In this document: positions 1-64,000 of the stretch, in pieces
Layout of the letters: each line of letters starts with the position of its first letter
Position numbering within the stretch: the first letter of the stretch is position 1
Origin: Spirochaetia bacterium
GTDB taxonomy: Bacteria; Spirochaetota; Spirochaetia; SP-2023
NCBI GenBank assembly: GCA_965263295.1
Contig: OZ253665.1
Span: 576,001-640,000 of the forward strand
Reading direction: 5' to 3'
Length of the DNA: 64,000 nt
Program-made: the position numbers and the translations under genes
The notes under the pieces: generated by a model
The model's database searches: none
What the model was told of the DNA's origin: nothing
The model's input: only the letters and a program-made list of their open reading frames with translations

Positions 1-204
1 TTGCTCCTCAAAAATCTGGACAATATCCCAAGGGAAAAAACCAAATTCTGGGATAAGTCGAGACAGAATGTATACCGGAATATAAACAACAATCCCAAAA
101 GAACAGGCGCGAACTGCACGGGCTAAGCGCGCCCTAGAGCCCAAGGTTCTATAAATTGTCAGGTATAAATAGAAAGGAAAGCTGACAATCAAAAACAAGG
201 ACAT
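1..204 (-). CDS. N-terminal part of a probable membrane protein, running off the left window edge
   Basis: ATG at 204 opens a frame to the edge: MSLFLIVSFPFYLYLTIYRTLGSRARLARAVRACSFGIVVYIPVYILSRL..., with two hydrophobic segments. It lies just downstream of tRNA-Val on the same strand. Confidence 0.55.
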   Translation of the reverse strand, partial: MSLFLIVSFPFYLYLTIYRTLGSRARLARAVRACSFGIVVYIPVYILSRLIPEFGFFPWDIVQIFEEQ

Positions 205-232
205 ATCGTGTGAACAATGAAAACAAAAACAC

Positions 233-306
233 TGGGCGATATTGGATTCGAACCAATGACCCCCTGCTTGTAAGGCAGGTGCTCTAACCGGCTGAGCTAA
301 TCGCCC
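233..306 (-). tRNA. tRNA-Val (anticodon TAC)
   Basis: Reverse complement reads GGGCGATTAGCTCAGCCGGTTAGAGCACCTGCC-TTACAA-GCAGGGGGTCATTGGTTCGAATCCAATATCGCCCA. It forms a cloverleaf with a GTTCGA T-loop; CCA is not encoded. Confidence 0.97.
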
Positions 307-324
307 TGTAAAAAGTATTTGTCC

Positions 325-367
325 TTTATAGCATATAATTGACAACTTGTCAAATGGCAGATACTTT
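325..367. promoter_or_regulatory. Overlapping divergent sigma70-type promoters sharing a palindromic -35 region
   Basis: TTGACA-ACT-TGTCAA at 339-353. Minus strand gives TTGACA-17-TATAAA towards tRNA-Val; plus strand gives TTGACA-17-TACTTT towards the 606 operon. Confidence 0.55.
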
Positions 368-605
368 TTTTATTTTGCAAATTGCATTACAGAATACAAA
401 GTGGCTTCAATTATACGCAAGAACACCGTTCGAAATTTGGGAACCTGTTATTCAATCAATTTTTACAAGATAGTTGATATAAAAATGACTACTTGTGCCA
501 TTTGATTCATTATGTTAGTTTAGTTTCGGGATGATGCTTGAATTAGGCATTACCGTAATTGCTAGCAATCGAAAATAATGAATTTGTTAGGTTGAAGGGA
601 TTCTT

Positions 606-1532
606 ATGATCATTGATTTGTTGATTAGCGGGGATAAAAAATTCATTGTGGTAAAAAGAATAGTTAAATTTTTTACCTGTCTACTGGTTTTTTCTCAGAT
701 ATTAGCGGTGTCGCTATATGCTGAGGATGAGCTCAATTTCCCCAAAGAGCTAAATGTTACCGAGAAAATTTACGGTGAAAGCAAGTTTCTCAACAGAATC
801 CGCCAACGCGGCAGATTGATTATAGCCATGACTCAAAAGGATCAATATCCGTTCTTTTACACGACAAAAAATAATAGTCTGGTCGGTCTGGACGTGGATA
901 TAGCTCAAGAGTTGGCAAAAAGCCTGCAGGTGGACTTAGATATTGACCGCTCGGCTAAATCTTTTAATGACTTAATCCCCATGGTGGCGTCGCATCAGGT
1001 AGATATGGCTCTCTCTAAGCTGAGTCGCACTTTGCAGCGCTCACAAGAAGTTTTGTTTAGCAAGCCTTACATCGTGTTCCGCCAAGCCTTGCTCATTAAT
1101 CGTATCCAGCTGGCCCGTGTCAGTGCCAGTGATGAAGAGACGAAAGAAATTGTACGCAACTTTTCTAGCACAATCGGTGTAATTGCCAATTCATCGTATG
1201 AACGTTATGCGAGAACTAATTTCCCACAGGCAGAAATTGTAAGCTTTCCAAGTTGGGAAGCGACTCTGCAGGCTCTATCGGACTCTAAAGTCTTTGCTGT
1301 TTACCGTGATGAAGTGGAGATTGGCAGATACATTCATCGCAACCCTCAAGAAAATTTATATTTCAAGTCCGTATATCTTCAAGACCGTGAGGATCCGATA
1401 GCCGTAGCCTTGCCGGCAGGCGATTATCACTTTTTATTTTATATTAACATGTTCTTAGATACGCTGGATTTTCTGCCCAGGGACGCGAATGATTTGTTGG
1501 CTAAGTTTGGCGAGCATGATGAAGTGCAATAA
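606..1532 (+). CDS. Amino-acid substrate-binding protein, family 3 (PBP2)
   Basis: Signal-peptide-like N-terminus and SBP_bac_3 motifs YPFFY, GLDVDIAQELAK, SKLSRTLQRSQEVLFSKPY. True start may be GTG 648. Confidence 0.88.
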   Translation: MIIDLLISGDKKFIVVKRIVKFFTCLLVFSQILAVSLYAEDELNFPKELNVTEKIYGESKFLNRIRQRGRLIIAMTQKDQYPFFYTTKNNSLVGLDVDIAQELAKSLQVDLDIDRSAKSFNDLIPMVASHQVDMALSKLSRTLQRSQEVLFSKPYIVFRQALLINRIQLARVSASDEETKEIVRNFSSTIGVIANSSYERYARTNFPQAEIVSFPSWEATLQALSDSKVFAVYRDEVEIGRYIHRNPQENLYFKSVYLQDREDPIAVALPAGDYHFLFYINMFLDTLDFLPRDANDLLAKFGEHDEVQ

Positions 1533-1559
1533 TTTACGTACAGCAGGGAGCAACATATT

Positions 1560-2852
1560 ATGATAGTTCAATTTTTAAGGCATCCGCTGACAGCATTTCT
1601 AGCGATTATTTTAGGCGTATTGTGCGGAATATATTTTCCAGAATTTGCGCGCAGTTTGTCAGATCTGAGTAATACTTATTTATTGCTGATGCAAATGACG
1701 GTCGTGCCGATACTCGTTTCTGCCATCATTTCCAGCGTAGGCCAGTTTATTCAAAACCCCAGTTTCCCACATATTGCCGCGCGAGCTTTGAAAGTTGTCG
1801 TAATCCTCATGCTATTTGTCGTCTTGCTGGCATTGTTTGTCAGTTTGATATTTAAACCTGGCTCATTGTCACGGGAGGGCACAGACTACCTCTCGCGCTA
1901 TATTGGCAGTCAGACTGACGTTTTGGTTCTGAACCTGGATGAGAAAGAACAAGTTCACGCTCAAGCGGACAGCTTTTTGAATGTTTTTCTAAAATCGCTA
2001 ATTCCTGCTAATATGTTTGCTGCCCTGTCTCAGGGGAAGTCCTTGGCCTTAGCTTTTATTTCTATCATTATTGGCGTTGCGGCTGGGATCTACCAACTGC
2101 GCCACAAGAAGCAGGGTAAGACAAATGCTTTAATTGATTTATGTGACAATATTTTTTCGATTTTTCAATTGATTATTAGCGCCGTATTGGTATTACTGCC
2201 CGTCGCTTTAGTGTTTATTATCGCAAATCTGATAGCCCAAAATGGCTTGGGTATGTTTATTGCGACTATCAGACTCATCACAACTTTTTATGTTCTTGGG
2301 GTGATTCTATTGTTGCTGAATAGTATGTTTTTGGCCATCAGTACCCGCAGAAACTTTTTTCAAGTTTTGCGCGTATCGTTGACACCTTCTTTTCTCGGCT
2401 TTGTTACAAAAAGCAGTGTAGCCACGATTCCTTCTTGCATTGAGAGACTAGAGAAAGGCATGGATATGGATGTCGGCCTTGCCAAGTTATTGGTTCCTTT
2501 ATTTTTGGTGCTATGTCGCTATGGCAATCTGGCTTATTTCGCCGTCATAACCGTTTTTTCGTACCAAATCTACCATATGCAGTTTGGTTTCATAGAGCTT
2601 TTGGTGGTTGTAGTCAGTTTACTTTTTGCCAGTATTGCGACTGCTGGTGCCACTGGTTTCTCAACGTTGGGCATACTTTCTATTGCTTTCTTACCTCTAG
2701 GCATACCTGTAGAAACTATACTAGTTATACTATATGCCATTGATCCCATTATTGATCCTATGCGGACAATGCTAATTGTGCATAATAATTTTGCAGCCAT
2801 TGGTATTATTGGGGGCAAGCGCAAATATGCTGTATTGCAGACGAAACAGTAA
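1560..2852 (+). CDS. Dicarboxylate/amino acid:cation symporter (DAACS, GltP family)
   Basis: Multi-TM protein with LLMQMTVVP, IPANMF, TKSSVATIP (HP1 serine motif) and IDPIIDPMRTMLIV (TM8). Confidence 0.9.
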   Translation: MIVQFLRHPLTAFLAIILGVLCGIYFPEFARSLSDLSNTYLLLMQMTVVPILVSAIISSVGQFIQNPSFPHIAARALKVVVILMLFVVLLALFVSLIFKPGSLSREGTDYLSRYIGSQTDVLVLNLDEKEQVHAQADSFLNVFLKSLIPANMFAALSQGKSLALAFISIIIGVAAGIYQLRHKKQGKTNALIDLCDNIFSIFQLIISAVLVLLPVALVFIIANLIAQNGLGMFIATIRLITTFYVLGVILLLLNSMFLAISTRRNFFQVLRVSLTPSFLGFVTKSSVATIPSCIERLEKGMDMDVGLAKLLVPLFLVLCRYGNLAYFAVITVFSYQIYHMQFGFIELLVVVVSLLFASIATAGATGFSTLGILSIAFLPLGIPVETILVILYAIDPIIDPMRTMLIVHNNFAAIGIIGGKRKYAVLQTKQ

Positions 2853-2929
2853 GATTGAGCGTATTTGCACGGATATTGTGCCACAATGTCTACTAATATT
2901 GTAAAATCCAGTTCTAAAGGTCAAAAAAA

Positions 2930-5296
2930 ATGAGTCCTGCCGATGCGACAAAAGCCGCTGTGCCAGTTTCGGACATAAAAAATAAAGCTGTCCATGTAGC
3001 TGAAACTCCTGCGGCTCTAGAAGGAAATGCGCCGCCTGTCGAGGACTTAGGGCGCCGCCGCACAAGTATTTCCCTGCGCGCCTTTTGGTTGTTTACTAAT
3101 ATTTCCTCTCTGCTGCTGTTCTTCCTTATCGTTTTGTACTTGTTACACCTGCAGAACCAGACCACGACACTGCGTTCCAACTTACAGATTCAGGGCCAAG
3201 TTTCCCACCAGATTGAGCGACAAGTATTGCGCTATTTCGAAAATGCTTCCAAACAGTTAAATATTCTTAATGACTTAATGAGAAAGGATCTTGAACGTTT
3301 GGGCGGACTACAGCAAGATGATTTTTTGAGCCTCGCAGAAACTATTGTCAAAATGGATGGCCATATTAATGCTGTGTATTGTGCTGATGAGCATGGGAAT
3401 TTTTATATGGCGAAGCGTATTCGCAATGGCGTCATCGGCCGTAAAATAGTTACGCCTCGCGGCAGTACAACTATAGAGCGTTGGAATTTTTTAAATGGTC
3501 AAGAGTTCCCGTCTTACCCTGCTCGGCGCGAAGTTCCCAGCTCGCAAGCCTATGATCCTCGTCAGCGCAGCTGGTATAGCGTAGCAAAGTCAAATAAAGA
3601 GTATTGGCATGGTCCGTATATTTTTTATACAGATAAATTTATGGGCATGACTGGGGTCATCGGTTTGGGCTCCTCGCAAGATTATAAAGTAATAGGTATA
3701 GATATTGATATTTCCGATTTAAGCAGCTTTCTGCAGGAGTTAGCATTTAGCAAGGTAGGCTATATCGTCATTAAGGATGCTTCTGATAATCTGGTCGCGG
3801 TCAGCGACAAAGAACGGCCAGATTATAGTATTAATCAGATAAAATTTTACGTTCAAGATAACCGACAAGAATTTGCTATACAGAAGGTTGCCGAGTTGGA
3901 TAGCAGCTCAGTCATGAGCTTTTTTGCCAAGCGAATTTTGTCCTTAAACACAAAGCAGTTGCAGCAAAGTTCGGTTTGGGAAGAGAATACAAATTTGCTT
4001 GAACAGTTGCTGACAATGTTTTTCCCAAGGCGCGCGAAGAGTTCCAATGTGCGCAATATATTAATCAAAGGCATTGACTATGGCACTATTGAGCGAAATG
4101 AGCAGGGCGAAAAACGCAACTACCTGTTTACCCACAATGCCTTTCATCCTTTTGAAGGTATATCTTGGGAAGTCTATACATTCACAGATGTAATGGATAT
4201 TAGCAATTCTCTAGACTACCTGAGCAAAATTATAACCTGGATTTTTTTGGGTTTCATTTTATTGTTTATATTCATTTTACAATATGTATCAAAGCTAGTT
4301 TCCCAACCTTTGAGTGAACTTTCGCGTATGATGGAAAATTTTCGCCAACACTTGGCTTTGGAGCAGAACTTTGTGGACCACAGTCGCTTGAAGGTCAAGG
4401 AAATCGAAAACATTGGTAATGTATACAACAACCTGCAGAACGGTTTCCGCTCATTTAAAAAATTTGTGCCCGATGTAATTGTGCGACGCTCAATGAACAG
4501 TTCATTTTTAGGCAAAAATCAGCTAAATTCACAAATGCATAAGCGTCAAGTCTCAATCTTATTTTCCGATATTGAAGGCTTTACCTCTATTGCGGAACGC
4601 TTGCAACCTGAAGTTTTATGCCGGTGTCTGGAAGTCTACTTTTCGCTGATGAGCCAGGAAATCGGTAACAATCAGGGCATCGTCGATAAATTCATTGGAG
4701 ATGCTATTATGGCCTTGTTTGGTGCTTTCCATGATGCGGAGGACGAGGCGCAGACAGCACGCCAGGCCGTCCAGGCGGCACTAAGTATGCAAAAGAAATC
4801 TGAAGCGGTGCAACGCGCAGTCCAGAAGATTGACCCTTCCGTGTCTTTGCGCACGCGCATTGGCATTAGCACCGGGCAGGCCATGGTGGGAATTTTCGGC
4901 TCGCGCCAGCGTCTTAACTTTACGGCCATGGGTGATCGGGTCAACTTGGCTAGTCGCTTGGAAGCTGTCAACAAAAAATATAAAACTCCCGTAATCGTTT
5001 CGGAACGAACGAGGGAGCTCGCCGCAGATACTTTTATATTTCGCTACCTGGGCCGTATTCAGGTCAGAGGGAAGGAGCAAACAGAAAAGATTTACCAACC
5101 CATTGGTCCAATCAATCAAGTGAGTGACTATTATAAAAGTTACTATAAAAATTTTGGACAGCTGCAGTCAATATTGGAAAAAGGCGACTGGAACTTGTCG
5201 CAAAATGCTGTGCGCAAGATGCACCAGCACTTTCCCGGCATTGTCGACCCCTTGTTTGAACAAATGCGTCAGCAGTATAAATCCAAGGAAGTTTAG
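2930..5296 (+). CDS. Membrane adenylate cyclase, class III (TM-Cache-TM-HAMP-cyclase)
   Basis: Cache signature YDPRQRSWY...WHGPY...VIGIDI. Cyclase motifs FSDIEGFT, DKFIGDAIMA and NFTAMGDRVNLASRLE; the K and T residues suggest ATP specificity. Confidence 0.92.
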   Translation: MSPADATKAAVPVSDIKNKAVHVAETPAALEGNAPPVEDLGRRRTSISLRAFWLFTNISSLLLFFLIVLYLLHLQNQTTTLRSNLQIQGQVSHQIERQVLRYFENASKQLNILNDLMRKDLERLGGLQQDDFLSLAETIVKMDGHINAVYCADEHGNFYMAKRIRNGVIGRKIVTPRGSTTIERWNFLNGQEFPSYPARREVPSSQAYDPRQRSWYSVAKSNKEYWHGPYIFYTDKFMGMTGVIGLGSSQDYKVIGIDIDISDLSSFLQELAFSKVGYIVIKDASDNLVAVSDKERPDYSINQIKFYVQDNRQEFAIQKVAELDSSSVMSFFAKRILSLNTKQLQQSSVWEENTNLLEQLLTMFFPRRAKSSNVRNILIKGIDYGTIERNEQGEKRNYLFTHNAFHPFEGISWEVYTFTDVMDISNSLDYLSKIITWIFLGFILLFIFILQYVSKLVSQPLSELSRMMENFRQHLALEQNFVDHSRLKVKEIENIGNVYNNLQNGFRSFKKFVPDVIVRRSMNSSFLGKNQLNSQMHKRQVSILFSDIEGFTSIAERLQPEVLCRCLEVYFSLMSQEIGNNQGIVDKFIGDAIMALFGAFHDAEDEAQTARQAVQAALSMQKKSEAVQRAVQKIDPSVSLRTRIGISTGQAMVGIFGSRQRLNFTAMGDRVNLASRLEAVNKKYKTPVIVSERTRELAADTFIFRYLGRIQVRGKEQTEKIYQPIGPINQVSDYYKSYYKNFGQLQSILEKGDWNLSQNAVRKMHQHFPGIVDPLFEQMRQQYKSKEV

Positions 5297-5299
5297 TCC

Positions 5300-6082
5300 A
5301 TGTATGCAAATACGGCAAAGATAATCGGCATCGTCGGTGGCGTCGGACCCCAGGCGGGAGTCGACCTGCATCAAAAGCTTGTGGTGTATACCTCAGAGCT
5401 AATTCATCCGCGCTGTGATCAAGAGCACTTATCGGTCATTCATATGGCCCTGCCATCTCAGATTGCGGACCGCAGCGCTTATTTGGCGACTCCTGGAAAT
5501 TGTCTCCACCCTGGGTTTGCCATCTATGAGGTAATTCAACGCTTATATCAAAACGGTGCGCGGGTCATTGGCATACCTTGCAATACTTGTCATGCCAAAG
5601 CGATTTTTTCCCAGATTCAAGGGCTTGTTGACACGGAGTTGGGCGCAGACATTGAATTGCTGCACATGATTCGCGAGGTTTGTCGCAAAGTGCGGGCCAT
5701 GGGCTTCAAGCGAGTAGGCTTATTGGCGACAATGGGGACTTACAGCTCTCAATTGTATTTTGATATATTTGCAGAGCAAGGGATTGAAATTCTGCAGCCA
5801 CAGGACGAGATGAGTCAGCAGCAAGTCCACAACGCGATCTACGATCCAGATTTCGGTATTAAGGCGAATGCTGATTTAACCGAAAACAAATTTGCCCGCC
5901 GGATTCTGCTGGAAGAAGCACGTAAAATGCAGCGGCGCAGAGCTCAGGCAATCATTATGGGCTGCACGGAGATCCCCCTGGTCCTGCGAGCTCAAGACTT
6001 GGCACTGCCTTTGCTGGATGCCACGGCTGTTCTGGCTCGTGCGTTGGTTCACCGCGCTTTCGGCTTTAATAAACAGGACTGA
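5300..6082 (+). CDS. Aspartate/glutamate racemase family protein (PLP-independent)
   Basis: IGIVGGVGPQAG, DQEH, and both catalytic cysteines present (IPCNTCH, MGCTEIP). Confidence 0.92.
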   Translation: MYANTAKIIGIVGGVGPQAGVDLHQKLVVYTSELIHPRCDQEHLSVIHMALPSQIADRSAYLATPGNCLHPGFAIYEVIQRLYQNGARVIGIPCNTCHAKAIFSQIQGLVDTELGADIELLHMIREVCRKVRAMGFKRVGLLATMGTYSSQLYFDIFAEQGIEILQPQDEMSQQQVHNAIYDPDFGIKANADLTENKFARRILLEEARKMQRRRAQAIIMGCTEIPLVLRAQDLALPLLDATAVLARALVHRAFGFNKQD

Positions 6083-6135
6083 ATCCTTTTCTCCCCGCCG
6101 TGTTTCTCGTCCCTCTCTTGGCCCCCCCGTCTAGA

Positions 6136-6458
6136 TTTCGTGAACTTTCGCCACCTTTCGTGCCCTTTCGTGGTCCCCGGGCCAAGTAACCACGAAAAAC
6201 ACTAAAAAAAATACGAACAACACGAAAAATTCTAAAATACCGCCCCTGCTGCCTGAACGCCTCTAGCAGCTCCCGTCATCCATCCAGCCCCTATTTTAAC
6301 TTTTCCCGGTCACCCAAAGCTCCCCATGTGCCACCCGCGGCTCCCCAGCCTAACTTTCGTGACTTTTCGCCAACTTTCGTGCAATTCGTGGTTCCTTTCC
6401 AGAGTCTCTGGCCAAGTAACCACGAAAAACACTAAAAAAATACGAACAACACGAAAAA
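6136..6458. repeat. Two copies of a ~95-105 bp imperfect palindromic element (REP/MITE-like)
   Basis: Copies at 6136-6229 and 6355-6458. Each has 4x (T)TTCG(TG) at ~10-nt period, then a near-identical ~50 bp GGCCAAGTAACCACGAAAAACACTAAAAAAA(A)TACGAACAACACGAAAAA. Confidence 0.85.
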
Positions 6459-6593
6459 GACACCGGCCCACTGTTTTCCGACAGCGGCAGGCCGCGCAAG
6501 TTATATCCAGCTTTAATCCATGAGGCTGTAACGGCGGATAATTATCGCTATCATGCTCCCGAATGAACCGCTTCGGTGAGCGGGGAAATCGCA

Positions 6594-9500
6594 ATGCCTT
6601 TGACGAGGCCAAATGCCGCGCTAACGCGCCAACAGGGGGAAATTTTGCTTTCTGATTTCCAGAATTGCCGGACCAGCCAAAGAGATCAAAACCAGGGGCA
6701 GCAAATTCATCGGCGATTCGAAAATGAGCTGGCGGCCCTCGGCGCAGCCCATTCTTTTCGCTTGGAATACAGCGAATCCTTGACCTTGCCCGAATGTCCA
6801 GAAGAGGGCGCTCTGGCGGCTTCTCTGTGCCACCGCAGCGGAGTGCGAATTTACCTCGTGGCTTGCGAATCACAAGAGTCCGCCTTTAGTTATTGCTTCG
6901 CCACGCCGCCGCAAAATGACAAGGGTTTGGCCCACATCATCGAGCATACGGTGTTCTGTGGTTCGCGCAACTATCCGCTAAAGGAACCTTTTGCCAACTT
7001 GCAGAAGACCAGTGTCTGCAGTTTTTTGAATGCCATGACGTATCCAGAGCAGACGCTCTATCCGGCGGCGAGCTCTTTTGCGCCGGACTTCTTGCAGTTG
7101 TTTAAAGTTTACGGCGATGCCGTGTTTTTTCCTTTGCTTGAGGATCAGGCCTTCGCGCAAGAAGGTCTGCGGCAGGCGGCGCAAGGCCTTGAAGGTATTG
7201 TCTTTAATGAAATGCGCGGGTATTACGGCGATTTCGATGCCTATGTGGCGGACTCCAGCTTGCGCGGCTTGTTCCCTCCTGGCCATCCCAATAGTTTTGA
7301 CGCCGGTGGCGATCCGCGCGCCATTGCCCAGATTGACTGCCGCGATTACCAAGAATTGCGTGAATTCCATCGGAGCCACTACCGCCCACAGAATTGCCGC
7401 ATCGTGATGTATGGCTCAATACCGCGGCGGCATTTGACGGAAATTCTAAAATATCTAGACGGCGAACTGCTGAGTTCCTTCGGTGACTCCGCTGCCGACA
7501 TAATCCAGGAATGTCCGAATTGGGAACTGCCACGGCGGCAGAAACTTTATCAGGCCGTGCCGGTAGAGGCCGCCGGCGAGCGCCGGCGCAGCGTTGTGCT
7601 GAGCTGGCTGTTGCCGCCACAATGTTGTGCTCGCAGCAGTGTGGAATACCGTTTGCTGGAGGAACTACTATTAGGCAATTCGGGGGCCGTGTGGGAATTG
7701 CCAATCATGCGTAGCGGCTGGGGCGCCGAGCTGAGCCTGGGCAGTGGCCTGGAATTCGATTTGCACGACGCGGTGTTGCGCGTCGGCCTGAGTGCGTATC
7801 AGCCGCGGGACGCCCGAGATTTTCACAATTTAGTCCTCAATGCCTTGCACGAATTTTGCGATCGGGCCGAACAACTTAAAAAAAGACTTGGCAAACGGCC
7901 GGGAGAACAGCCTGGAGTCTCCAGCATCCCAATAAATTCCGATGAAAATTCCCACGTAAATTCCGACGTAAATTCTAAAGGGGTGGAAGCAAGTGGAATT
8001 AAAGTGGAATTAAAATTGCTGTGGGAAGGGGCCCTCAACAGCTTGGAATACGAAGATTATTCGTTGGGCGAATCCGGCGGTGAGGATGGCATTTGCGCGT
8101 TGGAGCGTTGCCTGCAGCTAGCCAGAGCCAGTCTTTTTTACGTCCGCGGTGCCGCTAGCCGCTCTCGCCCGTCTGCTGCTTCTGTGTGCGCTCAAACTGC
8201 GCGGCTGCGCGAAGTCTTTGCTGCATTGCAACCTTCTGCTGTCGTTGCATCCTTGCGCCGCGAAGGTCTGGCGGCTTTTGCCGCCAAGGTGCGCGGCTGG
8301 ACGTTGGATAACCCTCACTGGACATTGCAGCTGTTTGAAGGCGTGACAGCTGCGGATGGCGAGGAGGAGATCGCCGTGCCGTTAGACTTGCAGCTGGATG
8401 CCGGGCGCTTGGCCCAGCGCCAAAAAGCCTTTACAGCGTATCAGCGACGTCGCGACACTTTGGAGCAGTCGGCCCGAATTGTGGCCATGGGGCGCGATGA
8501 GTTTGACGAGTCGCCGCCCTTGGTCGAAGCTGAACATTATCTCGACGGCGATGTCGAGTTTTTTTGCAGCCGGCAAAATGCAAAGGCCAGTCTGATTATT
8601 TTGGATTTTTACTGGGAAATTAGTGACTGGAAGGAAGAAAGATTGCGGCTGTTGCCGCTTTTGCTGGACCTGCTCGACGATATGGGCTTGCCTGGCATTG
8701 GCTATGCTGAAGTGGCCAAGCAAAAATCCCTGACTATAGGGAGTTGTGAAATGGGTATTAGCTTGCAGCGGTTGTTCCGCGCTGAAGCTCCTCCCGTCGG
8801 TCATGCCGATTCCGAACCTGATGTGGCTCCTCTGCGCAGCTTTGTGCATGTTCAGCTCAGCTTTTTGCCGACTGAGTGGCGCCGTGGCCTCGCCCTGTTC
8901 TGGCGGCTGCTGAGTTCCTGTGACTGGGGAGACCACAGGCGCTTGCGGGAATTGCTACAGAGTTTGTATTATGACCGTACTCAGGAGCTTTGCTCTAATC
9001 CGCTGGAATATTGTGCTCGCCGTAGTTTTTATCGGTTGAGTCGCAACTCAGCTGTCCCCTTGACGCAGAGCGCCCGTCTGCAGGCCCAGCTGGATGAGTA
9101 TTTTTATGGTTTGGAACAGGTAGAACTGTTGGTCCAAATTTGCCGGCAGCAGGACGCTTTGCCGGCAAATTTTACCGGCTTGCAACAAGCCTTGTTGCAA
9201 GCCCCTTTGTCTTGCGCAATAAGTGCGCCTGTGTGTGAGCAGGGAGCTCTGCGTTCGTCGATTTGTGAAGCTCTGGCTGCCGCCCGCGCTGTGGTGCCAC
9301 CCAATTCACAGCCACACCGGGATTTGCCGGCAGGTTTCGCCTTGTCGCCGCCTGTCGATTTGAATGCCGCTGACTTAGAGTTGTGGCAGGGTGGCATAGC
9401 GTTGGAACACTTGTGCATCGCTTTGCCAGCCCCGTACTGGAATTATACGGGTGCGAGTCCAAAAGTGAGCGCCACTAATCCAGCTCTGGAGCTGCTGGTG

Positions 9501-10004
9501 AAACTGCTGCAAAGCGGGAGCGCCTGGGAAAAGATTCGCTTGCAACAGGGGGCATATGGGGTGCGGGTAAGGCAACAGAGCGGTTTTCTTTCATTGAGCA
9601 GTAGCCAAGATCCCGACGCTCTGCATAGTATGGAATTATTCCGCCAGGCCATCGTCGGGCTGCGCGAGCAGGCTGCGGAGCCTTCGGAAGAGTTTGGCCG
9701 AGAATTTGAGGCGGCCCTAGTGCAAGCTCTGGCAGCCAGACTTAAAGTACCATTGATCAGCCAGCATGCCCGCATTGCGCTGATTCAGGCAAAGACGGGA
9801 CTGGGACATGAGGACTCACGCAAATGGTTACAGCGGCTGCGTGAATTGCAGCCATTAGACCTTGTGCCGATCGCCGATTTTCTACTTGAGCAGTGGCCAC
9901 AGCGCAGCAACTGTATTTTTGCGGCCGGTGGCCGCATCGATACCAAGCGCTGTGGTGAATATGGCTTGAACCTTCAAGCTCGGCAACTAACGCGCTATAA
10001 GTAA
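6594..10004 (+). CDS. Insulinase family zinc peptidase (M16C, PreP/Cym1-like)
   Basis: GLAHIIEHTVFCGSRNYP (inverted HXXEH), FLNAMTYP, GIVFNEMRG and C-terminal WEKIRLQQGAYG. Confidence 0.92.
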   Translation: MPLTRPNAALTRQQGEILLSDFQNCRTSQRDQNQGQQIHRRFENELAALGAAHSFRLEYSESLTLPECPEEGALAASLCHRSGVRIYLVACESQESAFSYCFATPPQNDKGLAHIIEHTVFCGSRNYPLKEPFANLQKTSVCSFLNAMTYPEQTLYPAASSFAPDFLQLFKVYGDAVFFPLLEDQAFAQEGLRQAAQGLEGIVFNEMRGYYGDFDAYVADSSLRGLFPPGHPNSFDAGGDPRAIAQIDCRDYQELREFHRSHYRPQNCRIVMYGSIPRRHLTEILKYLDGELLSSFGDSAADIIQECPNWELPRRQKLYQAVPVEAAGERRRSVVLSWLLPPQCCARSSVEYRLLEELLLGNSGAVWELPIMRSGWGAELSLGSGLEFDLHDAVLRVGLSAYQPRDARDFHNLVLNALHEFCDRAEQLKKRLGKRPGEQPGVSSIPINSDENSHVNSDVNSKGVEASGIKVELKLLWEGALNSLEYEDYSLGESGGEDGICALERCLQLARASLFYVRGAASRSRPSAASVCAQTARLREVFAALQPSAVVASLRREGLAAFAAKVRGWTLDNPHWTLQLFEGVTAADGEEEIAVPLDLQLDAGRLAQRQKAFTAYQRRRDTLEQSARIVAMGRDEFDESPPLVEAEHYLDGDVEFFCSRQNAKASLIILDFYWEISDWKEERLRLLPLLLDLLDDMGLPGIGYAEVAKQKSLTIGSCEMGISLQRLFRAEAPPVGHADSEPDVAPLRSFVHVQLSFLPTEWRRGLALFWRLLSSCDWGDHRRLRELLQSLYYDRTQELCSNPLEYCARRSFYRLSRNSAVPLTQSARLQAQLDEYFYGLEQVELLVQICRQQDALPANFTGLQQALLQAPLSCAISAPVCEQGALRSSICEALAAARAVVPPNSQPHRDLPAGFALSPPVDLNAADLELWQGGIALEHLCIALPAPYWNYTGASPKVSATNPALELLVKLLQSGSAWEKIRLQQGAYGVRVRQQSGFLSLSSSQDPDALHSMELFRQAIVGLREQAAEPSEEFGREFEAALVQALAARLKVPLISQHARIALIQAKTGLGHEDSRKWLQRLRELQPLDLVPIADFLLEQWPQRSNCIFAAGGRIDTKRCGEYGLNLQARQLTRYK
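7932..8014. repeat. In-frame micro-repeat/palindromic insert within the M16 peptidase
   Basis: 4x 12-nt units (ataaattccgat, gaaaattcccac, gtaaattccgac, gtaaattctaaa) followed by 3x GTGGAA(TT), the partial reverse complement of the units. Confidence 0.7.
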
Positions 10005-10040
10005 TATATTTTCAGTAGGATTAGAAAACGGTCGGCCATT

Positions 10041-10065
10041 GCTCTGAATATATCACATTCAGAGC
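10041..10065. terminator. Hairpin downstream of the peptidase gene (terminator-like or operator)
   Basis: GCTCTGAAT-atatcac-ATTCAGAGC, a perfect 9-bp stem with no clear U-tract. Confidence 0.35.
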
Positions 10066-10260
10066 GGGGAGCTCAGGGTTTAAAATGGAACGGCTCACAA
10101 TTTTGCCAGAAACTCTATCCAAGTTTGCCGATTTTATTATAATCCCGGCTTTTTCTACTATGGATATAAAAAATTAAGCTGTCGGGTCCCCGGCTTTATT
10201 TTATTCATATCTATTTTATTTATAGTATTTTAAAACGGAATATAACGATGGGGAAATATT

Positions 10261-10914
10261 GTGTTTCAAAATCTGACGTATTATAGTTGCAAATTTTTTG
10301 CAACTATAAATTTTTACCGCAGCAATTGGGCTCACTCACTAGCTATCGGTTTTGGCTTTTTGCTTGGCACTATTCCGAGAGAAAGTGGTCTTTTAATATG
10401 GTTGCTGTTGGCTCTCGCGTGCTGGATTCCCATGAACCATTTAACAATGTTGCTTGTCGCTTTGTTCTGCAGTGTAGTCAAACCTGTTATTTTGCCTTTG
10501 CAAGTTGAAATCGGTAGTTGGCTCCTCGAAAATATGTTGTTTTACAATTTGTTTCGCCTGTTTGACAATTTGCCGCTACTGCCGTGGCTGCACTTAAACC
10601 GTGCCGACATTCTTGGGTCGCTGTGTCTCGGTCTGTCGCTGGGTTCACTTTTGGTACTGCTGAGCTTTAGTGTCTTTTCACCTATTGTCCGGCATGGAAG
10701 GCAGTCAATTCTAAAGGTTCACTGGCAGAAAATAATGCAGACTATTTCTCGTCATTTAGCCGGGCATTTGCCTCGGCTTCCAAACCTGCTGCAAAGCAAA
10801 AAGTTTCAGGAATTGCGTCACGAATACGTACAGGCAAGGAAGGCTTTGCTACTAGCTGAAACTGCCGAGGACTTGAATCTCGGCGAGAGCAACGGTAGCC
10901 CCGACTTCTTTTGA
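10261..10914 (+). CDS. TIGR03546/DUF2062-like membrane protein
   Basis: LAIGFGFLLGTIP...IGSWLL...LPLLPWLHLNRADILGSL pattern; its stop overlaps the start of the next gene, as in the usual TIGR03546-TIGR03545 pair. Confidence 0.75.
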   Translation: MFQNLTYYSCKFFATINFYRSNWAHSLAIGFGFLLGTIPRESGLLIWLLLALACWIPMNHLTMLLVALFCSVVKPVILPLQVEIGSWLLENMLFYNLFRLFDNLPLLPWLHLNRADILGSLCLGLSLGSLLVLLSFSVFSPIVRHGRQSILKVHWQKIMQTISRHLAGHLPRLPNLLQSKKFQELRHEYVQARKALLLAETAEDLNLGESNGSPDFF

Positions 10915-13166
10915 CAGGTAGAAGATTAATGAAAAAATTGGGGGACAGACTCTGGAATGGCGAGAATCGCCTGCGTAAAGCACATCGCGGATTACGCCGA
11001 TTGCGAGAAGGCCTAAATACCCGTGAGCTTGAAAAACAGTACCTGCGTTATTTGGATGCTGAAGATCAGCGCGGTGAGCTTTCTTCGTTTATGATGCCTG
11101 AAGGGCAGCTGGTTTTGCGACAGCGATTGCAAAAACGGGAATACCAGCACCTGCTGTATTTACTTAAAATTGTGCGGCGCAATCGTCAGCAAGTACATCA
11201 GGTATTGTTTTTCGTTGTGAGTACTGTTGCCGCCATCCTGGTTGTGGGGTTTGTCCTGTTGAAGAGTCCACTTTTGGCTGAGTTTCTAGAGAACCGTCTG
11301 GGGGAGGTTTTCGCTACTTCTGTGACGATCTATTCTCCTAGTTTGCATTGGAATGGTAAATTGGAATATGCGGGGATCAGTATTGCTCGACCTGAATTCT
11401 TTTCTCGTACTGCCGCAGAAGATGATAAGCTGTCCAATTTGCGCGAGACTACGGCCAACAGTATTATTGAGTTGGGTCCGGGTTCGTTAAAAATTTCGTT
11501 GTGGGCGCTTTTGCAAAATAAAATATTGTTAAATGATTTTTTAAGCCAATCTATTCAGTTGAAACCTTGGGTCAGTGAGCGGCAGAACGAATGGTCGGAT
11601 GTAGGTGAGCCACTTGGTGAAGTGAATGAATCAGAGAAAACACTGCCGGTAAATTTAGAAATAGATGGAATAATTCTTGATGCCAAGGAGAATTTTGCCA
11701 GTTATCAAAATGTCCAGCGTTTGGCCCGTGAATTTTCTGCGGGCAAGAACTGGAAGGGGCAGATCGTTCAAAATCAGCAACTAATCTCAGAAAACTATGG
11801 TCTGCTGAGTCAGGTGAATGTCAGCCGGGTAACTTTACAAAACGGTGAGAGTTTATTGCAGCAAGCCCGCGATTTATATGCCAGACTGCAGCAGCAGGTA
11901 AGTGATGTCAACGCTCAGCTGGGCGAGATGAATACTCAGTTGGGGAATGGCAATTATGTACTGAATTCTCTCAGCAGTACTTTTGAAAGTGATTTTAAGG
12001 CTTTGCAGAACGGCATCTTGAATGGCGATATTTTGCGGGCTCCGGTGGATTATTTGGCATGTTCTTACTTGCATAGGCATTTGCGGAATTTTGGTGAGAT
12101 CAGCTTATGGCTGGCGGCCGTGCTGCGTAATTTGCAACAGTATCGACGCGATGAGTTAATAGGTAATGCATATATTGGCCAGCGCAAGAAACTGAGTCCG
12201 GCATTCGTTCATTTTAATAATAACGTGATAACGCCCGAATATGAATTTTCGGCCATGCTATATCCAAAGTTTGCGGTAGAATATTTTGAAGCTGGGTTTG
12301 CAACTTTAAATGGTAGTGTCGGGGGGAATCTGAAGATTTCGACGCTGAGCAGTGATGGTGATGTCTGGCAGAGCCCTGTTGTGGCTGTGTATGACAGCCT
12401 TCAAGAAAATGAACACAATCAGCTGCAGTTGTTGTTTGAAAATCGCCAGCTGCCGGTCAGCCAGCTGCCACGTCACCCGCATGATTGCGATGTATTTGGA
12501 TTGGATATCTGTGCCGATAACAAGTTGTCTAAGGCTCATTTGCTGCGCAGTCAAAAAGAATTCATGGTGCCAGAGAGCTATTTTCATACCGCCAACCTCG
12601 GTTTTATTCACAGCTATAGAGCTACACTCAATTTAGAAGTGAATGTCAAATATGCCGCAGAGGCGGATATAAAAGAGGGCAAAAAGGAAGGGACCAGCCT
12701 TGAGGTGGAACTTGTGGCTGAGCTCCGGGATGCGATGCCCTATACCGATAGTGAGCTGAATGCTTTGCAGCAGGCTCTGGTGGCGATACTTTCGCAATAC
12801 CCTCTGCGAATTACGGCTCATTTCTTCCTGGACGAAGAAAAGCCAGAGTGGCTGCGGGATTTTAAAGTTGACAGTAACATTCAGGATATTTTAGTTTCGA
12901 CTCTGGGGGACAGGGAAGGAACAACGGGAGCTTGGCAAAATGCTATTTCCCAATTACGGCAGCGCCTGAATGGCGACTTAAGGGCCATAATGCAGCCTTT
13001 GCAGCAGAAGATTTCTGCACTCTATGATTACCGTTACCGCTTGCAACAGCAATCATACACACTGGCTCAGCAACAGAATAATGCTGAAGTGGCCCCAAGT
13101 TACATTGAGGGAGAGATGGAGCGACAACGTATATATTACCAGAGCCAGAATGCGCCCAACCCTTAA
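10911..13166 (+). CDS. TIGR03545-like envelope protein (TM anchor, AsmA-like beta segment, coiled coil)
   Basis: Single TM segment, LENRLGEVFATSVTI beta-rich region, central coiled coil and FKVDSNIQDIL near the C-terminus; adjacent to the TIGR03546-like gene. Start may be ATG 10929. Confidence 0.65.
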   Translation: MTGRRLMKKLGDRLWNGENRLRKAHRGLRRLREGLNTRELEKQYLRYLDAEDQRGELSSFMMPEGQLVLRQRLQKREYQHLLYLLKIVRRNRQQVHQVLFFVVSTVAAILVVGFVLLKSPLLAEFLENRLGEVFATSVTIYSPSLHWNGKLEYAGISIARPEFFSRTAAEDDKLSNLRETTANSIIELGPGSLKISLWALLQNKILLNDFLSQSIQLKPWVSERQNEWSDVGEPLGEVNESEKTLPVNLEIDGIILDAKENFASYQNVQRLAREFSAGKNWKGQIVQNQQLISENYGLLSQVNVSRVTLQNGESLLQQARDLYARLQQQVSDVNAQLGEMNTQLGNGNYVLNSLSSTFESDFKALQNGILNGDILRAPVDYLACSYLHRHLRNFGEISLWLAAVLRNLQQYRRDELIGNAYIGQRKKLSPAFVHFNNNVITPEYEFSAMLYPKFAVEYFEAGFATLNGSVGGNLKISTLSSDGDVWQSPVVAVYDSLQENEHNQLQLLFENRQLPVSQLPRHPHDCDVFGLDICADNKLSKAHLLRSQKEFMVPESYFHTANLGFIHSYRATLNLEVNVKYAAEADIKEGKKEGTSLEVELVAELRDAMPYTDSELNALQQALVAILSQYPLRITAHFFLDEEKPEWLRDFKVDSNIQDILVSTLGDREGTTGAWQNAISQLRQRLNGDLRAIMQPLQQKISALYDYRYRLQQQSYTLAQQQNNAEVAPSYIEGEMERQRIYYQSQNAPNP

Positions 13167-13237
13167 TTTTCCCTTTGAATACGTTGCAGATTACAGCCAT
13201 AGTTCCATGCAGAATGAAGCGCGAGTAGGAGCCTAAT

Positions 13238-14665
13238 ATGTCAGAGTTACAAACCCAAGACAATCGCAGAGTGGTGAACCGGTTTTTAAAAGAACAACAC
13301 CTGAGTTGTGGCCAGTTGGATTCCGAGAGCTTGCTTGTAGATTATTTGGCGGAAATGGAAAAAGGCTTGAAGTGTCCGCGCACATCTTCTTTAAAGATGA
13401 TACCAGCCTATGTCTCTGCAGATCGGACTTTGCGCCGTAATCAGCCCGCCCTAGTACTGGATGCGGGCGGAACGAACTTACGTTGTGCTTTGATTACGTT
13501 GCCCGATTCGGGTGAAACTTTGATAGAGCACTTCTCTAAACGTGAAATGCCGGCGTTGAGGCGCGAATTCAGTGCAGCGGAATTTTATGCGGAAATAGTC
13601 GAATTTATCGCAACGGCTTTGGAAAGTTACGCTCAGCGGTATCGCGGCCGCGGACCGCAATGTCTAGGCTTTTGTTTTTCTTATCCCACAAAGATTGTCA
13701 TGGCGGAGAACGGAGACCTGGACGGTAAGCTGCTGCAGTGGAGCAAAGAAATCAAGGTTCCGGAACTCGTGGGTCAATATGTCGGTCGGGGATTGCTGGC
13801 GTGCCTGCGCCAGCGCTTTGGCATTCTGGCTCCAGAGCATGTATATATTATTAACGATACGGTGGCTACTTTGCTCGCGGGACAGTCTGTGGCAGACGAT
13901 GCCGATTATTCCGATTTTATCGGTTACATCTTGGGCACCGGTATCAACAGTTGCTATGCCGAAGTTCGAGAGCAAATTGCGACGCTGGACGGCCGTTACG
14001 TCGATGCCCGTTCCATAATCAATGTAGAATCGGGTAATTACAGTCGTTTCCCACAGAGCCCGGTCGACCGTGAGTACGATGCCCTGACTCAGGCTCCGGG
14101 GGCTTATTTGCAGGAGAAAGCTTGCTCTGGGCGATATTGGGGTGAATTAGTGACTTGTGCTCTGCGCGCGGCCGCGCGTCATGGCATTCTGCCGGAAGCT
14201 TTAATTCATTTGCCTCTGCAGAGCAGTACCACGATGAATTCATTTCTGCATCATCCCGGCAAGCCTAGAGCCCGGCGCGTAACGACTTTCAGTCCGCTAG
14301 AAGCCTGGCTGGAAGAACATCGCGTGGACATAAATGCTCGTGAACGCATTTATTTTATTACAAAATCTATACTTGAGCGAAGTGCTTTGTTTACGGCTAC
14401 AAATATGGCAGCCTGTATTTTGCGTTCGGGCGGGGGGCTTTCCCCGCTGCGACCTATTTGCCTGACGGTGGATGGAGCAACTTTCTATGCTTTGCATCAT
14501 TTTGAGCGCCAGGTGGCTTACTGGTTGGATCAGATATTATCTGAAAGTAAGCACCGCAAGCGTTATTACCGCATTAAGCGGGTTGAAAATGCCCCCTTGT
14601 TGGGCGCCGCGATAGCGGCCTTGGGTTTTGCGCCGGGTTTTGCATCGGATTTCGCCCCACAGTAG
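13238..14665 (+). CDS. Hexokinase (eukaryote-type hexokinase family)
   Basis: LKMIPAYV, VLDAGGTNLR, LGFCFSYP, LQWSKE, INDTVATL, ILGTGINSCY, EKACSGRY. Confidence 0.93.
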   Translation: MSELQTQDNRRVVNRFLKEQHLSCGQLDSESLLVDYLAEMEKGLKCPRTSSLKMIPAYVSADRTLRRNQPALVLDAGGTNLRCALITLPDSGETLIEHFSKREMPALRREFSAAEFYAEIVEFIATALESYAQRYRGRGPQCLGFCFSYPTKIVMAENGDLDGKLLQWSKEIKVPELVGQYVGRGLLACLRQRFGILAPEHVYIINDTVATLLAGQSVADDADYSDFIGYILGTGINSCYAEVREQIATLDGRYVDARSIINVESGNYSRFPQSPVDREYDALTQAPGAYLQEKACSGRYWGELVTCALRAAARHGILPEALIHLPLQSSTTMNSFLHHPGKPRARRVTTFSPLEAWLEEHRVDINARERIYFITKSILERSALFTATNMAACILRSGGGLSPLRPICLTVDGATFYALHHFERQVAYWLDQILSESKHRKRYYRIKRVENAPLLGAAIAALGFAPGFASDFAPQ

Positions 14666-14772
14666 GTTTTTACAAAAAAATAAATTTTTGTGAAATCACT
14701 GTACGGACTGGCAGGCTTTGCACTATAGTAAGCTGTTACAAACAGATAAATATTAAACTAAATGGTAATACA

Positions 14773-16080
14773 ATGTTAGACCTGAAATTTGTGGTACAGA
14801 ATGCCGAAGCGGTGCAGCGCAATGTTGATAACCGTTTTTTGACTCACCCGCCGGCGATTGACGAAATAGTCCGGCTTCATCAAGAGCACCGTCATTTAAA
14901 GTTGGAACTTGAGGAACTGCGTCAGCGGCGCAATGAAAATGCGGCGGCGGCCAAAAATCTGGGCAAGATGAGCCCCGCGCAGCGTGAGCTTGCCCGGCAG
15001 GGCATAACTGAACAAGGTAAGGAAATTAAAGGGATTTTAGCGGAGAAAGAGCTACGTTTCCAAAAACTGGACGAAAGCTTGCGGCAACAGGCCCGCATGC
15101 TGCCGAATATGACTCACCCGGATGTTCCTGTGGGCAAAGGAGATACCGGTAACAGGGAGCTTTATATTGTTGGCGAGCGCCCTGAGTTTGGCTTTAGTCC
15201 CAAGGGCCACCTTGAGCTAATGCAGGAAAATGATTGGATAGATTTTGAGAGCGCGGCACGAGTCACGGGGGCTAAATACTACTACTTAAAAAATGACGCC
15301 GTTTTTCTGGAAATGTCTCTGACCCGTTTTGCTGCGGATGTTTTGAAAAAACATGGTTTTTCCATGTGCATAACACCGGATCTAGCTCGCGAAGAGATTC
15401 TGAGCGGGATCGGGTTCCAGCCGCGCGGCGCGGAATCCAACACTTATATGTTGCAAGACGATAATTTATGCTTGATTGGTACGGCTGAAATAACCTTGGG
15501 GGGGATGTACAGTGGTCAAATTGTCGACGTTGCCGACAAAGCGATCATGCTAGGTGGGTTCTCGCATTGCTTCCGCAAGGAGTCCGGGGCTTCGGGCCAG
15601 TATTCTAAGGGCTTGTATCGCGTCCATCAGTTCAGCAAGGTGGAAATGTTTATTTTTTGCAGGCCAGATGAATCGGAGGCCATGCATCAGAAATTATTAG
15701 CTATTGAAGAAGAAATATTTCAGGCCCTGGAAATTCCCTATCGTGTGCTGGATATCTGTAGCGGAGATCTGGGAGCGCCGGCCTACCGCAAGTACGACCT
15801 GGAAGCCTGGATGCCGGGACGCGGGCGCGGTGGAGAATGGGGTGAAATTACTTCAGCTTCTAACTGTACTGACTATCAAGCCCGGCGTCTTGGGATCCGC
15901 TACCGCGACGAAGAAGGCCAAAATGTTTTGGTCCATACTTTAAATGGAACGGCTGTCGCCCTCTCACGCGCGGTGATTGCCATTGTCGAAAATCATCAGC
16001 AAGCAGATGCTTCGGTTTGTATTCCCGCTGCGTTACAGCCGTATATGGGTTGTGGTCGGATTGGGCCCCATAATAAATAG
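14773..16080 (+). CDS. serS: Serine--tRNA ligase
   Basis: N-terminal coiled arm, LIGTAEITL, HCFRKE, GLYRVHQFSKVE, EITSASNCTDYQARR, HTLNGT. Confidence 0.98.
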   Translation: MLDLKFVVQNAEAVQRNVDNRFLTHPPAIDEIVRLHQEHRHLKLELEELRQRRNENAAAAKNLGKMSPAQRELARQGITEQGKEIKGILAEKELRFQKLDESLRQQARMLPNMTHPDVPVGKGDTGNRELYIVGERPEFGFSPKGHLELMQENDWIDFESAARVTGAKYYYLKNDAVFLEMSLTRFAADVLKKHGFSMCITPDLAREEILSGIGFQPRGAESNTYMLQDDNLCLIGTAEITLGGMYSGQIVDVADKAIMLGGFSHCFRKESGASGQYSKGLYRVHQFSKVEMFIFCRPDESEAMHQKLLAIEEEIFQALEIPYRVLDICSGDLGAPAYRKYDLEAWMPGRGRGGEWGEITSASNCTDYQARRLGIRYRDEEGQNVLVHTLNGTAVALSRAVIAIVENHQQADASVCIPAALQPYMGCGRIGPHNK

Positions 16081-16115
16081 GTGTTTCAGAGGTAAGTGCA
16101 GCGGATAATTGTGGA

Positions 16116-16811
16116 TTGCAATTTGATATGGGAGAAAAGGACAAGGATCGGAAGCTAAACATTGAGTCGGCTAGTCCAGATGATGTCGCCATGACATCTT
16201 GCTCGCAAACGGCGCCAGGCGGCTCCAATTTCGATATGGCTGTCGCATTAAAAATGTATCCTCCTGGTTTGCAAGGTCGGTCTGCAGGCATAAAGTATAC
16301 GGAGTGCCCTGGCCGGCAAAAGCAGCGGCGCGTAAAGCCAAGTAATTCCCAATTACGCCAGATAGAAGCTCCTTTTGGTGCTAGCGAGCGTGAAAATTAT
16401 GCCCATATCCTGCGGCATTACTCTCCCAGTGCCGAAGACCTTAAAGCAAAAGGCATGGTAACGGAGCATGCTGTGTGTGCGGGCAGGAGCAAAGGCCATC
16501 GCCGTCGCCAAGAGCTTAGGCGACGTAATATTGATGACGTGATAGATTTGCATGGTCTGTATCGGCAAGAAGCCCAAAAACGGCTGGAATCCTTCTTGCG
16601 AGATGCCCGGACCAGAGGCCTGCGTAAGGTTTGCATTGTACATGGCAAGGGACATCATTCCGCTAAAGGACGGGGAGTCCTACAAAGGCTAGTCTGCGAC
16701 TTTCTACATGAATACAAGGCTGCAGGCAAGGTTTTAGAATTTCATCATCCCCCCGAACGAGATGGCGGGAACGGTGCGACGATCGCCGTATTAGGGCGCA
16801 ATGTTAAGTGA
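16116..16811 (+). CDS. Smr (small MutS-related) domain protein
   Basis: IDLHGL...VCIVHGKGHHS...GGNGAT. Confidence 0.9.
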   Translation: MQFDMGEKDKDRKLNIESASPDDVAMTSCSQTAPGGSNFDMAVALKMYPPGLQGRSAGIKYTECPGRQKQRRVKPSNSQLRQIEAPFGASERENYAHILRHYSPSAEDLKAKGMVTEHAVCAGRSKGHRRRQELRRRNIDDVIDLHGLYRQEAQKRLESFLRDARTRGLRKVCIVHGKGHHSAKGRGVLQRLVCDFLHEYKAAGKVLEFHHPPERDGGNGATIAVLGRNVK

Positions 16812-16979
16812 TTTTCAATTAAATCTTTTTTATGTAACATTATAACTTATTTTTAGGCGGAAAGCATTGATATAAAAGGCTCTTTGTTCTAAAAAAATAT
16901 GTTTTTCGATAAAATTTGTTGCTTAGCTCCGAGCTTCCCCACTATACTTGCTTCATAACAAAAACAAAGGAGTTTCCTT

Positions 16980-17252
16980 ATGAATAAAAAAGAACTTATT
17001 GAAGACATGGCGAAAAAATCCGGTCTTTCTCGCGGGAACTGCGAAAAAGCTTTGGCGGCTTTTCAGGATTCCGTGATCGGAGCTTTGAAAAAAAATAGCA
17101 GCGTTACACTGGTCGGCTTTGGAACTTTTAAAGTCGTTTCACGTGCTTCTCGTCAGGGACGTAACCCTTCTACTGGCGAAACCCTGACAATTACAGCTCG
17201 CAAAGTTGCCAAGTTTGTCGTCGGTAAAACTCTCAAAGACATCATTAAATAA
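16980..17252 (+). CDS. hup: HU family DNA-binding protein
   Basis: MNKKELIE, VTLVGFGTF, RQGRNPSTGE; AAGGAG RBS. Confidence 0.96.
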   Translation: MNKKELIEDMAKKSGLSRGNCEKALAAFQDSVIGALKKNSSVTLVGFGTFKVVSRASRQGRNPSTGETLTITARKVAKFVVGKTLKDIIK

Positions 17253-17352
17253 ATTTCTGTTTTACTCCAGTCTCTGTTCTGGCAATTTTTACGGCAGCTT
17301 GAGCTGGAGACATTACAGTGTGGAGAGGGAGGACATCATTTAAGGTATTTAT

Positions 17353-18348
17353 TTGTCAATGAAAGATGAATGGTCTAATGTCCTGCCTGTGTATGGTCTG
17401 CGTTATCATGTGGCTTGGCTGTTTGTTTGTATCATTTCATTTACTTTTATCGTGCTGTTATTTAGCTATCAAATTATCGAGTATTGGATTTATCGCAATG
17501 ACAAGTTGACGACAGCTCAGCAAGATGACCTGACCGATCTTATCCGTCCTCTAGGCTCTTTTCGTTTGGATGGCCCCTTTCTGCGTTGGCAGCAGAAGTT
17601 TCGCAGCTCTGCTTGGCTGTGGCGGCAATATCACGATAAAACAGAAGATCACCCGGTTAAAAGGCTCTACAAAGAAGGTTCTGAGCCTTTATTTTATTAT
17701 TCCGAGCGAAATCCCCTGCAAATCTTGCTGGTAGGTGATTCGTTGGCCGAATCGATACAATTAAGTTTAAGTCCTCTATTGAGCCGTATTCCTAGTGTCA
17801 GTTTAAAGTCTAATGCCATAGTTTCATCAACTCTGACAAACAAGCATTTTGTCGATTGGCCTAAAACTTTGCGGCAGCTGCTTGGTCAGCGGCACTATGA
17901 TCTTGTCCTGGTGTTCATAGGAGCTAACAGCTGTCAGGCTGTTCGCAATGATGATGGAACGATTGTAGGATATGGTTCTAAAGCCTGGGAAAAGGCTTAT
18001 GGCGACAGGATTCGTGACTTCATTCAGCTGATTAAAGGAGAAGGGGCTGCGACCTGGTGGTTGATTAATCCGCAGATGTTAAAGCCAGATTATCAAAGAT
18101 GTATGGCCTCGATTAGTAAAGTTCAGCGTCAGGTTGGCCAGGAGTTGGCGGATGAAATCATTGAAACGGCACCAATTGTGGGGGCAGACGATGGTGGTTA
18201 TGCACAAAGTAAGGTTATTGACGGCAAGGTCTATTCATTGCGAAGTAGAGATGGAGTTCATTTTACTATTGAAGGTAGTCGCCTAGTAAGCGAAGAGATT
18301 CTACTGCGTATATATCAGCGTTATAAAATTCGTTCAAGTATGAATTGA
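17353..18348 (+). CDS. SGNH/GDSL hydrolase, DUF459-like, membrane anchored
   Basis: LLVGDSLA (block I), VFIGANS (block III), RSRDGVHFT (DxxH); N-terminal TM segment. Confidence 0.85.
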   Translation: MSMKDEWSNVLPVYGLRYHVAWLFVCIISFTFIVLLFSYQIIEYWIYRNDKLTTAQQDDLTDLIRPLGSFRLDGPFLRWQQKFRSSAWLWRQYHDKTEDHPVKRLYKEGSEPLFYYSERNPLQILLVGDSLAESIQLSLSPLLSRIPSVSLKSNAIVSSTLTNKHFVDWPKTLRQLLGQRHYDLVLVFIGANSCQAVRNDDGTIVGYGSKAWEKAYGDRIRDFIQLIKGEGAATWWLINPQMLKPDYQRCMASISKVQRQVGQELADEIIETAPIVGADDGGYAQSKVIDGKVYSLRSRDGVHFTIEGSRLVSEEILLRIYQRYKIRSSMN

Positions 18349-18555
18349 AATGTTCTAATGGTATCAAAGGGTATTGTCTCCTAATATAAGAGGCAGTTTT
18401 GTGCGTGAAGTTTATGAGGATAAAGCTGGTCATTAAGTTTTATTTAAGCGTCATTTTATCGCTTTGGCAAACAAGGAGATTTATTTCTTGAATAATAAAG
18501 ATTATTGTCTTATTAAATGTGCCTATTTTAACTGTAAAGAATTTGTAGATTCCTG

Positions 18556-19425
18556 ATGTTTTTGAATGACCTGAATGACCTGGATGCCTATATGAAGCAT
18601 GTCCAGCGCTTCGACTTGTTGACGCGAGAAGAGGAATACGAGTTGGCTGTACGTGCTCGTGAAGAAGGGGATAAGTCTGCAATAGAGCGGCTTATTAACT
18701 GCAACCTTCGCTTGGTCATTAAAATTGCGCACCAGTATTCTTCTAAGCGTGACGGGATTCAAGACCTGGTCCAAGAAGGGAATATAGGCCTGATTACCGC
18801 AGTTAATAAGTTTGATCCTTACCGCAATGTCAAATTGCATGTATATGCAACCTGGTGGATTCGACAAGCCGTTAATACTTATGTGTTGAACAACAAACTC
18901 ATCCGCCTTCCTGTACGCAAAGAGATGTTACTGCGTCGTATTAGTCGTTATATTGATGAATATACTTTAAATAATGGCTTTCCCCCCGGTTTAGAGGACA
19001 TCAGTAAAAGATGCATGATACCCATGCCCCAACTGCTAGACATTTGGGCGATACATGATCCTGTAAGCTCGCTTGATAAAAGTTCTTTGGAGACAAAAGA
19101 CATTTTCGACTTGGTGGGGAATAATAAGTATAATCCGGCTTTTAAGGTTCGTCGTTTAATCTTGCAAAATCATTTAAAACATGTACTTTCCACTTTGACG
19201 GAACGCGAGAATTATGTTGTCCGACGTCGTTTCGCTTTGGGCTGTCCTGAGCCTGAAACATTTAGGATAATTGCTGCAAAGCTTTGTATTACCTCAGAAG
19301 CTGTGCGTTTGATTGAGTTGAAGGCTTTAAATAAATTGCGAGAACACCGGAAAGAGCTGGCGCCCTTATTGGAAGAGCTACAAGAGTTGTCCAATGATGT
19401 ATACAATTCAGTTTACAAAAATTGA
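18556..19425 (+). CDS. Group 2-type sigma70 family factor (RpoS-like)
   Basis: Region 1.2 LLTREEEYELA, region 2 NLRLVIKIA/DLVQEGNIGLITAVNKFDP/YATWWIRQ, region 4 LTERENYVVRRRF...SEAVRLIE; region 1.1 is absent. Confidence 0.9.
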   Translation: MFLNDLNDLDAYMKHVQRFDLLTREEEYELAVRAREEGDKSAIERLINCNLRLVIKIAHQYSSKRDGIQDLVQEGNIGLITAVNKFDPYRNVKLHVYATWWIRQAVNTYVLNNKLIRLPVRKEMLLRRISRYIDEYTLNNGFPPGLEDISKRCMIPMPQLLDIWAIHDPVSSLDKSSLETKDIFDLVGNNKYNPAFKVRRLILQNHLKHVLSTLTERENYVVRRRFALGCPEPETFRIIAAKLCITSEAVRLIELKALNKLREHRKELAPLLEELQELSNDVYNSVYKN

Positions 19426-19458
19426 CGGATTCACATCCTTTAGATTGGATGCTTAAAT

Positions 19459-20892
19459 ATGAAAGCCCTATTATTTACATCGTTCGCTTATGTTATTTTA
19501 CCTCTAGCCACATTGTACTCGTGTTTTGCCAGCATATATTTACTGGATTTTCATGACCCCGAATTCCTGCCTTATCTTGTGCAGTGGGTGCCTGGGGTCT
19601 TTTTATATTATGTCTATGTCAGTCAACTGATTATTGGACAGCGTTTGCCGTTTCTAGATCGAATTTGGGGCTTCCCAAATCAAGTGCGCCGGCATCGGGG
19701 TCTGTTAGTTGATATAATGTTATTTAATCTGGTCTTACACATTGTAGTTCACTTGCGCGATGGTCTCGAAAAGCTAGTTCTGCGGCCGGACAGTGGTATG
19801 TTAGCGGTTTACATCGCTGTTGTATTCAGCATTCTTTTAATCTGGGTGGCCAATAAAGTCTGGCTGAGGCCGCCGGCGGATAAGTCGAGTAAAAATCAAA
19901 AAACTGTCAGCTATGCCAAAATGCATCTTTTGCACCAGCTGTTTTACTTTATTGCCATTGCCGTTTGGTATCACGTGTTTACTGCCGGAGCTTTTCGGGG
20001 CAATTTGTTAGGTCAGATATTGGTATCTGGGTATCTGATTTTCGCTTTGTTGTGCAAGGTATTCATGGTGCTATTACAAGTGACGGCTCCCGTGTACAGA
20101 TTGGAAAGCATGGAAACTCTACATGAGGATTTTGTGCGTCTGCGATTGCGAACAACAAGAGCTGCCCCCATTGGAACTAAGGCCCAATTAGGGGCAGCCC
20201 GCCGCGTGCGACTTTTGCACTATCATCAACCGGGTCAATATGCGTATTTTTCTTTTGCCATGCAGGATAAGAATGGAAAGACGTATTGGGAGCAACATCC
20301 GTTTTCTTTTGCTGGTTATGCGCCTCAGGATTCGGCTGAAGACAATTCATTATTGACCGTAATAGTCAAAAAGCGCGGGGATTTTACAAATCGACTGCAT
20401 GAATTAGCTACAGGAGAAACAGGGACTAGAGTCCGGGTATTGGGCCCTTATGGAAATTTCTGCCTTAACTCAGTCCACAGTCCTGACGGTGCGCAGTTAG
20501 TGGCTGCGGGAATCGGTATTACGCCATTTTTATCCATTCTGGAGCAACGAGCCTTCGCCGCTGCGACAGCATCGCCAGAGGAGGGGGGGCGACTTGAGCC
20601 ACTCAAGGAGCCCCCTCTAACCTTGCATTGGTTTGTAACGGAAGAAAGCGAACTGGTTTTTAGTGATCGCTTTCGCTACTTTAAGAAGCAATTACCCCAT
20701 TTAAATATAAAAACGTATGTCGGTCAAAGTTTAACGCACGATATATTGCTTCAAACTTTAAGAGCTTCAGCTGAGGGCCGTCCATGTGTGTTGTACTGCG
20801 GACCAGGTCCTGTAGTGCCTATATTGCGTAACGTAATGGCGAATATGCATATACCTCGGCGTTACTTCCACTCTGAGTTGTTTGCTATGTAG
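19459..20892 (+). CDS. Ferric reductase-like transmembrane flavoprotein (TM heme domain plus FAD/NAD-binding domain)
   Basis: His-containing TM helices, PGQYAY, HPFSFA, GDFT, GPYG, AAGIGITPFLS, YCGP and C-terminal HSELF. Confidence 0.85.
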   Translation: MKALLFTSFAYVILPLATLYSCFASIYLLDFHDPEFLPYLVQWVPGVFLYYVYVSQLIIGQRLPFLDRIWGFPNQVRRHRGLLVDIMLFNLVLHIVVHLRDGLEKLVLRPDSGMLAVYIAVVFSILLIWVANKVWLRPPADKSSKNQKTVSYAKMHLLHQLFYFIAIAVWYHVFTAGAFRGNLLGQILVSGYLIFALLCKVFMVLLQVTAPVYRLESMETLHEDFVRLRLRTTRAAPIGTKAQLGAARRVRLLHYHQPGQYAYFSFAMQDKNGKTYWEQHPFSFAGYAPQDSAEDNSLLTVIVKKRGDFTNRLHELATGETGTRVRVLGPYGNFCLNSVHSPDGAQLVAAGIGITPFLSILEQRAFAAATASPEEGGRLEPLKEPPLTLHWFVTEESELVFSDRFRYFKKQLPHLNIKTYVGQSLTHDILLQTLRASAEGRPCVLYCGPGPVVPILRNVMANMHIPRRYFHSELFAM

Positions 20893-20938
20893 CCGCCTCG
20901 TCAAATATGGAGACTGGGCAGATTGAGGAATGGAAGGC

Positions 20939-20968
20939 TTGACTTTTTTTGTAAATCTTCATTATATT
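20939..20968 (+). promoter_or_regulatory. Putative sigma70 promoter of the cysDN leader
   Basis: TTGACT-18-TATATT. Confidence 0.5.
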
Positions 20969-21085
20969 TTCTGCGCAGTGAGGCCCACGGATTTCATTTT
21001 TACTTTTTATTCATTTTGAAGCTTGTTGTATGTCCGGCACCTGCATCAGGCGCTAGTTCAGGTCAGTATGTTGCCGAGTTCAAGT

Positions 21086-21116
21086 AAGCACCTCTCGATG
21101 GAGGTGCTTTTGGTTT
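21086..21116 (+). terminator. Intrinsic terminator in the cysD leader (possible attenuator)
   Basis: AAGCACCTC-tcgatg-GAGGTGCTT followed by TTGGTTT, about 135 nt upstream of cysD. Confidence 0.7.
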
Positions 21117-21248
21117 ATCGGGATTCCTTGGCGATTGAGTAATCGGTTGGCAATCGGTTTAAGGGTTTTTGGCGCCCAGGGCCAGACTTCTTGTCATAAA
21201 TTGGCCTGTTCAAATTGAGATAGGTCATATCAGGAGGAAATAAAGGGC

Positions 21249-22127
21249 ATGGATCAACTTACCCGGCTGGAATCTCAGTCCGTATACATACTGCGTGAAG
21301 CCTATTGCAAGTTCGCCAATCTGGCTATGTTGTGGTCAATTGGTAAAGATTCCACCGTGCTGTTGTGGCTGGCTCGGAAAGCTTTCTTTGGCCATGTGCC
21401 GATTCCCTTGGTGCACATTGATACGTCGTATAAAATTCCAGAGATGATTGAATATCGGGATCGTCTGGCACGGGAGTGGAACTTGAATATGGTTTACGGC
21501 CAGAACCGCGAAGCTTTGGCCGCCAAACAGACTTATCCTGACGGTGCGGTATCGCGGACTGATTGCTGCAAGGCATTGAAATCAGAAGCTTTGAAGCATA
21601 CTCTTTCTGGGGAATGGACGCGCTTTCGGCTCGACCACGGTCTGGGCAGGTATGTCGAGGACAAAAATACAGAACCTTATACCGGCATTATTGTCGGCGT
21701 GCGTGCCGACGAGGAAGGTAGTCGTTCGAAAGAGCGCTATTTTTCACCGCGTGATCAGCACAATGACTGGAATGTCGACGATCAACCGCCGGAACTGTGG
21801 GATCAGTTCAAGACGGACTTTGCGCCGGGCACACACCTGCGTATTCACCCTTTGCTGGACTGGACAGAGCTGAACATTTGGGAATACATTGAACGCGAAA
21901 AAATACCCACAGTTAGCCTCTACTACAACCGAGGGGATGGCAAACGTTACCGTTCTCTCGGTTGTTATCCCTGCACGAAACCAGTCGATTCGGAGGCCCG
22001 CAATTCGCGGGAGATCATCGACGAATTGAGAACGGGTAAATTTGCCCATATTGCTGAGCGTTCCGGCCGCGCCCAGGACGAGGAGGGCGGAGGCTTGGAA
22101 ATTTTGCGCAGAGACGGATATATGTGA
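21249..22127 (+). CDS. cysD: Sulfate adenylyltransferase subunit 2
   Basis: [72 protein letters not shown]. Confidence 0.96.
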
Positions 22128-24028
22128 GGCCGAAAAATAAAAATATGAAACCAGAGCGACTTAGAGAACAGTTTAGTATCGTTGTCGTCGGCCATGTGGA
22201 CCACGGTAAGAGTACCGTAATCGGGCGCCTTTTGGCCGATACTGGTGCTTTGCCGGCAAATAAATTGGAACAGGTGCGCACTATGTGCGAGCGCAATGCC
22301 AAACCGTTTGAGTACGCTTTTTTGCTCGATGCTTTAAAGAACGAACAAAGTCAGGGCATTACCATTGACAGTGCGCGCTGTTTTTTTAAGTCGGCCAAGC
22401 GCGATTATATTATTATTGATGCGCCCGGCCACATTGAATTCTTGAAGAATATGGTGACTGGCGCCGCGCGGGCCGAAGCGGCTATTTTGGTCATCGACGC
22501 GAAAGAAGGAGTGCGGGAAAACTCGCGGCGTCACGGTTATATGCTCAGTATGCTGGGTGTGGAACAAGTTGTCGTACTGGTCAATAAGATGGACCTCATT
22601 GGTTATGATCAGCGGCGTTTCGAGGCCATCCGTGATGAATATCGCGCCTTCTTGCAACAGATTGACGTACAGCCACATACATTTTTGCCCGTCTCGGCCT
22701 TTTGGGGTCAGAATTTATGCCAGCCGTCCAGTGAAATCCCTTGGTTTGATGGTGGCGACCTACTGAGTGTCATGGACAGCTTTGAACCGGAGCAGTCTCG
22801 CGCCGCCAGGCCGTTACGCTTTCCGGTGCAGGATATCTATAAGTTTACAGAAGAAGGTGATAATCGCCGTATTTGCGCCGGTCGGGTCGAAACCGGGCAG
22901 CTTTGCAAGGGAGACGAGCTCATATTTTTGCCTTCGGGTAAACGCGCCAAGCTTGCGAGCATTGAAGGGTTCAATGTCGCTGAGCAATGCAGTGCCGAGG
23001 CTGGGCGTTCTATTGGTTTTACTCTGGAGCCTGAGATTTACATTAAGCGAGGGGAGCTGATGGCCCACGCTGATGAGGCCGAACTGAAACCTCAGGTCGG
23101 CAAGGAACTGCGCGTCAACTTGTTCTGGATGGGGCGGCGACCAATGGTGACGGGTAAAAAATATAAGTTAAAAATTGCCACCGCAGAACATTCGATAAGT
23201 TTAAAAAAAGTATACCATGTTCTGGATGCTTCTGAACTTAGCTCGGTGCAAGGCAAGCAGCAGATTGATTTGAATGATGTCGCCGACTGTGTATTGGAGT
23301 CGTTGAGCTCTGTGGCTTTTGATCCCGTGCGGGAGGTCCCCCAAACCGGGCGCTTCGTTATTGTCGACGAATACGATATTGCTGGCGGGGGCATCGTTCT
23401 GGGTTCCACGCAAGAGGGCGAGAGCCTCTTGCAGCGGCATATCCGCGAACGCGAAGCATTTTGGCAGCGCAGTAATTTGACGCCAAAGTTGCGCGCCAGA
23501 CACTACAATCAAAAAGCGATTCTGCTTATTGTCAGCTGTGAAAATGCAGAGTTGGGTGCTAACTATGCCGCTGCCCTGGAGGAAAAACTCTTTAGCCAAG
23601 GGCGCTATGTTTATTATATGGCGCCGCGCAATGTAAGCATTGCCCAGCAGGGCAAAGGCTTTATGAAGACTGGGTTCCAACATTTACAGCGGCAGCAGAG
23701 GAGTGCGGCGAAGGTACCCAGGCCACATTCGCTCACACCGAGCCACACCGAGCACAGCGAAAGCCTACAGCGTCTGGGAGAAATAGCCCATATGTTTTGT
23801 GATTCAGGGGCTATTTTGGTTACCGCGCTCAGCCGTCTGGACAGCGATGAGTTGAAACTGTTGGCGGCCCTGAATTCTCCCTATGAGCATTGGGTAGTGC
23901 AAGTTGGCGAGGGGGACTTGCCTGACGATGTCGTGCAGTTAAAATTGAGCGCCGCACTGGAATTGCCTGAAGGTGTTGAGCGCTTGGTCCATATCTTGGC
24001 GACTCGCAATATTTTGTTGGATTATTAA
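22124..24028 (+). CDS. cysN: Sulfate adenylyltransferase subunit 1 (GTPase) with a degenerate APS-kinase-like C-terminus
   Basis: [32 protein letters not shown]. The C-terminal domain lacks a recognisable P-loop. Start may be ATG 22145. Confidence 0.93.
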
Positions 24029-24206
24029 GCTTAGGGGGAAGCTTTGGCCGACTTCAATAAAGTCTTGGCTTATTTTTGATTTCCGATACAAGAGGAAAAA
24101 AACTTATATCCCGTTTCTGAGAGCTTGTATTGTCGATTTTATTGTTTTATTTATAATAGCGCATTCTTGGGAGCTTTTGCCACCAATATGTAAAAAAGGA
24201 GTGACT

Positions 24207-24686
24207 ATGGAAGCTATTGCCAGTTTTGAAGTAGACCACATCCGCATGTCGCGGGGAATTTTTGTCTCGCGCAAGGATTGTGTCGGCGACAATGTTATTA
24301 CTACTTTTGATATTCGCATGAAGGAGCCCAATCGGGAGCCGGTAATGGATGTGCCGGCCTTGCATAGTATTGAACATTTGGCTGCTACCATTTTGCGCAA
24401 CGATAAAGACTGGGCAGATCGTGTTGTGTACTTTGGTCCGATGGGTTGCCGCACTGGCTATTATTTGCTGTTGCAGGGGGACTTGGATTCAAAAGAGGTC
24501 CTGCCTTTAGTTCGCAGTCTGTTTCAGAATATTGTTGCCTGGAAAGATGAAATCCCTGGAGCTAGCGCGGCCTGCTGTGGCAATTGGTGCGATCACAATC
24601 TGAATATGGCGCACTGGGAAGCTCATAAATTTCAAACCGAAGTGCTGGATAATCCCCAAGATGGGAACCTGAAATATCCAGAATAG
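24207..24686 (+). CDS. luxS: S-ribosylhomocysteine lyase (AI-2 synthase)
   Basis: SFEVDH, HSIEHL, GPMGCRTGYY, CGN; AAGGAG RBS before ATG 24207. Confidence 0.97.
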   Translation: MEAIASFEVDHIRMSRGIFVSRKDCVGDNVITTFDIRMKEPNREPVMDVPALHSIEHLAATILRNDKDWADRVVYFGPMGCRTGYYLLLQGDLDSKEVLPLVRSLFQNIVAWKDEIPGASAACCGNWCDHNLNMAHWEAHKFQTEVLDNPQDGNLKYPE

Positions 24687-24746
24687 ACATATATTTATAT
24701 TTGCTAAATTCTACAATGCAGAAAGTATTGGTCATCAGGTGTCCTG

Positions 24747-26189
24747 TTGCATGTCGTATATCAGGCCCTTGTGTCGGGCGGAAGGGAAACGGATCGTTAC
24801 GTGGATAAAGTGAGTGAAGATAACTTGGGTCGGGTAACCCCGCAGGGCTACAAGCAGCGCGTTGAGCGCGCTTTGGAGGAAATCAAGAAAGGTCGCTACG
24901 TGATTGTTTGCGACGATGAATCGCGTGAAAATGAAGGAGACTTGATCGCTGCGGCCGAGCTATGCACAGCGGAATTGGTTAATTTTGCCATTACTGAGGC
25001 ACGCGGCCTCCTGTGTCAGGCCATTGACGAGAAGACAGCCAGCTACCTGGCCCTGCCGATGATGAGCCGCTCAAATAGCTCTATATTCTCAACGGCTTTT
25101 ACGGTCAGTGTCGATCATTGCCGTGCCGGCACGGGAATCTCGGCTGCAGCTCGTTCCTTGACGATTCAGTCAATTGGCGAAGCCGCCGGGGAAGCGACGA
25201 CGTTTCCGCACGCTTTTCTGCGCAATACAGCTTCTGTTCCGACGGAGTCTCAGTTGCACAAGCGGGGAGATTTGCGCAAGGTTTTGGTGAAACCGGGGCA
25301 TATTTTCCCCTTGGTCGCCATGCCTGGCGGGGTTTTACAGCGTGGCGGGCAGACGGAGGCCACTGTCGATTTAATGACGATGGCGGGATTTAAACCCAGT
25401 GGTATGCTCTGTGAAATAGTCGCATCCAACGGTGAGATGTCACGCGGAAAAGAGTTGGCCGACTTTGCCGTTCGCCACGGATTGTGCCAATTGACGATAG
25501 CCGATATTGCCACTTATCGCCGGGAAGTTTTGGGGCACCGTTGGGGAGAAGAGGAACGGCGAAAACATCGCAACAAGGCAATTTTTCTCTCACCTAGCAC
25601 TGAAATAGAACTGCCCAGTCACTTGGGCAATTTTCGTTCTTGCATGATTGAAGATATGCGCGATATTGGGGCCGAGAATTTACTGATTTGGAAGGGCGCA
25701 CTTTCTGACTTGGCTAACTTTTCTCGGACGGATCAGGCGCCACTTTTACGCATACATTCTCAATGTTTTACGGGCGAGGTCTTGTCTTCTCAGCGCTGTG
25801 ATTGCCAGGCTCAGCTAAACTATGCCCTGCAGAGTATAGAGTCTGAAGGTCGCGGCCTAATTGTCTATCTGCGGCAGGAAGGCCGCGGGATTGGCCTGCA
25901 CAATAAATTTCAAGCCTATCAACTTCAGCAGCAACAAAACCTGGATACCGTGGAAGCTAATGAGGCCATGGGCTTCGCCGATGATCTGCGCGAATATTCG
26001 GTGGCTATCGGAGTTTTGCGCTACTTGGGCGTGCATAAAGTTCGCTTGTTGTCGAACAATCCCCACAAGATTGCTGCCTTGGAAGCTGAAGGAATTGTAG
26101 TCGAACGCGTCCCCATACATGTTGGCAAAACGCCACATAATCGACACTATTTGCAGACTAAGAAGAATAAGAGTGGGCACTTGCTCTAG
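24747..26189 (+). CDS. ribBA: Bifunctional DHBP synthase / GTP cyclohydrolase II
   Basis: [59 protein letters not shown]. Start is uncertain (possibly GTG near 24810). Confidence 0.95.
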
Positions 26190-26211
26190 ATATCTATTTT
26201 GTGAGGAAAAT

Positions 26212-26703
26212 ATGGATCCGACATATAAACTGATTGAGGGAACTTTCCGGGCTGAAAATATGTGTTGTGCCATCGTTTGTTCCCGTTTCAATGAATTGAT
26301 TGTGAGCAAATTGCTCAGCGGGGCTATTGATTGTCTGGTGCGCCATGGAGCAAATGTGGCCAAGCAGCTTGTATGTTGGGTTCCGGGCGCCATGGAGCTG
26401 CCCGCAGTAGCTCGGCAATTGGCGCATGACTCCCCATATGACGCCGTGATCTGTTTGGGTGCCGTGATTCGTGGTGGTACGCCACACTTTGATATGGTGG
26501 CAAATGAGGCGACTAAAGGCATAGCTCAAGTAGCGCTCAACGCTTCCAGGCCCGTAATATTCGGTGTTTTGACGACCGACAACATTGAGCAAGCGATTGA
26601 GCGCGCGGGAACCAAAATGGGGAATAAGGGTTGGGAGGCCGCCCTGAGTGCCATCGAAATGTACAATTTGTATGCTTGCCTGAAGACAGATTTGTTAAAT
26701 TGA
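26212..26703 (+). CDS. ribH: 6,7-dimethyl-8-ribityllumazine synthase
   Basis: [48 protein letters not shown] before ATG 26212. Confidence 0.97.
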
Positions 26704-26745
26704 TTGAGTATAAATTTTATTGTGAAGCAGGTGGAATAGACGCGT

Positions 26746-27324
26746 ATGGCTGACATGAAGACAGAAGAAGAAATGCTATCGTACGGCCTGAGCTTGGATA
26801 CGGGTGGCCCCGCGCTGCCGTGCCGCATTGTTTTGTATACTGATGGTGGTTGTCGAGGGAACCCCGGCCCGGGCGCTTGGGCCGCTGTCAGCTTCCTTGA
26901 ATATATGGAACAGTCTGCGGCAAATGCAGTAAATATTTGCGAAATAGCGGGTTCAGCTCCTAGAACCACGAACAATCAAATGGAATTACAGGCCGTGATT
27001 GAGGGTTTTAAAGCATTGGAAGGTCATTACCCTGGCGTTCTCGCTGCCGGGCGACGCATTGCCAATCTAGAGCTTGCGGTATATACGGATTCACAATACG
27101 TCAAAAATGGCATTAGCATCTGGATTCACAACTGGAAGAAAAATTCCTGGCGCACTAGTGCCAAGCAGCCAGTCAAAAATAAGGAGCTGTGGCAAGGGTT
27201 GGATCGACAAGTGAGCATTTTGAGTGAGAGTTGCCGCCTGCAATGGCATTGGGTCAAGGGACACGCCGGCAACTCTTACAACGAGCGTTGTGATGCATTG
27301 GTGCGGGAGAACTTTCCGAACTGA
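26746..27324 (+). CDS. rnhA: Ribonuclease HI
   Basis: YTDGGCRGNPGPG, TTNNQMEL, YTDSQYV, VKNKELW, WVKGHAG, NERCD. Confidence 0.96.
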   Translation: MADMKTEEEMLSYGLSLDTGGPALPCRIVLYTDGGCRGNPGPGAWAAVSFLEYMEQSAANAVNICEIAGSAPRTTNNQMELQAVIEGFKALEGHYPGVLAAGRRIANLELAVYTDSQYVKNGISIWIHNWKKNSWRTSAKQPVKNKELWQGLDRQVSILSESCRLQWHWVKGHAGNSYNERCDALVRENFPN

Positions 27325-27354
27325 ATTGATATAAAACACCGCCAAAATCAGGTA

Positions 27355-28629
27355 TTACAGCAGTGTGCTGCGTTCCAACAATAGTCGCTGCTCTTGGTAG
27401 AAAACAGGAAGGGCGATACGCAGCATTGTCCCACAACCTTCTTCACTTTGAATTTGCAGATCTCCGTTGTGGTTCTGTAGTATGCGCAGAACCATTGTCA
27501 TGCCGAGGCCGGATCCCTTAGCTCGTGTGGTAAAAAATGGTTCAAAAATTTTTTTCTGGGTTTCTTTATTCATACCGCAACCATTGTCCTGGATTTCCAG
27601 ATAAACTTTGTCATTTTTTAAGTAACTGTTTAAAGTCAGCTTCCCTTGATATATTTCACATAACTGGCTCTGTAAGCTTTCAGCTTTTTCTTCAATGGCG
27701 AGAAGAGAATTCTGCATCAGATTTAATAGCAGGCGTTTAAACATTGATTCATCTAAAGCTACGTCGGGCAATTCTTTGGCCAACTGTAGATCTAAAGAAA
27801 TGCCTTTATTTATAAGTTCTGGTTGCAATAGTTCTAGGCAAGCTAGGAGGACTTTGTGTATATTTTGTTTTACCAGTTCAAGTTCGAGGGGCCGTACCGT
27901 CAAGAGAAAGTCGGTGACAAAAATGTTCAAACGCTCAATTTCCTCTTGAACAATGCCACAGTATTCAATTAGTTGCTCATGTAAAAAAGCGCCGTCTGCT
28001 TCGGGATTACTTTTCTTCAACAGGCGTTGCATCAGCTGTATATGTAGGCTCATCGCAGCCAATGGGTTTTTGATCTCGTGGGCGACCCCGGCTGTCACTG
28101 TCGAAAGCGATGCCAGTATGTCCAGCTGTTGTACTCGCCGTTCTTGTCTGCGCAGTTCGCTGACATCGCTGATTAAAATGATCCAACCCTCAATGGTGCC
28201 GTTCCGCACTTGCGAGGATATCTCCACACGCGTTACCCGCAGTTCGTTGTTACTGTCAAAAAATTGAAATTCGCGCGGCTGAATGACGCCGTTGCCTTGA
28301 AGTTCCGTCGCCAGCCAATGGGCGAGCTCATCGTGATCTAGAGCGTGCCAGATCGGGCTATTATTTTGTTGTGATGTGCCTTGCCGGGCGAAGAACAGCG
28401 GGCAGCGCTGCACCGCTCGATTCATTAGCTGCAGATGAAAATCACGGTTTAAAAGAATAATCCCAATCGGCAGGGATTGCAGTAAAGTTTCGCCCTGTTG
28501 CAAGTCGTCGGAGAGCTCTTTGACCCAGTGTTGTAGCTGCTCTTTACCTAAATTCCCCAGGCGTTTGCTGCGCCTCAGACGTTCGCTATTGCTGTTAAAG
28601 ATGCTGTTGCGGCCGCTGAAAAATGCCAT
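27355..28629 (-). CDS. Cytoplasmic PAS-HisKA-HATPase sensor kinase (NtrB/Hk2-like)
   Basis: [11 protein letters not shown] (H box), NLMQNS (N box), DNGCGM, FEPFFTT, GSGLGM; no TM segment. Confidence 0.93.
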
Positions 28630-28655
28630 AGTCGAAACTCCTAAAATTTCAGTAT

Positions 28656-29915
28656 TTAGCTTCCGTGAAGCAATTCCAGGTAAAGGTTGTGCAGCAACAG
28701 GGCCACTGGTTCATGATATATTTTATGGCGTTCGACAGCCTTGCTGCCGAGCTGCAAAAAGCGTTGATACCAAGGAAAGTTATGTTCGGCGAGCAAATGA
28801 TTGGAGTCGCGGTGCTGCGAAATGCACTCCCGTTGCAGGGCAGCGCCCAAGTTCTGGAGAAAGGCCTCAATATCAATTTTATCAAAGCTAGATCGCAGCG
28901 TAAAAAATGGGCGCTGTTCACGCAAAGAGCGCAGGAATAAATCGCATTCGGCCTGAATGGCGCTAGAGTCTTGTTCGCCCGTCAAGAAAAGTTCTTTCAA
29001 CGTTTCGGTATTTGAGCTGCGAAATACTTTTTTTACAATGACTCGTTCTTCATTTGTACCGCGCTCGCGCAGGGCGACTAAGCGCAGGCGAGAGAGAACT
29101 GTAGGTAGCAAGGTGTGCTTGCGCCTACTTGTCAAAATAAAATAACAGTTGCGAGGAGGTTCTTCCAGTAATTTGAGCATGGCGTTAGCGGCTGAAATGC
29201 TCATTGTATCGACATTCTCCAGAATCGCAACTTTTGCGGTCTCACTGGTTTGGTAGCTCCATTGCTGTAGCTGACGAACCTGTTGAACCGGGATGCTTTG
29301 GGGGATGGCGGCAACCAATAAAGCCGCGAGTTCTTGGCAGCGGTCCATATCCTTGCTCAGGGATTTTTTATCCTGAAAGATGTTTTCTGGTCCCGAACTT
29401 GAATCTGTTGGAGGGGAAAAAATATCTTTGGGGTGCAACTTGGCTAGGAGTTCGACAAATTCCTCCTGGGCTTTCTGGGCCTTGCGTTCTTTGTCGGTTC
29501 TACTTTTTCCATCCTTCCACAGGGTTTTGTCAAAACGCTTGAGGATCTTGTTCAGGCTGCGCAGCCAGACCAACAGCAGTATGCGCAGTTGCTTTATCTC
29601 AAGCTGTCTCTCCCAGGCCTGCTCAAAAAAGTGCCGACAGATTTTGGTCTCATTGGCAAAACCGGAGTTCCCCAGTACAAGGACTTGAGGCTGTGACAGC
29701 TCTCTTTGCTGCCGGCAAGACCAGCAGCGGCAGGTCCATTTGCCCGGTTCAGTCCGGTTTTGACAGGTCAGAACTCGGGCTAGTTCAAGGGCCAGTGTCG
29801 TCTTGCCACACAGAGGCCCACCATATATAAGGATAGATGGAGGGAGGCTGCGGTCATTTAAATCTGTTGCCAGTTCTGCACAAGCGGTTTTTTGAAAGAG
29901 AATATTGTCGAACAC
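28656..29915 (-). CDS. DNA polymerase III delta-prime-like clamp-loader subunit
   Basis: GGPLCGKTT Walker A, C...CRCWSC zinc motif, AANAMLKLLEEPP, LLPTVLSR; GTG start. Confidence 0.85.
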   Translation of the reverse strand: MFDNILFQKTACAELATDLNDRSLPPSILIYGGPLCGKTTLALELARVLTCQNRTEPGKWTCRCWSCRQQRELSQPQVLVLGNSGFANETKICRHFFEQAWERQLEIKQLRILLLVWLRSLNKILKRFDKTLWKDGKSRTDKERKAQKAQEEFVELLAKLHPKDIFSPPTDSSSGPENIFQDKKSLSKDMDRCQELAALLVAAIPQSIPVQQVRQLQQWSYQTSETAKVAILENVDTMSISAANAMLKLLEEPPRNCYFILTSRRKHTLLPTVLSRLRLVALRERGTNEERVIVKKVFRSSNTETLKELFLTGEQDSSAIQAECDLFLRSLREQRPFFTLRSSFDKIDIEAFLQNLGAALQRECISQHRDSNHLLAEHNFPWYQRFLQLGSKAVERHKIYHEPVALLLHNLYLELLHGS

Positions 29916-30132
29916 GTTGTATCCCTCTAATCATAAGCTGTGGATAGCTTAGACTGGCCGATAATTTCTATCTTTGTAATGTGACAGTCTAGCTTGCAGA
30001 AAGCTGCCAGTTAAGCCAATATAGCCATTTCACTTCGCAGGTGGAAGTCGATTCTCAATGTGAATTGACAAATAACTTTGATCCTGTTATCTTGGCCGCC
30101 ATATTTAATTAATATCTTTATCAAAAAAAGTG

Positions 30133-30159
30133 TGAAAAAAATCTAAAAACTGCCGAAAA
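30133..30159 (+). promoter_or_regulatory. Possible sigma28 promoter of the flagellin gene
   Basis: TGAA-N15-GCCGAAAA against the consensus TAAA-N15-GCCGATAA. Confidence 0.35.
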
Positions 30160-30280
30160 AATAAAAAAATATTGTATAATCAAAAGAATTTTTAACCTAA
30201 GTTTGGGTCTTGGATAAAGTTCCCAATAACGCTCCCTCATGGAAGAGAGTATTATATTATCTGTTAGGAGTTGTGTAGTT

Positions 30281-31180
30281 ATGATTATTAATCACAACCT
30301 CAGTGCCTTGAATACCCAGCGTCTTCAGGGTCTCAATGATGCGGCCGCAAGTAAGGGTATCGCACACCTTTCTTCGGGTTCACGCATTAACCGTGCAGCC
30401 GACGATGCTGCGGGACTGGCCATCTCGGAGAAAATGCGCGCGTATGTCTCTGGTCTGAACCGGGCCAGTCGTAACATTCAGGATGGGGTTTCCTTTATTC
30501 AGGCTACCGAAGGCTACCTGAGTGAAACAACCAGCATTATTCAGCGCTTGCGTGTCCTGGCTGTGCAAGCTGCTAACGGTATTTATCAGCAGGAAGATCG
30601 CAACCAGATCACGGTTGAAGTCAGTCAGCTGGTCGCCGAGGTAAATCGCATTGCCAGTCAGGGGCAGTTTAATGGTATAAACATGCTGGATGGTTCTTTT
30701 TCTGGCGGCACCCAGCAGCAGCCTGCTGTCGCCGCTGCTGCTGCTAGCGGTCAGGTAGCCGCCCCGGTTGTTCAGACTGGGGGAAATGGCGGTTTGGTCG
30801 TTCATATGGGGGCGAATGCTGACCAGCTCCTTAGTATTGCGATTGGCGATATGGGTGCGAGCAGCTTGGGTATTGACACGGTTGATTTGTCTAGTTCTGA
30901 TGGCGCTAACACGGCATTGGGGCAGTTGGATAATGCCCTTCAGATTGTCAACAAGCAGCGGGCTGATCTCGGTGCTTATCAGAACCGTCTCGCTCAGGCT
31001 CGAGAAGGTGTCGATGTCGCTGCAGAAAATCTACAGTCTGCGGAGTCGCGTATTCGTGATGCAGATATGTCATCGCAGGTTGTCAATTTTACTCGCGAGC
31101 AAATTAAATCTCAAGCGGCTACCGCTATGCTGGCTCAGGCCAACCAGCGCCCGCAGCAGATTCTACAGCTTTTACGCTAG
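30281..31180 (+). CDS. flaB: Flagellin, periplasmic filament core (FlaB type)
   Basis: [68 protein letters not shown] before ATG 30281. Confidence 0.96.
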
Positions 31181-31204
31181 GCTTTTAGTAAAGGATGCTC
31201 TCAA

Positions 31205-31230
31205 AGCAGCGCATTCTGCGCTGCTCTTTG
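31205..31230 (+). terminator. Intrinsic terminator after flagellin
   Basis: AGCAGCGCA-ttc-TGCGCTGCT followed by CTTTG. Confidence 0.75.
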
Positions 31231-31517
31231 TGTTTATTAGGTAGGAAGTAATAGCGTGGGATAGCTTTAACGGGAAGTTATATTGTCATTTTTGATAAGA
31301 CTGGAAAGCTAATTGTATTGGTCAATTATACAATAGAAAAAAACTTGATAGTTCTTGTTATATAAATTGATTATATATAAAGTGGGAGACAAAAATTTTT
31401 GTGGGTAGTATAAATATTTGTTTAAATATTTATACTGATTTGTTGAAATATATAGCAATTAATTGTTAGATTATTGTTATTGTTTTTGATGTCTAGAGTT
31501 TCTGAGTAGGCCTTCCT

Positions 31518-33365
31518 GTGGAAAAAATCAATATTCCGATTGGTTTTAAACTGATAACTATCACTTCGTTGATTCTTCTAATTAGTTTAATTGGAACGAA
31601 CTATATTGCGGGCATTTTTTTTGAACGTGATACAATTGCCCGTATCCAGGAAGTTACGGCAGATAAGTCTCGTTTGTTATCATTTAAAGTGCAAGCGGAT
31701 TTAACCTATTTACTGCGTCAGGTCTACGTGGTTGCAAGCAGCTTGCTCAGTCAATATGAAGCAGGTAATTATGATGATGGCCTAGAAGAGCAGCGCCGAC
31801 TGGAAGAGCTGGCAAGTTTTGATAAGTTGTTTTACATCGCTGTTTACAGTCAAGAAAAAGACTTAGTTCTAGATCAGATCAATTTACAGAATATTGATGG
31901 AATTACTGATCCAGAAATGTTTCGCGACCTTACGGCACGCACTGACTTTTTAGGGGGAGTGTCGCGGGATCTTTTACTATATAACGTTAGTTCCATGGCC
32001 AGTACGCCGACGATTGCTCTAATTAGTCCGATAGAACGCGAGGATGATTCTGAAAAATATTTTGCTCTAGTATATATTAGCAATGACGTTTTTGCAGAAA
32101 CAACTAATGATGTCAGTGAATATGAGACATATATTGTCAATCATAAAGGAGATTTACTCGCCCATAAAAATGAGGATCTGTTAAAAAATGGCATTTCTTT
32201 TAGCAATGATAAAATTGTTCAGACAATGTTGAAGAGTCCTCTTAACAATGGGCAGATGAGCTATGAAGACCGTAATGACATAGAACACATTGGTTCTTTT
32301 TACAAGATTGAATTGGGTTCTGTCGGTGTAATCAGTACGGCGGAACGCGATCGGATATTAAAAGCTGTATATCAAATTCGTCTTCGTAACTATTATATAA
32401 CAGGTATAATTCTCCTTGTTTCAGTTCTAATTATTTATATTTTTGCGAAGACATTGTCCACTCCGGTACGCCGCCTGGTGGAGGCGGCGCGAGAGATAGA
32501 GCAAGGTAACTTTCTGCTGAATATTAAGGTGACGACGCACGATGAGATCGGCAAGCTAACTGAATCGTTTACCGAAATGGGCCGCGGGTTAGATGAGCGT
32601 GATCGAATGAAAGATGCTTTTGGTAAGTTTGTCAATCAAGAGGTCGCAAATATGGCCTTGAAGGGACAACTGCGATTGGGAGGGGAGCGCAAGGAAGCTG
32701 CAGTCTTTTTTTCGGATATTCGTTCCTTTACTGCAATTTCGGAAAAACTCACTCCTGAAGAAGTTGTTGAATTTCTAAATGAGTATATGACGGCTATGGT
32801 AGAATGCGTGGAAGCGACCCATGGGGTGGTGGATAAATTTATTGGCGATGCTGTGATGGCTGTTTGGGGAGCGCCTGTTTCTCACGGCAACGATACAGAA
32901 AACGCAATAAACAGCGCCCTTATGATGCGTTCTGCTTTGGAAAAATTTAATCGGGGTCAAGGTGGCGATAAAAAGCCAATCATCAAAATTGGTTGTGGAA
33001 TCAATACGGGCTCTTTGGTTTCCGGCCAGATTGGCAGTGAGAACCGTATGGAATACACCGTTATTGGTGATGCTGTAAATCTGGCTTCCCGTATTGAAGG
33101 TCTGACTAAACCTTTTGGTGCAGATATTCTGGTCTCTGAAGATTCCTATGCATTGGTCGGCGACCTTTATCATACAGCTGAAATGCCGCCGATCATGGTT
33201 AAGGGCAAATCTGATCCTGTGAAAATTTATGCCGTATTGGGGCATCGCAACGATCCGCATGCATTTACGCATATTGATGAACTACGTCAATATTTAGGGA
33301 CAGAAAATGTTGATCTCTCACAGTTTGATGGTGTAGGTAAGGAAGAAAAATTTAGCGCTGTTTAG
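31518..33365 (+). CDS. Membrane adenylate cyclase, class III (TM-Cache-TM-HAMP-cyclase)
   Basis: YIVNHKGDLLAH (Cache), HAMP ...DEIGKLTESFTEM, FSDIRSFT, DKFIGDAVMA, EYTVIGDAVNLASRIE. Confidence 0.93.
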   Translation: MEKINIPIGFKLITITSLILLISLIGTNYIAGIFFERDTIARIQEVTADKSRLLSFKVQADLTYLLRQVYVVASSLLSQYEAGNYDDGLEEQRRLEELASFDKLFYIAVYSQEKDLVLDQINLQNIDGITDPEMFRDLTARTDFLGGVSRDLLLYNVSSMASTPTIALISPIEREDDSEKYFALVYISNDVFAETTNDVSEYETYIVNHKGDLLAHKNEDLLKNGISFSNDKIVQTMLKSPLNNGQMSYEDRNDIEHIGSFYKIELGSVGVISTAERDRILKAVYQIRLRNYYITGIILLVSVLIIYIFAKTLSTPVRRLVEAAREIEQGNFLLNIKVTTHDEIGKLTESFTEMGRGLDERDRMKDAFGKFVNQEVANMALKGQLRLGGERKEAAVFFSDIRSFTAISEKLTPEEVVEFLNEYMTAMVECVEATHGVVDKFIGDAVMAVWGAPVSHGNDTENAINSALMMRSALEKFNRGQGGDKKPIIKIGCGINTGSLVSGQIGSENRMEYTVIGDAVNLASRIEGLTKPFGADILVSEDSYALVGDLYHTAEMPPIMVKGKSDPVKIYAVLGHRNDPHAFTHIDELRQYLGTENVDLSQFDGVGKEEKFSAV

Positions 33366-33575
33366 CAGAAGCGAGCCGGGTCAACCTTTTTTTGTTCAAG
33401 CTTCGGTTGTAATTACAGTTATCGGCAAGATGCAGAATGAGGGTGGACCAGAATTTGAGGGTCATGAAACAGTCAGATTCTGGAGAGGTAGAAGTTGTGA
33501 ATTGGCGTGATAATTTGTCTTATATAACGAATAAAGCTGAAGACGAAAATATCTAATCCTGAGGTATTTCATTCA

Positions 33576-35696
33576 TTGATGGCAGAATCTGGTGAAAAAA
33601 GGGCTGAGAGCAGAGTTGATATTGTAGTTCCCTCTAACATGGGAACAGATATGCTGTTTTCCCTAATTATAAGCTGTGTTATTGGCCTCTTTTCCTGGCT
33701 ACTACTAAAAGATGTGACACAGAATGGCTCTCGGATTGGCGAACCGGTGGCCAAGTTGGCCTTTGGTGAACGGCGTGTTGAGCGCAAGATAGGTGGCGAA
33801 GTCGTCTGGTCGCGTATTGGGGCTCCAGATCAAATTTACAACTACGACAGTATTCGAACGGAAGATGATTCACAGGCTCGGGTATTGTTGGATACGGGTA
33901 CAGAACTGGTACTTGAAGGTGCGGCTCTGGTAACCGTTGTGGTCGACCAGAAAAAGTTGTCAGTGAACCTGGACAAGGGGAGTTTATCGCTGATTGCTGG
34001 GCCACAAAGTAGTCCTGTAGAAGTCAAAAGTCCAAGTGGTACCCTAAAAATGGCTGATGGAGGTAAGGCATCAATCGTCCAGGGTGAAGATAGTTTACAG
34101 GTCGATATTTTGGATGGTCAAGCCGTATTTGAAAATGAAAATGGCAATATTGAGTTGAGTGAGAGTCAAATTCTTCAGTTGGACTCTGATGGACAAGTCC
34201 AGTTAAAAGAAATATCATTCCAAGCTATAGCTCCTATTCCGTCATCGTTGCAGCTGATGTTTGTCGACTCTACTCCAGTGCAGTTTGAGTGGATTTCGCG
34301 AACCTTTCAGCCTAGTTCCATTGAAATTTCTGCAGTGGAGGATTTTAGTAGTGGAGTACGTACTTTTGACATCAGCGAAGCCGGCGTATTCGAAACAGAA
34401 CTAAAGAGTGGCATTTGGCATTGGCGAGTTCGCAATGGAGCCGAGTCCAGTCCTGCTGCGATGTTCAGGCTGGTGAGGGATCGAGAGCCGGAACCTCTGT
34501 CTCCTTTGCCAGGCAGTGAATTTCCCTTTGTCGATAAATCTCCTTTGATCCGCTTTCAGTGGCAGAAAGCGAAAAATGCCAATATATATAATGTGAATTT
34601 TTATCGTTCTAGTGACTCAGCAAAGCCATTTAAGAGTATCCCCTCTCAACACTCTTCCATTTCGGTAGATGAACTGGCTGAAGGCGAGTATTTTTGGGAT
34701 GTAGAGGCTGTGTTTTCTGCCTTCCACAGAAAGGTCGTGGGGGCGCGTCGCAATTTTATTGTCTCCAAGTTGCAAGCTGAGGATGTCCCGGAGGCCAACA
34801 TTAAGCTGGATAATGAGGCCGTCTCACAGTACGCTCTGGAACGAGAGGGAAGTATTATTACTTGGGAACGAGTAGGAGGTTTGGACAACTATCTGGCAGA
34901 GTTATCTAAAAATGATTCTGTAATTCAAAAAAAGCTTGTGCACGGGAATTTTATTGAGCTGCCAAGGGACTTAGAGCAGGGAGAATTTAATTTGCGTGTA
35001 ACAGCTTTGGTTGATGGTGAAACCTTGAATTCAACGGCAAGAGATTTTGTCGTCAAAAAATTTGTCTCACTCAATCTGTTGATCCCGGAAGATAATGCAC
35101 GTTTGTACAATACGGACAGTCAACTACGTTTTCGCTGGAAAGACCCGAATAAGGGAGATTCATACCTGCTGGAAGTAGCGCGAGACAAAGATTTTCAACA
35201 AATTTTGGCGCGCCAGGACACAACTAAGACATTTTTATCCATCCCCAATCTGGCGGGCATAGGCATTTACTATTGCCGCGTCAGTCTATTGAATGAAAAT
35301 GGTGAGCAACTGGTTGGTAGTAAAGCGAGCCGTTTTAATATTGAGCGCCAATGGGATCCGGCACCCGTGTTATGGGGCCCGGTCTCAAGTGGCAGAGTGG
35401 ATTTGGCACTTGATGGTTCCTTGTCTTTTCAGTGGCAGCCGGTTAGAAATGCCAGTTTTTACCGTTTAAAAATTGTTCCACAACAGGCGCCTGTGGCTGC
35501 CAGAACTTGGGATGTTACAAATACGTACAAGGTGGAAAGCGATGTTTTGGATCTGCCATTAGGCGAATATCGATATAGCCTCACCACATTTGCCGAGATA
35601 AATGGTCGGGAAGTTTCCATTTCGGAAACTGCGAACGGAGTCTTTGAATTACTGCGTACGCCAGTGCAGCCGGTGACTAAGATTGAGATATTCTAG
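33576..35696 (+). CDS. FecR-domain protein with multiple FN3/Ig-like repeats
   Basis: N-terminal TM segment, VERK...YNYDSIRT...GTELVL (FecR-like), repeated F-x-W...Y motifs (FQWQKAKNANIY, FRWKDPNKGDSY, FQWQPVRNASFY). Confidence 0.78.
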   Translation: MMAESGEKRAESRVDIVVPSNMGTDMLFSLIISCVIGLFSWLLLKDVTQNGSRIGEPVAKLAFGERRVERKIGGEVVWSRIGAPDQIYNYDSIRTEDDSQARVLLDTGTELVLEGAALVTVVVDQKKLSVNLDKGSLSLIAGPQSSPVEVKSPSGTLKMADGGKASIVQGEDSLQVDILDGQAVFENENGNIELSESQILQLDSDGQVQLKEISFQAIAPIPSSLQLMFVDSTPVQFEWISRTFQPSSIEISAVEDFSSGVRTFDISEAGVFETELKSGIWHWRVRNGAESSPAAMFRLVRDREPEPLSPLPGSEFPFVDKSPLIRFQWQKAKNANIYNVNFYRSSDSAKPFKSIPSQHSSISVDELAEGEYFWDVEAVFSAFHRKVVGARRNFIVSKLQAEDVPEANIKLDNEAVSQYALEREGSIITWERVGGLDNYLAELSKNDSVIQKKLVHGNFIELPRDLEQGEFNLRVTALVDGETLNSTARDFVVKKFVSLNLLIPEDNARLYNTDSQLRFRWKDPNKGDSYLLEVARDKDFQQILARQDTTKTFLSIPNLAGIGIYYCRVSLLNENGEQLVGSKASRFNIERQWDPAPVLWGPVSSGRVDLALDGSLSFQWQPVRNASFYRLKIVPQQAPVAARTWDVTNTYKVESDVLDLPLGEYRYSLTTFAEINGREVSISETANGVFELLRTPVQPVTKIEIF

Positions 35697-35708
35697 GCAG
35701 GACTAAAT

Positions 35709-36815
35709 ATGAATTTTTATATTTGTTCCCGCGTTTGGACTCCTGCCTGCTTATTTCTGACCATGTTAGTATGTGGGTTCCTCGTATTGGAGGCAGAGCC
35801 TGTGCGCAAGGAAGTTCGTTGGGAACAAATCCCCAATAGTGGCGGTTACATTGTCGAGATAGAAAGCTTGGCGAATGAAGTTCGCCTTCTGGAACAGTAT
35901 GTCGCGCGGCCTCCTCTTGTCTTCTCTGTTGAGCCAGGAATGTATCGTTTGCGCATTATAACTCTAAATCGTTGGGGACAGCCAGAGAGTAGCAGTGATT
36001 GGGTCAAGTTCCGTACCGACATGCCAGCACCTATAGTTCAATTTGAGGGTCCTACAGCTTTGGCAACAACGAGAAATTTCAAGGATGAGGGAATCGTTAT
36101 CGTGCCTTTGCCTGAGCGTAAGGGTTTGAGCCCGTTTGAAAAGAATTTGAGGCACTATTTTTATAGTGAGGTATTTTTGCTGAATCGGCCCTTTGAAACT
36201 TGGGGAACTGGGAGAATTGGGGGCAAGCAAAATCACAGTCCGGATATTTTATTTGACGATGATTTGCCCAGTTACTTTCTGATGCTGCGCTACCGAATAG
36301 GGGTCAAAGGGATTGCAGAGGGAATTGGTTTGGATGGTTTCAGTTTTGGTCTGCAAAGTGAAATACTGCCTTTACATTCACAATTATCGCTCTACCACCG
36401 GTTGCAGACCTACAATATTCCCAGCTCTTCTTTACACTCGGTGGATCTTACTTATAAATTGCCTTTGGCGGACCGTTTTAACTTAGTAGCCACTTTTTTC
36501 CCTGTGGCCTTCTTATACCGGACTCTGGGCATAAGATATGGAGGCAATAATAATATTGACTTCTTTGCTCCCATGAATTATACCGCAGGTTCAGAAGATA
36601 TCGAGGTTGCCATTCCGATTTCGGTCAAAAACTTCCGGAATTTTTTTGAACTTTATTTACCTATTATAGACCATTTTTTTGGGGGCAGAATCGGTTTGCA
36701 GTATAACGCCGGCAAAAATCTGGTCTTAAATACCTCGGCATATTTCTGGGCGAGTTACTCTCAGACTAAAATTGTTGACTGGGCGCTAGAAACGACTATT
36801 GGTATTCGCTTTTAG
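35709..36815 (+). CDS. Hypothetical exported protein, probable FN3 domain plus outer-membrane beta-barrel
   Basis: Signal peptide, VRWEQIPNSGGYIVEI...PGMYRLRI, amphipathic beta strands and a terminal Phe (TTIGIRF). Confidence 0.6.
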   Translation: MNFYICSRVWTPACLFLTMLVCGFLVLEAEPVRKEVRWEQIPNSGGYIVEIESLANEVRLLEQYVARPPLVFSVEPGMYRLRIITLNRWGQPESSSDWVKFRTDMPAPIVQFEGPTALATTRNFKDEGIVIVPLPERKGLSPFEKNLRHYFYSEVFLLNRPFETWGTGRIGGKQNHSPDILFDDDLPSYFLMLRYRIGVKGIAEGIGLDGFSFGLQSEILPLHSQLSLYHRLQTYNIPSSSLHSVDLTYKLPLADRFNLVATFFPVAFLYRTLGIRYGGNNNIDFFAPMNYTAGSEDIEVAIPISVKNFRNFFELYLPIIDHFFGGRIGLQYNAGKNLVLNTSAYFWASYSQTKIVDWALETTIGIRF

Positions 36816-36835
36816 AGGGCTTGAAAGAATAAAAT

Positions 36836-37621
36836 TCACACCGCCACAGGAGCCCTGATCGCCGGATGAGGGTCATAGCCCTCAAGTGTAAAATCATTGT
36901 ACTTAAATGCAAAGATATCTTTTACATCTGGATTAATTTTCATTCTGGGTAGTTGCCTCGGTTCGCGACTGAGTTGCTGTCGAGCCTGTTTTATGTGATT
37001 CACATACAAATGCAAATCGCCAAAAGTGTGTATAAATTCTTTGGCTTGCAAGCCCACCACTTGAGCTAACATCATACTAAACAAAGAATAACAAGCGATA
37101 TTAAAAGGCACACCTAAGAATATATCACCGCTGCGCTGATACAAGTGACAGGATAATTTTCCTTCACAGACATAGAGCTGAAATATGGTGTGGCAAGGCG
37201 GCAAGACCATGTCCTCAATTTCTGCCGGATTCCATGCGCTAACAATATGACGACGGGAATATGGATTTTCTTTCAAGCCCTTGACCAATCGGGAAATCTG
37301 GTCAATCCCTGTTCCGTTCCAATTGCGCCACTGACGACCATACACGGGCCCGAGCTCCCCGTCAGAATTTGCCCATTTATCCCATATGTGTATGTCATTG
37401 TCATTTAAATATTTGACGTTTGTACTGCCCGATAAAAACCACAAGAGCTCGTGAATGATTCCTTGAATAAAGATCTTTTTTGTAGTTAGCAACGGAAAAC
37501 CCTGTTCTAAATTAAAACGCAGCTGGGAGCCGAACAGACTCCTGGTGCCTGTGCCCGTACGATCCGGACGTTCTGTGCCATTTTCCAGCACGTCTTGTAA
37601 TAAAGCGAGATAGTTTTGCAT
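36836..37621 (-). CDS. thyA: Thymidylate synthase
   Basis: [48 protein letters not shown]. Confidence 0.98.
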
Positions 37622-37647
37622 GGACGGTTTGGCCGTAATTCTTCGTT

Positions 37648-38571
37648 CTAGCCTTTTTGTTCTTTCTGCACGGCGCGGTACAGGGCAGAGCTGTCTTCGC
37701 TCAGGTGCCCGGCTGCGGCCAGTTGACGGTATTGCTCCAGGCTATGCTGGGTGTGCGGCAATTGCAAACCGCAGCGCTGGGCCTCATGCAAGGCATAATC
37801 TAGGTCTTTAATCATCCATTTCAGGGCGAAGCCAAAGTTATAGTGATTCTGGGCCATACTTTCGGCGCGGTTCTCCATTTGCCAAGAGCCTGCGGCACCG
37901 TTTTTTAGGCAGGAGACCAAAGTGGCGACATCCAGCCCCGCTTTTTGAGCGAGCAGGAGGCCTTCGGAGAGGCCGCGCAGTACTCCGGCAATGCATATCT
38001 GATTGACCATTTTGGCCCTCTGGCCCTGGCCGTGTGTGCCCATATAAACCGCGGATTTTGCGTAAGCGGGAAACACATTGTCGTTGAGCTGCTGAAACAG
38101 CTGTGGCTTAGCTCCGCACATGATGGTCAGGCAGCCGTTTTCGGCTCCACTCTGGCCCCCGCTGACCGGGGCATCGAGGAACTGCAGACCTTGTTCATGG
38201 CATTGCCGCGCCAAATCTTCGGCCAGCTCAGCTGAAGTAGTGGTATGGTCGGCCAGAATAGCCCCTTTTTTCATCGCGGGCAGGGCCTGCGCTAATACTT
38301 GACGCACGTCGTCGTCGTTGCCCAGGCAGCAGAGCACCAGTTCGGCCTGGTCTACGGCAGCGGCAATGCTTTCGTGGACTTCAACCTTGGCTTCAACCTC
38401 GCCGTTTTGGCTCTGCGAGCCGTATTGCTCCTGCCAGGACTGGGCTCTAGTGATCGTGCGATTATATACGGCAATTTTGCAACCGGGGAATTTTTTTGCC
38501 ATGTGTTTTACTAAATGGCCGGCCATGGGGTAACCCATGACGCCGAGTCCCAAAAAAGTAACTTTCTTCAT
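37648..38571 (-). CDS. NAD(P)-dependent beta-hydroxyacid dehydrogenase family (3-hydroxyisobutyrate dehydrogenase-like)
   Basis: [32 protein letters not shown]. Start refined to MKKVTF at 38571. Confidence 0.92.
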
Positions 38572-38886
38572 AATGAATCCTTTGCATCGCCGAGGTCCGC
38601 GACGAATCTGGCTAAATGATTTATAAAATGCGAATAACCTTAGCATAATGGCCGCTTTTGTCCAAGCATTTTCTCTGATTTCTAAATTTTACGACTACTG
38701 TTTGCAGACATTTTGCGCTTTGATTAACTGTAAAAATGTTTGTTTTACAGATAATGGCTTTGTCATAGATAAAAAACAATTTATTTGTTGTCATTGCCTC
38801 ATCTTCGGATTGTCTTTGCGGTGAAAAACCAATATCCTGATTATCACAAAAGCCAAACAAACCCCAGAGTCAAAGGATGGTCAAAG

Positions 38887-40335
38887 ATGATAGCAAAAAG
38901 AATACAGCGGGCGCCTAAGGTAGTTTGTACCATTGGCCCCGCTACCGATAGTGATGAACAAATTCGTGCCCTAATTGAAGCGGGTATGAATATTGTGCGC
39001 TTGAATTTTTCACACGGTGATCACGACTCGCACCGCAAGAAAGTGGAACAGATTCGTCGTCTAGCCAAGGAAATGAATGTCAGCGTTGGCGTGCTGCAGG
39101 ACTTGCAGGGCCCCAAAATTCGTATGAATGCCAGTATCCCGGAGGCGGGAGTGCCCTTGGAAATGGGCAAAGATATTGTCCTGGCAGCCAGCAAGCAAGG
39201 GCTCCCGTTACAAGAGGCCCTGCCCGTGGATTACGATTTCCTTGCTGAAGATGTCAAAGTTGGAGAGAAAATTTTATTTGCCGATGGCAAGATGGCTGCC
39301 CGTGTCAAAGGTATTGATGGCGAGAGGGTCATTTGCGAAGTGACGAAGCCGGGCCTGCTGTTGAAGCGTAAAGGGGTCAATATGCCTGAAAGCTGCCTGC
39401 AAATTCCGGCCATGACCGAGAAGGACCTGGCGGACTTGAAACTCGGTATTGAGTTGGGCGTTGATTTTATTGCGCTGTCATTTGTGCGCAACCCTGAAGA
39501 TGTGCAGCCGATCCTCGATTCTTTTACAGGTCTGAAACAAGCCCCATTGTTGTTGGCGAAAATTGAAAAGCCACAGGCTGTGGAACGTTTTGATGCCATC
39601 TTGGAAAAACTGGACGGTATCATGTTGGCCCGCGGTGACCTGGGGGTCGAGATGCCTCTGGTGGAGCTGCCGCAGATTCAAAAGAGACTGATCATCAAGA
39701 CCATGGCGGCTGGTAAATTTGTCATCACTGCGACCCAGATGCTATTGTCGATGATGGAATCTTCGTTGCCGACTCGTGCCGAGGTCAGCGATGTGGCCAA
39801 TGCCATGTACGACGGTACCGATGCCGTGATGCTTTCGGATGAGACGGCGGCCGGCAAGTTCCCGCTTGAATCCTGTAGTACCATGGTTAAAATTGCCGAA
39901 TCCACCACGCCAAACTTGAAGCGCCTGATCAAGCCCAGTGCGCAGGACATGCAGGCCAGTAATTCCCGTAATAATTGTGAGATTGCGATTGGCCACTCGG
40001 CGTGTACCCTGGCTGCGGATACCAATGCGAAATATATCGTGGCTTGTACCGGTTCTGGCCGCACGGCTCGTGCCGTTGCGCGTTTCCGTCCGACCTGTCC
40101 GATTATTGGCTTGACACATAATCAGATTACCTACAATCAACTGGCTATGATTTGGGGCGTAATACCAATTATGAATAGCATGGCCAATAGTACCGACCAA
40201 CTTTTTGAACAGGTGCGCCAGGCTTTGCTGCAACAACGGCTAGTTGAAAGCGGCGATCACGTCGTAGTCACCGCGGGCATTCCACTTGGGATTAGTGGCT
40301 ACAGCAACTTGTTGCACGTTCTGACGATTGGATAG
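38887..40335 (+). CDS. pyk: Pyruvate kinase
   Basis: KVVCTIGPA, RLNFSHG, DLQGPKIR, AKIEK, ARGDLGVE, TATQML, PTRAEVSDVANA. Confidence 0.98.
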   Translation: MIAKRIQRAPKVVCTIGPATDSDEQIRALIEAGMNIVRLNFSHGDHDSHRKKVEQIRRLAKEMNVSVGVLQDLQGPKIRMNASIPEAGVPLEMGKDIVLAASKQGLPLQEALPVDYDFLAEDVKVGEKILFADGKMAARVKGIDGERVICEVTKPGLLLKRKGVNMPESCLQIPAMTEKDLADLKLGIELGVDFIALSFVRNPEDVQPILDSFTGLKQAPLLLAKIEKPQAVERFDAILEKLDGIMLARGDLGVEMPLVELPQIQKRLIIKTMAAGKFVITATQMLLSMMESSLPTRAEVSDVANAMYDGTDAVMLSDETAAGKFPLESCSTMVKIAESTTPNLKRLIKPSAQDMQASNSRNNCEIAIGHSACTLAADTNAKYIVACTGSGRTARAVARFRPTCPIIGLTHNQITYNQLAMIWGVIPIMNSMANSTDQLFEQVRQALLQQRLVESGDHVVVTAGIPLGISGYSNLLHVLTIG

Positions 40336-40478
40336 CTAGAACCGGGGATAATTGAAGATAGACAAGGAAAATCGAGAAAAGCGATGGATCAACAAACTTG
40401 ATCTTTCACTTTTTGATATCTTTTTAATACTGAATTATCCTGTGATTATTCGGCGCAATTCATTGTTTAGGGGGCCAT

Positions 40479-41744
40479 ATGCGGCGATCAAAAGAAGCTT
40501 GCAAGATGCTGGGACTGAGTTTTGCTTCCAGCTCTGTCGGGGCGCTACTGGTTTATCTTGCCATGACGTATTTGCCGGCTCATGGACGCGAGAGCGGAGC
40601 TCGTATGCATGAAGCAGTCGCGGACGACACTGTTGCTGATATTGCGCAGCCCGCGCGGGGAGTTCGGGGTGCAAGTACGCGAGATTCGGCGCAATTGGCC
40701 CAGCTGGCAGGCAGTCGCTTGCAGGCGGGCTACATTGACAATGAGGTCAATAATATCGAAGTATACGAAGAGACGAACCAGGCGGTGGTCAACATAACGG
40801 CCAGGAAGGAGACTCAGGTTTTTAGCTGGTTTTTCGAGCCTATCCCGCGCGAGGACGAAGCCTTTGGGTCTGGTTCAATCATCGATGCCGCTGGCTACAT
40901 TCTAACCAACAATCATGTCGTGCAAAATGCTTCCAAAGTGCAGGTCACCTTGTACGATGGTAGCCAGTTCACGGGAGAAATTGCGGGCTCCGATCCAGAA
41001 AATGACCTGGCCATCGTACGTTTCGCACCCAAGGGTCGCCGGCTCAGCACTATTCGTTTTGTCGAGAACGATAAATTGCAGGTCGGCCAAAAGGTCTTTG
41101 CCATCGGCAATCCGTATGGTTTTGAACGCACCTTGACTGTGGGGATTGTTTCTGGTTTGGGCCGTCCAATTCAAAATGAGAATGGCTTGGTTATTCAAGG
41201 TATGATTCAAACTGACGCTTCAATTAATCCGGGCAATTCCGGCGGCCCGTTGCTGAACTCGCGCGGGCAGATGATTGGCGTCAATTCTTCCATCTATTCG
41301 CCCACCGGCAGCTCGGTGGGTCTGGGTTTCGCCGTGCCCGTCAGTACCGTGCGCCGCGTTTTGCCGGACTTAATTAAATATGGTACTGTGCGACGCGGCT
41401 GGATTGATATGAAAGTGATTCCACTGTTTCCACAATTAGTGCGTTACAAGAGACTGCCGGTCGAAAAAGGCCTACTGGTATCTGAGGTTTTAAAGGGCAG
41501 TGAGGCGGATAAAGCGGGCTTGCAGGGCGGACAGCGCAGTCAGGCCGTGCGCAGCGGCAAGGGTGTCATCTACCTGGGCGGCGATATTATAACCCAGATC
41601 GGCGATATAGAGGTGTCCAGCATGGCCGATTTATATTCCGCGCTGGAGCCGACTCATCCCGGCGACAAGCTGCAAATGACGGTCTACCGCGATGGCAAGA
41701 AACGAGAATTTGAAATCAGGCTCAGCGAGCGTAAGAGGAATTGA
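40479..41744 (+). CDS. htrA: HtrA/DegS-type serine protease (trypsin plus PDZ)
   Basis: N-terminal TM segment, GSGSII, TNNHVV, DLAIV, QTDASINPGNSGGPL and one PDZ domain. Confidence 0.95.
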   Translation: MRRSKEACKMLGLSFASSSVGALLVYLAMTYLPAHGRESGARMHEAVADDTVADIAQPARGVRGASTRDSAQLAQLAGSRLQAGYIDNEVNNIEVYEETNQAVVNITARKETQVFSWFFEPIPREDEAFGSGSIIDAAGYILTNNHVVQNASKVQVTLYDGSQFTGEIAGSDPENDLAIVRFAPKGRRLSTIRFVENDKLQVGQKVFAIGNPYGFERTLTVGIVSGLGRPIQNENGLVIQGMIQTDASINPGNSGGPLLNSRGQMIGVNSSIYSPTGSSVGLGFAVPVSTVRRVLPDLIKYGTVRRGWIDMKVIPLFPQLVRYKRLPVEKGLLVSEVLKGSEADKAGLQGGQRSQAVRSGKGVIYLGGDIITQIGDIEVSSMADLYSALEPTHPGDKLQMTVYRDGKKREFEIRLSERKRN

Positions 41745-41748
41745 TTTT

Positions 41749-41786
41749 CGTAAATTCCCGTAAATTCTCGTGCACAGAGTGGAATT
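41749..41786. repeat. Short intergenic relative of the palindromic insert found in the M16 peptidase
   Basis: CGTAAATTCC CGTAAATTCT ... AGTGGAATT; the same words occur in the same order at 7955-8000. Confidence 0.5.
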
Positions 41787-42106
41787 GGTTATTCTGAAAG
41801 GCATTCAGAGTAAGAATTTTATCTCCGATATGGCTCGGCAGTGCTCGTCTTGTCTGTTGCTACTGCAGCTCGTGTCGTGCTGCGAGTTGCGGATGCTTTC
41901 GTGTGGCGGCAATTTCTTCTTTTTCTCCGTCCCATCCTGAGTTGCGGGTCTTGGCCCGTTTGTGGTTTCACTTGTTGAGCCGGAGGGTGGAAAATCATGG
42001 CAAGACCTTTTGCGCTTAAAAGCATCCCAAAACACATCCATACACATCCATTGGAAAATTTTTACAGTTCTCATTGTTTTTTGTTTGTGTTTTTATGGCG
42101 AATATG

Positions 42107-42133
42107 TTAAGTTTTTAATCTGTCGACCGAATA
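42107..42133 (+). promoter_or_regulatory. Putative sigma28 (FliA)-type promoter
   Basis: TTAAGTTT-N11-ACCGAATA against the consensus TAAAGTTT-N11-GCCGATAA, about 95 nt upstream of ATG 42228. Confidence 0.45.
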
Positions 42134-42227
42134 ATGAGCATTTTTTATTTGCCCGTTGTTTTAGGCCGGCGGCCGACAGCATACTCAAGTGTACGTCTGT
42201 CTATTCTCTCAAATAGATGAGTATATC

Positions 42228-45200
42228 ATGGAAGAGCAATCAGATAGTGTTTCTGAGGCGCAAGACAAAGAGCTTGCAGATCAGTTCATTCGAGCACAAA
42301 TTCCGGCGTTAAGGGGAGCTGCCGGCCCGGGCCCGGAGCGGCGGTCGGGGGGCAGCAAGGCGCACAAAACCAACCCCTCTCAATTATCTGTCCGGCTGCC
42401 TCAATTGATGGAGGCCACGAGCGACAAGCCTAGTGCTGTAATTGAACATTTGCGCACGCATTACGCCAACTACCTGGTTCTCGGCAGCTCCATGAAGTCT
42501 GCGCCCGTGCCGCTGGCAGCGGGTGCGCCGGCAGCTCTGCACAGCGGGGTTGCCGTGCTGTTTCAAGAACTGTTGCACAACAGCATCGACGAGTACTTGC
42601 AGGGGCACGGAAAAGTCATTGATGTATTGTGCAGCACTGAAACCATTACCATTCGCGACTACGGCCGGGGCATCCCGCACCCCCGGCTGCGGGCTGAAAT
42701 TCAGGAACTAGGCCAAAATCAAAAATTTAACAGCCCGGACTTGCGGTACTGTGAGGGGCTCAGCGGCTTGGGATTGAAGCTGGTCAATGCCTTGAGCAGT
42801 CGGTTTTTATTGCGTTCTTACCGCGTCAATCGCTTTGCCGAAATTGAAACGGCGCAGGGTAGAATTCTGCGTGATCGCCGTGGGCGCTGTAACAAGGAAG
42901 ATGGCACTTTTATCCGTTTTACGCCGGATCCAGGGATTTTCGCCGCGCAGTCAGTTAGTGTCGCAAAGTTATTTGATGTGCTGTGTAAAGTTTCAGCCTT
43001 GTTCCCTGGCTTGGAGATTCGCTTGAATCAAACTCATGTCATCAAGCAAAAAGGGGTGGGAGATCTATTTCAGTCGCTGCCGCAATGGCGCAAGCTGAAT
43101 TATTTATATGGCGCCCGCAGCCTGTCTGGGCGGGCTTGGCAGCTGGGTTTTGCCCATTTGTCTGAGTGGCAGAACAACGATGGCGGCTTGCACAATGAGC
43201 GTCTGGTGCAGAGTTTTGTCAATGGCCATGCCTGTGCCGGCGGTATATCGGGTGGGCTGCATGTCAGACAATTGCAGGGTGCATTTCTCGGAGCTCTGCG
43301 CGAAGTATTTCCAGACAGGGTTGCGCAGGTTAATGCTTTCTGGGACAAGGGGATCACTTTATTCTGGAGCTTGAGCCTGGTGGAACCAAGCTTCCAGGAC
43401 TTGGGTAAAACGCAGTTGACTGGCGCGGAGAGCGAAGTTTCGAGCATTGCCTTGGAGTGTCGCCAGCAGCTGTGTGAGCTTTTTGAGCGGGACGGCGAGC
43501 TAAAGACACAGCTGGAAAAATTGCTTGGCGATTGTGAAGCCGCCGAGGAACGCGACGAATACAACCTTTGGCAATCTCGCCTCTCTGGTGAACTGTTGCA
43601 AACAGAAGAGCGCACTCGCCAGCTGGAGCAGACACTAGAGAACTCGGAGCACAAATACAATGTCTTGAATGACGATTTGCATACGGCCCGCGAAGAGAGC
43701 GAAGAGATGCAGAAACATTGGAAAGATGTTTCCAGCCAGCTCGTCATGGATATGGAACAGGCTGAAAATGACCTGAATGAGTTCAAAAAGCTGCAGCGTG
43801 CCGAGCAACGCCGTTACCGCAAGGAACAGGAAAAGCGCCTGCAGAACCTGGAAGAGGAACAGCAGCTCTATCAGAAACTCAAGGATGGCGTGCGAGAGCA
43901 AACTAAGGAATTGTTAAATAAAGAATCTCAGCGTCAGCAATTAATTGATAGTGGTCTAAATAACTGGAACAGTTTGCAAAAATCTCTGGAAGAGGCCAGT
44001 ACTTTACAAAAGCAACGTGATTTGGAGCAGGAGCAAATTCTGGATTATCTGCGCGGTGCCAAGGCTTCGACGGAGACCGAAGTCGGGATTGTGCAGCAGA
44101 ATATCAAGCTAGCCGAACAAAAGATGTTGCAACGGCAGGAAGCCTACTTAAAAAACTTGCAGGACAATGCCCGCGAAGAATTTGATACGATTCATGATGA
44201 GATTGACAGCCACAAACAGGAATTGCGCAAAGTTCTGACGGAAGAGCAACGCAAGGCGGATGAGAAGCTTGAAGTTTTGCACAAGCGCCTGGACAAGAAA
44301 ATGCAGCTTGAAGATCGGCGTTGGCAGGAGCAGCTGGAGCAGGCGGGAAAAAGTTCGGCACAAGAGTGGCAACAAAGTTTAAATCGCCGTCGTGACGCGT
44401 TGGAACGTCTGGATCAGAATTGGCGTGAGCAGGAAGCTGTGCTGGAGGAACAACGTCAGAAGCAGCGGAGCTTTATCGAGCGTTGGCGCGAACGCTTGGT
44501 CGACGGGCGCCGTGAAGTGCAGGCCCATCAGGATGCGCAACGCGAACTGGTTCGCAATCGTAAAGAATTGCAGGAGTTTTTTGAGGGGCAGAAAAGAGAG
44601 CGCGACGATCAGGCTAGAAAATGGCAAGACTGGCTGGAGCAGAACCGCAAGGAACTGGCTGAGAACCAAGAGTTGACGAATAAACAGCTTGCCAGTCAGT
44701 ACGAGGCCCAGAAAGAGCAACAGGAGGACTGGGATCGGCGTATAAATGAGCAGGGAAAGGAGATGGAAACGCTGCGCAGTAGGCAGCTGGAGGCACTAGA
44801 ATCCCTGGGTACGCGTCTGGAGCGTGAGGTGGAACAAGAGGTTCAACGTCGCTTGAAGGATTGGCTGAAGAATATGGAGCGGCTTGGCCGCGAAGGTGAA
44901 GAGCATTTCATCGTCGAACAGAAATTACTGCAGACGAAGCAGCAGACTCTAGAAAATGAATTGGCTTTGGTGCAACAGGAAAAAGATAAGCTGTGGCAAG
45001 GCTGGACTCAAGAGCTGGAAGGAGCCAAGGGGGAAATGGCTCGCCAACTGGAAGAGAAGCAGACAGACTGGCGACAGAAGCAGGAGGCGCTGCAGAGCGA
45101 CCTGGAACAGGTGCAGAGTGAAAAAGAAAAATTGTGGTCGCAGTGGCAGAGGGACTTTGGCAATGCCAAGGAGGAAATGACTTGCCAGTTGGCTAGACGC

Positions 45201-47105
45201 AAAGAAGAATGGGAACGGCGCCAGGAGACCTTGTTGCAAGAATTTGAAAGACACCTGGAAAGTCTCAAGCAGAAGCAGTATGCCCAGCAGCACCGCATTG
45301 AAGAGACCCAGACAGAGCAGATGAAGACACTAAAACAGTTGCAACAATGTCAACGTGATGCAGATGAGCGCATGGGTAACCTGAATAAGGATCTGCTCAG
45401 TTATACCGCAGAACTTCGCAAGGAAATTGAAACTTCAATGGCTGAATTGCGCAACAATACCGATCACCAGTTTGCCCAGGTTGAGCAGTGTGCTCAGGAT
45501 CAGGCTCTCCTCTATCAGCAAGGCCTGCTGGAGAGGGAACAGGAAAGTCGGGAATTGCTGGATAAGTATCGGGAGAATTTTGATCAAAAACTGGAACAAC
45601 GATACCAGGATATGAGTCAGTGGAGTGAAAGCTTCGTCCAGCGCTTTGATGAACAGAAGCAGGCTTTGCGCGAAAGCCTGGAGGAGTTTGGCAAGGGCCT
45701 GAAAGAAGAACAGGAAGCCAATTTAATACAGGAGCTGGAGTCTCGCAATGATAAATTTCGGGCGGAACAGAGTGGCAGGGAAAAGCAGGCCGCCCAGGAA
45801 GCCCAACGCAAACGCAATCAGTTCTGGCGTGAACAGCAGCTTGACGCTCAGCAAGAGGCCCAACAGCAACGTCAGGAATTTCAGGATTTACATAAGCAAC
45901 TGCACAATACAATGGAGCGCGAGCGCGAGCGCGTGCAAAAGGAATTGGACTATTTGCAACAGTTGGCACAACAGCAGGAAGAAAGTCTGGAAAGCCTGAG
46001 TCAAAGCTTGGCGCGCGATGTTGAACAGCGATCTGAACATTTGAAGAAAGACATGGAGGAGAACTACCGGCAGTTTCACGAAGAAATACTGGGTAACACC
46101 CGCGAGCTCCATCAGATGAATTCTGAAGAGCGTAAGACTTTGCGTGACGATCTGGCCAAGATGCAGAGCGATGTAAAAGAACTGAATGCCAATATTGGCT
46201 TGTCGGAACAGGCCTTGCAGACTGTACAAAAGGCTTTGCCTGACAGCCTGAAACTCCAAGAGAGCCTAGATAAATTAGCGGGAAAAGAGAAATTGCTGCA
46301 TGAAGTTGAGCGAGAGATCACGCAGTTGCAAAGTACCTTGAATGAAAACAGTCAAATTGGCCAGAAGACTTCTGAACAATTGGCGGCTCTGTTGGCCCGT
46401 CGCAACGAACTGAGTGATATTGAGCAGCAGATGGGGCAGATACTCAACCTTTCTGGCGACCTGTATCAACAGCGTGAAAGTCTGGACCAGCAGCAAAAGC
46501 GTGTCGCCGGCTATCAAAATCAGCTAGACAAGCTAGAGCACCTGTACAAAGAAAGCAGTGACTTGCTGGAGCTTTTTGACGAGCGCAAAAATCAAATGCT
46601 TGAGGCAGCTTCATTGCTAAACGGTTACAGTGAAGATCTGGGTAAAATGGATGAGAAAATCCAGGTCCTACAGGAGCAACTGCAGCCGTTGGAACTGAGT
46701 TTTGGCAAAGCCCAGGACTTGCAGCAGGAGCTTGTAGGACAACAACAACAGTTACAGAGTACCCAAGAAGAGCTAGAGCACATGCAGCAGGCCTTGGGCG
46801 AACTGCATGAGGATAGCCAAGGCATAGACAAGATGCGCGACTGGATTGCGAAGACGGAAACACGAATGCTTGAATTGTCGCAGGATATTCAGGAAAACTT
46901 GCGTACCGTAGAGACCATAGTCCGCAAGAATCGTCCCGGCGAGCGAAATTCGCACAGCGGGTTAGGCAAGGTCGATAATGATGTGCGCAATACAGTCGTT
47001 CAGTTGTACAATAAAAACTGGATTAGCAGTGAGATAGCCCGTGCTACACAGCTGAGTGTGGGCGAGGTTGAACTGATCTTGGAAATGCTGCCTTCAGCTT
47101 CCTAG
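42228..47105 (+). CDS. ParE/GyrB-type GHKL ATPase-transducer fused to a very long coiled coil with a C-terminal DUF2802/SwrB-like helical motif
   Basis: ELLHNSIDE, IRDYGRGIP, GLSGLGLKLVNALS, GTFIRFTPD, SFVNG...GGLH, then ~1150 aa of E/Q/K/L heptads, ending SEIARATQLSVGEVELILEM. No TOPRIM domain. Confidence 0.85.
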   Translation: MEEQSDSVSEAQDKELADQFIRAQIPALRGAAGPGPERRSGGSKAHKTNPSQLSVRLPQLMEATSDKPSAVIEHLRTHYANYLVLGSSMKSAPVPLAAGAPAALHSGVAVLFQELLHNSIDEYLQGHGKVIDVLCSTETITIRDYGRGIPHPRLRAEIQELGQNQKFNSPDLRYCEGLSGLGLKLVNALSSRFLLRSYRVNRFAEIETAQGRILRDRRGRCNKEDGTFIRFTPDPGIFAAQSVSVAKLFDVLCKVSALFPGLEIRLNQTHVIKQKGVGDLFQSLPQWRKLNYLYGARSLSGRAWQLGFAHLSEWQNNDGGLHNERLVQSFVNGHACAGGISGGLHVRQLQGAFLGALREVFPDRVAQVNAFWDKGITLFWSLSLVEPSFQDLGKTQLTGAESEVSSIALECRQQLCELFERDGELKTQLEKLLGDCEAAEERDEYNLWQSRLSGELLQTEERTRQLEQTLENSEHKYNVLNDDLHTAREESEEMQKHWKDVSSQLVMDMEQAENDLNEFKKLQRAEQRRYRKEQEKRLQNLEEEQQLYQKLKDGVREQTKELLNKESQRQQLIDSGLNNWNSLQKSLEEASTLQKQRDLEQEQILDYLRGAKASTETEVGIVQQNIKLAEQKMLQRQEAYLKNLQDNAREEFDTIHDEIDSHKQELRKVLTEEQRKADEKLEVLHKRLDKKMQLEDRRWQEQLEQAGKSSAQEWQQSLNRRRDALERLDQNWREQEAVLEEQRQKQRSFIERWRERLVDGRREVQAHQDAQRELVRNRKELQEFFEGQKRERDDQARKWQDWLEQNRKELAENQELTNKQLASQYEAQKEQQEDWDRRINEQGKEMETLRSRQLEALESLGTRLEREVEQEVQRRLKDWLKNMERLGREGEEHFIVEQKLLQTKQQTLENELALVQQEKDKLWQGWTQELEGAKGEMARQLEEKQTDWRQKQEALQSDLEQVQSEKEKLWSQWQRDFGNAKEEMTCQLARRKEEWERRQETLLQEFERHLESLKQKQYAQQHRIEETQTEQMKTLKQLQQCQRDADERMGNLNKDLLSYTAELRKEIETSMAELRNNTDHQFAQVEQCAQDQALLYQQGLLEREQESRELLDKYRENFDQKLEQRYQDMSQWSESFVQRFDEQKQALRESLEEFGKGLKEEQEANLIQELESRNDKFRAEQSGREKQAAQEAQRKRNQFWREQQLDAQQEAQQQRQEFQDLHKQLHNTMERERERVQKELDYLQQLAQQQEESLESLSQSLARDVEQRSEHLKKDMEENYRQFHEEILGNTRELHQMNSEERKTLRDDLAKMQSDVKELNANIGLSEQALQTVQKALPDSLKLQESLDKLAGKEKLLHEVEREITQLQSTLNENSQIGQKTSEQLAALLARRNELSDIEQQMGQILNLSGDLYQQRESLDQQQKRVAGYQNQLDKLEHLYKESSDLLELFDERKNQMLEAASLLNGYSEDLGKMDEKIQVLQEQLQPLELSFGKAQDLQQELVGQQQQLQSTQEELEHMQQALGELHEDSQGIDKMRDWIAKTETRMLELSQDIQENLRTVETIVRKNRPGERNSHSGLGKVDNDVRNTVVQLYNKNWISSEIARATQLSVGEVELILEMLPSAS

Positions 47106-48090
47106 GTGAGTGCGGTATGATTTCAGGGCTCCACAGTTCTTTACGTGAAATACGGAATTGTAGGGTCAGGCCGAAGCTGAAACCGGTTGTATCTTCGTCT
47201 ATGGTACCTAATTTATCTAGAGAGAGGCCAAAAGGCATGGCTTCAAAGTAGAACCCGGCGGCGACGCGACGATATACGGTGAATTTTAATTTAAGTCCTA
47301 GACCTAGAAACATTGCCGAATAGTTACTATCCGTAATGCCTTGGCTGAAAATAAAAGCATTTGAAAGGTAAAAATCTAACAAAAGAAAGCGGGCCGGTGC
47401 CGATCCGCCAAACACTAGATTATTTTGTATCTGTATCAGGCCAGGGCCGGTGGCGCCTGCGTCAAAAAAGTTAAAACTTCCTGTGATGCCAATGCGCAAC
47501 TGAGAGATCATAAACAAAGCTTTTAAATACAAATACATATTGCGGTAGTCAGTATCGCGAGCATTGTTGATGGTATTGGTCAGAAAGGTCCCTTCAAGTT
47601 GCAGTTCCATCAAACCTTGCAAATTATAATAGACCCTAATGTAAGGGCCAAAACCAAACAGATTAGGTCGGCTTTCACTGGCCAAAGTGTATTCTTGGGC
47701 CGGACCAAAGAGCAAGCCAACGTTTTCATTGCCTATGCCAAACGCAAAATTACTTTGTTGATTGCGCAGGTTATTAAGTAGCAACTGAAAATGAAGCACA
47801 TAATTGTTGTGCAATACAAGCAGGGCCTCAAGGTCGCCCTGAGGCATCATGGCATAACGACTTAAAGCTACTTCTTCGGCAAATACAAAGTAGCCAGGGG
47901 TCTCATTGGTATCTCTAGTGGCAAAGTTACTCATGCCTGTCGAGATATTGAGAAGTAAGAGTGGCTGATATTGAAAAGAATGAGCGGATAGAGATTGGGG
48001 CCATTGGGCCGACAGCAGCAGGCCTAAAGTCAGGCTATAGTGCAGCTGTGGGTGGGGCGACTTGTGGCCACTAATTTTAATAGCTTTCAT
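47044..48090 (-). CDS. Hypothetical exported protein, probable outer-membrane beta-barrel
   Basis: Signal-like N-terminus and many alternating aromatic/hydrophobic strands (FGFGPYIRVYY, FSFGLTLQF); ATGA-coupled to the upstream gene. Confidence 0.65.
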   Translation of the reverse strand: MKAIKISGHKSPHPQLHYSLTLGLLLSAQWPQSLSAHSFQYQPLLLLNISTGMSNFATRDTNETPGYFVFAEEVALSRYAMMPQGDLEALLVLHNNYVLHFQLLLNNLRNQQSNFAFGIGNENVGLLFGPAQEYTLASESRPNLFGFGPYIRVYYNLQGLMELQLEGTFLTNTINNARDTDYRNMYLYLKALFMISQLRIGITGSFNFFDAGATGPGLIQIQNNLVFGGSAPARFLLLDFYLSNAFIFSQGITDSNYSAMFLGLGLKLKFTVYRRVAAGFYFEAMPFGLSLDKLGTIDEDTTGFSFGLTLQFRISRKELWSPEIIPHSPRKLKAAFPRSVQPRPHSAV

Positions 48091-49001
48091 TTTTCCTGAT
48101 CTTGCTTTTTCAGGTATTTACGTAGTAAATACAATTCCAAGCGATATTCAAAATGCATGGCATCAAAGTAAAGCCATTTCCCGCCCCAAATGAATCCTTC
48201 ACTTTCAAAGGCATCAATCACTGCTTGAGGAGGCGCCCAGCGTTTCGAGTAGGGAATATTGTACCAATCCTGTCGATGATTGCGTTCCCAGTTCCAGTAT
48301 ACGGCTTTGCCATCCCAACTGCCGGGTATTAAGTCTAATGCCGTTCCAAAGCTATGATTGCTAAGTTTTTCAAAGTATTGGATATTACGCCAGGTATAGG
48401 TAGAAATATTGCGCAGGTTGAGGAAAAAATGATCCAGCTCTGGATCCTGGCGCCGAGCCCTGAGTAGACGACGTTCAATGCGCTTTAATGGCCAGATAAT
48501 CATAGGATGAATTTTTATGCGAAATTCCATGAATGGAATTTCCTGAACTAGTTTATCCATAGTGGTTTTGTCGGGCGCCTGATAAAGAGTTTGACGAAAA
48601 GCGTCGCTCTCCTGGATTGTCAGACCCTGGCTGTTGCGTTCTAGTATTTTGAGGAACTTCTCTTCTTCTGCGGGGTTGGAGAAAGGAGGGACGGGGGGCA
48701 ACTCTTCGGGATAGTAATAGACTCCAAATTTGCGATATTTCTGGTATTGATCTGCCAGTTCCTCGGGCAAAATACGCCCGTGTGCCCAGTTAAACCAAGT
48801 TCCATTGACCTTGATACCCCAATCATGCAAGTGGCTGCGGAAACTCAGTTTGCTGATCTGATGTGGGTAGGCTTGGCTCAAGGCGCGCAAAACAATATAA
48901 GCGCTTCCGATTTTATCACTTTTGCCTGCAGAGCCAAAGAGTAATAAGGTGGGCAGGGCCCAACCAATTAATAAAAAAGTCGGTATGGATGAGATTTTCA
49001 T
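48087..49001 (-). CDS. M15 family zinc metallopeptidase (peptidoglycan D,D-carboxypeptidase/endopeptidase-like)
   Basis: WRNI...SNHSFGTALD (SxHxxGxAxD) and FIWGGKWLYFDAMHFEY. Confidence 0.9.
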   Translation of the reverse strand: MKISSIPTFLLIGWALPTLLLFGSAGKSDKIGSAYIVLRALSQAYPHQISKLSFRSHLHDWGIKVNGTWFNWAHGRILPEELADQYQKYRKFGVYYYPEELPPVPPFSNPAEEEKFLKILERNSQGLTIQESDAFRQTLYQAPDKTTMDKLVQEIPFMEFRIKIHPMIIWPLKRIERRLLRARRQDPELDHFFLNLRNISTYTWRNIQYFEKLSNHSFGTALDLIPGSWDGKAVYWNWERNHRQDWYNIPYSKRWAPPQAVIDAFESEGFIWGGKWLYFDAMHFEYRLELYLLRKYLKKQDQEK

Positions 49002-49147
49002 TGCTGGACCAATTACGTCGTTTGAATTGCAGCTTGACTGCTAAGTTTTATATCTGCGGCCCGTGTTGGCGATAATGGCTTTAAATAGCCAAGACTCTAT
49101 ACCTTCCGCTTGACCTGCTAACTATCTTTAAAACAAAAAAATAAAAT

Positions 49148-49220
49148 TGCTCCAGATACGATTTGAACGTACGACCTACCGCTTAGGAGGCGGTTGCTCT
49201 ATCCCCTGAGCTACTGGAGC
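49148..49220 (-). tRNA. tRNA-Arg (anticodon CCT)
   Basis: Reverse complement reads GCTCCAGTAGCTCAGGGGATAGAGCAACCGCC-TCCTAA-GCGGTAGGTCGTACGTTCAAATCGTATCTGGAGCA. Confidence 0.96.
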
Positions 49221-49242
49221 GCTGGAAACAGAAGGCCCAGCA

Positions 49243-49271
49243 ATTCTAATAGGCGCGATAACTATTGTCAA
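49243..49271 (-). promoter_or_regulatory. sigma70 promoter of tRNA-Arg
   Basis: TTGACA-17-TAGAAT on the minus strand, about 22 nt upstream of the tRNA. Confidence 0.7.
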
Positions 49272-49349
49272 TAATTCCTCAGCTTATGTTTTATCGAGTC
49301 ATTGATTAAAGGTAGCTTATCCATGTTCAGTGAATTTTATGCCAGCAGG

Positions 49350-49874
49350 CTAGGTCCCAGCAGTGCGGCTGTCTCCGCGGGCAATGAAGACCTTACCTGT
49401 CCGCACGCTTTCGACTATCTGGTATGGATCAAAAAGTCTCTCTAAAGATTCAATATCTTCTGAGCTGCCGACAACTTGTATAGTGATAGAAGAGCTAGTG
49501 GCATCCAGTAAGCTACAACCAAAAGTATCAATAATTTGCAGGATTTGGGATCGACTTTCGGGGTTACAATGTATCTTCAGCAAAGCTAGTTCACGTTGTA
49601 GAACCTTTGTTCCTAAAACATTACTGTGGTCGCTGATGTGTACTACGTCGATTAGTTTGTGTAGCTGCCTAATTAATAAAGGTATTTGTTGCTCTTCGCC
49701 GCTGGCCTCAATACTGATCCAGGAAAAGTCTGGGTCGTAGGCGGACGAGACGACTAAACTGTCAATATTGTAGCTGCGCCGATTAAATACGAGGGTAATT
49801 CGAGCTAAAGTACCCGGATGGTTTTGCACGTACAGGCTTAGGGAAAACTTCTTTATTGAATTTTTGGGGTTCAT
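49350..49874 (-). CDS. ilvN: Acetolactate synthase small (regulatory) subunit
   Basis: ACT domain VQNHPGTLARITLVFNRRSYNIDSL, QLHKLIDV, RELALLKI, ESVRTG. Confidence 0.95.
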   Translation of the reverse strand: MNPKNSIKKFSLSLYVQNHPGTLARITLVFNRRSYNIDSLVVSSAYDPDFSWISIEASGEEQQIPLLIRQLHKLIDVVHISDHSNVLGTKVLQRELALLKIHCNPESRSQILQIIDTFGCSLLDATSSSITIQVVGSSEDIESLERLFDPYQIVESVRTGKVFIARGDSRTAGT

Positions 49875-49909
49875 ATTTTCATATCCTTTTGATATACATT
49901 GCGCATGGC

Positions 49910-51607
49910 TCAGCCTTCGACTGGCTTTTGCAATATCATGCCTTCCAGTGGAACGCCTGCCGGTACCATGGGGAATACATTTTCCTCTGCCTGGATCACG
50001 GCATCAATGACAAGTGGCCCGTCGTTGTATCGCAAGGCGGCGTTTAGCACACGTTTGATGTCGGCACTGCGTTTTAGACGAAAGGCTTTGCAAGAATACG
50101 CTTCGGCCAGTTTCGCGAAGTCCGGGTTGCCTTCCAAGCGGACACCGCTCAGGCGTTCGTCATAGAATAGTTCCTGCCATTGACGTACCATACCGAGGTA
50201 GCCGTTATTCATCACGATGACTTTAATCGGGAGTTTCAGTTGGGCCGCTGTGGCGAGTTCGCAAAGCGTCATCTGGAAACCACCATCGCCGACAATACAA
50301 AATACTATCTGTCCGGGTCGCCCCAATTGGGCACCAATTGCCGAAGGCAAACCGTAGCCCATAGTGCCGGCACCGCCAGAAGTCAGCCAATTTCTTCCGG
50401 CCTGAGCCAGGTAAAATTGAGCGGCCCACATCTGGTGCTGCCCCACATCCGTGGTTACGGTGGCTTCGCCATTTGTCAGGTTTTGCAAGGTCTCAATGAT
50501 ATGTTGAGGCTTGAGATTACCTTCTTTGCGGTATCGCAAAGGGAATTCCTTGCGCCACTTCGCTATCTGCTTTAACCAGGCACTGCGATCTCGTCGCTGA
50601 AGCTTGTCGAGCAATAATTGTAGGCTGATCTTAGCATTGCCCAAAATGCTGCAATCCGCTTTGATAACTTTGCCAAATTCGGCGGGGTCAATATCGAAGT
50701 GGATCTTGCGTGAAGATGGGGCAAAGCGCTTGGGGTCGCTTGTAATACGGTCATCCCAGCGTGAACCGACGGAGATAATCAAGTCGGCTTCAGCCAGGGC
50801 TTTGTTGGAGTAAGCTGTTCCGTGCATGCCGGGAATGCCCAGGTTGAGAGGATGAGTTTCTGGAAAGCAACCTTTACCCAATAGCGTGTTGATGACCGGA
50901 ATCTCAGTCTTTTGGACTAGCGCCTCAATCTCGTTGCTGGCGTCCGCTAGGATGGCGCCATGACCAATGAGGAACACTGGGCGATAGGAAGTATTGATCA
51001 TATCTGCGGCTAATTCGATGCCGGCAGGGTCCGGAGCTCCTGCCAGAAGGTACCCCGGCAGATAAGGGTCACGCATTGGGTAAGGTTCGGCGATTTTAGC
51101 TGAAATATCTTTGGGAATATCTATGAGAACGGGACCAGGACGACCGGTATTCGCCAGAAAAAAGGCTTCGTGAACAATGTTTTTTAAATCTCGAACATCT
51201 TTGATCAGATAAGAATGTTTGACAATAGGCATTGCCATGCCCATCATATCTGCTTCTTGAAAGGAATCAAGGCCCAGGCCACTGGTCGTGACTTGTCCGG
51301 TAATGACAAGCATGGGGACTGAGTCCATCATGGCGGTGTAAATCCCAGTGACACAATTGGTGGCGCCAGGCCCAGAGGTGGCCAGAACAATACCCGTTCT
51401 GCCTGTCGCACGGGCATAGCCGTCAGCCATGTGAGTGGCTCCTTGTTCATGTCGCACCAGGACAAACTGTAGCTCTGAACTGTGCAAGGCATCAAAAATA
51501 GGGATTGTGGCTCCACCGGGCAAGCCAAAAATATATTCGACACCCTCGGCCTTTAACTGTTCTACCAGGAGCTCTGCACCACTCTTCAGCTGGTTTTTTG
51601 CGTCCAT
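49910..51607 (-). CDS. ilvB: Acetolactate synthase large subunit
   Basis: IFGLPGG, VRHEQGA, TSGPGATN, RPGPVLIDIPKD, DVGQHQMW, GDGGFQM, GYLGMVRQWQ. Confidence 0.97.
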   Translation of the reverse strand: MDAKNQLKSGAELLVEQLKAEGVEYIFGLPGGATIPIFDALHSSELQFVLVRHEQGATHMADGYARATGRTGIVLATSGPGATNCVTGIYTAMMDSVPMLVITGQVTTSGLGLDSFQEADMMGMAMPIVKHSYLIKDVRDLKNIVHEAFFLANTGRPGPVLIDIPKDISAKIAEPYPMRDPYLPGYLLAGAPDPAGIELAADMINTSYRPVFLIGHGAILADASNEIEALVQKTEIPVINTLLGKGCFPETHPLNLGIPGMHGTAYSNKALAEADLIISVGSRWDDRITSDPKRFAPSSRKIHFDIDPAEFGKVIKADCSILGNAKISLQLLLDKLQRRDRSAWLKQIAKWRKEFPLRYRKEGNLKPQHIIETLQNLTNGEATVTTDVGQHQMWAAQFYLAQAGRNWLTSGGAGTMGYGLPSAIGAQLGRPGQIVFCIVGDGGFQMTLCELATAAQLKLPIKVIVMNNGYLGMVRQWQELFYDERLSGVRLEGNPDFAKLAEAYSCKAFRLKRSADIKRVLNAALRYNDGPLVIDAVIQAEENVFPMVPAGVPLEGMILQKPVEG

Positions 51608-51934
51608 TATTACTCCTATCGTTAGGTATCTATATTCGGTTAATTAATTAGAATTATATCAATCAATAATTTGTAGTCACTCTAGTATATTATGGAAGCT
51701 TGTCAATTTATTGGCCATAGTTGGGCTAAAATGACACTTAACACTTGATTTTATTGAACAGATTGTTTGATTTTACAAAGATCTACAAGTTGTCAATTAA
51801 AATTGATAATTTTGGCAGTTCTCTTTTAAGCTTGTTGTACTTTTTTGAATATCGGGAGAAAAATCTACGCTTTGACTTGATACTTGGGATAAATACCTTA
51901 AGCTTTAGCTTGCCATGTATATGGAGGGGGAACA

Positions 51935-52078
51935 ATGAATATGCAGGATTTCGAAGAGTATGTGGGCTTAACTGAGGCCACGCACTCAATCAGCCTGGAT
52001 GAGAGCTTGGACAAGTGGGACGAGCTCTTTGAAGCGGTAGATGAGTTATTTAAGGAGCATAGTTTTAGCCAGATATAA
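51935..52078 (+). CDS. Small acidic protein, 47 aa (below the ORF-track cutoff)
   Basis: GGAGGGGG RBS 4 nt before the first ATG; MNMQDFEEYVGLTEATHSISLDESLDKWDELFEAVDELFKEHSFSQI. Confidence 0.6.
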   Translation: MNMQDFEEYVGLTEATHSISLDESLDKWDELFEAVDELFKEHSFSQI

Positions 52079-52222
52079 GGGTCTATTGTTGGCTTCGAAA
52101 TACTCGGTGCACCGCAGTAAATTTAATCGCTGCTAGCAGTTTTTACTGCATAAACTTTGCGTTTTTAGGAGTTGACGGGTCATATCACTAAGCTAGGCGA
52201 GATAGCTCATACGCTATATTTG

Positions 52223-52257
52223 GCGGGCACATGCTTTTCCTCATGTGCCCGTTTCTT
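52223..52257 (+). terminator. Intrinsic terminator-like hairpin
   Basis: GCGGGCACATG-cttttcct-CATGTGCCCGT followed by TTCTT. Confidence 0.65.
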
Positions 52258-52555
52258 CATGCCCCAAGGCTACCCAGAACAAAAGAAATTCTTCGCCAGT
52301 TTTGTCTTTATGGGCATGGGCAGCTGAATAATGCTGTAAATTTACGGTTGAGTAGAAAGGACAATGTGCCAATATCTTAAGTCCATTCGCCAGTAATTAA
52401 AGAACGAATGCTTTATTTTAAGAGTTCAGCAGAGAATCTATGTCCACTCCGAGACTTGTTACCTCTGGAAACGGCAAATTGGGCTTGCCGGTTGATTTGC
52501 CGCCGAGATGACTGCAAGCCTGAGCCACCTGAATCGGCACTTTTGGCGGCGAAAA

Positions 52556-52843
52556 CTAATCAACGGTATAAGTCTCATCCTTGGAGGGCAAGGTCTTCTT
52601 TAATTCTTTCATAAAAGCCCTCGGTTCACCCATCTCATCGTAATCGGGACAATGCAGCATAGAACGACGCATCACAGTAGCATATTTATACAGTTTTTCT
52701 TCACCGAGCTTTTTTTTCCAATGACCTGCGTCACAGCGGACTTTATGCGTAACTTGTCCATCGTCAGTCGAGGCTCTTACAAGTTTACAGTGAATGCAAT
52801 TTGCACAGAAAATCTTATCAGTCTTGCCTGATTCTTCAGACAT
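52556..52843 (-). CDS. Small Cys-rich hypothetical protein, probably zinc-binding
   Basis: FCANCIHCK...RCDAGHW...HCPDY; GGAGG RBS upstream. Confidence 0.8.
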   Translation of the reverse strand: MSEESGKTDKIFCANCIHCKLVRASTDDGQVTHKVRCDAGHWKKKLGEEKLYKYATVMRRSMLHCPDYDEMGEPRAFMKELKKTLPSKDETYTVD

Positions 52844-53132
52844 AGTTCCTCCAACAGCAATAAACTATGCCCCTCCCTCAAAAATTATGCATAGCCAAAA
52901 TGAGAAATTTCTCCCTTACAAGGACTTATGCATAGACTTGAACAAAGGATTAGCCTTTAATTTCAAAGTGTCCATAGCATGCATGAATTTGACTTTTTGT
53001 GATAGAGTTTTATGGCGTTTTTCTTAAAAATTTCCAATAAAGCTAAGATTAACTTTGCAGAGACCAATATTTTTCAGTATGATATTTAGGTGAAACTTTT
53101 AAGACATAATTACATATTTATTTAATACTCTT

Positions 53133-53909
53133 ATGGATTATATAGATTGTCAAGTTCTTCCTTTACATTTGCGCCGTTTGCAACCGCCACGTGATGATTT
53201 GCTTGCCGCTTTGTTTGCCGCTTTGTCCAAAGGCAGCTTGCAAAATGGCGACATTTTGTTTGTTTCAGCGAAAGTCGTAGCGATTCATCAGGGCCGCTGC
53301 CGCAAACTACTCAACGCCGCTCAGCGGGAGAATTTAGTGCGACAGGAGGCCGATTATTATATTCCTCATACCTCGTGTTTAGAAGCTCTAGACTTTGCAG
53401 AACCGACATATATTGATTTTCCTTTTACCATTAAGGGGCACACACCGGTTCCGTTTGCGGGCGTAGATGAGAGTAATGGTAACGGTTGGCATATTTTATG
53501 GCCGGAGAAGCTGGCCGAGACCGCGGCGGAACTGCGCTCTCGTATTGCTAGCCATTATGCCCTAAAGGAGTTAGGCTTGGTGATTGTCGATAGTACATTG
53601 CTACCGTTGCGGCGCGGATGCATTGGACTCAGCATTGCGGCGGCGGGTATGCAATTGCTGCACTGTTACCAGGGCCAGCAAGATTTATTTGGCCGCGAAC
53701 TGAAGCTCAGTGAGAACAATATCATAGACCGCTTATCTAATTTTGCCACGTTGTTTATGGGAGAGGGAGCCGAGCAGAAGCCGATCGTGGTATTGCGTGG
53801 GTTAGGGCAATACGTCATCGCTGCCTCCGAAGAGGCGCCGGACTTTGCCACAATATTTATAGAGCCGAAAAAAGACTTCTACAGCCCGTTTTTTCGGGAG
53901 AAGAACTAG
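53133..53909 (+). CDS. CofE-family gamma-glutamyl ligase (coenzyme F420-0:L-glutamate ligase-like)
   Basis: LQNGDILFVSAKVVAIHQGR, AGVDESN, VIVDS...LRRGCIG, DLFGREL, MGEGAEQKPIVVLR. Confidence 0.88.
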   Translation: MDYIDCQVLPLHLRRLQPPRDDLLAALFAALSKGSLQNGDILFVSAKVVAIHQGRCRKLLNAAQRENLVRQEADYYIPHTSCLEALDFAEPTYIDFPFTIKGHTPVPFAGVDESNGNGWHILWPEKLAETAAELRSRIASHYALKELGLVIVDSTLLPLRRGCIGLSIAAAGMQLLHCYQGQQDLFGRELKLSENNIIDRLSNFATLFMGEGAEQKPIVVLRGLGQYVIAASEEAPDFATIFIEPKKDFYSPFFREKN

Positions 53910-56485
53910 CTATTTGACTTCTTAGCTGGGGGGTGCCAGTGACGCAAGCTCCTGCGCGACGGTGAGAAATAATAGAGATAGCCACAGCGTAATAACCAAA
54001 GCGGCTGCCAATGGGCGCGGCGCCGTAGCTGCGGTGGAATCTGCAGTAACAGTTTTTGCAGGTGGGTAAGATCTGTGGCAACAAAGTACGGGCCATAGTA
54101 ATATTTCTGCAGCAAAGGCAAGGCGGCCTCGCTGAGTTGCCGCAACGTGTGCAGTTCTTCGATTTTGCACCGTATCGACTTCAGGGTTTTGGCCTCAGGT
54201 GATCGGGTTAAGGTTCCCACAACTTTTTCGCTGCCGATGTCATTTTTTAGGATATCTCTTAGGGCATCTTGCCAGGCAAAGAGTTGGAATGGCAGCTTGG
54301 TTTTTATTGCAGCAAAAAGGCTGCGGTTCAATAATTGTAAATAGTGATATTGAGCGTAAACTTGTCGTGACATCTTTTGCTCGTTTGTCGTTGAAGGGGG
54401 AGAGAGGGCCAGGTGCAGCAGCCGGGTGCGGAAGAGCAATAGCAAAATAGCTAAGATTATAATCAAGGTGCCGGGTAATAGCCAACTGCGCTGGCGCAGA
54501 CTATCCAGCAATTGGGATAATAACTGCTGACTGGCCGTAGTTTCTGCTAGCAGCTTGTTTAAGCCGCTCTCTGCCCGAAGCGAACCGTTTCTCAGCAATT
54601 CTTCAGTCAAGGCGGCCAGGTCGGCCTCGGCACCTTCGGGCAGGCCAAACTCCAGTTGTTCACCCGGTGCCAGTTCAAAAGTCGTCGGGTCAAACGTGAT
54701 CCAGCCCTGTCGTGGCTCAAAGACTTCAATCCAGGCATGAGCCTGGTCTGCAAATAGTGGGTAGTAGTCGAGTATGCGCAGCCCTGGGTTGAGCAGGAAG
54801 CCGACTACCACGCGAGTGGGGATGCCCAGGGATCGCAGCATCAATCCCGCGCTGAAAGCAAAATAGGTGCAGTACCCTTTTTTACTATCAAAAAGGAAAT
54901 AGCGTAGTTGGTCACCATCTTCTGCTATGCCCGGCTTGAGGGTGTAGCGATATTCTGTCTGGAAGTAGTCGACGATGCCGGCAGCTATTTGCAGTGGAGA
55001 AAGCCTGGGTAGCCATTCATTGCGCAGTTGCTCTGGACTCAGCGCAAGCAATTCCGCGTGACGGATCCGGGGCATGGTCCGAGTCATGGTTTGAGTCATG
55101 ATTTGGGGAAGTAGCCGGATGGTAAAGTCGCCGATGTCATGATATTCTTTGGGCAGATGGGTGTAGTAGGCTAGTTGCTCCGCAGGCAGGACCTGGCTGT
55201 AGCGCTCCAATTTTGCCCCTGGGGGCGGCGCTATGTGGTAGGAATCAACTAGAGTGCGGGCCTTAACGTGATAGACGCGGCTGAACGACGAATCTGGCCA
55301 GTTTTCAAAGGTTTGTACTTCTGTGGGGTAATTGAGGACAAATAATGAGCTGGGCTTGATGTTGAGCAGGAAAATATCGGCTTGCTGACTATGACGCAGA
55401 TCATATTGCGGCATTTGAAAGGTGCTGGTACCGCGTTCTAATTCTAGAGGCAGGGAGCTTTCGCCCGGCATATAGAGTTCTTGTGGATCGCGGAAAAAAC
55501 TGCGCTTACTATCGAGCCCGCTGAGGCTGAAGCGGGTCAGGTAGCTGGGGCGGTTCTCGGCGAGATCCTCAATCTGACTCATCATTACCAGTTGCCTGTC
55601 TTGCTCCAGGGAACTGTCGAGTTGCAGGTATTGGCCAAAATCAAACTGATTGTTTAGGTTTTTCCGCAACAAGCCATTGCCGGTCTGGGAGCCGCGTGAA
55701 GGGTGATGCCAATTGATGGGCGAGATGGGGGTCCAGTACAGAAGGGCGAAAAGGAACAGTATCAGAGCGGCAAAGCGACCGAACTGCTTGCCATGCTTGA
55801 TCAGGTTTGTTCGCCGCAGAGCGCTTGCGCTCTGCGATTTTTCTCTGCGGAAAACGGGAGAAATCCAACTGCTTTCGCAGCGCAGGTACGGGTTCAAGCT
55901 CAGCCCTAGAAGCATTAGGTTTAGGGCGGGTAGGAGCAAGCACAGGAGGCGGTACAGGTTGTAGTGGTTTTCGAAGCTGATGCTCAGCTCGTCACGTGTG
56001 AGCAAGTAGAAGCTTAACGGCAGCAGGACTACGGCTTCAATGCTGCGGTACTTGCCAAAGCGCAGCATTAAAGCGCTGCTAATTAGAAACAGGGAGGCCA
56101 AGGCCATTGACATGCGAGCCTGCAGAATATTGTATAGAATAACGATGACTTGCCCAGGGTCCGCGCGGTGGCCCGCTATAAAATCACTGAGACTTTGTAT
56201 TATCAGATACAGCAAGAAGAGGCATAAAATAGCCCAAATTAGGCGCAAGGATATTTGCCGGCTAAGCATGAGCAGGGCAAATAGCAAGTTGGCCGCGATA
56301 AACAGGGATATCAAAATACGATTGCTGATGTGAGATTCGCTGAGACTTTCTACCAGCAAGTACAGCTGAAGACTGCACAGAGTTGTGTGCAATAATAGAT
56401 AAACTACGCTCAGCCATTTGTGGTGCACTAAACTGCTGGCTGCAGGTGCTCGTAATCTTGGATGGCGTCGAACCGGCACAGTCAT
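53906..56485 (-). CDS. Membrane transglutaminase-like protein (TgpA-like)
   Basis: Multi-TM N-terminus and a Cys-His-Asp triad in KGYCTYFA, AHAWIEV, WITFDPT. Confidence 0.9.
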   Translation of the reverse strand: MTVPVRRHPRLRAPAASSLVHHKWLSVVYLLLHTTLCSLQLYLLVESLSESHISNRILISLFIAANLLFALLMLSRQISLRLIWAILCLFLLYLIIQSLSDFIAGHRADPGQVIVILYNILQARMSMALASLFLISSALMLRFGKYRSIEAVVLLPLSFYLLTRDELSISFENHYNLYRLLCLLLPALNLMLLGLSLNPYLRCESSWISPVFRREKSQSASALRRTNLIKHGKQFGRFAALILFLFALLYWTPISPINWHHPSRGSQTGNGLLRKNLNNQFDFGQYLQLDSSLEQDRQLVMMSQIEDLAENRPSYLTRFSLSGLDSKRSFFRDPQELYMPGESSLPLELERGTSTFQMPQYDLRHSQQADIFLLNIKPSSLFVLNYPTEVQTFENWPDSSFSRVYHVKARTLVDSYHIAPPPGAKLERYSQVLPAEQLAYYTHLPKEYHDIGDFTIRLLPQIMTQTMTRTMPRIRHAELLALSPEQLRNEWLPRLSPLQIAAGIVDYFQTEYRYTLKPGIAEDGDQLRYFLFDSKKGYCTYFAFSAGLMLRSLGIPTRVVVGFLLNPGLRILDYYPLFADQAHAWIEVFEPRQGWITFDPTTFELAPGEQLEFGLPEGAEADLAALTEELLRNGSLRAESGLNKLLAETTASQQLLSQLLDSLRQRSWLLPGTLIIILAILLLLFRTRLLHLALSPPSTTNEQKMSRQVYAQYHYLQLLNRSLFAAIKTKLPFQLFAWQDALRDILKNDIGSEKVVGTLTRSPEAKTLKSIRCKIEELHTLRQLSEAALPLLQKYYYGPYFVATDLTHLQKLLLQIPPQLRRRAHWQPLWLLRCGYLYYFSPSRRSLRHWHPPAKKSNS

Positions 56486-56498
56486 GAGTGGAAATGGC

Positions 56499-58364
56499 TC
56501 AGTAATTCTGGCGCGCCTGCTGGCCGTATGCCCGGTCCTGCCTGTTCGGGCTTATTGATGGGGCAGGCTGGCGCCGAATGAAGTTTGAAAATATCGAAAG
56601 TAGGGGACGCCCCACGCAATAGCGTCGGGACGGTTGACGGTAATATTGCCGCCAGCTGTGGAGCTGCCGCAATAAACGGGGGTAGGAGAATGCTTGCCGG
56701 GGACTGTAGGGATATTCTGGGGGGAGGATCTTTGCATCAGACTTTAAACTCTTGGGAGAGGCGGAAGACGGAGACAAGCTACTCAGCCCCAGGTTCTGGC
56801 AGAGCTGCAAGGTGCGCGAATCTGTTATCGGGCGCAGATCTTCGTGGTTTTGGCTTTGCAATAGCCAGCGCCAAAGCAAACGAGAGGGCAGTAATTGCCA
56901 TACCGCATACAGTGGTTGACTCATTAAAATTGGACGCAATGCGGCACTGGGTTCGCTCAGAGGGATAAAGAGGCTCTGCCGCGCAGGGAAATAATCGCTT
57001 AAAACTACTTCGTTGTTAAAACGTTTGAGGTCTGAAGTTTTGAGACTGTGAGGACTGACAAATACCAGATGGGAACTGCCGCTATTTGCGACTGGACGCT
57101 CACTATTTCGGATGATTTGCAGCATCTGCAGCAAAGGATTGACCCCGGACGCTCCGTTTGGGAGATTCCTGTGAAGTAAGTTGTAACTGCGCGGATAGGC
57201 TGCCAGGCCCTGCTGAATAGCCTCTTCGTTGTTCTCTCCATAGAGTAGACCGCTTGCCAGGTCTGGCCTGTGGTCGCCGGGGATATGGACCACAATACGA
57301 TAACCTCCACGATTCAATTCCTTCAGGCTGTTTAAAAAATATGCACAGGCCGAGTCTAAGACATTACTTCGCAAAGCGGGCGGATAGCAAGCCATGTCCA
57401 TTATAAAATAGCAGTGCAGATCCTGTGAGTAGCTTTGTTGTTCCTCAGGTATCCGTACATATAATTCATTAAAGCGCGAGTAAAGCTTCCAATTAATGCG
57501 GCGGGGGTCATCTCCGGAATAATATGGACGTTGCTCATTGAAGCCTTCTTGAGCAAATTTATGCACTGTAGTGCTCAACGGGTCCTGGCTGCTGTGGGCA
57601 TCTATAGGCTCGCGATCACTAATTAAGTTATGCCCAGGGAGCACCGCCAGCTCAAATTGTTCGCGGATGCGATAACGTATTTGTAAGCAAGAAAAAAAAT
57701 CACGCACACAGAAGCATTGGCTGTCGCCTCGATACAGACCTCGCTGGAACTGATTCAGGATGACACGCTGGCTCGTTACGTTTGCGGAGTTCAAATATTG
57801 TTCTGTAACTAGTTCGCCCAGTTGCAATGGCAAATTGATGCGGTTATAGCCACTGTGCAGCTGATAGCGCAAGCGAATCTGTCGCTTGTTTTGCTTATCG
57901 CGCAGTTGCAGTTCCCAAAAGAACTGGATACCCAACAGGATATTGGGCAGTTGAACTTCCAAAACCAATGCATTCGGGCGGTGGTCCTGGCTTTGCAGTT
58001 GTAAGCTTTGCGCTGCCAGTATTCGCGGCAGACTTAATGAGTGTCGCAGCTGCCGGCGAGCTAATTGGCCCGTAAACACGACGACTTGGATACTGAAACT
58101 CAGGCAAATGTATGCAAGTAACAGCACAAACATCAGCCCCCAAATATTTTCCCAGGAATCCCCAAAACGCGGCTTGTGCCACCACAATATATACACAGTC
58201 AAAAAAAAGAAGGCGAAGAAGCGCCAGCTGGGGGCAAAGCACACAGAGTCGCAAGGAGCTTTTCTGCTGCGAAGGCGTTTGGACCGAGACGGACTCGCGT
58301 AGCTGATGGATTGCGGTGTTGTCTGGGAGTTGCCGCTCGCCAATCCTGGCGCGTCTTTATTCAT
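56499..58364 (-). CDS. DUF58 domain protein
   Basis: RGLY...DFF, RPYYSGDDPRRINWKLYSRFNELYVR; two N-terminal TM segments. Confidence 0.85.
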   Translation of the reverse strand: MNKDAPGLASGNSQTTPQSISYASPSRSKRLRSRKAPCDSVCFAPSWRFFAFFFLTVYILWWHKPRFGDSWENIWGLMFVLLLAYICLSFSIQVVVFTGQLARRQLRHSLSLPRILAAQSLQLQSQDHRPNALVLEVQLPNILLGIQFFWELQLRDKQNKRQIRLRYQLHSGYNRINLPLQLGELVTEQYLNSANVTSQRVILNQFQRGLYRGDSQCFCVRDFFSCLQIRYRIREQFELAVLPGHNLISDREPIDAHSSQDPLSTTVHKFAQEGFNEQRPYYSGDDPRRINWKLYSRFNELYVRIPEEQQSYSQDLHCYFIMDMACYPPALRSNVLDSACAYFLNSLKELNRGGYRIVVHIPGDHRPDLASGLLYGENNEEAIQQGLAAYPRSYNLLHRNLPNGASGVNPLLQMLQIIRNSERPVANSGSSHLVFVSPHSLKTSDLKRFNNEVVLSDYFPARQSLFIPLSEPSAALRPILMSQPLYAVWQLLPSRLLWRWLLQSQNHEDLRPITDSRTLQLCQNLGLSSLSPSSASPKSLKSDAKILPPEYPYSPRQAFSYPRLLRQLHSWRQYYRQPSRRYCVGRPLLSIFSNFIRRQPAPSISPNRQDRAYGQQARQNY

Positions 58365-58461
58365 TGTTATCCCGCTCCCGCTGGAGGCTCCCTATCCTGG
58401 GTGGAGGCCCAGCCTCCTCAAAGCCCGCACTCATCGAGTCCTCACCTGCCAAAAATCGGCG

Positions 58462-59997
58462 TCAATCCCATTTCTTCCGTCTTGAAAGGTCAGTACGTTG
58501 GCCAGAATAACCGGCTTGACTTCCGCGTTGATAGGAGTCGCCATCTCGTCGCTTCTGGCGGCCTTGTCCTCCTTTGTACTTATAGCGATTGCCGCCGCGG
58601 TTGGCTCCGTGCCTTCGATAATCGCGGCGTTCGTAACGCGGGCGGCTCATCAGAAATTCAAGTTCCTTTTCTGACTTCCCAATCTGCGCCTTGCCGCGTA
58701 CTTCTACCTGATCTTTCAACATGGAAATCAATTTGAAAGCGATCGTACTGAGCTCCATTTCTTCCTTCAGAATGGCCATAATCTCGTAGGCTTGTTGGTC
58801 TATATCCTGTCCATATAGGCTTTTGACGAAATTTGCAATTTTCTGATTTCGTATTTCACTGCTATGGGGCACAATTCTTCCCAAGAGCTGACCGCCAACC
58901 TTTGCATTGATGCGTTGCAGCCCGCCATATTCGTGTGGGGTGACGATGGAAATGGCCATGCCTTCCTTGCCGGCGCGGCCCGTGCGGCCGATGCGATGGA
59001 CGTAGCTTTCGCTGTCAAAGGGCAGATGATAGTTAAAGACATGGCTGACGTTGTTGATGTCCAAGCCGCGAGCGGCGACATCTGTGGCGACCAGTACTTC
59101 AAGTTGGCTATTGCGGAAACTGGAGATGACGGCTTCACGGTTCTTTTGTTCCATGTCACCGTGCAAACCCCTCGCTTCGTGGCCTTGCGAGATCAGAAAA
59201 TAGGCCAGACGATCCACCTCTTTTTTGGTACGGCAAAAGATTATCGACTTACTGGGGAGAAAGGAGTCATAAAGCCGAATCAAGGCATCGTCGCGTTCGT
59301 GCTCGTCGACGACATAAAACAACTGCTGGATCTGATCGTTAGTAATATTTTTCGGGCTGAGAGTGACGTATTGCGGATCGTGCAGTATTTCACCAATCAG
59401 CTTCTTGATGCTGGGAGGCAGGGTCGCCGAGAACAGCAGGTTCTGGCGCTCGCTTGGAAAATGGGAAAAAATTTCACGAATGTGGTCGAGAAATCCCATG
59501 TTCAGCATTTCGTCGGCCTCGTCGAGAACCACAAACTGTGGTTTGAGGTCAAACCTGCCGCTGTTCAAATGGTCAATAAAGCGGCCGGGGGTGGCTACGA
59601 TAATCTGAAAACTGTGGATGGCCTTGATTTGTGCGCTGTAAGGCTGGCCGCCGTATACCGTGGCGGTTTTTAGGCCCAGGAACTGACTAAAACGCGACAA
59701 TTCATCGGCCACTTGGATGGCCAATTCCCGTGTCGGGACCAGGATCACTGCGGCCACGCTATTTTGGAGGCGATTCCTCGCGGCTTGGCCATCGCCCTGT
59801 CGAGCCAGCAGTTCCAGTATGGGCAGGCCGAAAGCGGCTGTCTTTCCCGTACCTGTCTGGGCTTGACCGACCAGATCGCGCCCGGCCAACACCAAGGGGA
59901 TACTCTGGGCCTGAATCGGACTCGGTTCTTTAAAACCCGCATTGTCGATGGCCTTCTGTAAATCGGGACAAAAGCCAAAATCCATAAATGTAGACAT
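58462..59997 (-). CDS. DEAD-box RNA helicase
   Basis: Q motif GFKEPSPIQ, AQTGTGKT, PTRELA, TPGR, DEAD, SAT, ARGLD, HRIGRTGR; basic R/G-rich tail. Confidence 0.97.
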   Translation of the reverse strand: MSTFMDFGFCPDLQKAIDNAGFKEPSPIQAQSIPLVLAGRDLVGQAQTGTGKTAAFGLPILELLARQGDGQAARNRLQNSVAAVILVPTRELAIQVADELSRFSQFLGLKTATVYGGQPYSAQIKAIHSFQIIVATPGRFIDHLNSGRFDLKPQFVVLDEADEMLNMGFLDHIREIFSHFPSERQNLLFSATLPPSIKKLIGEILHDPQYVTLSPKNITNDQIQQLFYVVDEHERDDALIRLYDSFLPSKSIIFCRTKKEVDRLAYFLISQGHEARGLHGDMEQKNREAVISSFRNSQLEVLVATDVAARGLDINNVSHVFNYHLPFDSESYVHRIGRTGRAGKEGMAISIVTPHEYGGLQRINAKVGGQLLGRIVPHSSEIRNQKIANFVKSLYGQDIDQQAYEIMAILKEEMELSTIAFKLISMLKDQVEVRGKAQIGKSEKELEFLMSRPRYERRDYRRHGANRGGNRYKYKGGQGRQKRRDGDSYQRGSQAGYSGQRTDLSRRKKWD

Positions 59998-60296
59998 ATA
60001 AAATCTTCCTTGTTCCGCAAACTAAACGCGGAACGCCGCAGAACTGTTATAGTTTTGAGGATATTTTTGTAAACTAGGGCACGCTAAAGACAAACGCACA
60101 AACACGGCCAAGTCTTCCGCAACCTGTTATAACGATGACCTGTGCCAGATATGCAAGCGCCAGACAGAATCAAACGGAAGTCTCTGAATTTTGCCCATCA
60201 TAGCGCAAAATGCCTATCATTGGCTAGGGGGATTTGAGCTCTATGCGCGATATTCTGCATAGAATCAATATATGGAATCAATACATGTAAAACTTT

Positions 60297-62441
60297 TTAC
60301 AAAACTTCTGCCGTTTCTTTGAGATTCTGAATGATAAATTTCCTGCGCTGGGGTGTGTTTTTTCCCATGTAAAACGCCAATATATCAGGGATGCTGTGCA
60401 TTTTAAACGGTTCGACATTCACCGGAATCAAGCGTATTTTTTCATCGATAAATTGCCCAAATTCCTTGGGAGAAATCTCACCTAGCCCCTTAAATCTTGT
60501 AATTTCTGGGCTAGAAAGTTTCTTGATCCAGTGCTTGCGCTCTTCTTCGTTGTAGCAGTAGTGGGTTTCCTTGCTGTTGCGCACACGAAACAGCGGTGTT
60601 TCAAGGATAAACAAATGCCCCGCCTGCACTAGTTCCTCAAAGTAGTGCAGGAAAAAAGTCATCAGCAAGTTGCGAATGTGGTAACCGTCATCATCGGCAT
60701 CTGTGGCCAGAATAATTCGATCGTAGCGCAACTGATCGGTGCCATTCTCCAGCCCCAGGGCTTTGAGCAGGTGAAACAATTCTTCATTTTGATAGATCTC
60801 TGCCGTACTGCGCCCGAAGCAATTCCAGGGCTTACCGCGCAAGGAAAACAAGGCCTGGCAGTAGACGTCGCGACAAGAGACCAGAGAACCCGTGGCCGAC
60901 TGGCCCTCAGTGAGAAAAATCATGGTCGGTTTATTTTCCCGCATGGCCTTTTTGGGGCGCTTGTCGCCGCGGTGATATTTGCAGTCGCGCAGCTGGGGGA
61001 TGTTCAGGGTCAGGCGCTTGCCGGATTCGCGCATCATTTTGCGCACACTTGAAAGCTCTTTGCGCAACTTCTCGTTTTGCTTAATTTTCTCTCCGAGCTT
61101 TCGTGCCAAATCTTCGTTGCGATAGAGCAGGTCGGCGGTCATCTTGCGGACTTGGGCGGCGATCGGGCCGCGCAGCTCAGTACTGCCCAATTTGTTCTTG
61201 GTTTGGCTCTCAAAAATCGGATTTTTGACTTTGACTTTAATTGCGGCGACCAAGCCGTCGCGAATGTCTTGCGCGGTATAGGTGGTCTTGTAGAAATCGT
61301 TGATACCGCGCGTAAAACCTTCGCGAAACGCCTGCAAATGGACGCCGCCATCGACAGTGAATTGGCCATTGACAAAAGAAAAGTGCGTTTCACCAATTTG
61401 CTGCGTGTGGGTGAAGGCAAATTCAAGCCCTAGATTTTCGTCCCCCCGGTGTTCATCCCTGTTTTTATCTTTGGTGGGTTCGGCCCTCATGGATTCTTCA
61501 TTTCTGCGGGCATCACTTTGACAGCGCATGATCTGATACAGGGTCCCACTCTGAAGTTCGCGCTGCAGCAGGTCCTGCAGGCCGTGCCGGCTAAAGTAGC
61601 GCTCGGTCTCGCCGGCGACTTGCATTGTCAATTGCAGTTCTGGATTCAGGCAAGAGTAATGAAAAAACCGATTTTGCAGGAATTCTAACTGGAAAGCGAA
61701 TGGGCCAAAAATTTCATCGTCGGGCCAAAATTCGACGTATGTTCCATTGGCTTCATTTGTCGGCCCCTGGTTTTGGCGCTGCAATTTACCTCGGACAAAT
61801 ACGGCTTCGGCCATTTGACCGTCGCGGTAGGCTCGCACCAGAAAATGCGCGGAAAGTGCGTTTACGGCTTTGGCGCCGACACCGTTGAGACCGACAGAAA
61901 ACTGAAATACGTCGTCGTTATATTTTGCCCCGGTATTGATGACGGAAACGGCCTCGACAATTTTGCCCAAGGGTATACCGCGGCCGTAGTCGCGCACCGA
62001 GATGAGGCCGCTGCTGGCTCTGCGTTTGCGTTTGCGCTGCTTTTCGTCTTCCGACTGCCAAGCGGCCGGCGCATCGGTTGGGGCCGGCACATCCGCTGGC
62101 TCTGCGTCAGAGGGGCTTGCTCCATCATCGCTAGCCGGCACAGATTCTGCGCCGCGCCCCGTCGCCGCATCCGCAGATTGGGGGCGAATGAGCGTCAGCC
62201 GGCTGCCGTCTGCGTAACTTTGCTCTAAATGGATTTCAATGTGCTTGCCTTGGCCCATGATATATTCATCGATTGCATTGTCAACGATTTCCTTGAGCAG
62301 GATATAAATACCGTCTTCGTAGTGTTCGCCGCCGCCCAGGCGGCCAATGTACATCCCTGAGCGCAGGCGAATATGCTCTAGGGCTTCCAGAGTCTGAATT
62401 TTGCTCTCGTCGTAATTATTGTCCGTTTCTTTGGCAGGCAT
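60297..62441 (-). CDS. parE: DNA topoisomerase IV subunit B
   Basis: LEHIRLRSGMYIG, EIVDNAIDE, DYGRGIP, GLNGVG, FESQTK, TEGQSA, LRGK, ATDADDDG, RFKGLGE. Start taken at MPAKE behind an AAAGGA RBS. Confidence 0.93.
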   Translation of the reverse strand: MPAKETDNNYDESKIQTLEALEHIRLRSGMYIGRLGGGEHYEDGIYILLKEIVDNAIDEYIMGQGKHIEIHLEQSYADGSRLTLIRPQSADAATGRGAESVPASDDGASPSDAEPADVPAPTDAPAAWQSEDEKQRKRKRRASSGLISVRDYGRGIPLGKIVEAVSVINTGAKYNDDVFQFSVGLNGVGAKAVNALSAHFLVRAYRDGQMAEAVFVRGKLQRQNQGPTNEANGTYVEFWPDDEIFGPFAFQLEFLQNRFFHYSCLNPELQLTMQVAGETERYFSRHGLQDLLQRELQSGTLYQIMRCQSDARRNEESMRAEPTKDKNRDEHRGDENLGLEFAFTHTQQIGETHFSFVNGQFTVDGGVHLQAFREGFTRGINDFYKTTYTAQDIRDGLVAAIKVKVKNPIFESQTKNKLGSTELRGPIAAQVRKMTADLLYRNEDLARKLGEKIKQNEKLRKELSSVRKMMRESGKRLTLNIPQLRDCKYHRGDKRPKKAMRENKPTMIFLTEGQSATGSLVSCRDVYCQALFSLRGKPWNCFGRSTAEIYQNEELFHLLKALGLENGTDQLRYDRIILATDADDDGYHIRNLLMTFFLHYFEELVQAGHLFILETPLFRVRNSKETHYCYNEEERKHWIKKLSSPEITRFKGLGEISPKEFGQFIDEKIRLIPVNVEPFKMHSIPDILAFYMGKNTPQRRKFIIQNLKETAEVL

Positions 62442-62583
62442 TCGCATTCCTTTACTGGCTAGAAAATAATAGCACCAAGGCATTGATAACAGAAATCTGA
62501 CGGCTTGCCAAGCCCCGGGTTTTCACCTGTTGCCTTTGTGAATAGTTTAGGTCAGGCAAACATACATTTCGGCTCGCGCCTAC

Positions 62584-62612
62584 TTGACAAAAGCGGGCTA
62601 CTCGAATATATT
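62584..62612 (+). promoter_or_regulatory. sigma70 promoter of tRNA-Phe
   Basis: TTGACA-17-TATATT, about 22 nt upstream of the tRNA. Confidence 0.75.
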
Positions 62613-62634
62613 CGCGCTACGTAAAGTGTAATAG

Positions 62635-62707
<73 letters not shown>

Positions 62708-62996
62708 AGCATCTTTTCACGCGTTGCATCCACTCCAACAAGTCAAGACAGCACATCTGCGCCGGCAAGTCGAATATCAATTTATGGCGATTATAGATTT
62801 TTATAATGGTTATTATTTCGAGCGTTCGGCCGGTCGGTCTGCCGAGTGATCGCGTCCCGGCCCATCCCAATCCCCATCCCCATCATGGATGGCGTGCTTA
62901 AATTGCCGGCAACTTAGTCTCAAAACATCCTGGCATTTCCCATTCCATTCTTCATGAAGCCGCATGGTAATTCCCATGGTTGTTTTGATGGTTGTT

Positions 62997-63524
62997 TCAT
63001 ATTTGTCTCCGGCGCGAGGGTGTTCTCGACAGCCGCCATGCCTGACGCCTTAAAAATCGGCGATAGGGCTTGAGCGACTCTTGCGGCACGTGGCTAGCGA
63101 CGATCCTCAGCAGGGCGGCCAGGGCCTTTTTCTCCTTGCCCTGGTCGCAATCAAGAAGGGCTCGCATGACATCAAACATCGCCTCTTGCGGAAATTCGCT
63201 TGCGGCAAGTTTCAGAACTCGGCGGGCGGCGGCGGTTTTGCCGAGATTGCGCTAAGAGGAGGCGAGACAGAAATAGATGTCGCACCGGTTCTTGTCCGAC
63301 AGGCCCGACGGAAGGGACTCAAGAGACTCAAGGGCCCTGTTGTAGAATGCAACCGCCCTGTCCTCCCTACCGGCCCGGTCGAAGGCGAAACCGGCTTCCA
63401 TTAGGGCGGCAGCGCCGCAGCCGGGCGTGGCAATGGCCTCGAAAAGCCGCATGGCGGCCTTGTGCTTGCCATCGAGGGAACATTGCACGGCTTTTGAGAG
63501 GTTTTCCGCGTATTCATCCGTCAT
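62997..63524 (-). pseudogene. Tetratricopeptide repeat protein interrupted by an in-frame TAG
   Basis: ORFs 63252-63539 and 62997-63179 share a frame and read AFDRAGREDRAVAFYNRAL...CLASS*RNLGKTAAA...FP. The stop falls within a TPR helix, where LxSxLRNLG would be expected. Confidence 0.75.
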
Positions 63525-63638
63525 GGCACAAACCTTCATTAAAGTACGTCAGTATAAGTTTTTCATTATCCTTGTGTAAAAGGAAAGAGGATGATTTTGC
63601 TGCTTCGCCTTTTGCGCAAGGGAACGAAGGCAAAACCA

Positions 63639-64000
63639 CTAATTCTGCGCTAGTTTTTCGGCGATGTGAGCTACGGCACCTTTTAGGACAAGATCATAGT
63701 CTAGGTTATATACCGGCACAGTCTCCATATAGCGTATCTTTTCATTGTAAGCAATGCGGCGCACCCTCTCTTCTGTCACGCGATATTTTTTCTTGATCTT
63801 TCGGTCAAAAAACTCCTCAAATTCGGCATCGGTATAGTTGTGGTTCTGGCTGACAAAGTCGGAAACCAGCGCGTCGCCCAGTAGCTTCAGCAAACCTTTC
63901 TGCTCGGCTTCGCTCAGTTCGGGTTCAATTAATTCGTGGTCGGGCCGGATACCGTTATTGGCCAGGTTTATGCCTTTAGGAGTGTAAAAGTGTGCAATTG
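63639..64000 (-). CDS. ctpA: C-terminal end of an S41 family carboxy-terminal processing protease (partial)
   Basis: The frame from the right edge reads IAHFYTPKGINLANNGIRPD..., the CtpA YTPxG...GIxPD motif, and ends ...YDLVLKGAV. Confidence 0.8.
   Translation of the reverse strand, partial: IAHFYTPKGINLANNGIRPDHELIEPELSEAEQKGLLKLLGDALVSDFVSQNHNYTDAEFEEFFDRKIKKKYRVTEERVRRIAYNEKIRYMETVPVYNLDYDLVLKGAVAHIAEKLAQN

Follow-up and report, generated by a model that had tools for sequence, protein, structure and literature searches.

A spirochaete gene joining a ParE-type ATPase module to the rod and tail of the SpiroCoCo family

In type IIA topoisomerases, ATPase and transducer form a module that is, to our knowledge, almost always wired to a DNA gate. 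What, then, is such a module doing at the front of a very long helical protein in a spirochaete? The question is raised by a gene of 1,625 codons located at 42228..47105 on the + strand of the 64,000-nt stretch of DNA that was analysed (hereafter the window). It starts at an ATG at 42228, with which the N-termini of the orthologues line up, ends with a stop codon at 47103-47105 and lies in a single ORF spanning 42189-47105 (+). Its product, identical to protein cluster P0002, is described here as a GHKL-headed paralogue of the SpiroCoCo family.

The gene could be an assembly chimera or a decaying pseudogene, a reading in favour of which nothing was found and that can, in practice, be ruled out. 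Indeed, the uninterrupted ORF reported in the earlier note is present and intact in the four independent genomes of the genus (4/4), as well as in further metagenome clusters. Furthermore, nine protein clusters share the layout of an ATPase head followed by a rod (50-65% identity between heads; 1,190-1,625 aa, including partial sequences), and contigs from four runs belonging to three studies bridge the head-rod junction without joints. The recurrence of the fusion and the continuity of its junction, two checks that had been proposed, therefore both speak against an assembly chimera, and purifying selection (see below) argues likewise against decay.

The gene has no conserved neighbours: tblastn of 14 window proteins against the three orthologous loci (±10 kb) found nothing but the gene, the neighbours there being unrelated housekeeping genes. 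Therefore, gene context across the four genomes yields no functional hint. No stand-alone or split form of the head was seen in a whole-library HMMER search, in which only three representatives exceeded 649 bits and the next match reached 178 bits. Sixteen of the 29 next-best matches scanned carry Toprim according to Pfam; eight of the nine Toprim-less matches read are, as we judge from the 'EGDSA'-type motif of Toprim, ParE/GyrB genes with a Toprim that is started, frameshifted or intein-split. The ninth, P0249, is a different fusion. A metagenome scan with the head alignment brought no new family member among the 80 loci kept, none of which exceeded 45% identity; the best one (L042, the sole locus inspected) is a normal parE-parC pair.

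Judged by sequence, residues 66-430 correspond to the entire "43K" part, ATPase and transducer, of a ParE-type topoisomerase B subunit. This head consists of a GHKL (Bergerat) ATP-binding domain of ParE type (residues 66-270; 42423..43037, +), recognized from sequence matches and a model, and of a transducer (residues 271-430; 43038..43517, +) carrying K394, the putative gamma-phosphate-sensing Lys, delimited from the ParE/1s16 alignment and the model helices. The comparator was the genome's true ParE, a 728-aa protein that carries both Toprim and the GyrB C-terminal domain and is encoded in the same window (60297..62483, - strand). BLASTP aligned the head with this ParE up to residue 429 (81/314 identical residues, 26%; 99 bits, E 4e-26), with a second segment covering the N-box, and recovered every motif pair that had been matched by eye in the earlier note. 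The NCBIfam model parE_Gneg (TIGR01055) gave 82.7 bits, with its positions 34-340 matching residues 111-401, versus 58.8 bits for the GyrB model PRK14939, and tblastn of the head against its own genome gave 99 bits for ParE versus 59 bits for GyrB. In the PDB, the sequence that matches best is 1s16, the 43-kDa fragment of E. coli ParE (E 3.9e-18), whose positions 35-337 align with residues 111-397. An AlphaFold2 model of residues 60-460, built from a 99-row alignment, has a pLDDT of 90.9 and a pTM of 0.88; the top Foldseek matches listed for it are all GyrB/ParE chains, nearly all of them ATPase fragments (TM 0.63-0.76), the model not being independent of the sequence evidence because its alignment held ParE sequences. 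Only GyrB-like fragments, with scores of at most 0.85, came from the ESM Atlas. TIGR01055, 1s16, BLASTP and Foldseek thus agree with the derivation from a ParE-type ATPase and transducer that had been proposed. The G1 and G2 boxes are as far apart as in the window's spirochaete ParE, with a gap-free alignment over residues 135-194, and eight residues closer than in E. coli ParE. A homodimer predicted for residues 60-460 (two copies with two ATP) scored 0.00, which counts neither for nor against binding.

What follows the transducer is not a DNA gate. The Pfam HATPase_c model matches residues 110-232 (29.2 bits; cut-off 26.4), whereas Toprim (PF01751), DNA_gyraseB_C (PF00986) and DNA_gyraseB (PF00204) have no match in the protein at E up to 1, so that PF00204 misses the transducer. 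Of the domain pattern anticipated in the earlier note, HATPase_c and the absence of Toprim were therefore found and the DNA_gyraseB match was not. In the model, the head ends with helices 342-362 and 364-393 (counting from residue 60), and the last transducer helix runs directly into the rod; both the ParE alignment and the model place the start of the rod, residue 431, exactly at the point where Toprim is attached in ParE. The replacement of Toprim by a rod is thus borne out. PF00986 is the GyrB/ParE C-terminal domain that contacts the A subunit. As both Toprim and this tail are missing, the fusion protein cannot act as a topoisomerase subunit, as had been concluded.

The ATP site was compared among 10 family sequences, except for T227, which was counted in a separate alignment of nine. 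E114, N118, D144, G148, K166, G177, G180 and G182 are invariant. Within the D144-x-G-x-G148 box, G146 is kept in 9/10 sequences, one orthologue having A; K394 is K in nine sequences and R in one; T227 is kept in 7/9. The conservation of the catalytic Glu, the Mg-binding Asn, the G-boxes and the transducer Lys claimed in the earlier note is thus upheld, but the partner of this Lys, the Gln of the 'QTK' loop, is lost: it is replaced by L392 in the fusion protein and is variable across the family. The ATPase half is under purifying selection. Indeed, pN is 0.15-0.22 versus a saturated pS of 0.64-0.92 in the ATP-binding domain (residues 66-270), and 0.15-0.26 versus 0.64-1.0 in the whole head, whose dN/dS is 0.07-0.13 for the four pairs with a computable dS; this ratio, which the earlier note had asked about, is at odds with neutral evolution. 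Among eight changes within the ORF in a strain contig (X4), five are synonymous, two affect the disordered N-terminus and one is V360I.

The head is preceded by a low-complexity, poorly conserved extension without a transmembrane helix (residues 1-65; 42228..42422, +). Its amino-acid identity is 17-32% among the four genomes, with a pN of 0.47-0.60, and its pLDDT is below 50 in an AlphaFold2 model from a 10-row alignment that is itself poor (pLDDT 50.5). Most differences in another strain contig (X6) fall here, including in-frame deletions of 6 and 3 nt. The N-terminal strap region helps GyrB and ParE to dimerise. No strap is recognizable in the fusion protein, and the 'YDESK' motif of 23 spirochaete ParEs has no counterpart in it.

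The stem branch of the head amounts to 3.6 substitutions per site, in agreement with the earlier statement that it is not a recent parE duplicate. The tree gave the head no definite place within ParE, whose sequences group together in only 6% of bootstrap trees, long branches being involved.

The rod (residues 431-1300; 43518..46127, +), delimited by composition, periodicity and alignments, is a proline-free helical segment with a hydrophobic period of 3.6 residues. After residue 425, prolines occur only at 1338, 1487, 1570 and 1622, and the rod in the wider sense (residues 431-1560), almost free of proline, contains 15.8% Glu, 15.2% Gln and 13.2% Leu. The giant coiled coil of the earlier note has to be reduced: only the last ~300 residues show a heptad-like period (3.45-3.46), that of the main rod being 3.59-3.62. 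This two-part periodicity (~3.63, then ~3.45 over ~300 residues) is also found in three orthologues and in 6/6 canonical SpiroCoCo members tested. A 47-aa tandem duplication (~residues 935-981) is carried only by the P0002 and P0009 clusters.

A rod folded as a hairpin at about residue 970, which would put the helix-turn-helix tail beside the GHKL head in an SMC/Rad50-like, long-armed, ATP-gated clamp, appears quite unlikely. It is hinted at because P0003, P0006 and P0008 each have one deletion at residues 783-845 and one at residues 1107-1146, and these paired deletions are mirror-symmetric about residues 968-981, the site of a length-variable segment of 47 or 69 residues. However, the rod deletions of L004, P0007 and P0010 (11, 11 and 57 residues) are unpaired, and a mirror test on Gly and Pro did no better than chance, 485/1000 random sets matching or beating it. 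If true, the hairpin would define a new class of bacterial long-range nucleotide-driven machine, with a topoisomerase ATPase in place of an ABC ATPase, whose target would be the chromosome, or else the flagellar or cell-pole apparatus of these thin, long cells.

The C-terminal part identifies the family. Residues 1305-1618 (46140..47081, +), a heptad-like coiled coil (period 3.46) plus tail, match SpiroCoCo_C (NF047515) with 129.9 bits (cut-off 125), or 135 bits in the genome search. This pass is marginal, and the canonical paralogues of the genus likewise reach only 140-156 bits, versus 330-360 in other families. The fusion protein is accordingly, by its sequence, a second, cytoplasmic paralogue of a named but uncharacterized family, which was found in 27 of the 31 Spirochaetia genomes sampled and of which one named member is from Borrelia hermsii; both the fused and the canonical form occur in each of the genus's four genomes. 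Canonical members begin with a membrane helix and an 'R-Q/x-x-D-R-N-N-R-S' motif (P0123, P0129, P0130, P0133, P0136, P0140 and the genome's own paralogue), a criterion that is our reading of the sequences and not a published definition. The guess that relatives would bear a transmembrane N-terminus was thus correct. Both helix and motif are absent from the fusion protein, where the ATPase stands instead.

The protein ends with a Gly/Ser/Asn linker and a helix-turn-helix-like tail of DUF6115/DUF2802 type (residues 1561-1625; 46908..47102, +; end ...SVGEVELILEMLPSAS), 80-84% identical among the four genomes. It matches DUF6115 (PF19610) with 24.5 bits (E 3.7e-5; cut-off 27), a model matched by 10/10 tails tested, six of them with at least 27 bits. 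Its match to DUF2802 is 11.5 bits (E 0.35; Pfam cut-off 33.5); the canonical tails from other genomes all match this model (6/6; E 1.5e-7 to 4e-4, all below 33.5 bits), and that of the own canonical paralogue gives no match at E up to 1. The resemblance to DUF2802-type tails of large spirochaete coiled-coil proteins noted earlier is therefore supported by SpiroCoCo_C and by sub-threshold tail matches. A Gly located 16 residues before GEVEL is kept in canonical members and lost in the fused tail, being N or K in the GHKL forms, so that partner binding may differ from that of canonical members. A PDB search with the last 120 residues returned nothing meaningful. Literature searches found nothing published on SpiroCoCo or under the presumed locus tag BB0512 (BB_0512), and no description of a spirochaete protein combining GHKL and a coiled coil. 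The architecture announced as undescribed is thus new in part: since rod and tail belong to SpiroCoCo, a family named by NCBI, only the fusion is new.

How does this protein compare with known systems? With ParE of the spirochaete/Bacteroidota type (1s16), it has in common the GHKL fold and transducer, the N-box Glu and Asn, the G1 'RDYGRG', the lid glycines and the transducer Lys, with the lid length of spirochaete ParE. It differs from it by the absence of Toprim, of the A-subunit-binding C-terminal domain and of a recognizable strap, by the loss of the QTK Gln and by a ~1,130-residue rod after the transducer. With SpiroCoCo proteins (the 2,262-aa P0136 of Borrelia hermsii; the own paralogue of ~895 aa), it shares a C-terminal domain above cut-off, a rod of 3.6-residue period followed by a heptad-like coil of ~300 residues and the tail form GW/NW...EIA...LS.GEVELILE. 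However, canonical members start with a membrane helix and a 'RQLDRNNRS'-like motif where the fusion starts with an ATPase, and identity to the own canonical paralogue is only 27% over 252 aa. MORC and SMCHD1, of which prokaryotic MORCs were reportedly described by Iyer and co-workers in 2008, resemble it by a GHKL-plus-S5-like head that dimerises on ATP and a distant constitutive dimerisation element, but the fusion head is of type IIA topoisomerase and not MutL/MORC lineage, the SMC hinge is lacking and the rod is about ten times longer; no Pfam match to HATPase_c_3 (PF13589) or a CW finger was found in the protein, and its PDB sequence matches, like the fold matches, are all to GyrB/ParE. 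SMC, Rad50 and MukB also have ATP-dimerising heads on very long helical rods. Their hallmarks are an ABC head (Walker A/B) and a hinge or zinc hook, whereas the fusion head is GHKL and its fold-back rod only putative. JetC/MukB-like and Rad50 models matched only the coiled-coil region (22-24 bits versus cut-offs of 567-1087). A defence-system reading was likewise rejected, as PADLOC gave only weak coiled-coil matches, to JetC (30.8 bits; residues 1304-1540) and LmuB.

The best explanation, to which we give about an even chance, is a cytoplasmic SpiroCoCo rod with an ATP-gated, dimerising ParE-type head in place of the membrane helix. By analogy with GyrB, ParE, MutL, Hsp90 and MORC, two heads would bind ATP and then dimerise, the gamma-phosphate being read by the transducer Lys; the resulting rotation would pass straight into the first rod helix, the continuation of the last transducer helix. 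Elsewhere, the heptad coiled coil at the C-terminus probably keeps the protein together. The outcome would be a nucleotide-gated opening and closing of a very long pair of rods (~170 nm if extended, ~85 nm if folded back), in which ATP-dependent head dimerisation may stand in for the membrane anchoring of ordinary members. The helix-turn-helix-like tail is a likely site for a cargo or partner, an FlhF-like GTPase and DNA being candidates.

The head might instead bind nucleotide, or only dimerise structurally, without real ATP turnover, capping or bundling rod ends in the cytoplasm to replace the lost anchor. The loss of the strap region and of the QTK-loop Gln, the A at G146 in one orthologue and the very long stem branch are consistent with this reading, which we nevertheless find doubtful: at 50-65% sequence identity, the family still keeps E114 (the general base), N118 (which binds Mg), D144, K166, the glycines of the lid and the Lys of the transducer, and it is difficult to see why unless the head catalyses or, at the least, fully senses nucleotide. 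That the head pairs with the ATPase domain of genuine ParE or GyrB, tethering or inhibiting topoisomerase IV as its regulator or localizer, could be suggested by its ParE derivation, by its spirochaete-ParE lid length and by the true parE located 13 kb away in the window. Yet it shares only 26% identity with its own ParE, its clade is not sister to the ParE of the genus, neither parE nor parC is syntenic with the gene in the other three genomes, and the rod and tail family has no known topoisomerase link; such a role is very unlikely.

A last rival is about the cellular role and can coexist with the mechanism of the preferred reading: the DUF2802/DUF6115-like tail would bind an FlhF-like GTPase and the head would regulate a scaffold for flagellar or pole positioning. 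According to the FipA paper (PMC11620751), FipA is a 163-aa DUF2802 protein of polar-flagellate gamma-proteobacteria, made of a membrane helix, a coiled coil and DUF2802, that binds FlhF, for which a conserved Gly and Leu are needed. Canonical SpiroCoCo members share this order of membrane helix, coil and DUF2802-like tail, with a similar tail motif and Gly-to-Glu spacing, their tails match DUF2802 and DUF6115 as reported above, and an FlhF-like gene is present in the genome, its 144.9 bits falling short of the cut-off of 174. We nonetheless judge the flagellar role unlikely: the DUF2802 matches are all sub-threshold, and lacking for the own canonical paralogue; the fusion lacks both the membrane helix and the conserved Gly, the residue at the spacing of FipA G110 being N or K in the GHKL forms; the same paper states that FipA homologues are absent from spirochaetes (PMC11620751); and the gene is not near any flagellar gene in the four genomes.

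Returning to the cytoplasmic rod with an ATP-gated head, the fused layout is conserved in one marine spirochaete lineage, is narrowly distributed and seems undescribed. A ParE module set on a ~1,130-residue rod and kept under selection would show that this module is portable as a nucleotide-gated dimerisation device, as is the MutL/MORC/Hsp90 branch of the GHKL superfamily. For the SpiroCoCo family, the fact that an ATP-dimerising head can take the place of a membrane anchor suggests that the N-terminal ends of these rods must be held or paired, and the sub-threshold similarity of the family's tail to DUF2802, the domain by which FipA binds FlhF, points to one specific candidate interaction. 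The fusion, as a soluble SpiroCoCo version open to in vitro study, would thereby provide a handle on the family.

The gene at 42228–47105 on the forward strand encodes a 1,625-aa protein in which a ParE-type ATPase head (residues 66–430, GHKL domain and transducer) with a conserved ATP site, devoid of the DNA-gate parts of a topoisomerase, is fused to a long rod (residues 431–1560) and a tail of the SpiroCoCo family. As previously read from the sequence, a single open frame (42189–47105) spans it; translation from ATG 42228 agrees with the N-termini of orthologues in the alignment. HATPase_c is the sole Pfam domain seen (residues 110–232, 29.2 bits). Indeed, the Pfam scan of the whole protein found no Toprim, GyrB C-terminal domain or DNA_gyraseB, so that the absence of Toprim proposed in the earlier note holds but the DNA_gyraseB match that it expected does not. 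The NCBIfam models parE_Gneg (82.7 bits, residues 111–401) and GyrB (58.8 bits) both score far under their equivalog cut-offs, as expected because the head is a fragment.

BLASTP aligns the head with the true, Toprim-containing ParE of the window (728 aa; 60297–62483, minus strand) at 26% identity across 314 aa (E 4e-26) and reproduces every motif pair formerly listed by eye. The top PDB sequence match is 1s16, the 43-kDa fragment of Escherichia coli ParE (E 3.9e-18, residues 111–397 on 35–337), and tblastn detects only three such domains in the genome: the fused head, ParE (99 bits) and GyrB (59 bits). Residues 60–460, modelled with AlphaFold2 from a 99-row alignment (pLDDT 90.9, pTM 0.88), structurally match GyrB/ParE chains, nearly all of them ATPase fragments (TM 0.63–0.76); as this alignment included ParEs, the agreement in fold is a matter of consistency, not independent proof. 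Homology to ParE extends through the whole transducer, to about residue 430, and in the model the long helix starting the rod directly continues the last transducer helix. Therefore, the rod begins at the point where a topoisomerase would carry Toprim.

The ATP-site residues were placed by alignment to 1s16, their roles being presumably those of their GyrB/ParE counterparts. E114 and N118 correspond to ParE E38 and N42, and D144-x-G146-R147-G148 to D69-x-G71-R72-G73; K166 occupies the 'GGKF' position, G177, G180 and G182 are the lid glycines and K394 is the counterpart of the transducer Lys. Among 10 family sequences, E114, N118, D144, G148, K166, G177, G180 and G182 are invariant, G146 is found in nine (Ala in that of Candidatus Haliotispira prima) and K394 is Lys in nine and Arg in one; T227 is Thr in 7/9 sequences of a nine-sequence alignment. 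The QTK loop has lost its Gln (L392, at a position variable across the family), and the lid His is replaced by Ser, the window's own ParE having Asn there. The N-terminal strap, whose 'YDES(K/T)' motif occurs in 23 spirochaete ParEs, is not recognizable, and residues 1–65 are low-complexity and unconserved.

The earlier note allowed that the fusion might be an assembly chimera or that its ATPase half might evolve neutrally. The first is ruled out by contigs from four public runs of three studies, which cover 42100–44100 or start at 42237 and show no joints, one of these runs possibly being the window's own source. Neutral evolution is likewise excluded by NG86 estimates on four genomes of the genus, in which the head displays a pN of 0.15–0.26 for a pS of 0.64–1.0 (saturated) and a dN/dS of 0.07–0.13 in the four computable pairs; residues 1–65 have a pN of 0.47–0.60. 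In a strain contig that is 99% identical, 5/8 in-ORF changes are synonymous. The contig of public run X3 begins at 42237, 9 nt within the ORF, and bears before this point 23 letters absent from the window, which we take to be like a SMART-type amplification primer and which have no bearing on the transcript end.

The fusion also recurs. A k-mer/HMMER search confined to proteins of 893–2,844 aa identified nine clusters carrying it (P0002, the protein studied, to P0010, some partial), with heads 50–65% identical (E <= 1e-131; next match 3e-15); one source labels a partial member 'ATP-binding protein'. Among 1.84 billion representatives, a filter-free HMMER search retrieved three of the family at 650–778 bits, then a fourth match at 178 bits, then ordinary ParEs. 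The head is present in 4/6 GTDB species genomes of the order, these being all four genomes of the window's genus, and was not found in the two sister-family genomes (90% and 79% complete); Candidatus Haliotispira prima SP-2023 is a named relative carrying it. The distribution is narrow: one genus-level lineage, with three representatives at 50% identity.

Higher scores for ParE than for GyrB and a common lid length lead us to favour a spirochaete-type ParE as the probable donor of the head. The 10 fused heads group as a 100/100 clade in a tree built from 38 ATPase-transducer sequences. Their stem, 3.6 substitutions per site long, joins inside the ParE radiation, apart from the place of GyrB, and the ParE of the genus is not their sister; monophyly of ParE is recovered in 6% of bootstrap trees only, and because of the long branches the exact place of the heads is unreliable. 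ParE open frames of other Spirochaetia families have 599–650 aa vs 728 aa in this genome, and their matches to its ParE are split (residues ~159–320 and ~352–721), indicating that the ParE of the genus has extra segments at ~94–155, between the N-box and the G1 box, and at ~320–352. Another Toprim-less ParE-like ATPase derivative, P0249 (768 aa, encoded outside the window), consists of a GHKL domain followed by ankyrin repeats; it has the lid motif 'GLSGLGLKLVNALSS' in common with the fused family and groups with the fused-head clade only on a very long branch.

Like its head, the remainder of the protein belongs to a recognizable family. Residues 1305–1618 pass the NCBIfam model SpiroCoCo_C (129.9 bits vs a cut-off of 125), and the C-terminal 336 aa, used as a query, retrieved the nine fused forms and 19 other long proteins (1,017–2,647 aa). 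No precomputed HATPase_c is attached to any of these 19, one of which bears the name 'SpiroCoCo family coiled-coil protein [Borrelia hermsii]'. The suggestion that relatives might have a membrane N-terminus instead of the ATPase proved correct: a membrane helix and a 'RQLDRNNRS'-like motif stand at the start of 6/7 of the long proteins inspected, and the genome's own canonical copy (~895 aa, C1:1348215–1350911) starts in the same way. Each of the four genus genomes harbours exactly two above-cut-off copies, as open frames of ~900 aa and ~1,560–1,650 aa; in other Spirochaetia families such frames range from 256 to 4,425 aa (the longest in genome G007), the shortest being cut at contig ends, and SpiroCoCo was found in 27/31 genomes at E <= 1e-5. 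The two paralogues of the genome are only 27% identical over their last 252 aa, which implies an old split or fast divergence.

The 'giant coiled coil' of the earlier note stands as a long helical rod but, for most of its length, not as a heptad coil. Proline is absent from residues 426–1337, and 300-aa windows across 601–1350 have a hydrophobic period of 3.59–3.62 residues (power 2.9–5.0 vs a shuffled-sequence maximum of 1.77), the last window of the protein having a period of 3.46. At period 3.6, the z-score is 12–15. This two-part periodicity is common to three orthologues and 6/6 canonical members and is therefore a family trait. With the textbook rise of 0.15 nm per residue, the 1,130 residues of the extended rod would measure ~170 nm.

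Rod indels are mostly of 11, 18, 22, 29, 33, 36, 40, 47 or 69 residues, near-multiples of 3.63 that preserve the helical phase. A 47-aa tandem duplication (~residues 935–981, window ~45030–45170), in which '...EKDKLWQGWTQELEGAKGEM...' recurs as '...EKEKLWSQWQRDFGNAKEEM...', is restricted in the nine-sequence alignment to the studied protein and P0009. In each of the orthologues P0003, P0006 and P0008, a deletion at residues 783–845 is accompanied by another at 1107–1146; the two are symmetric about residues 968–981, the site of a segment of variable length (47 or 69 residues). Two or more of these paired losses appear to be independent. L004, the sister of P0003, lacks the second deletion and has lost only 11 residues at the first. 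Such pairing is what suggests a rod folded back on itself; three other lineages have unpaired deletions and a Gly/Pro mirror test is at chance, and we consider fold-back improbable.

The tail is like those of the DUF2802 type, as the earlier note had it. The last 100 residues match DUF6115 in 10/10 tails (six reach the cut-off). All DUF2802 matches among the tested tails are under the cut-off: six canonical tails of other genomes (E 1.5e-7 to 4e-4) and, weakly, fused forms (E 0.35, 0.022 and 0.022), with none for the tail of the genome's own canonical paralogue. According to a study of FipA (PMC11620751), DUF2802 is the FlhF-binding domain of this protein, which also has a membrane helix and a coil, G110 and L129 are needed for FlhF binding and spirochetes are without FipA homologues. 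Canonical SpiroCoCo tails place a Gly 16 residues ahead of the Glu of 'GEVEL', the spacing of G110 and E126 in FipA, whereas fused forms have Asn or Lys at the G110-equivalent position. An FlhF-like gene is present in the genome, with a score below the cut-off; the possible FlhF link of the tail is a lead, not a finding. Frames of 158–188 aa in seven sampled genomes (G008, G016, G018, G020, G026, G028 and G029) match only the last ~110 model positions of SpiroCoCo_C and could be FipA-sized, tail-only spirochaete relatives.

The fused gene is apparently monocistronic. Upstream, 480 nt separate it from the end of an HtrA-like protease gene, and a convergent 348-aa ORF without Pfam match (47044–48090, minus strand), adjoined at its start by an M15 peptidase gene (48087–49001, minus strand), overlaps its 3' end by 62 nt (47044–47105). 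The window also carries two membrane-sensor adenylate/guanylate cyclase genes (2930–5296 and 31518–33365, both forward), one dCache-cyclase and one HAMP-cyclase, and a FlaB-type flagellin gene (30239–31180).

In agreement with the earlier note, which knew of no such architecture, no published description was found in searches on SpiroCoCo, locus tag BB0512 or spirochete GHKL plus coiled-coil proteins; the papers listed for GHKL/Toprim/coiled-coil proteins more widely concern MORC, SMCHD1 and topoisomerases only. Compared with known GHKL clamp ATPases, the new part is a head of the type IIA topoisomerase lineage; compared with the SpiroCoCo family, it is an ATPase where the anchor stands. The heads would dimerise, driven by ATP, the transducer relaying this to the rod, and the heptad C-terminal coil would pair the proteins constitutively. 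In place of the membrane anchor, the head may therewith fix or pair the N-terminal ends of the rods.
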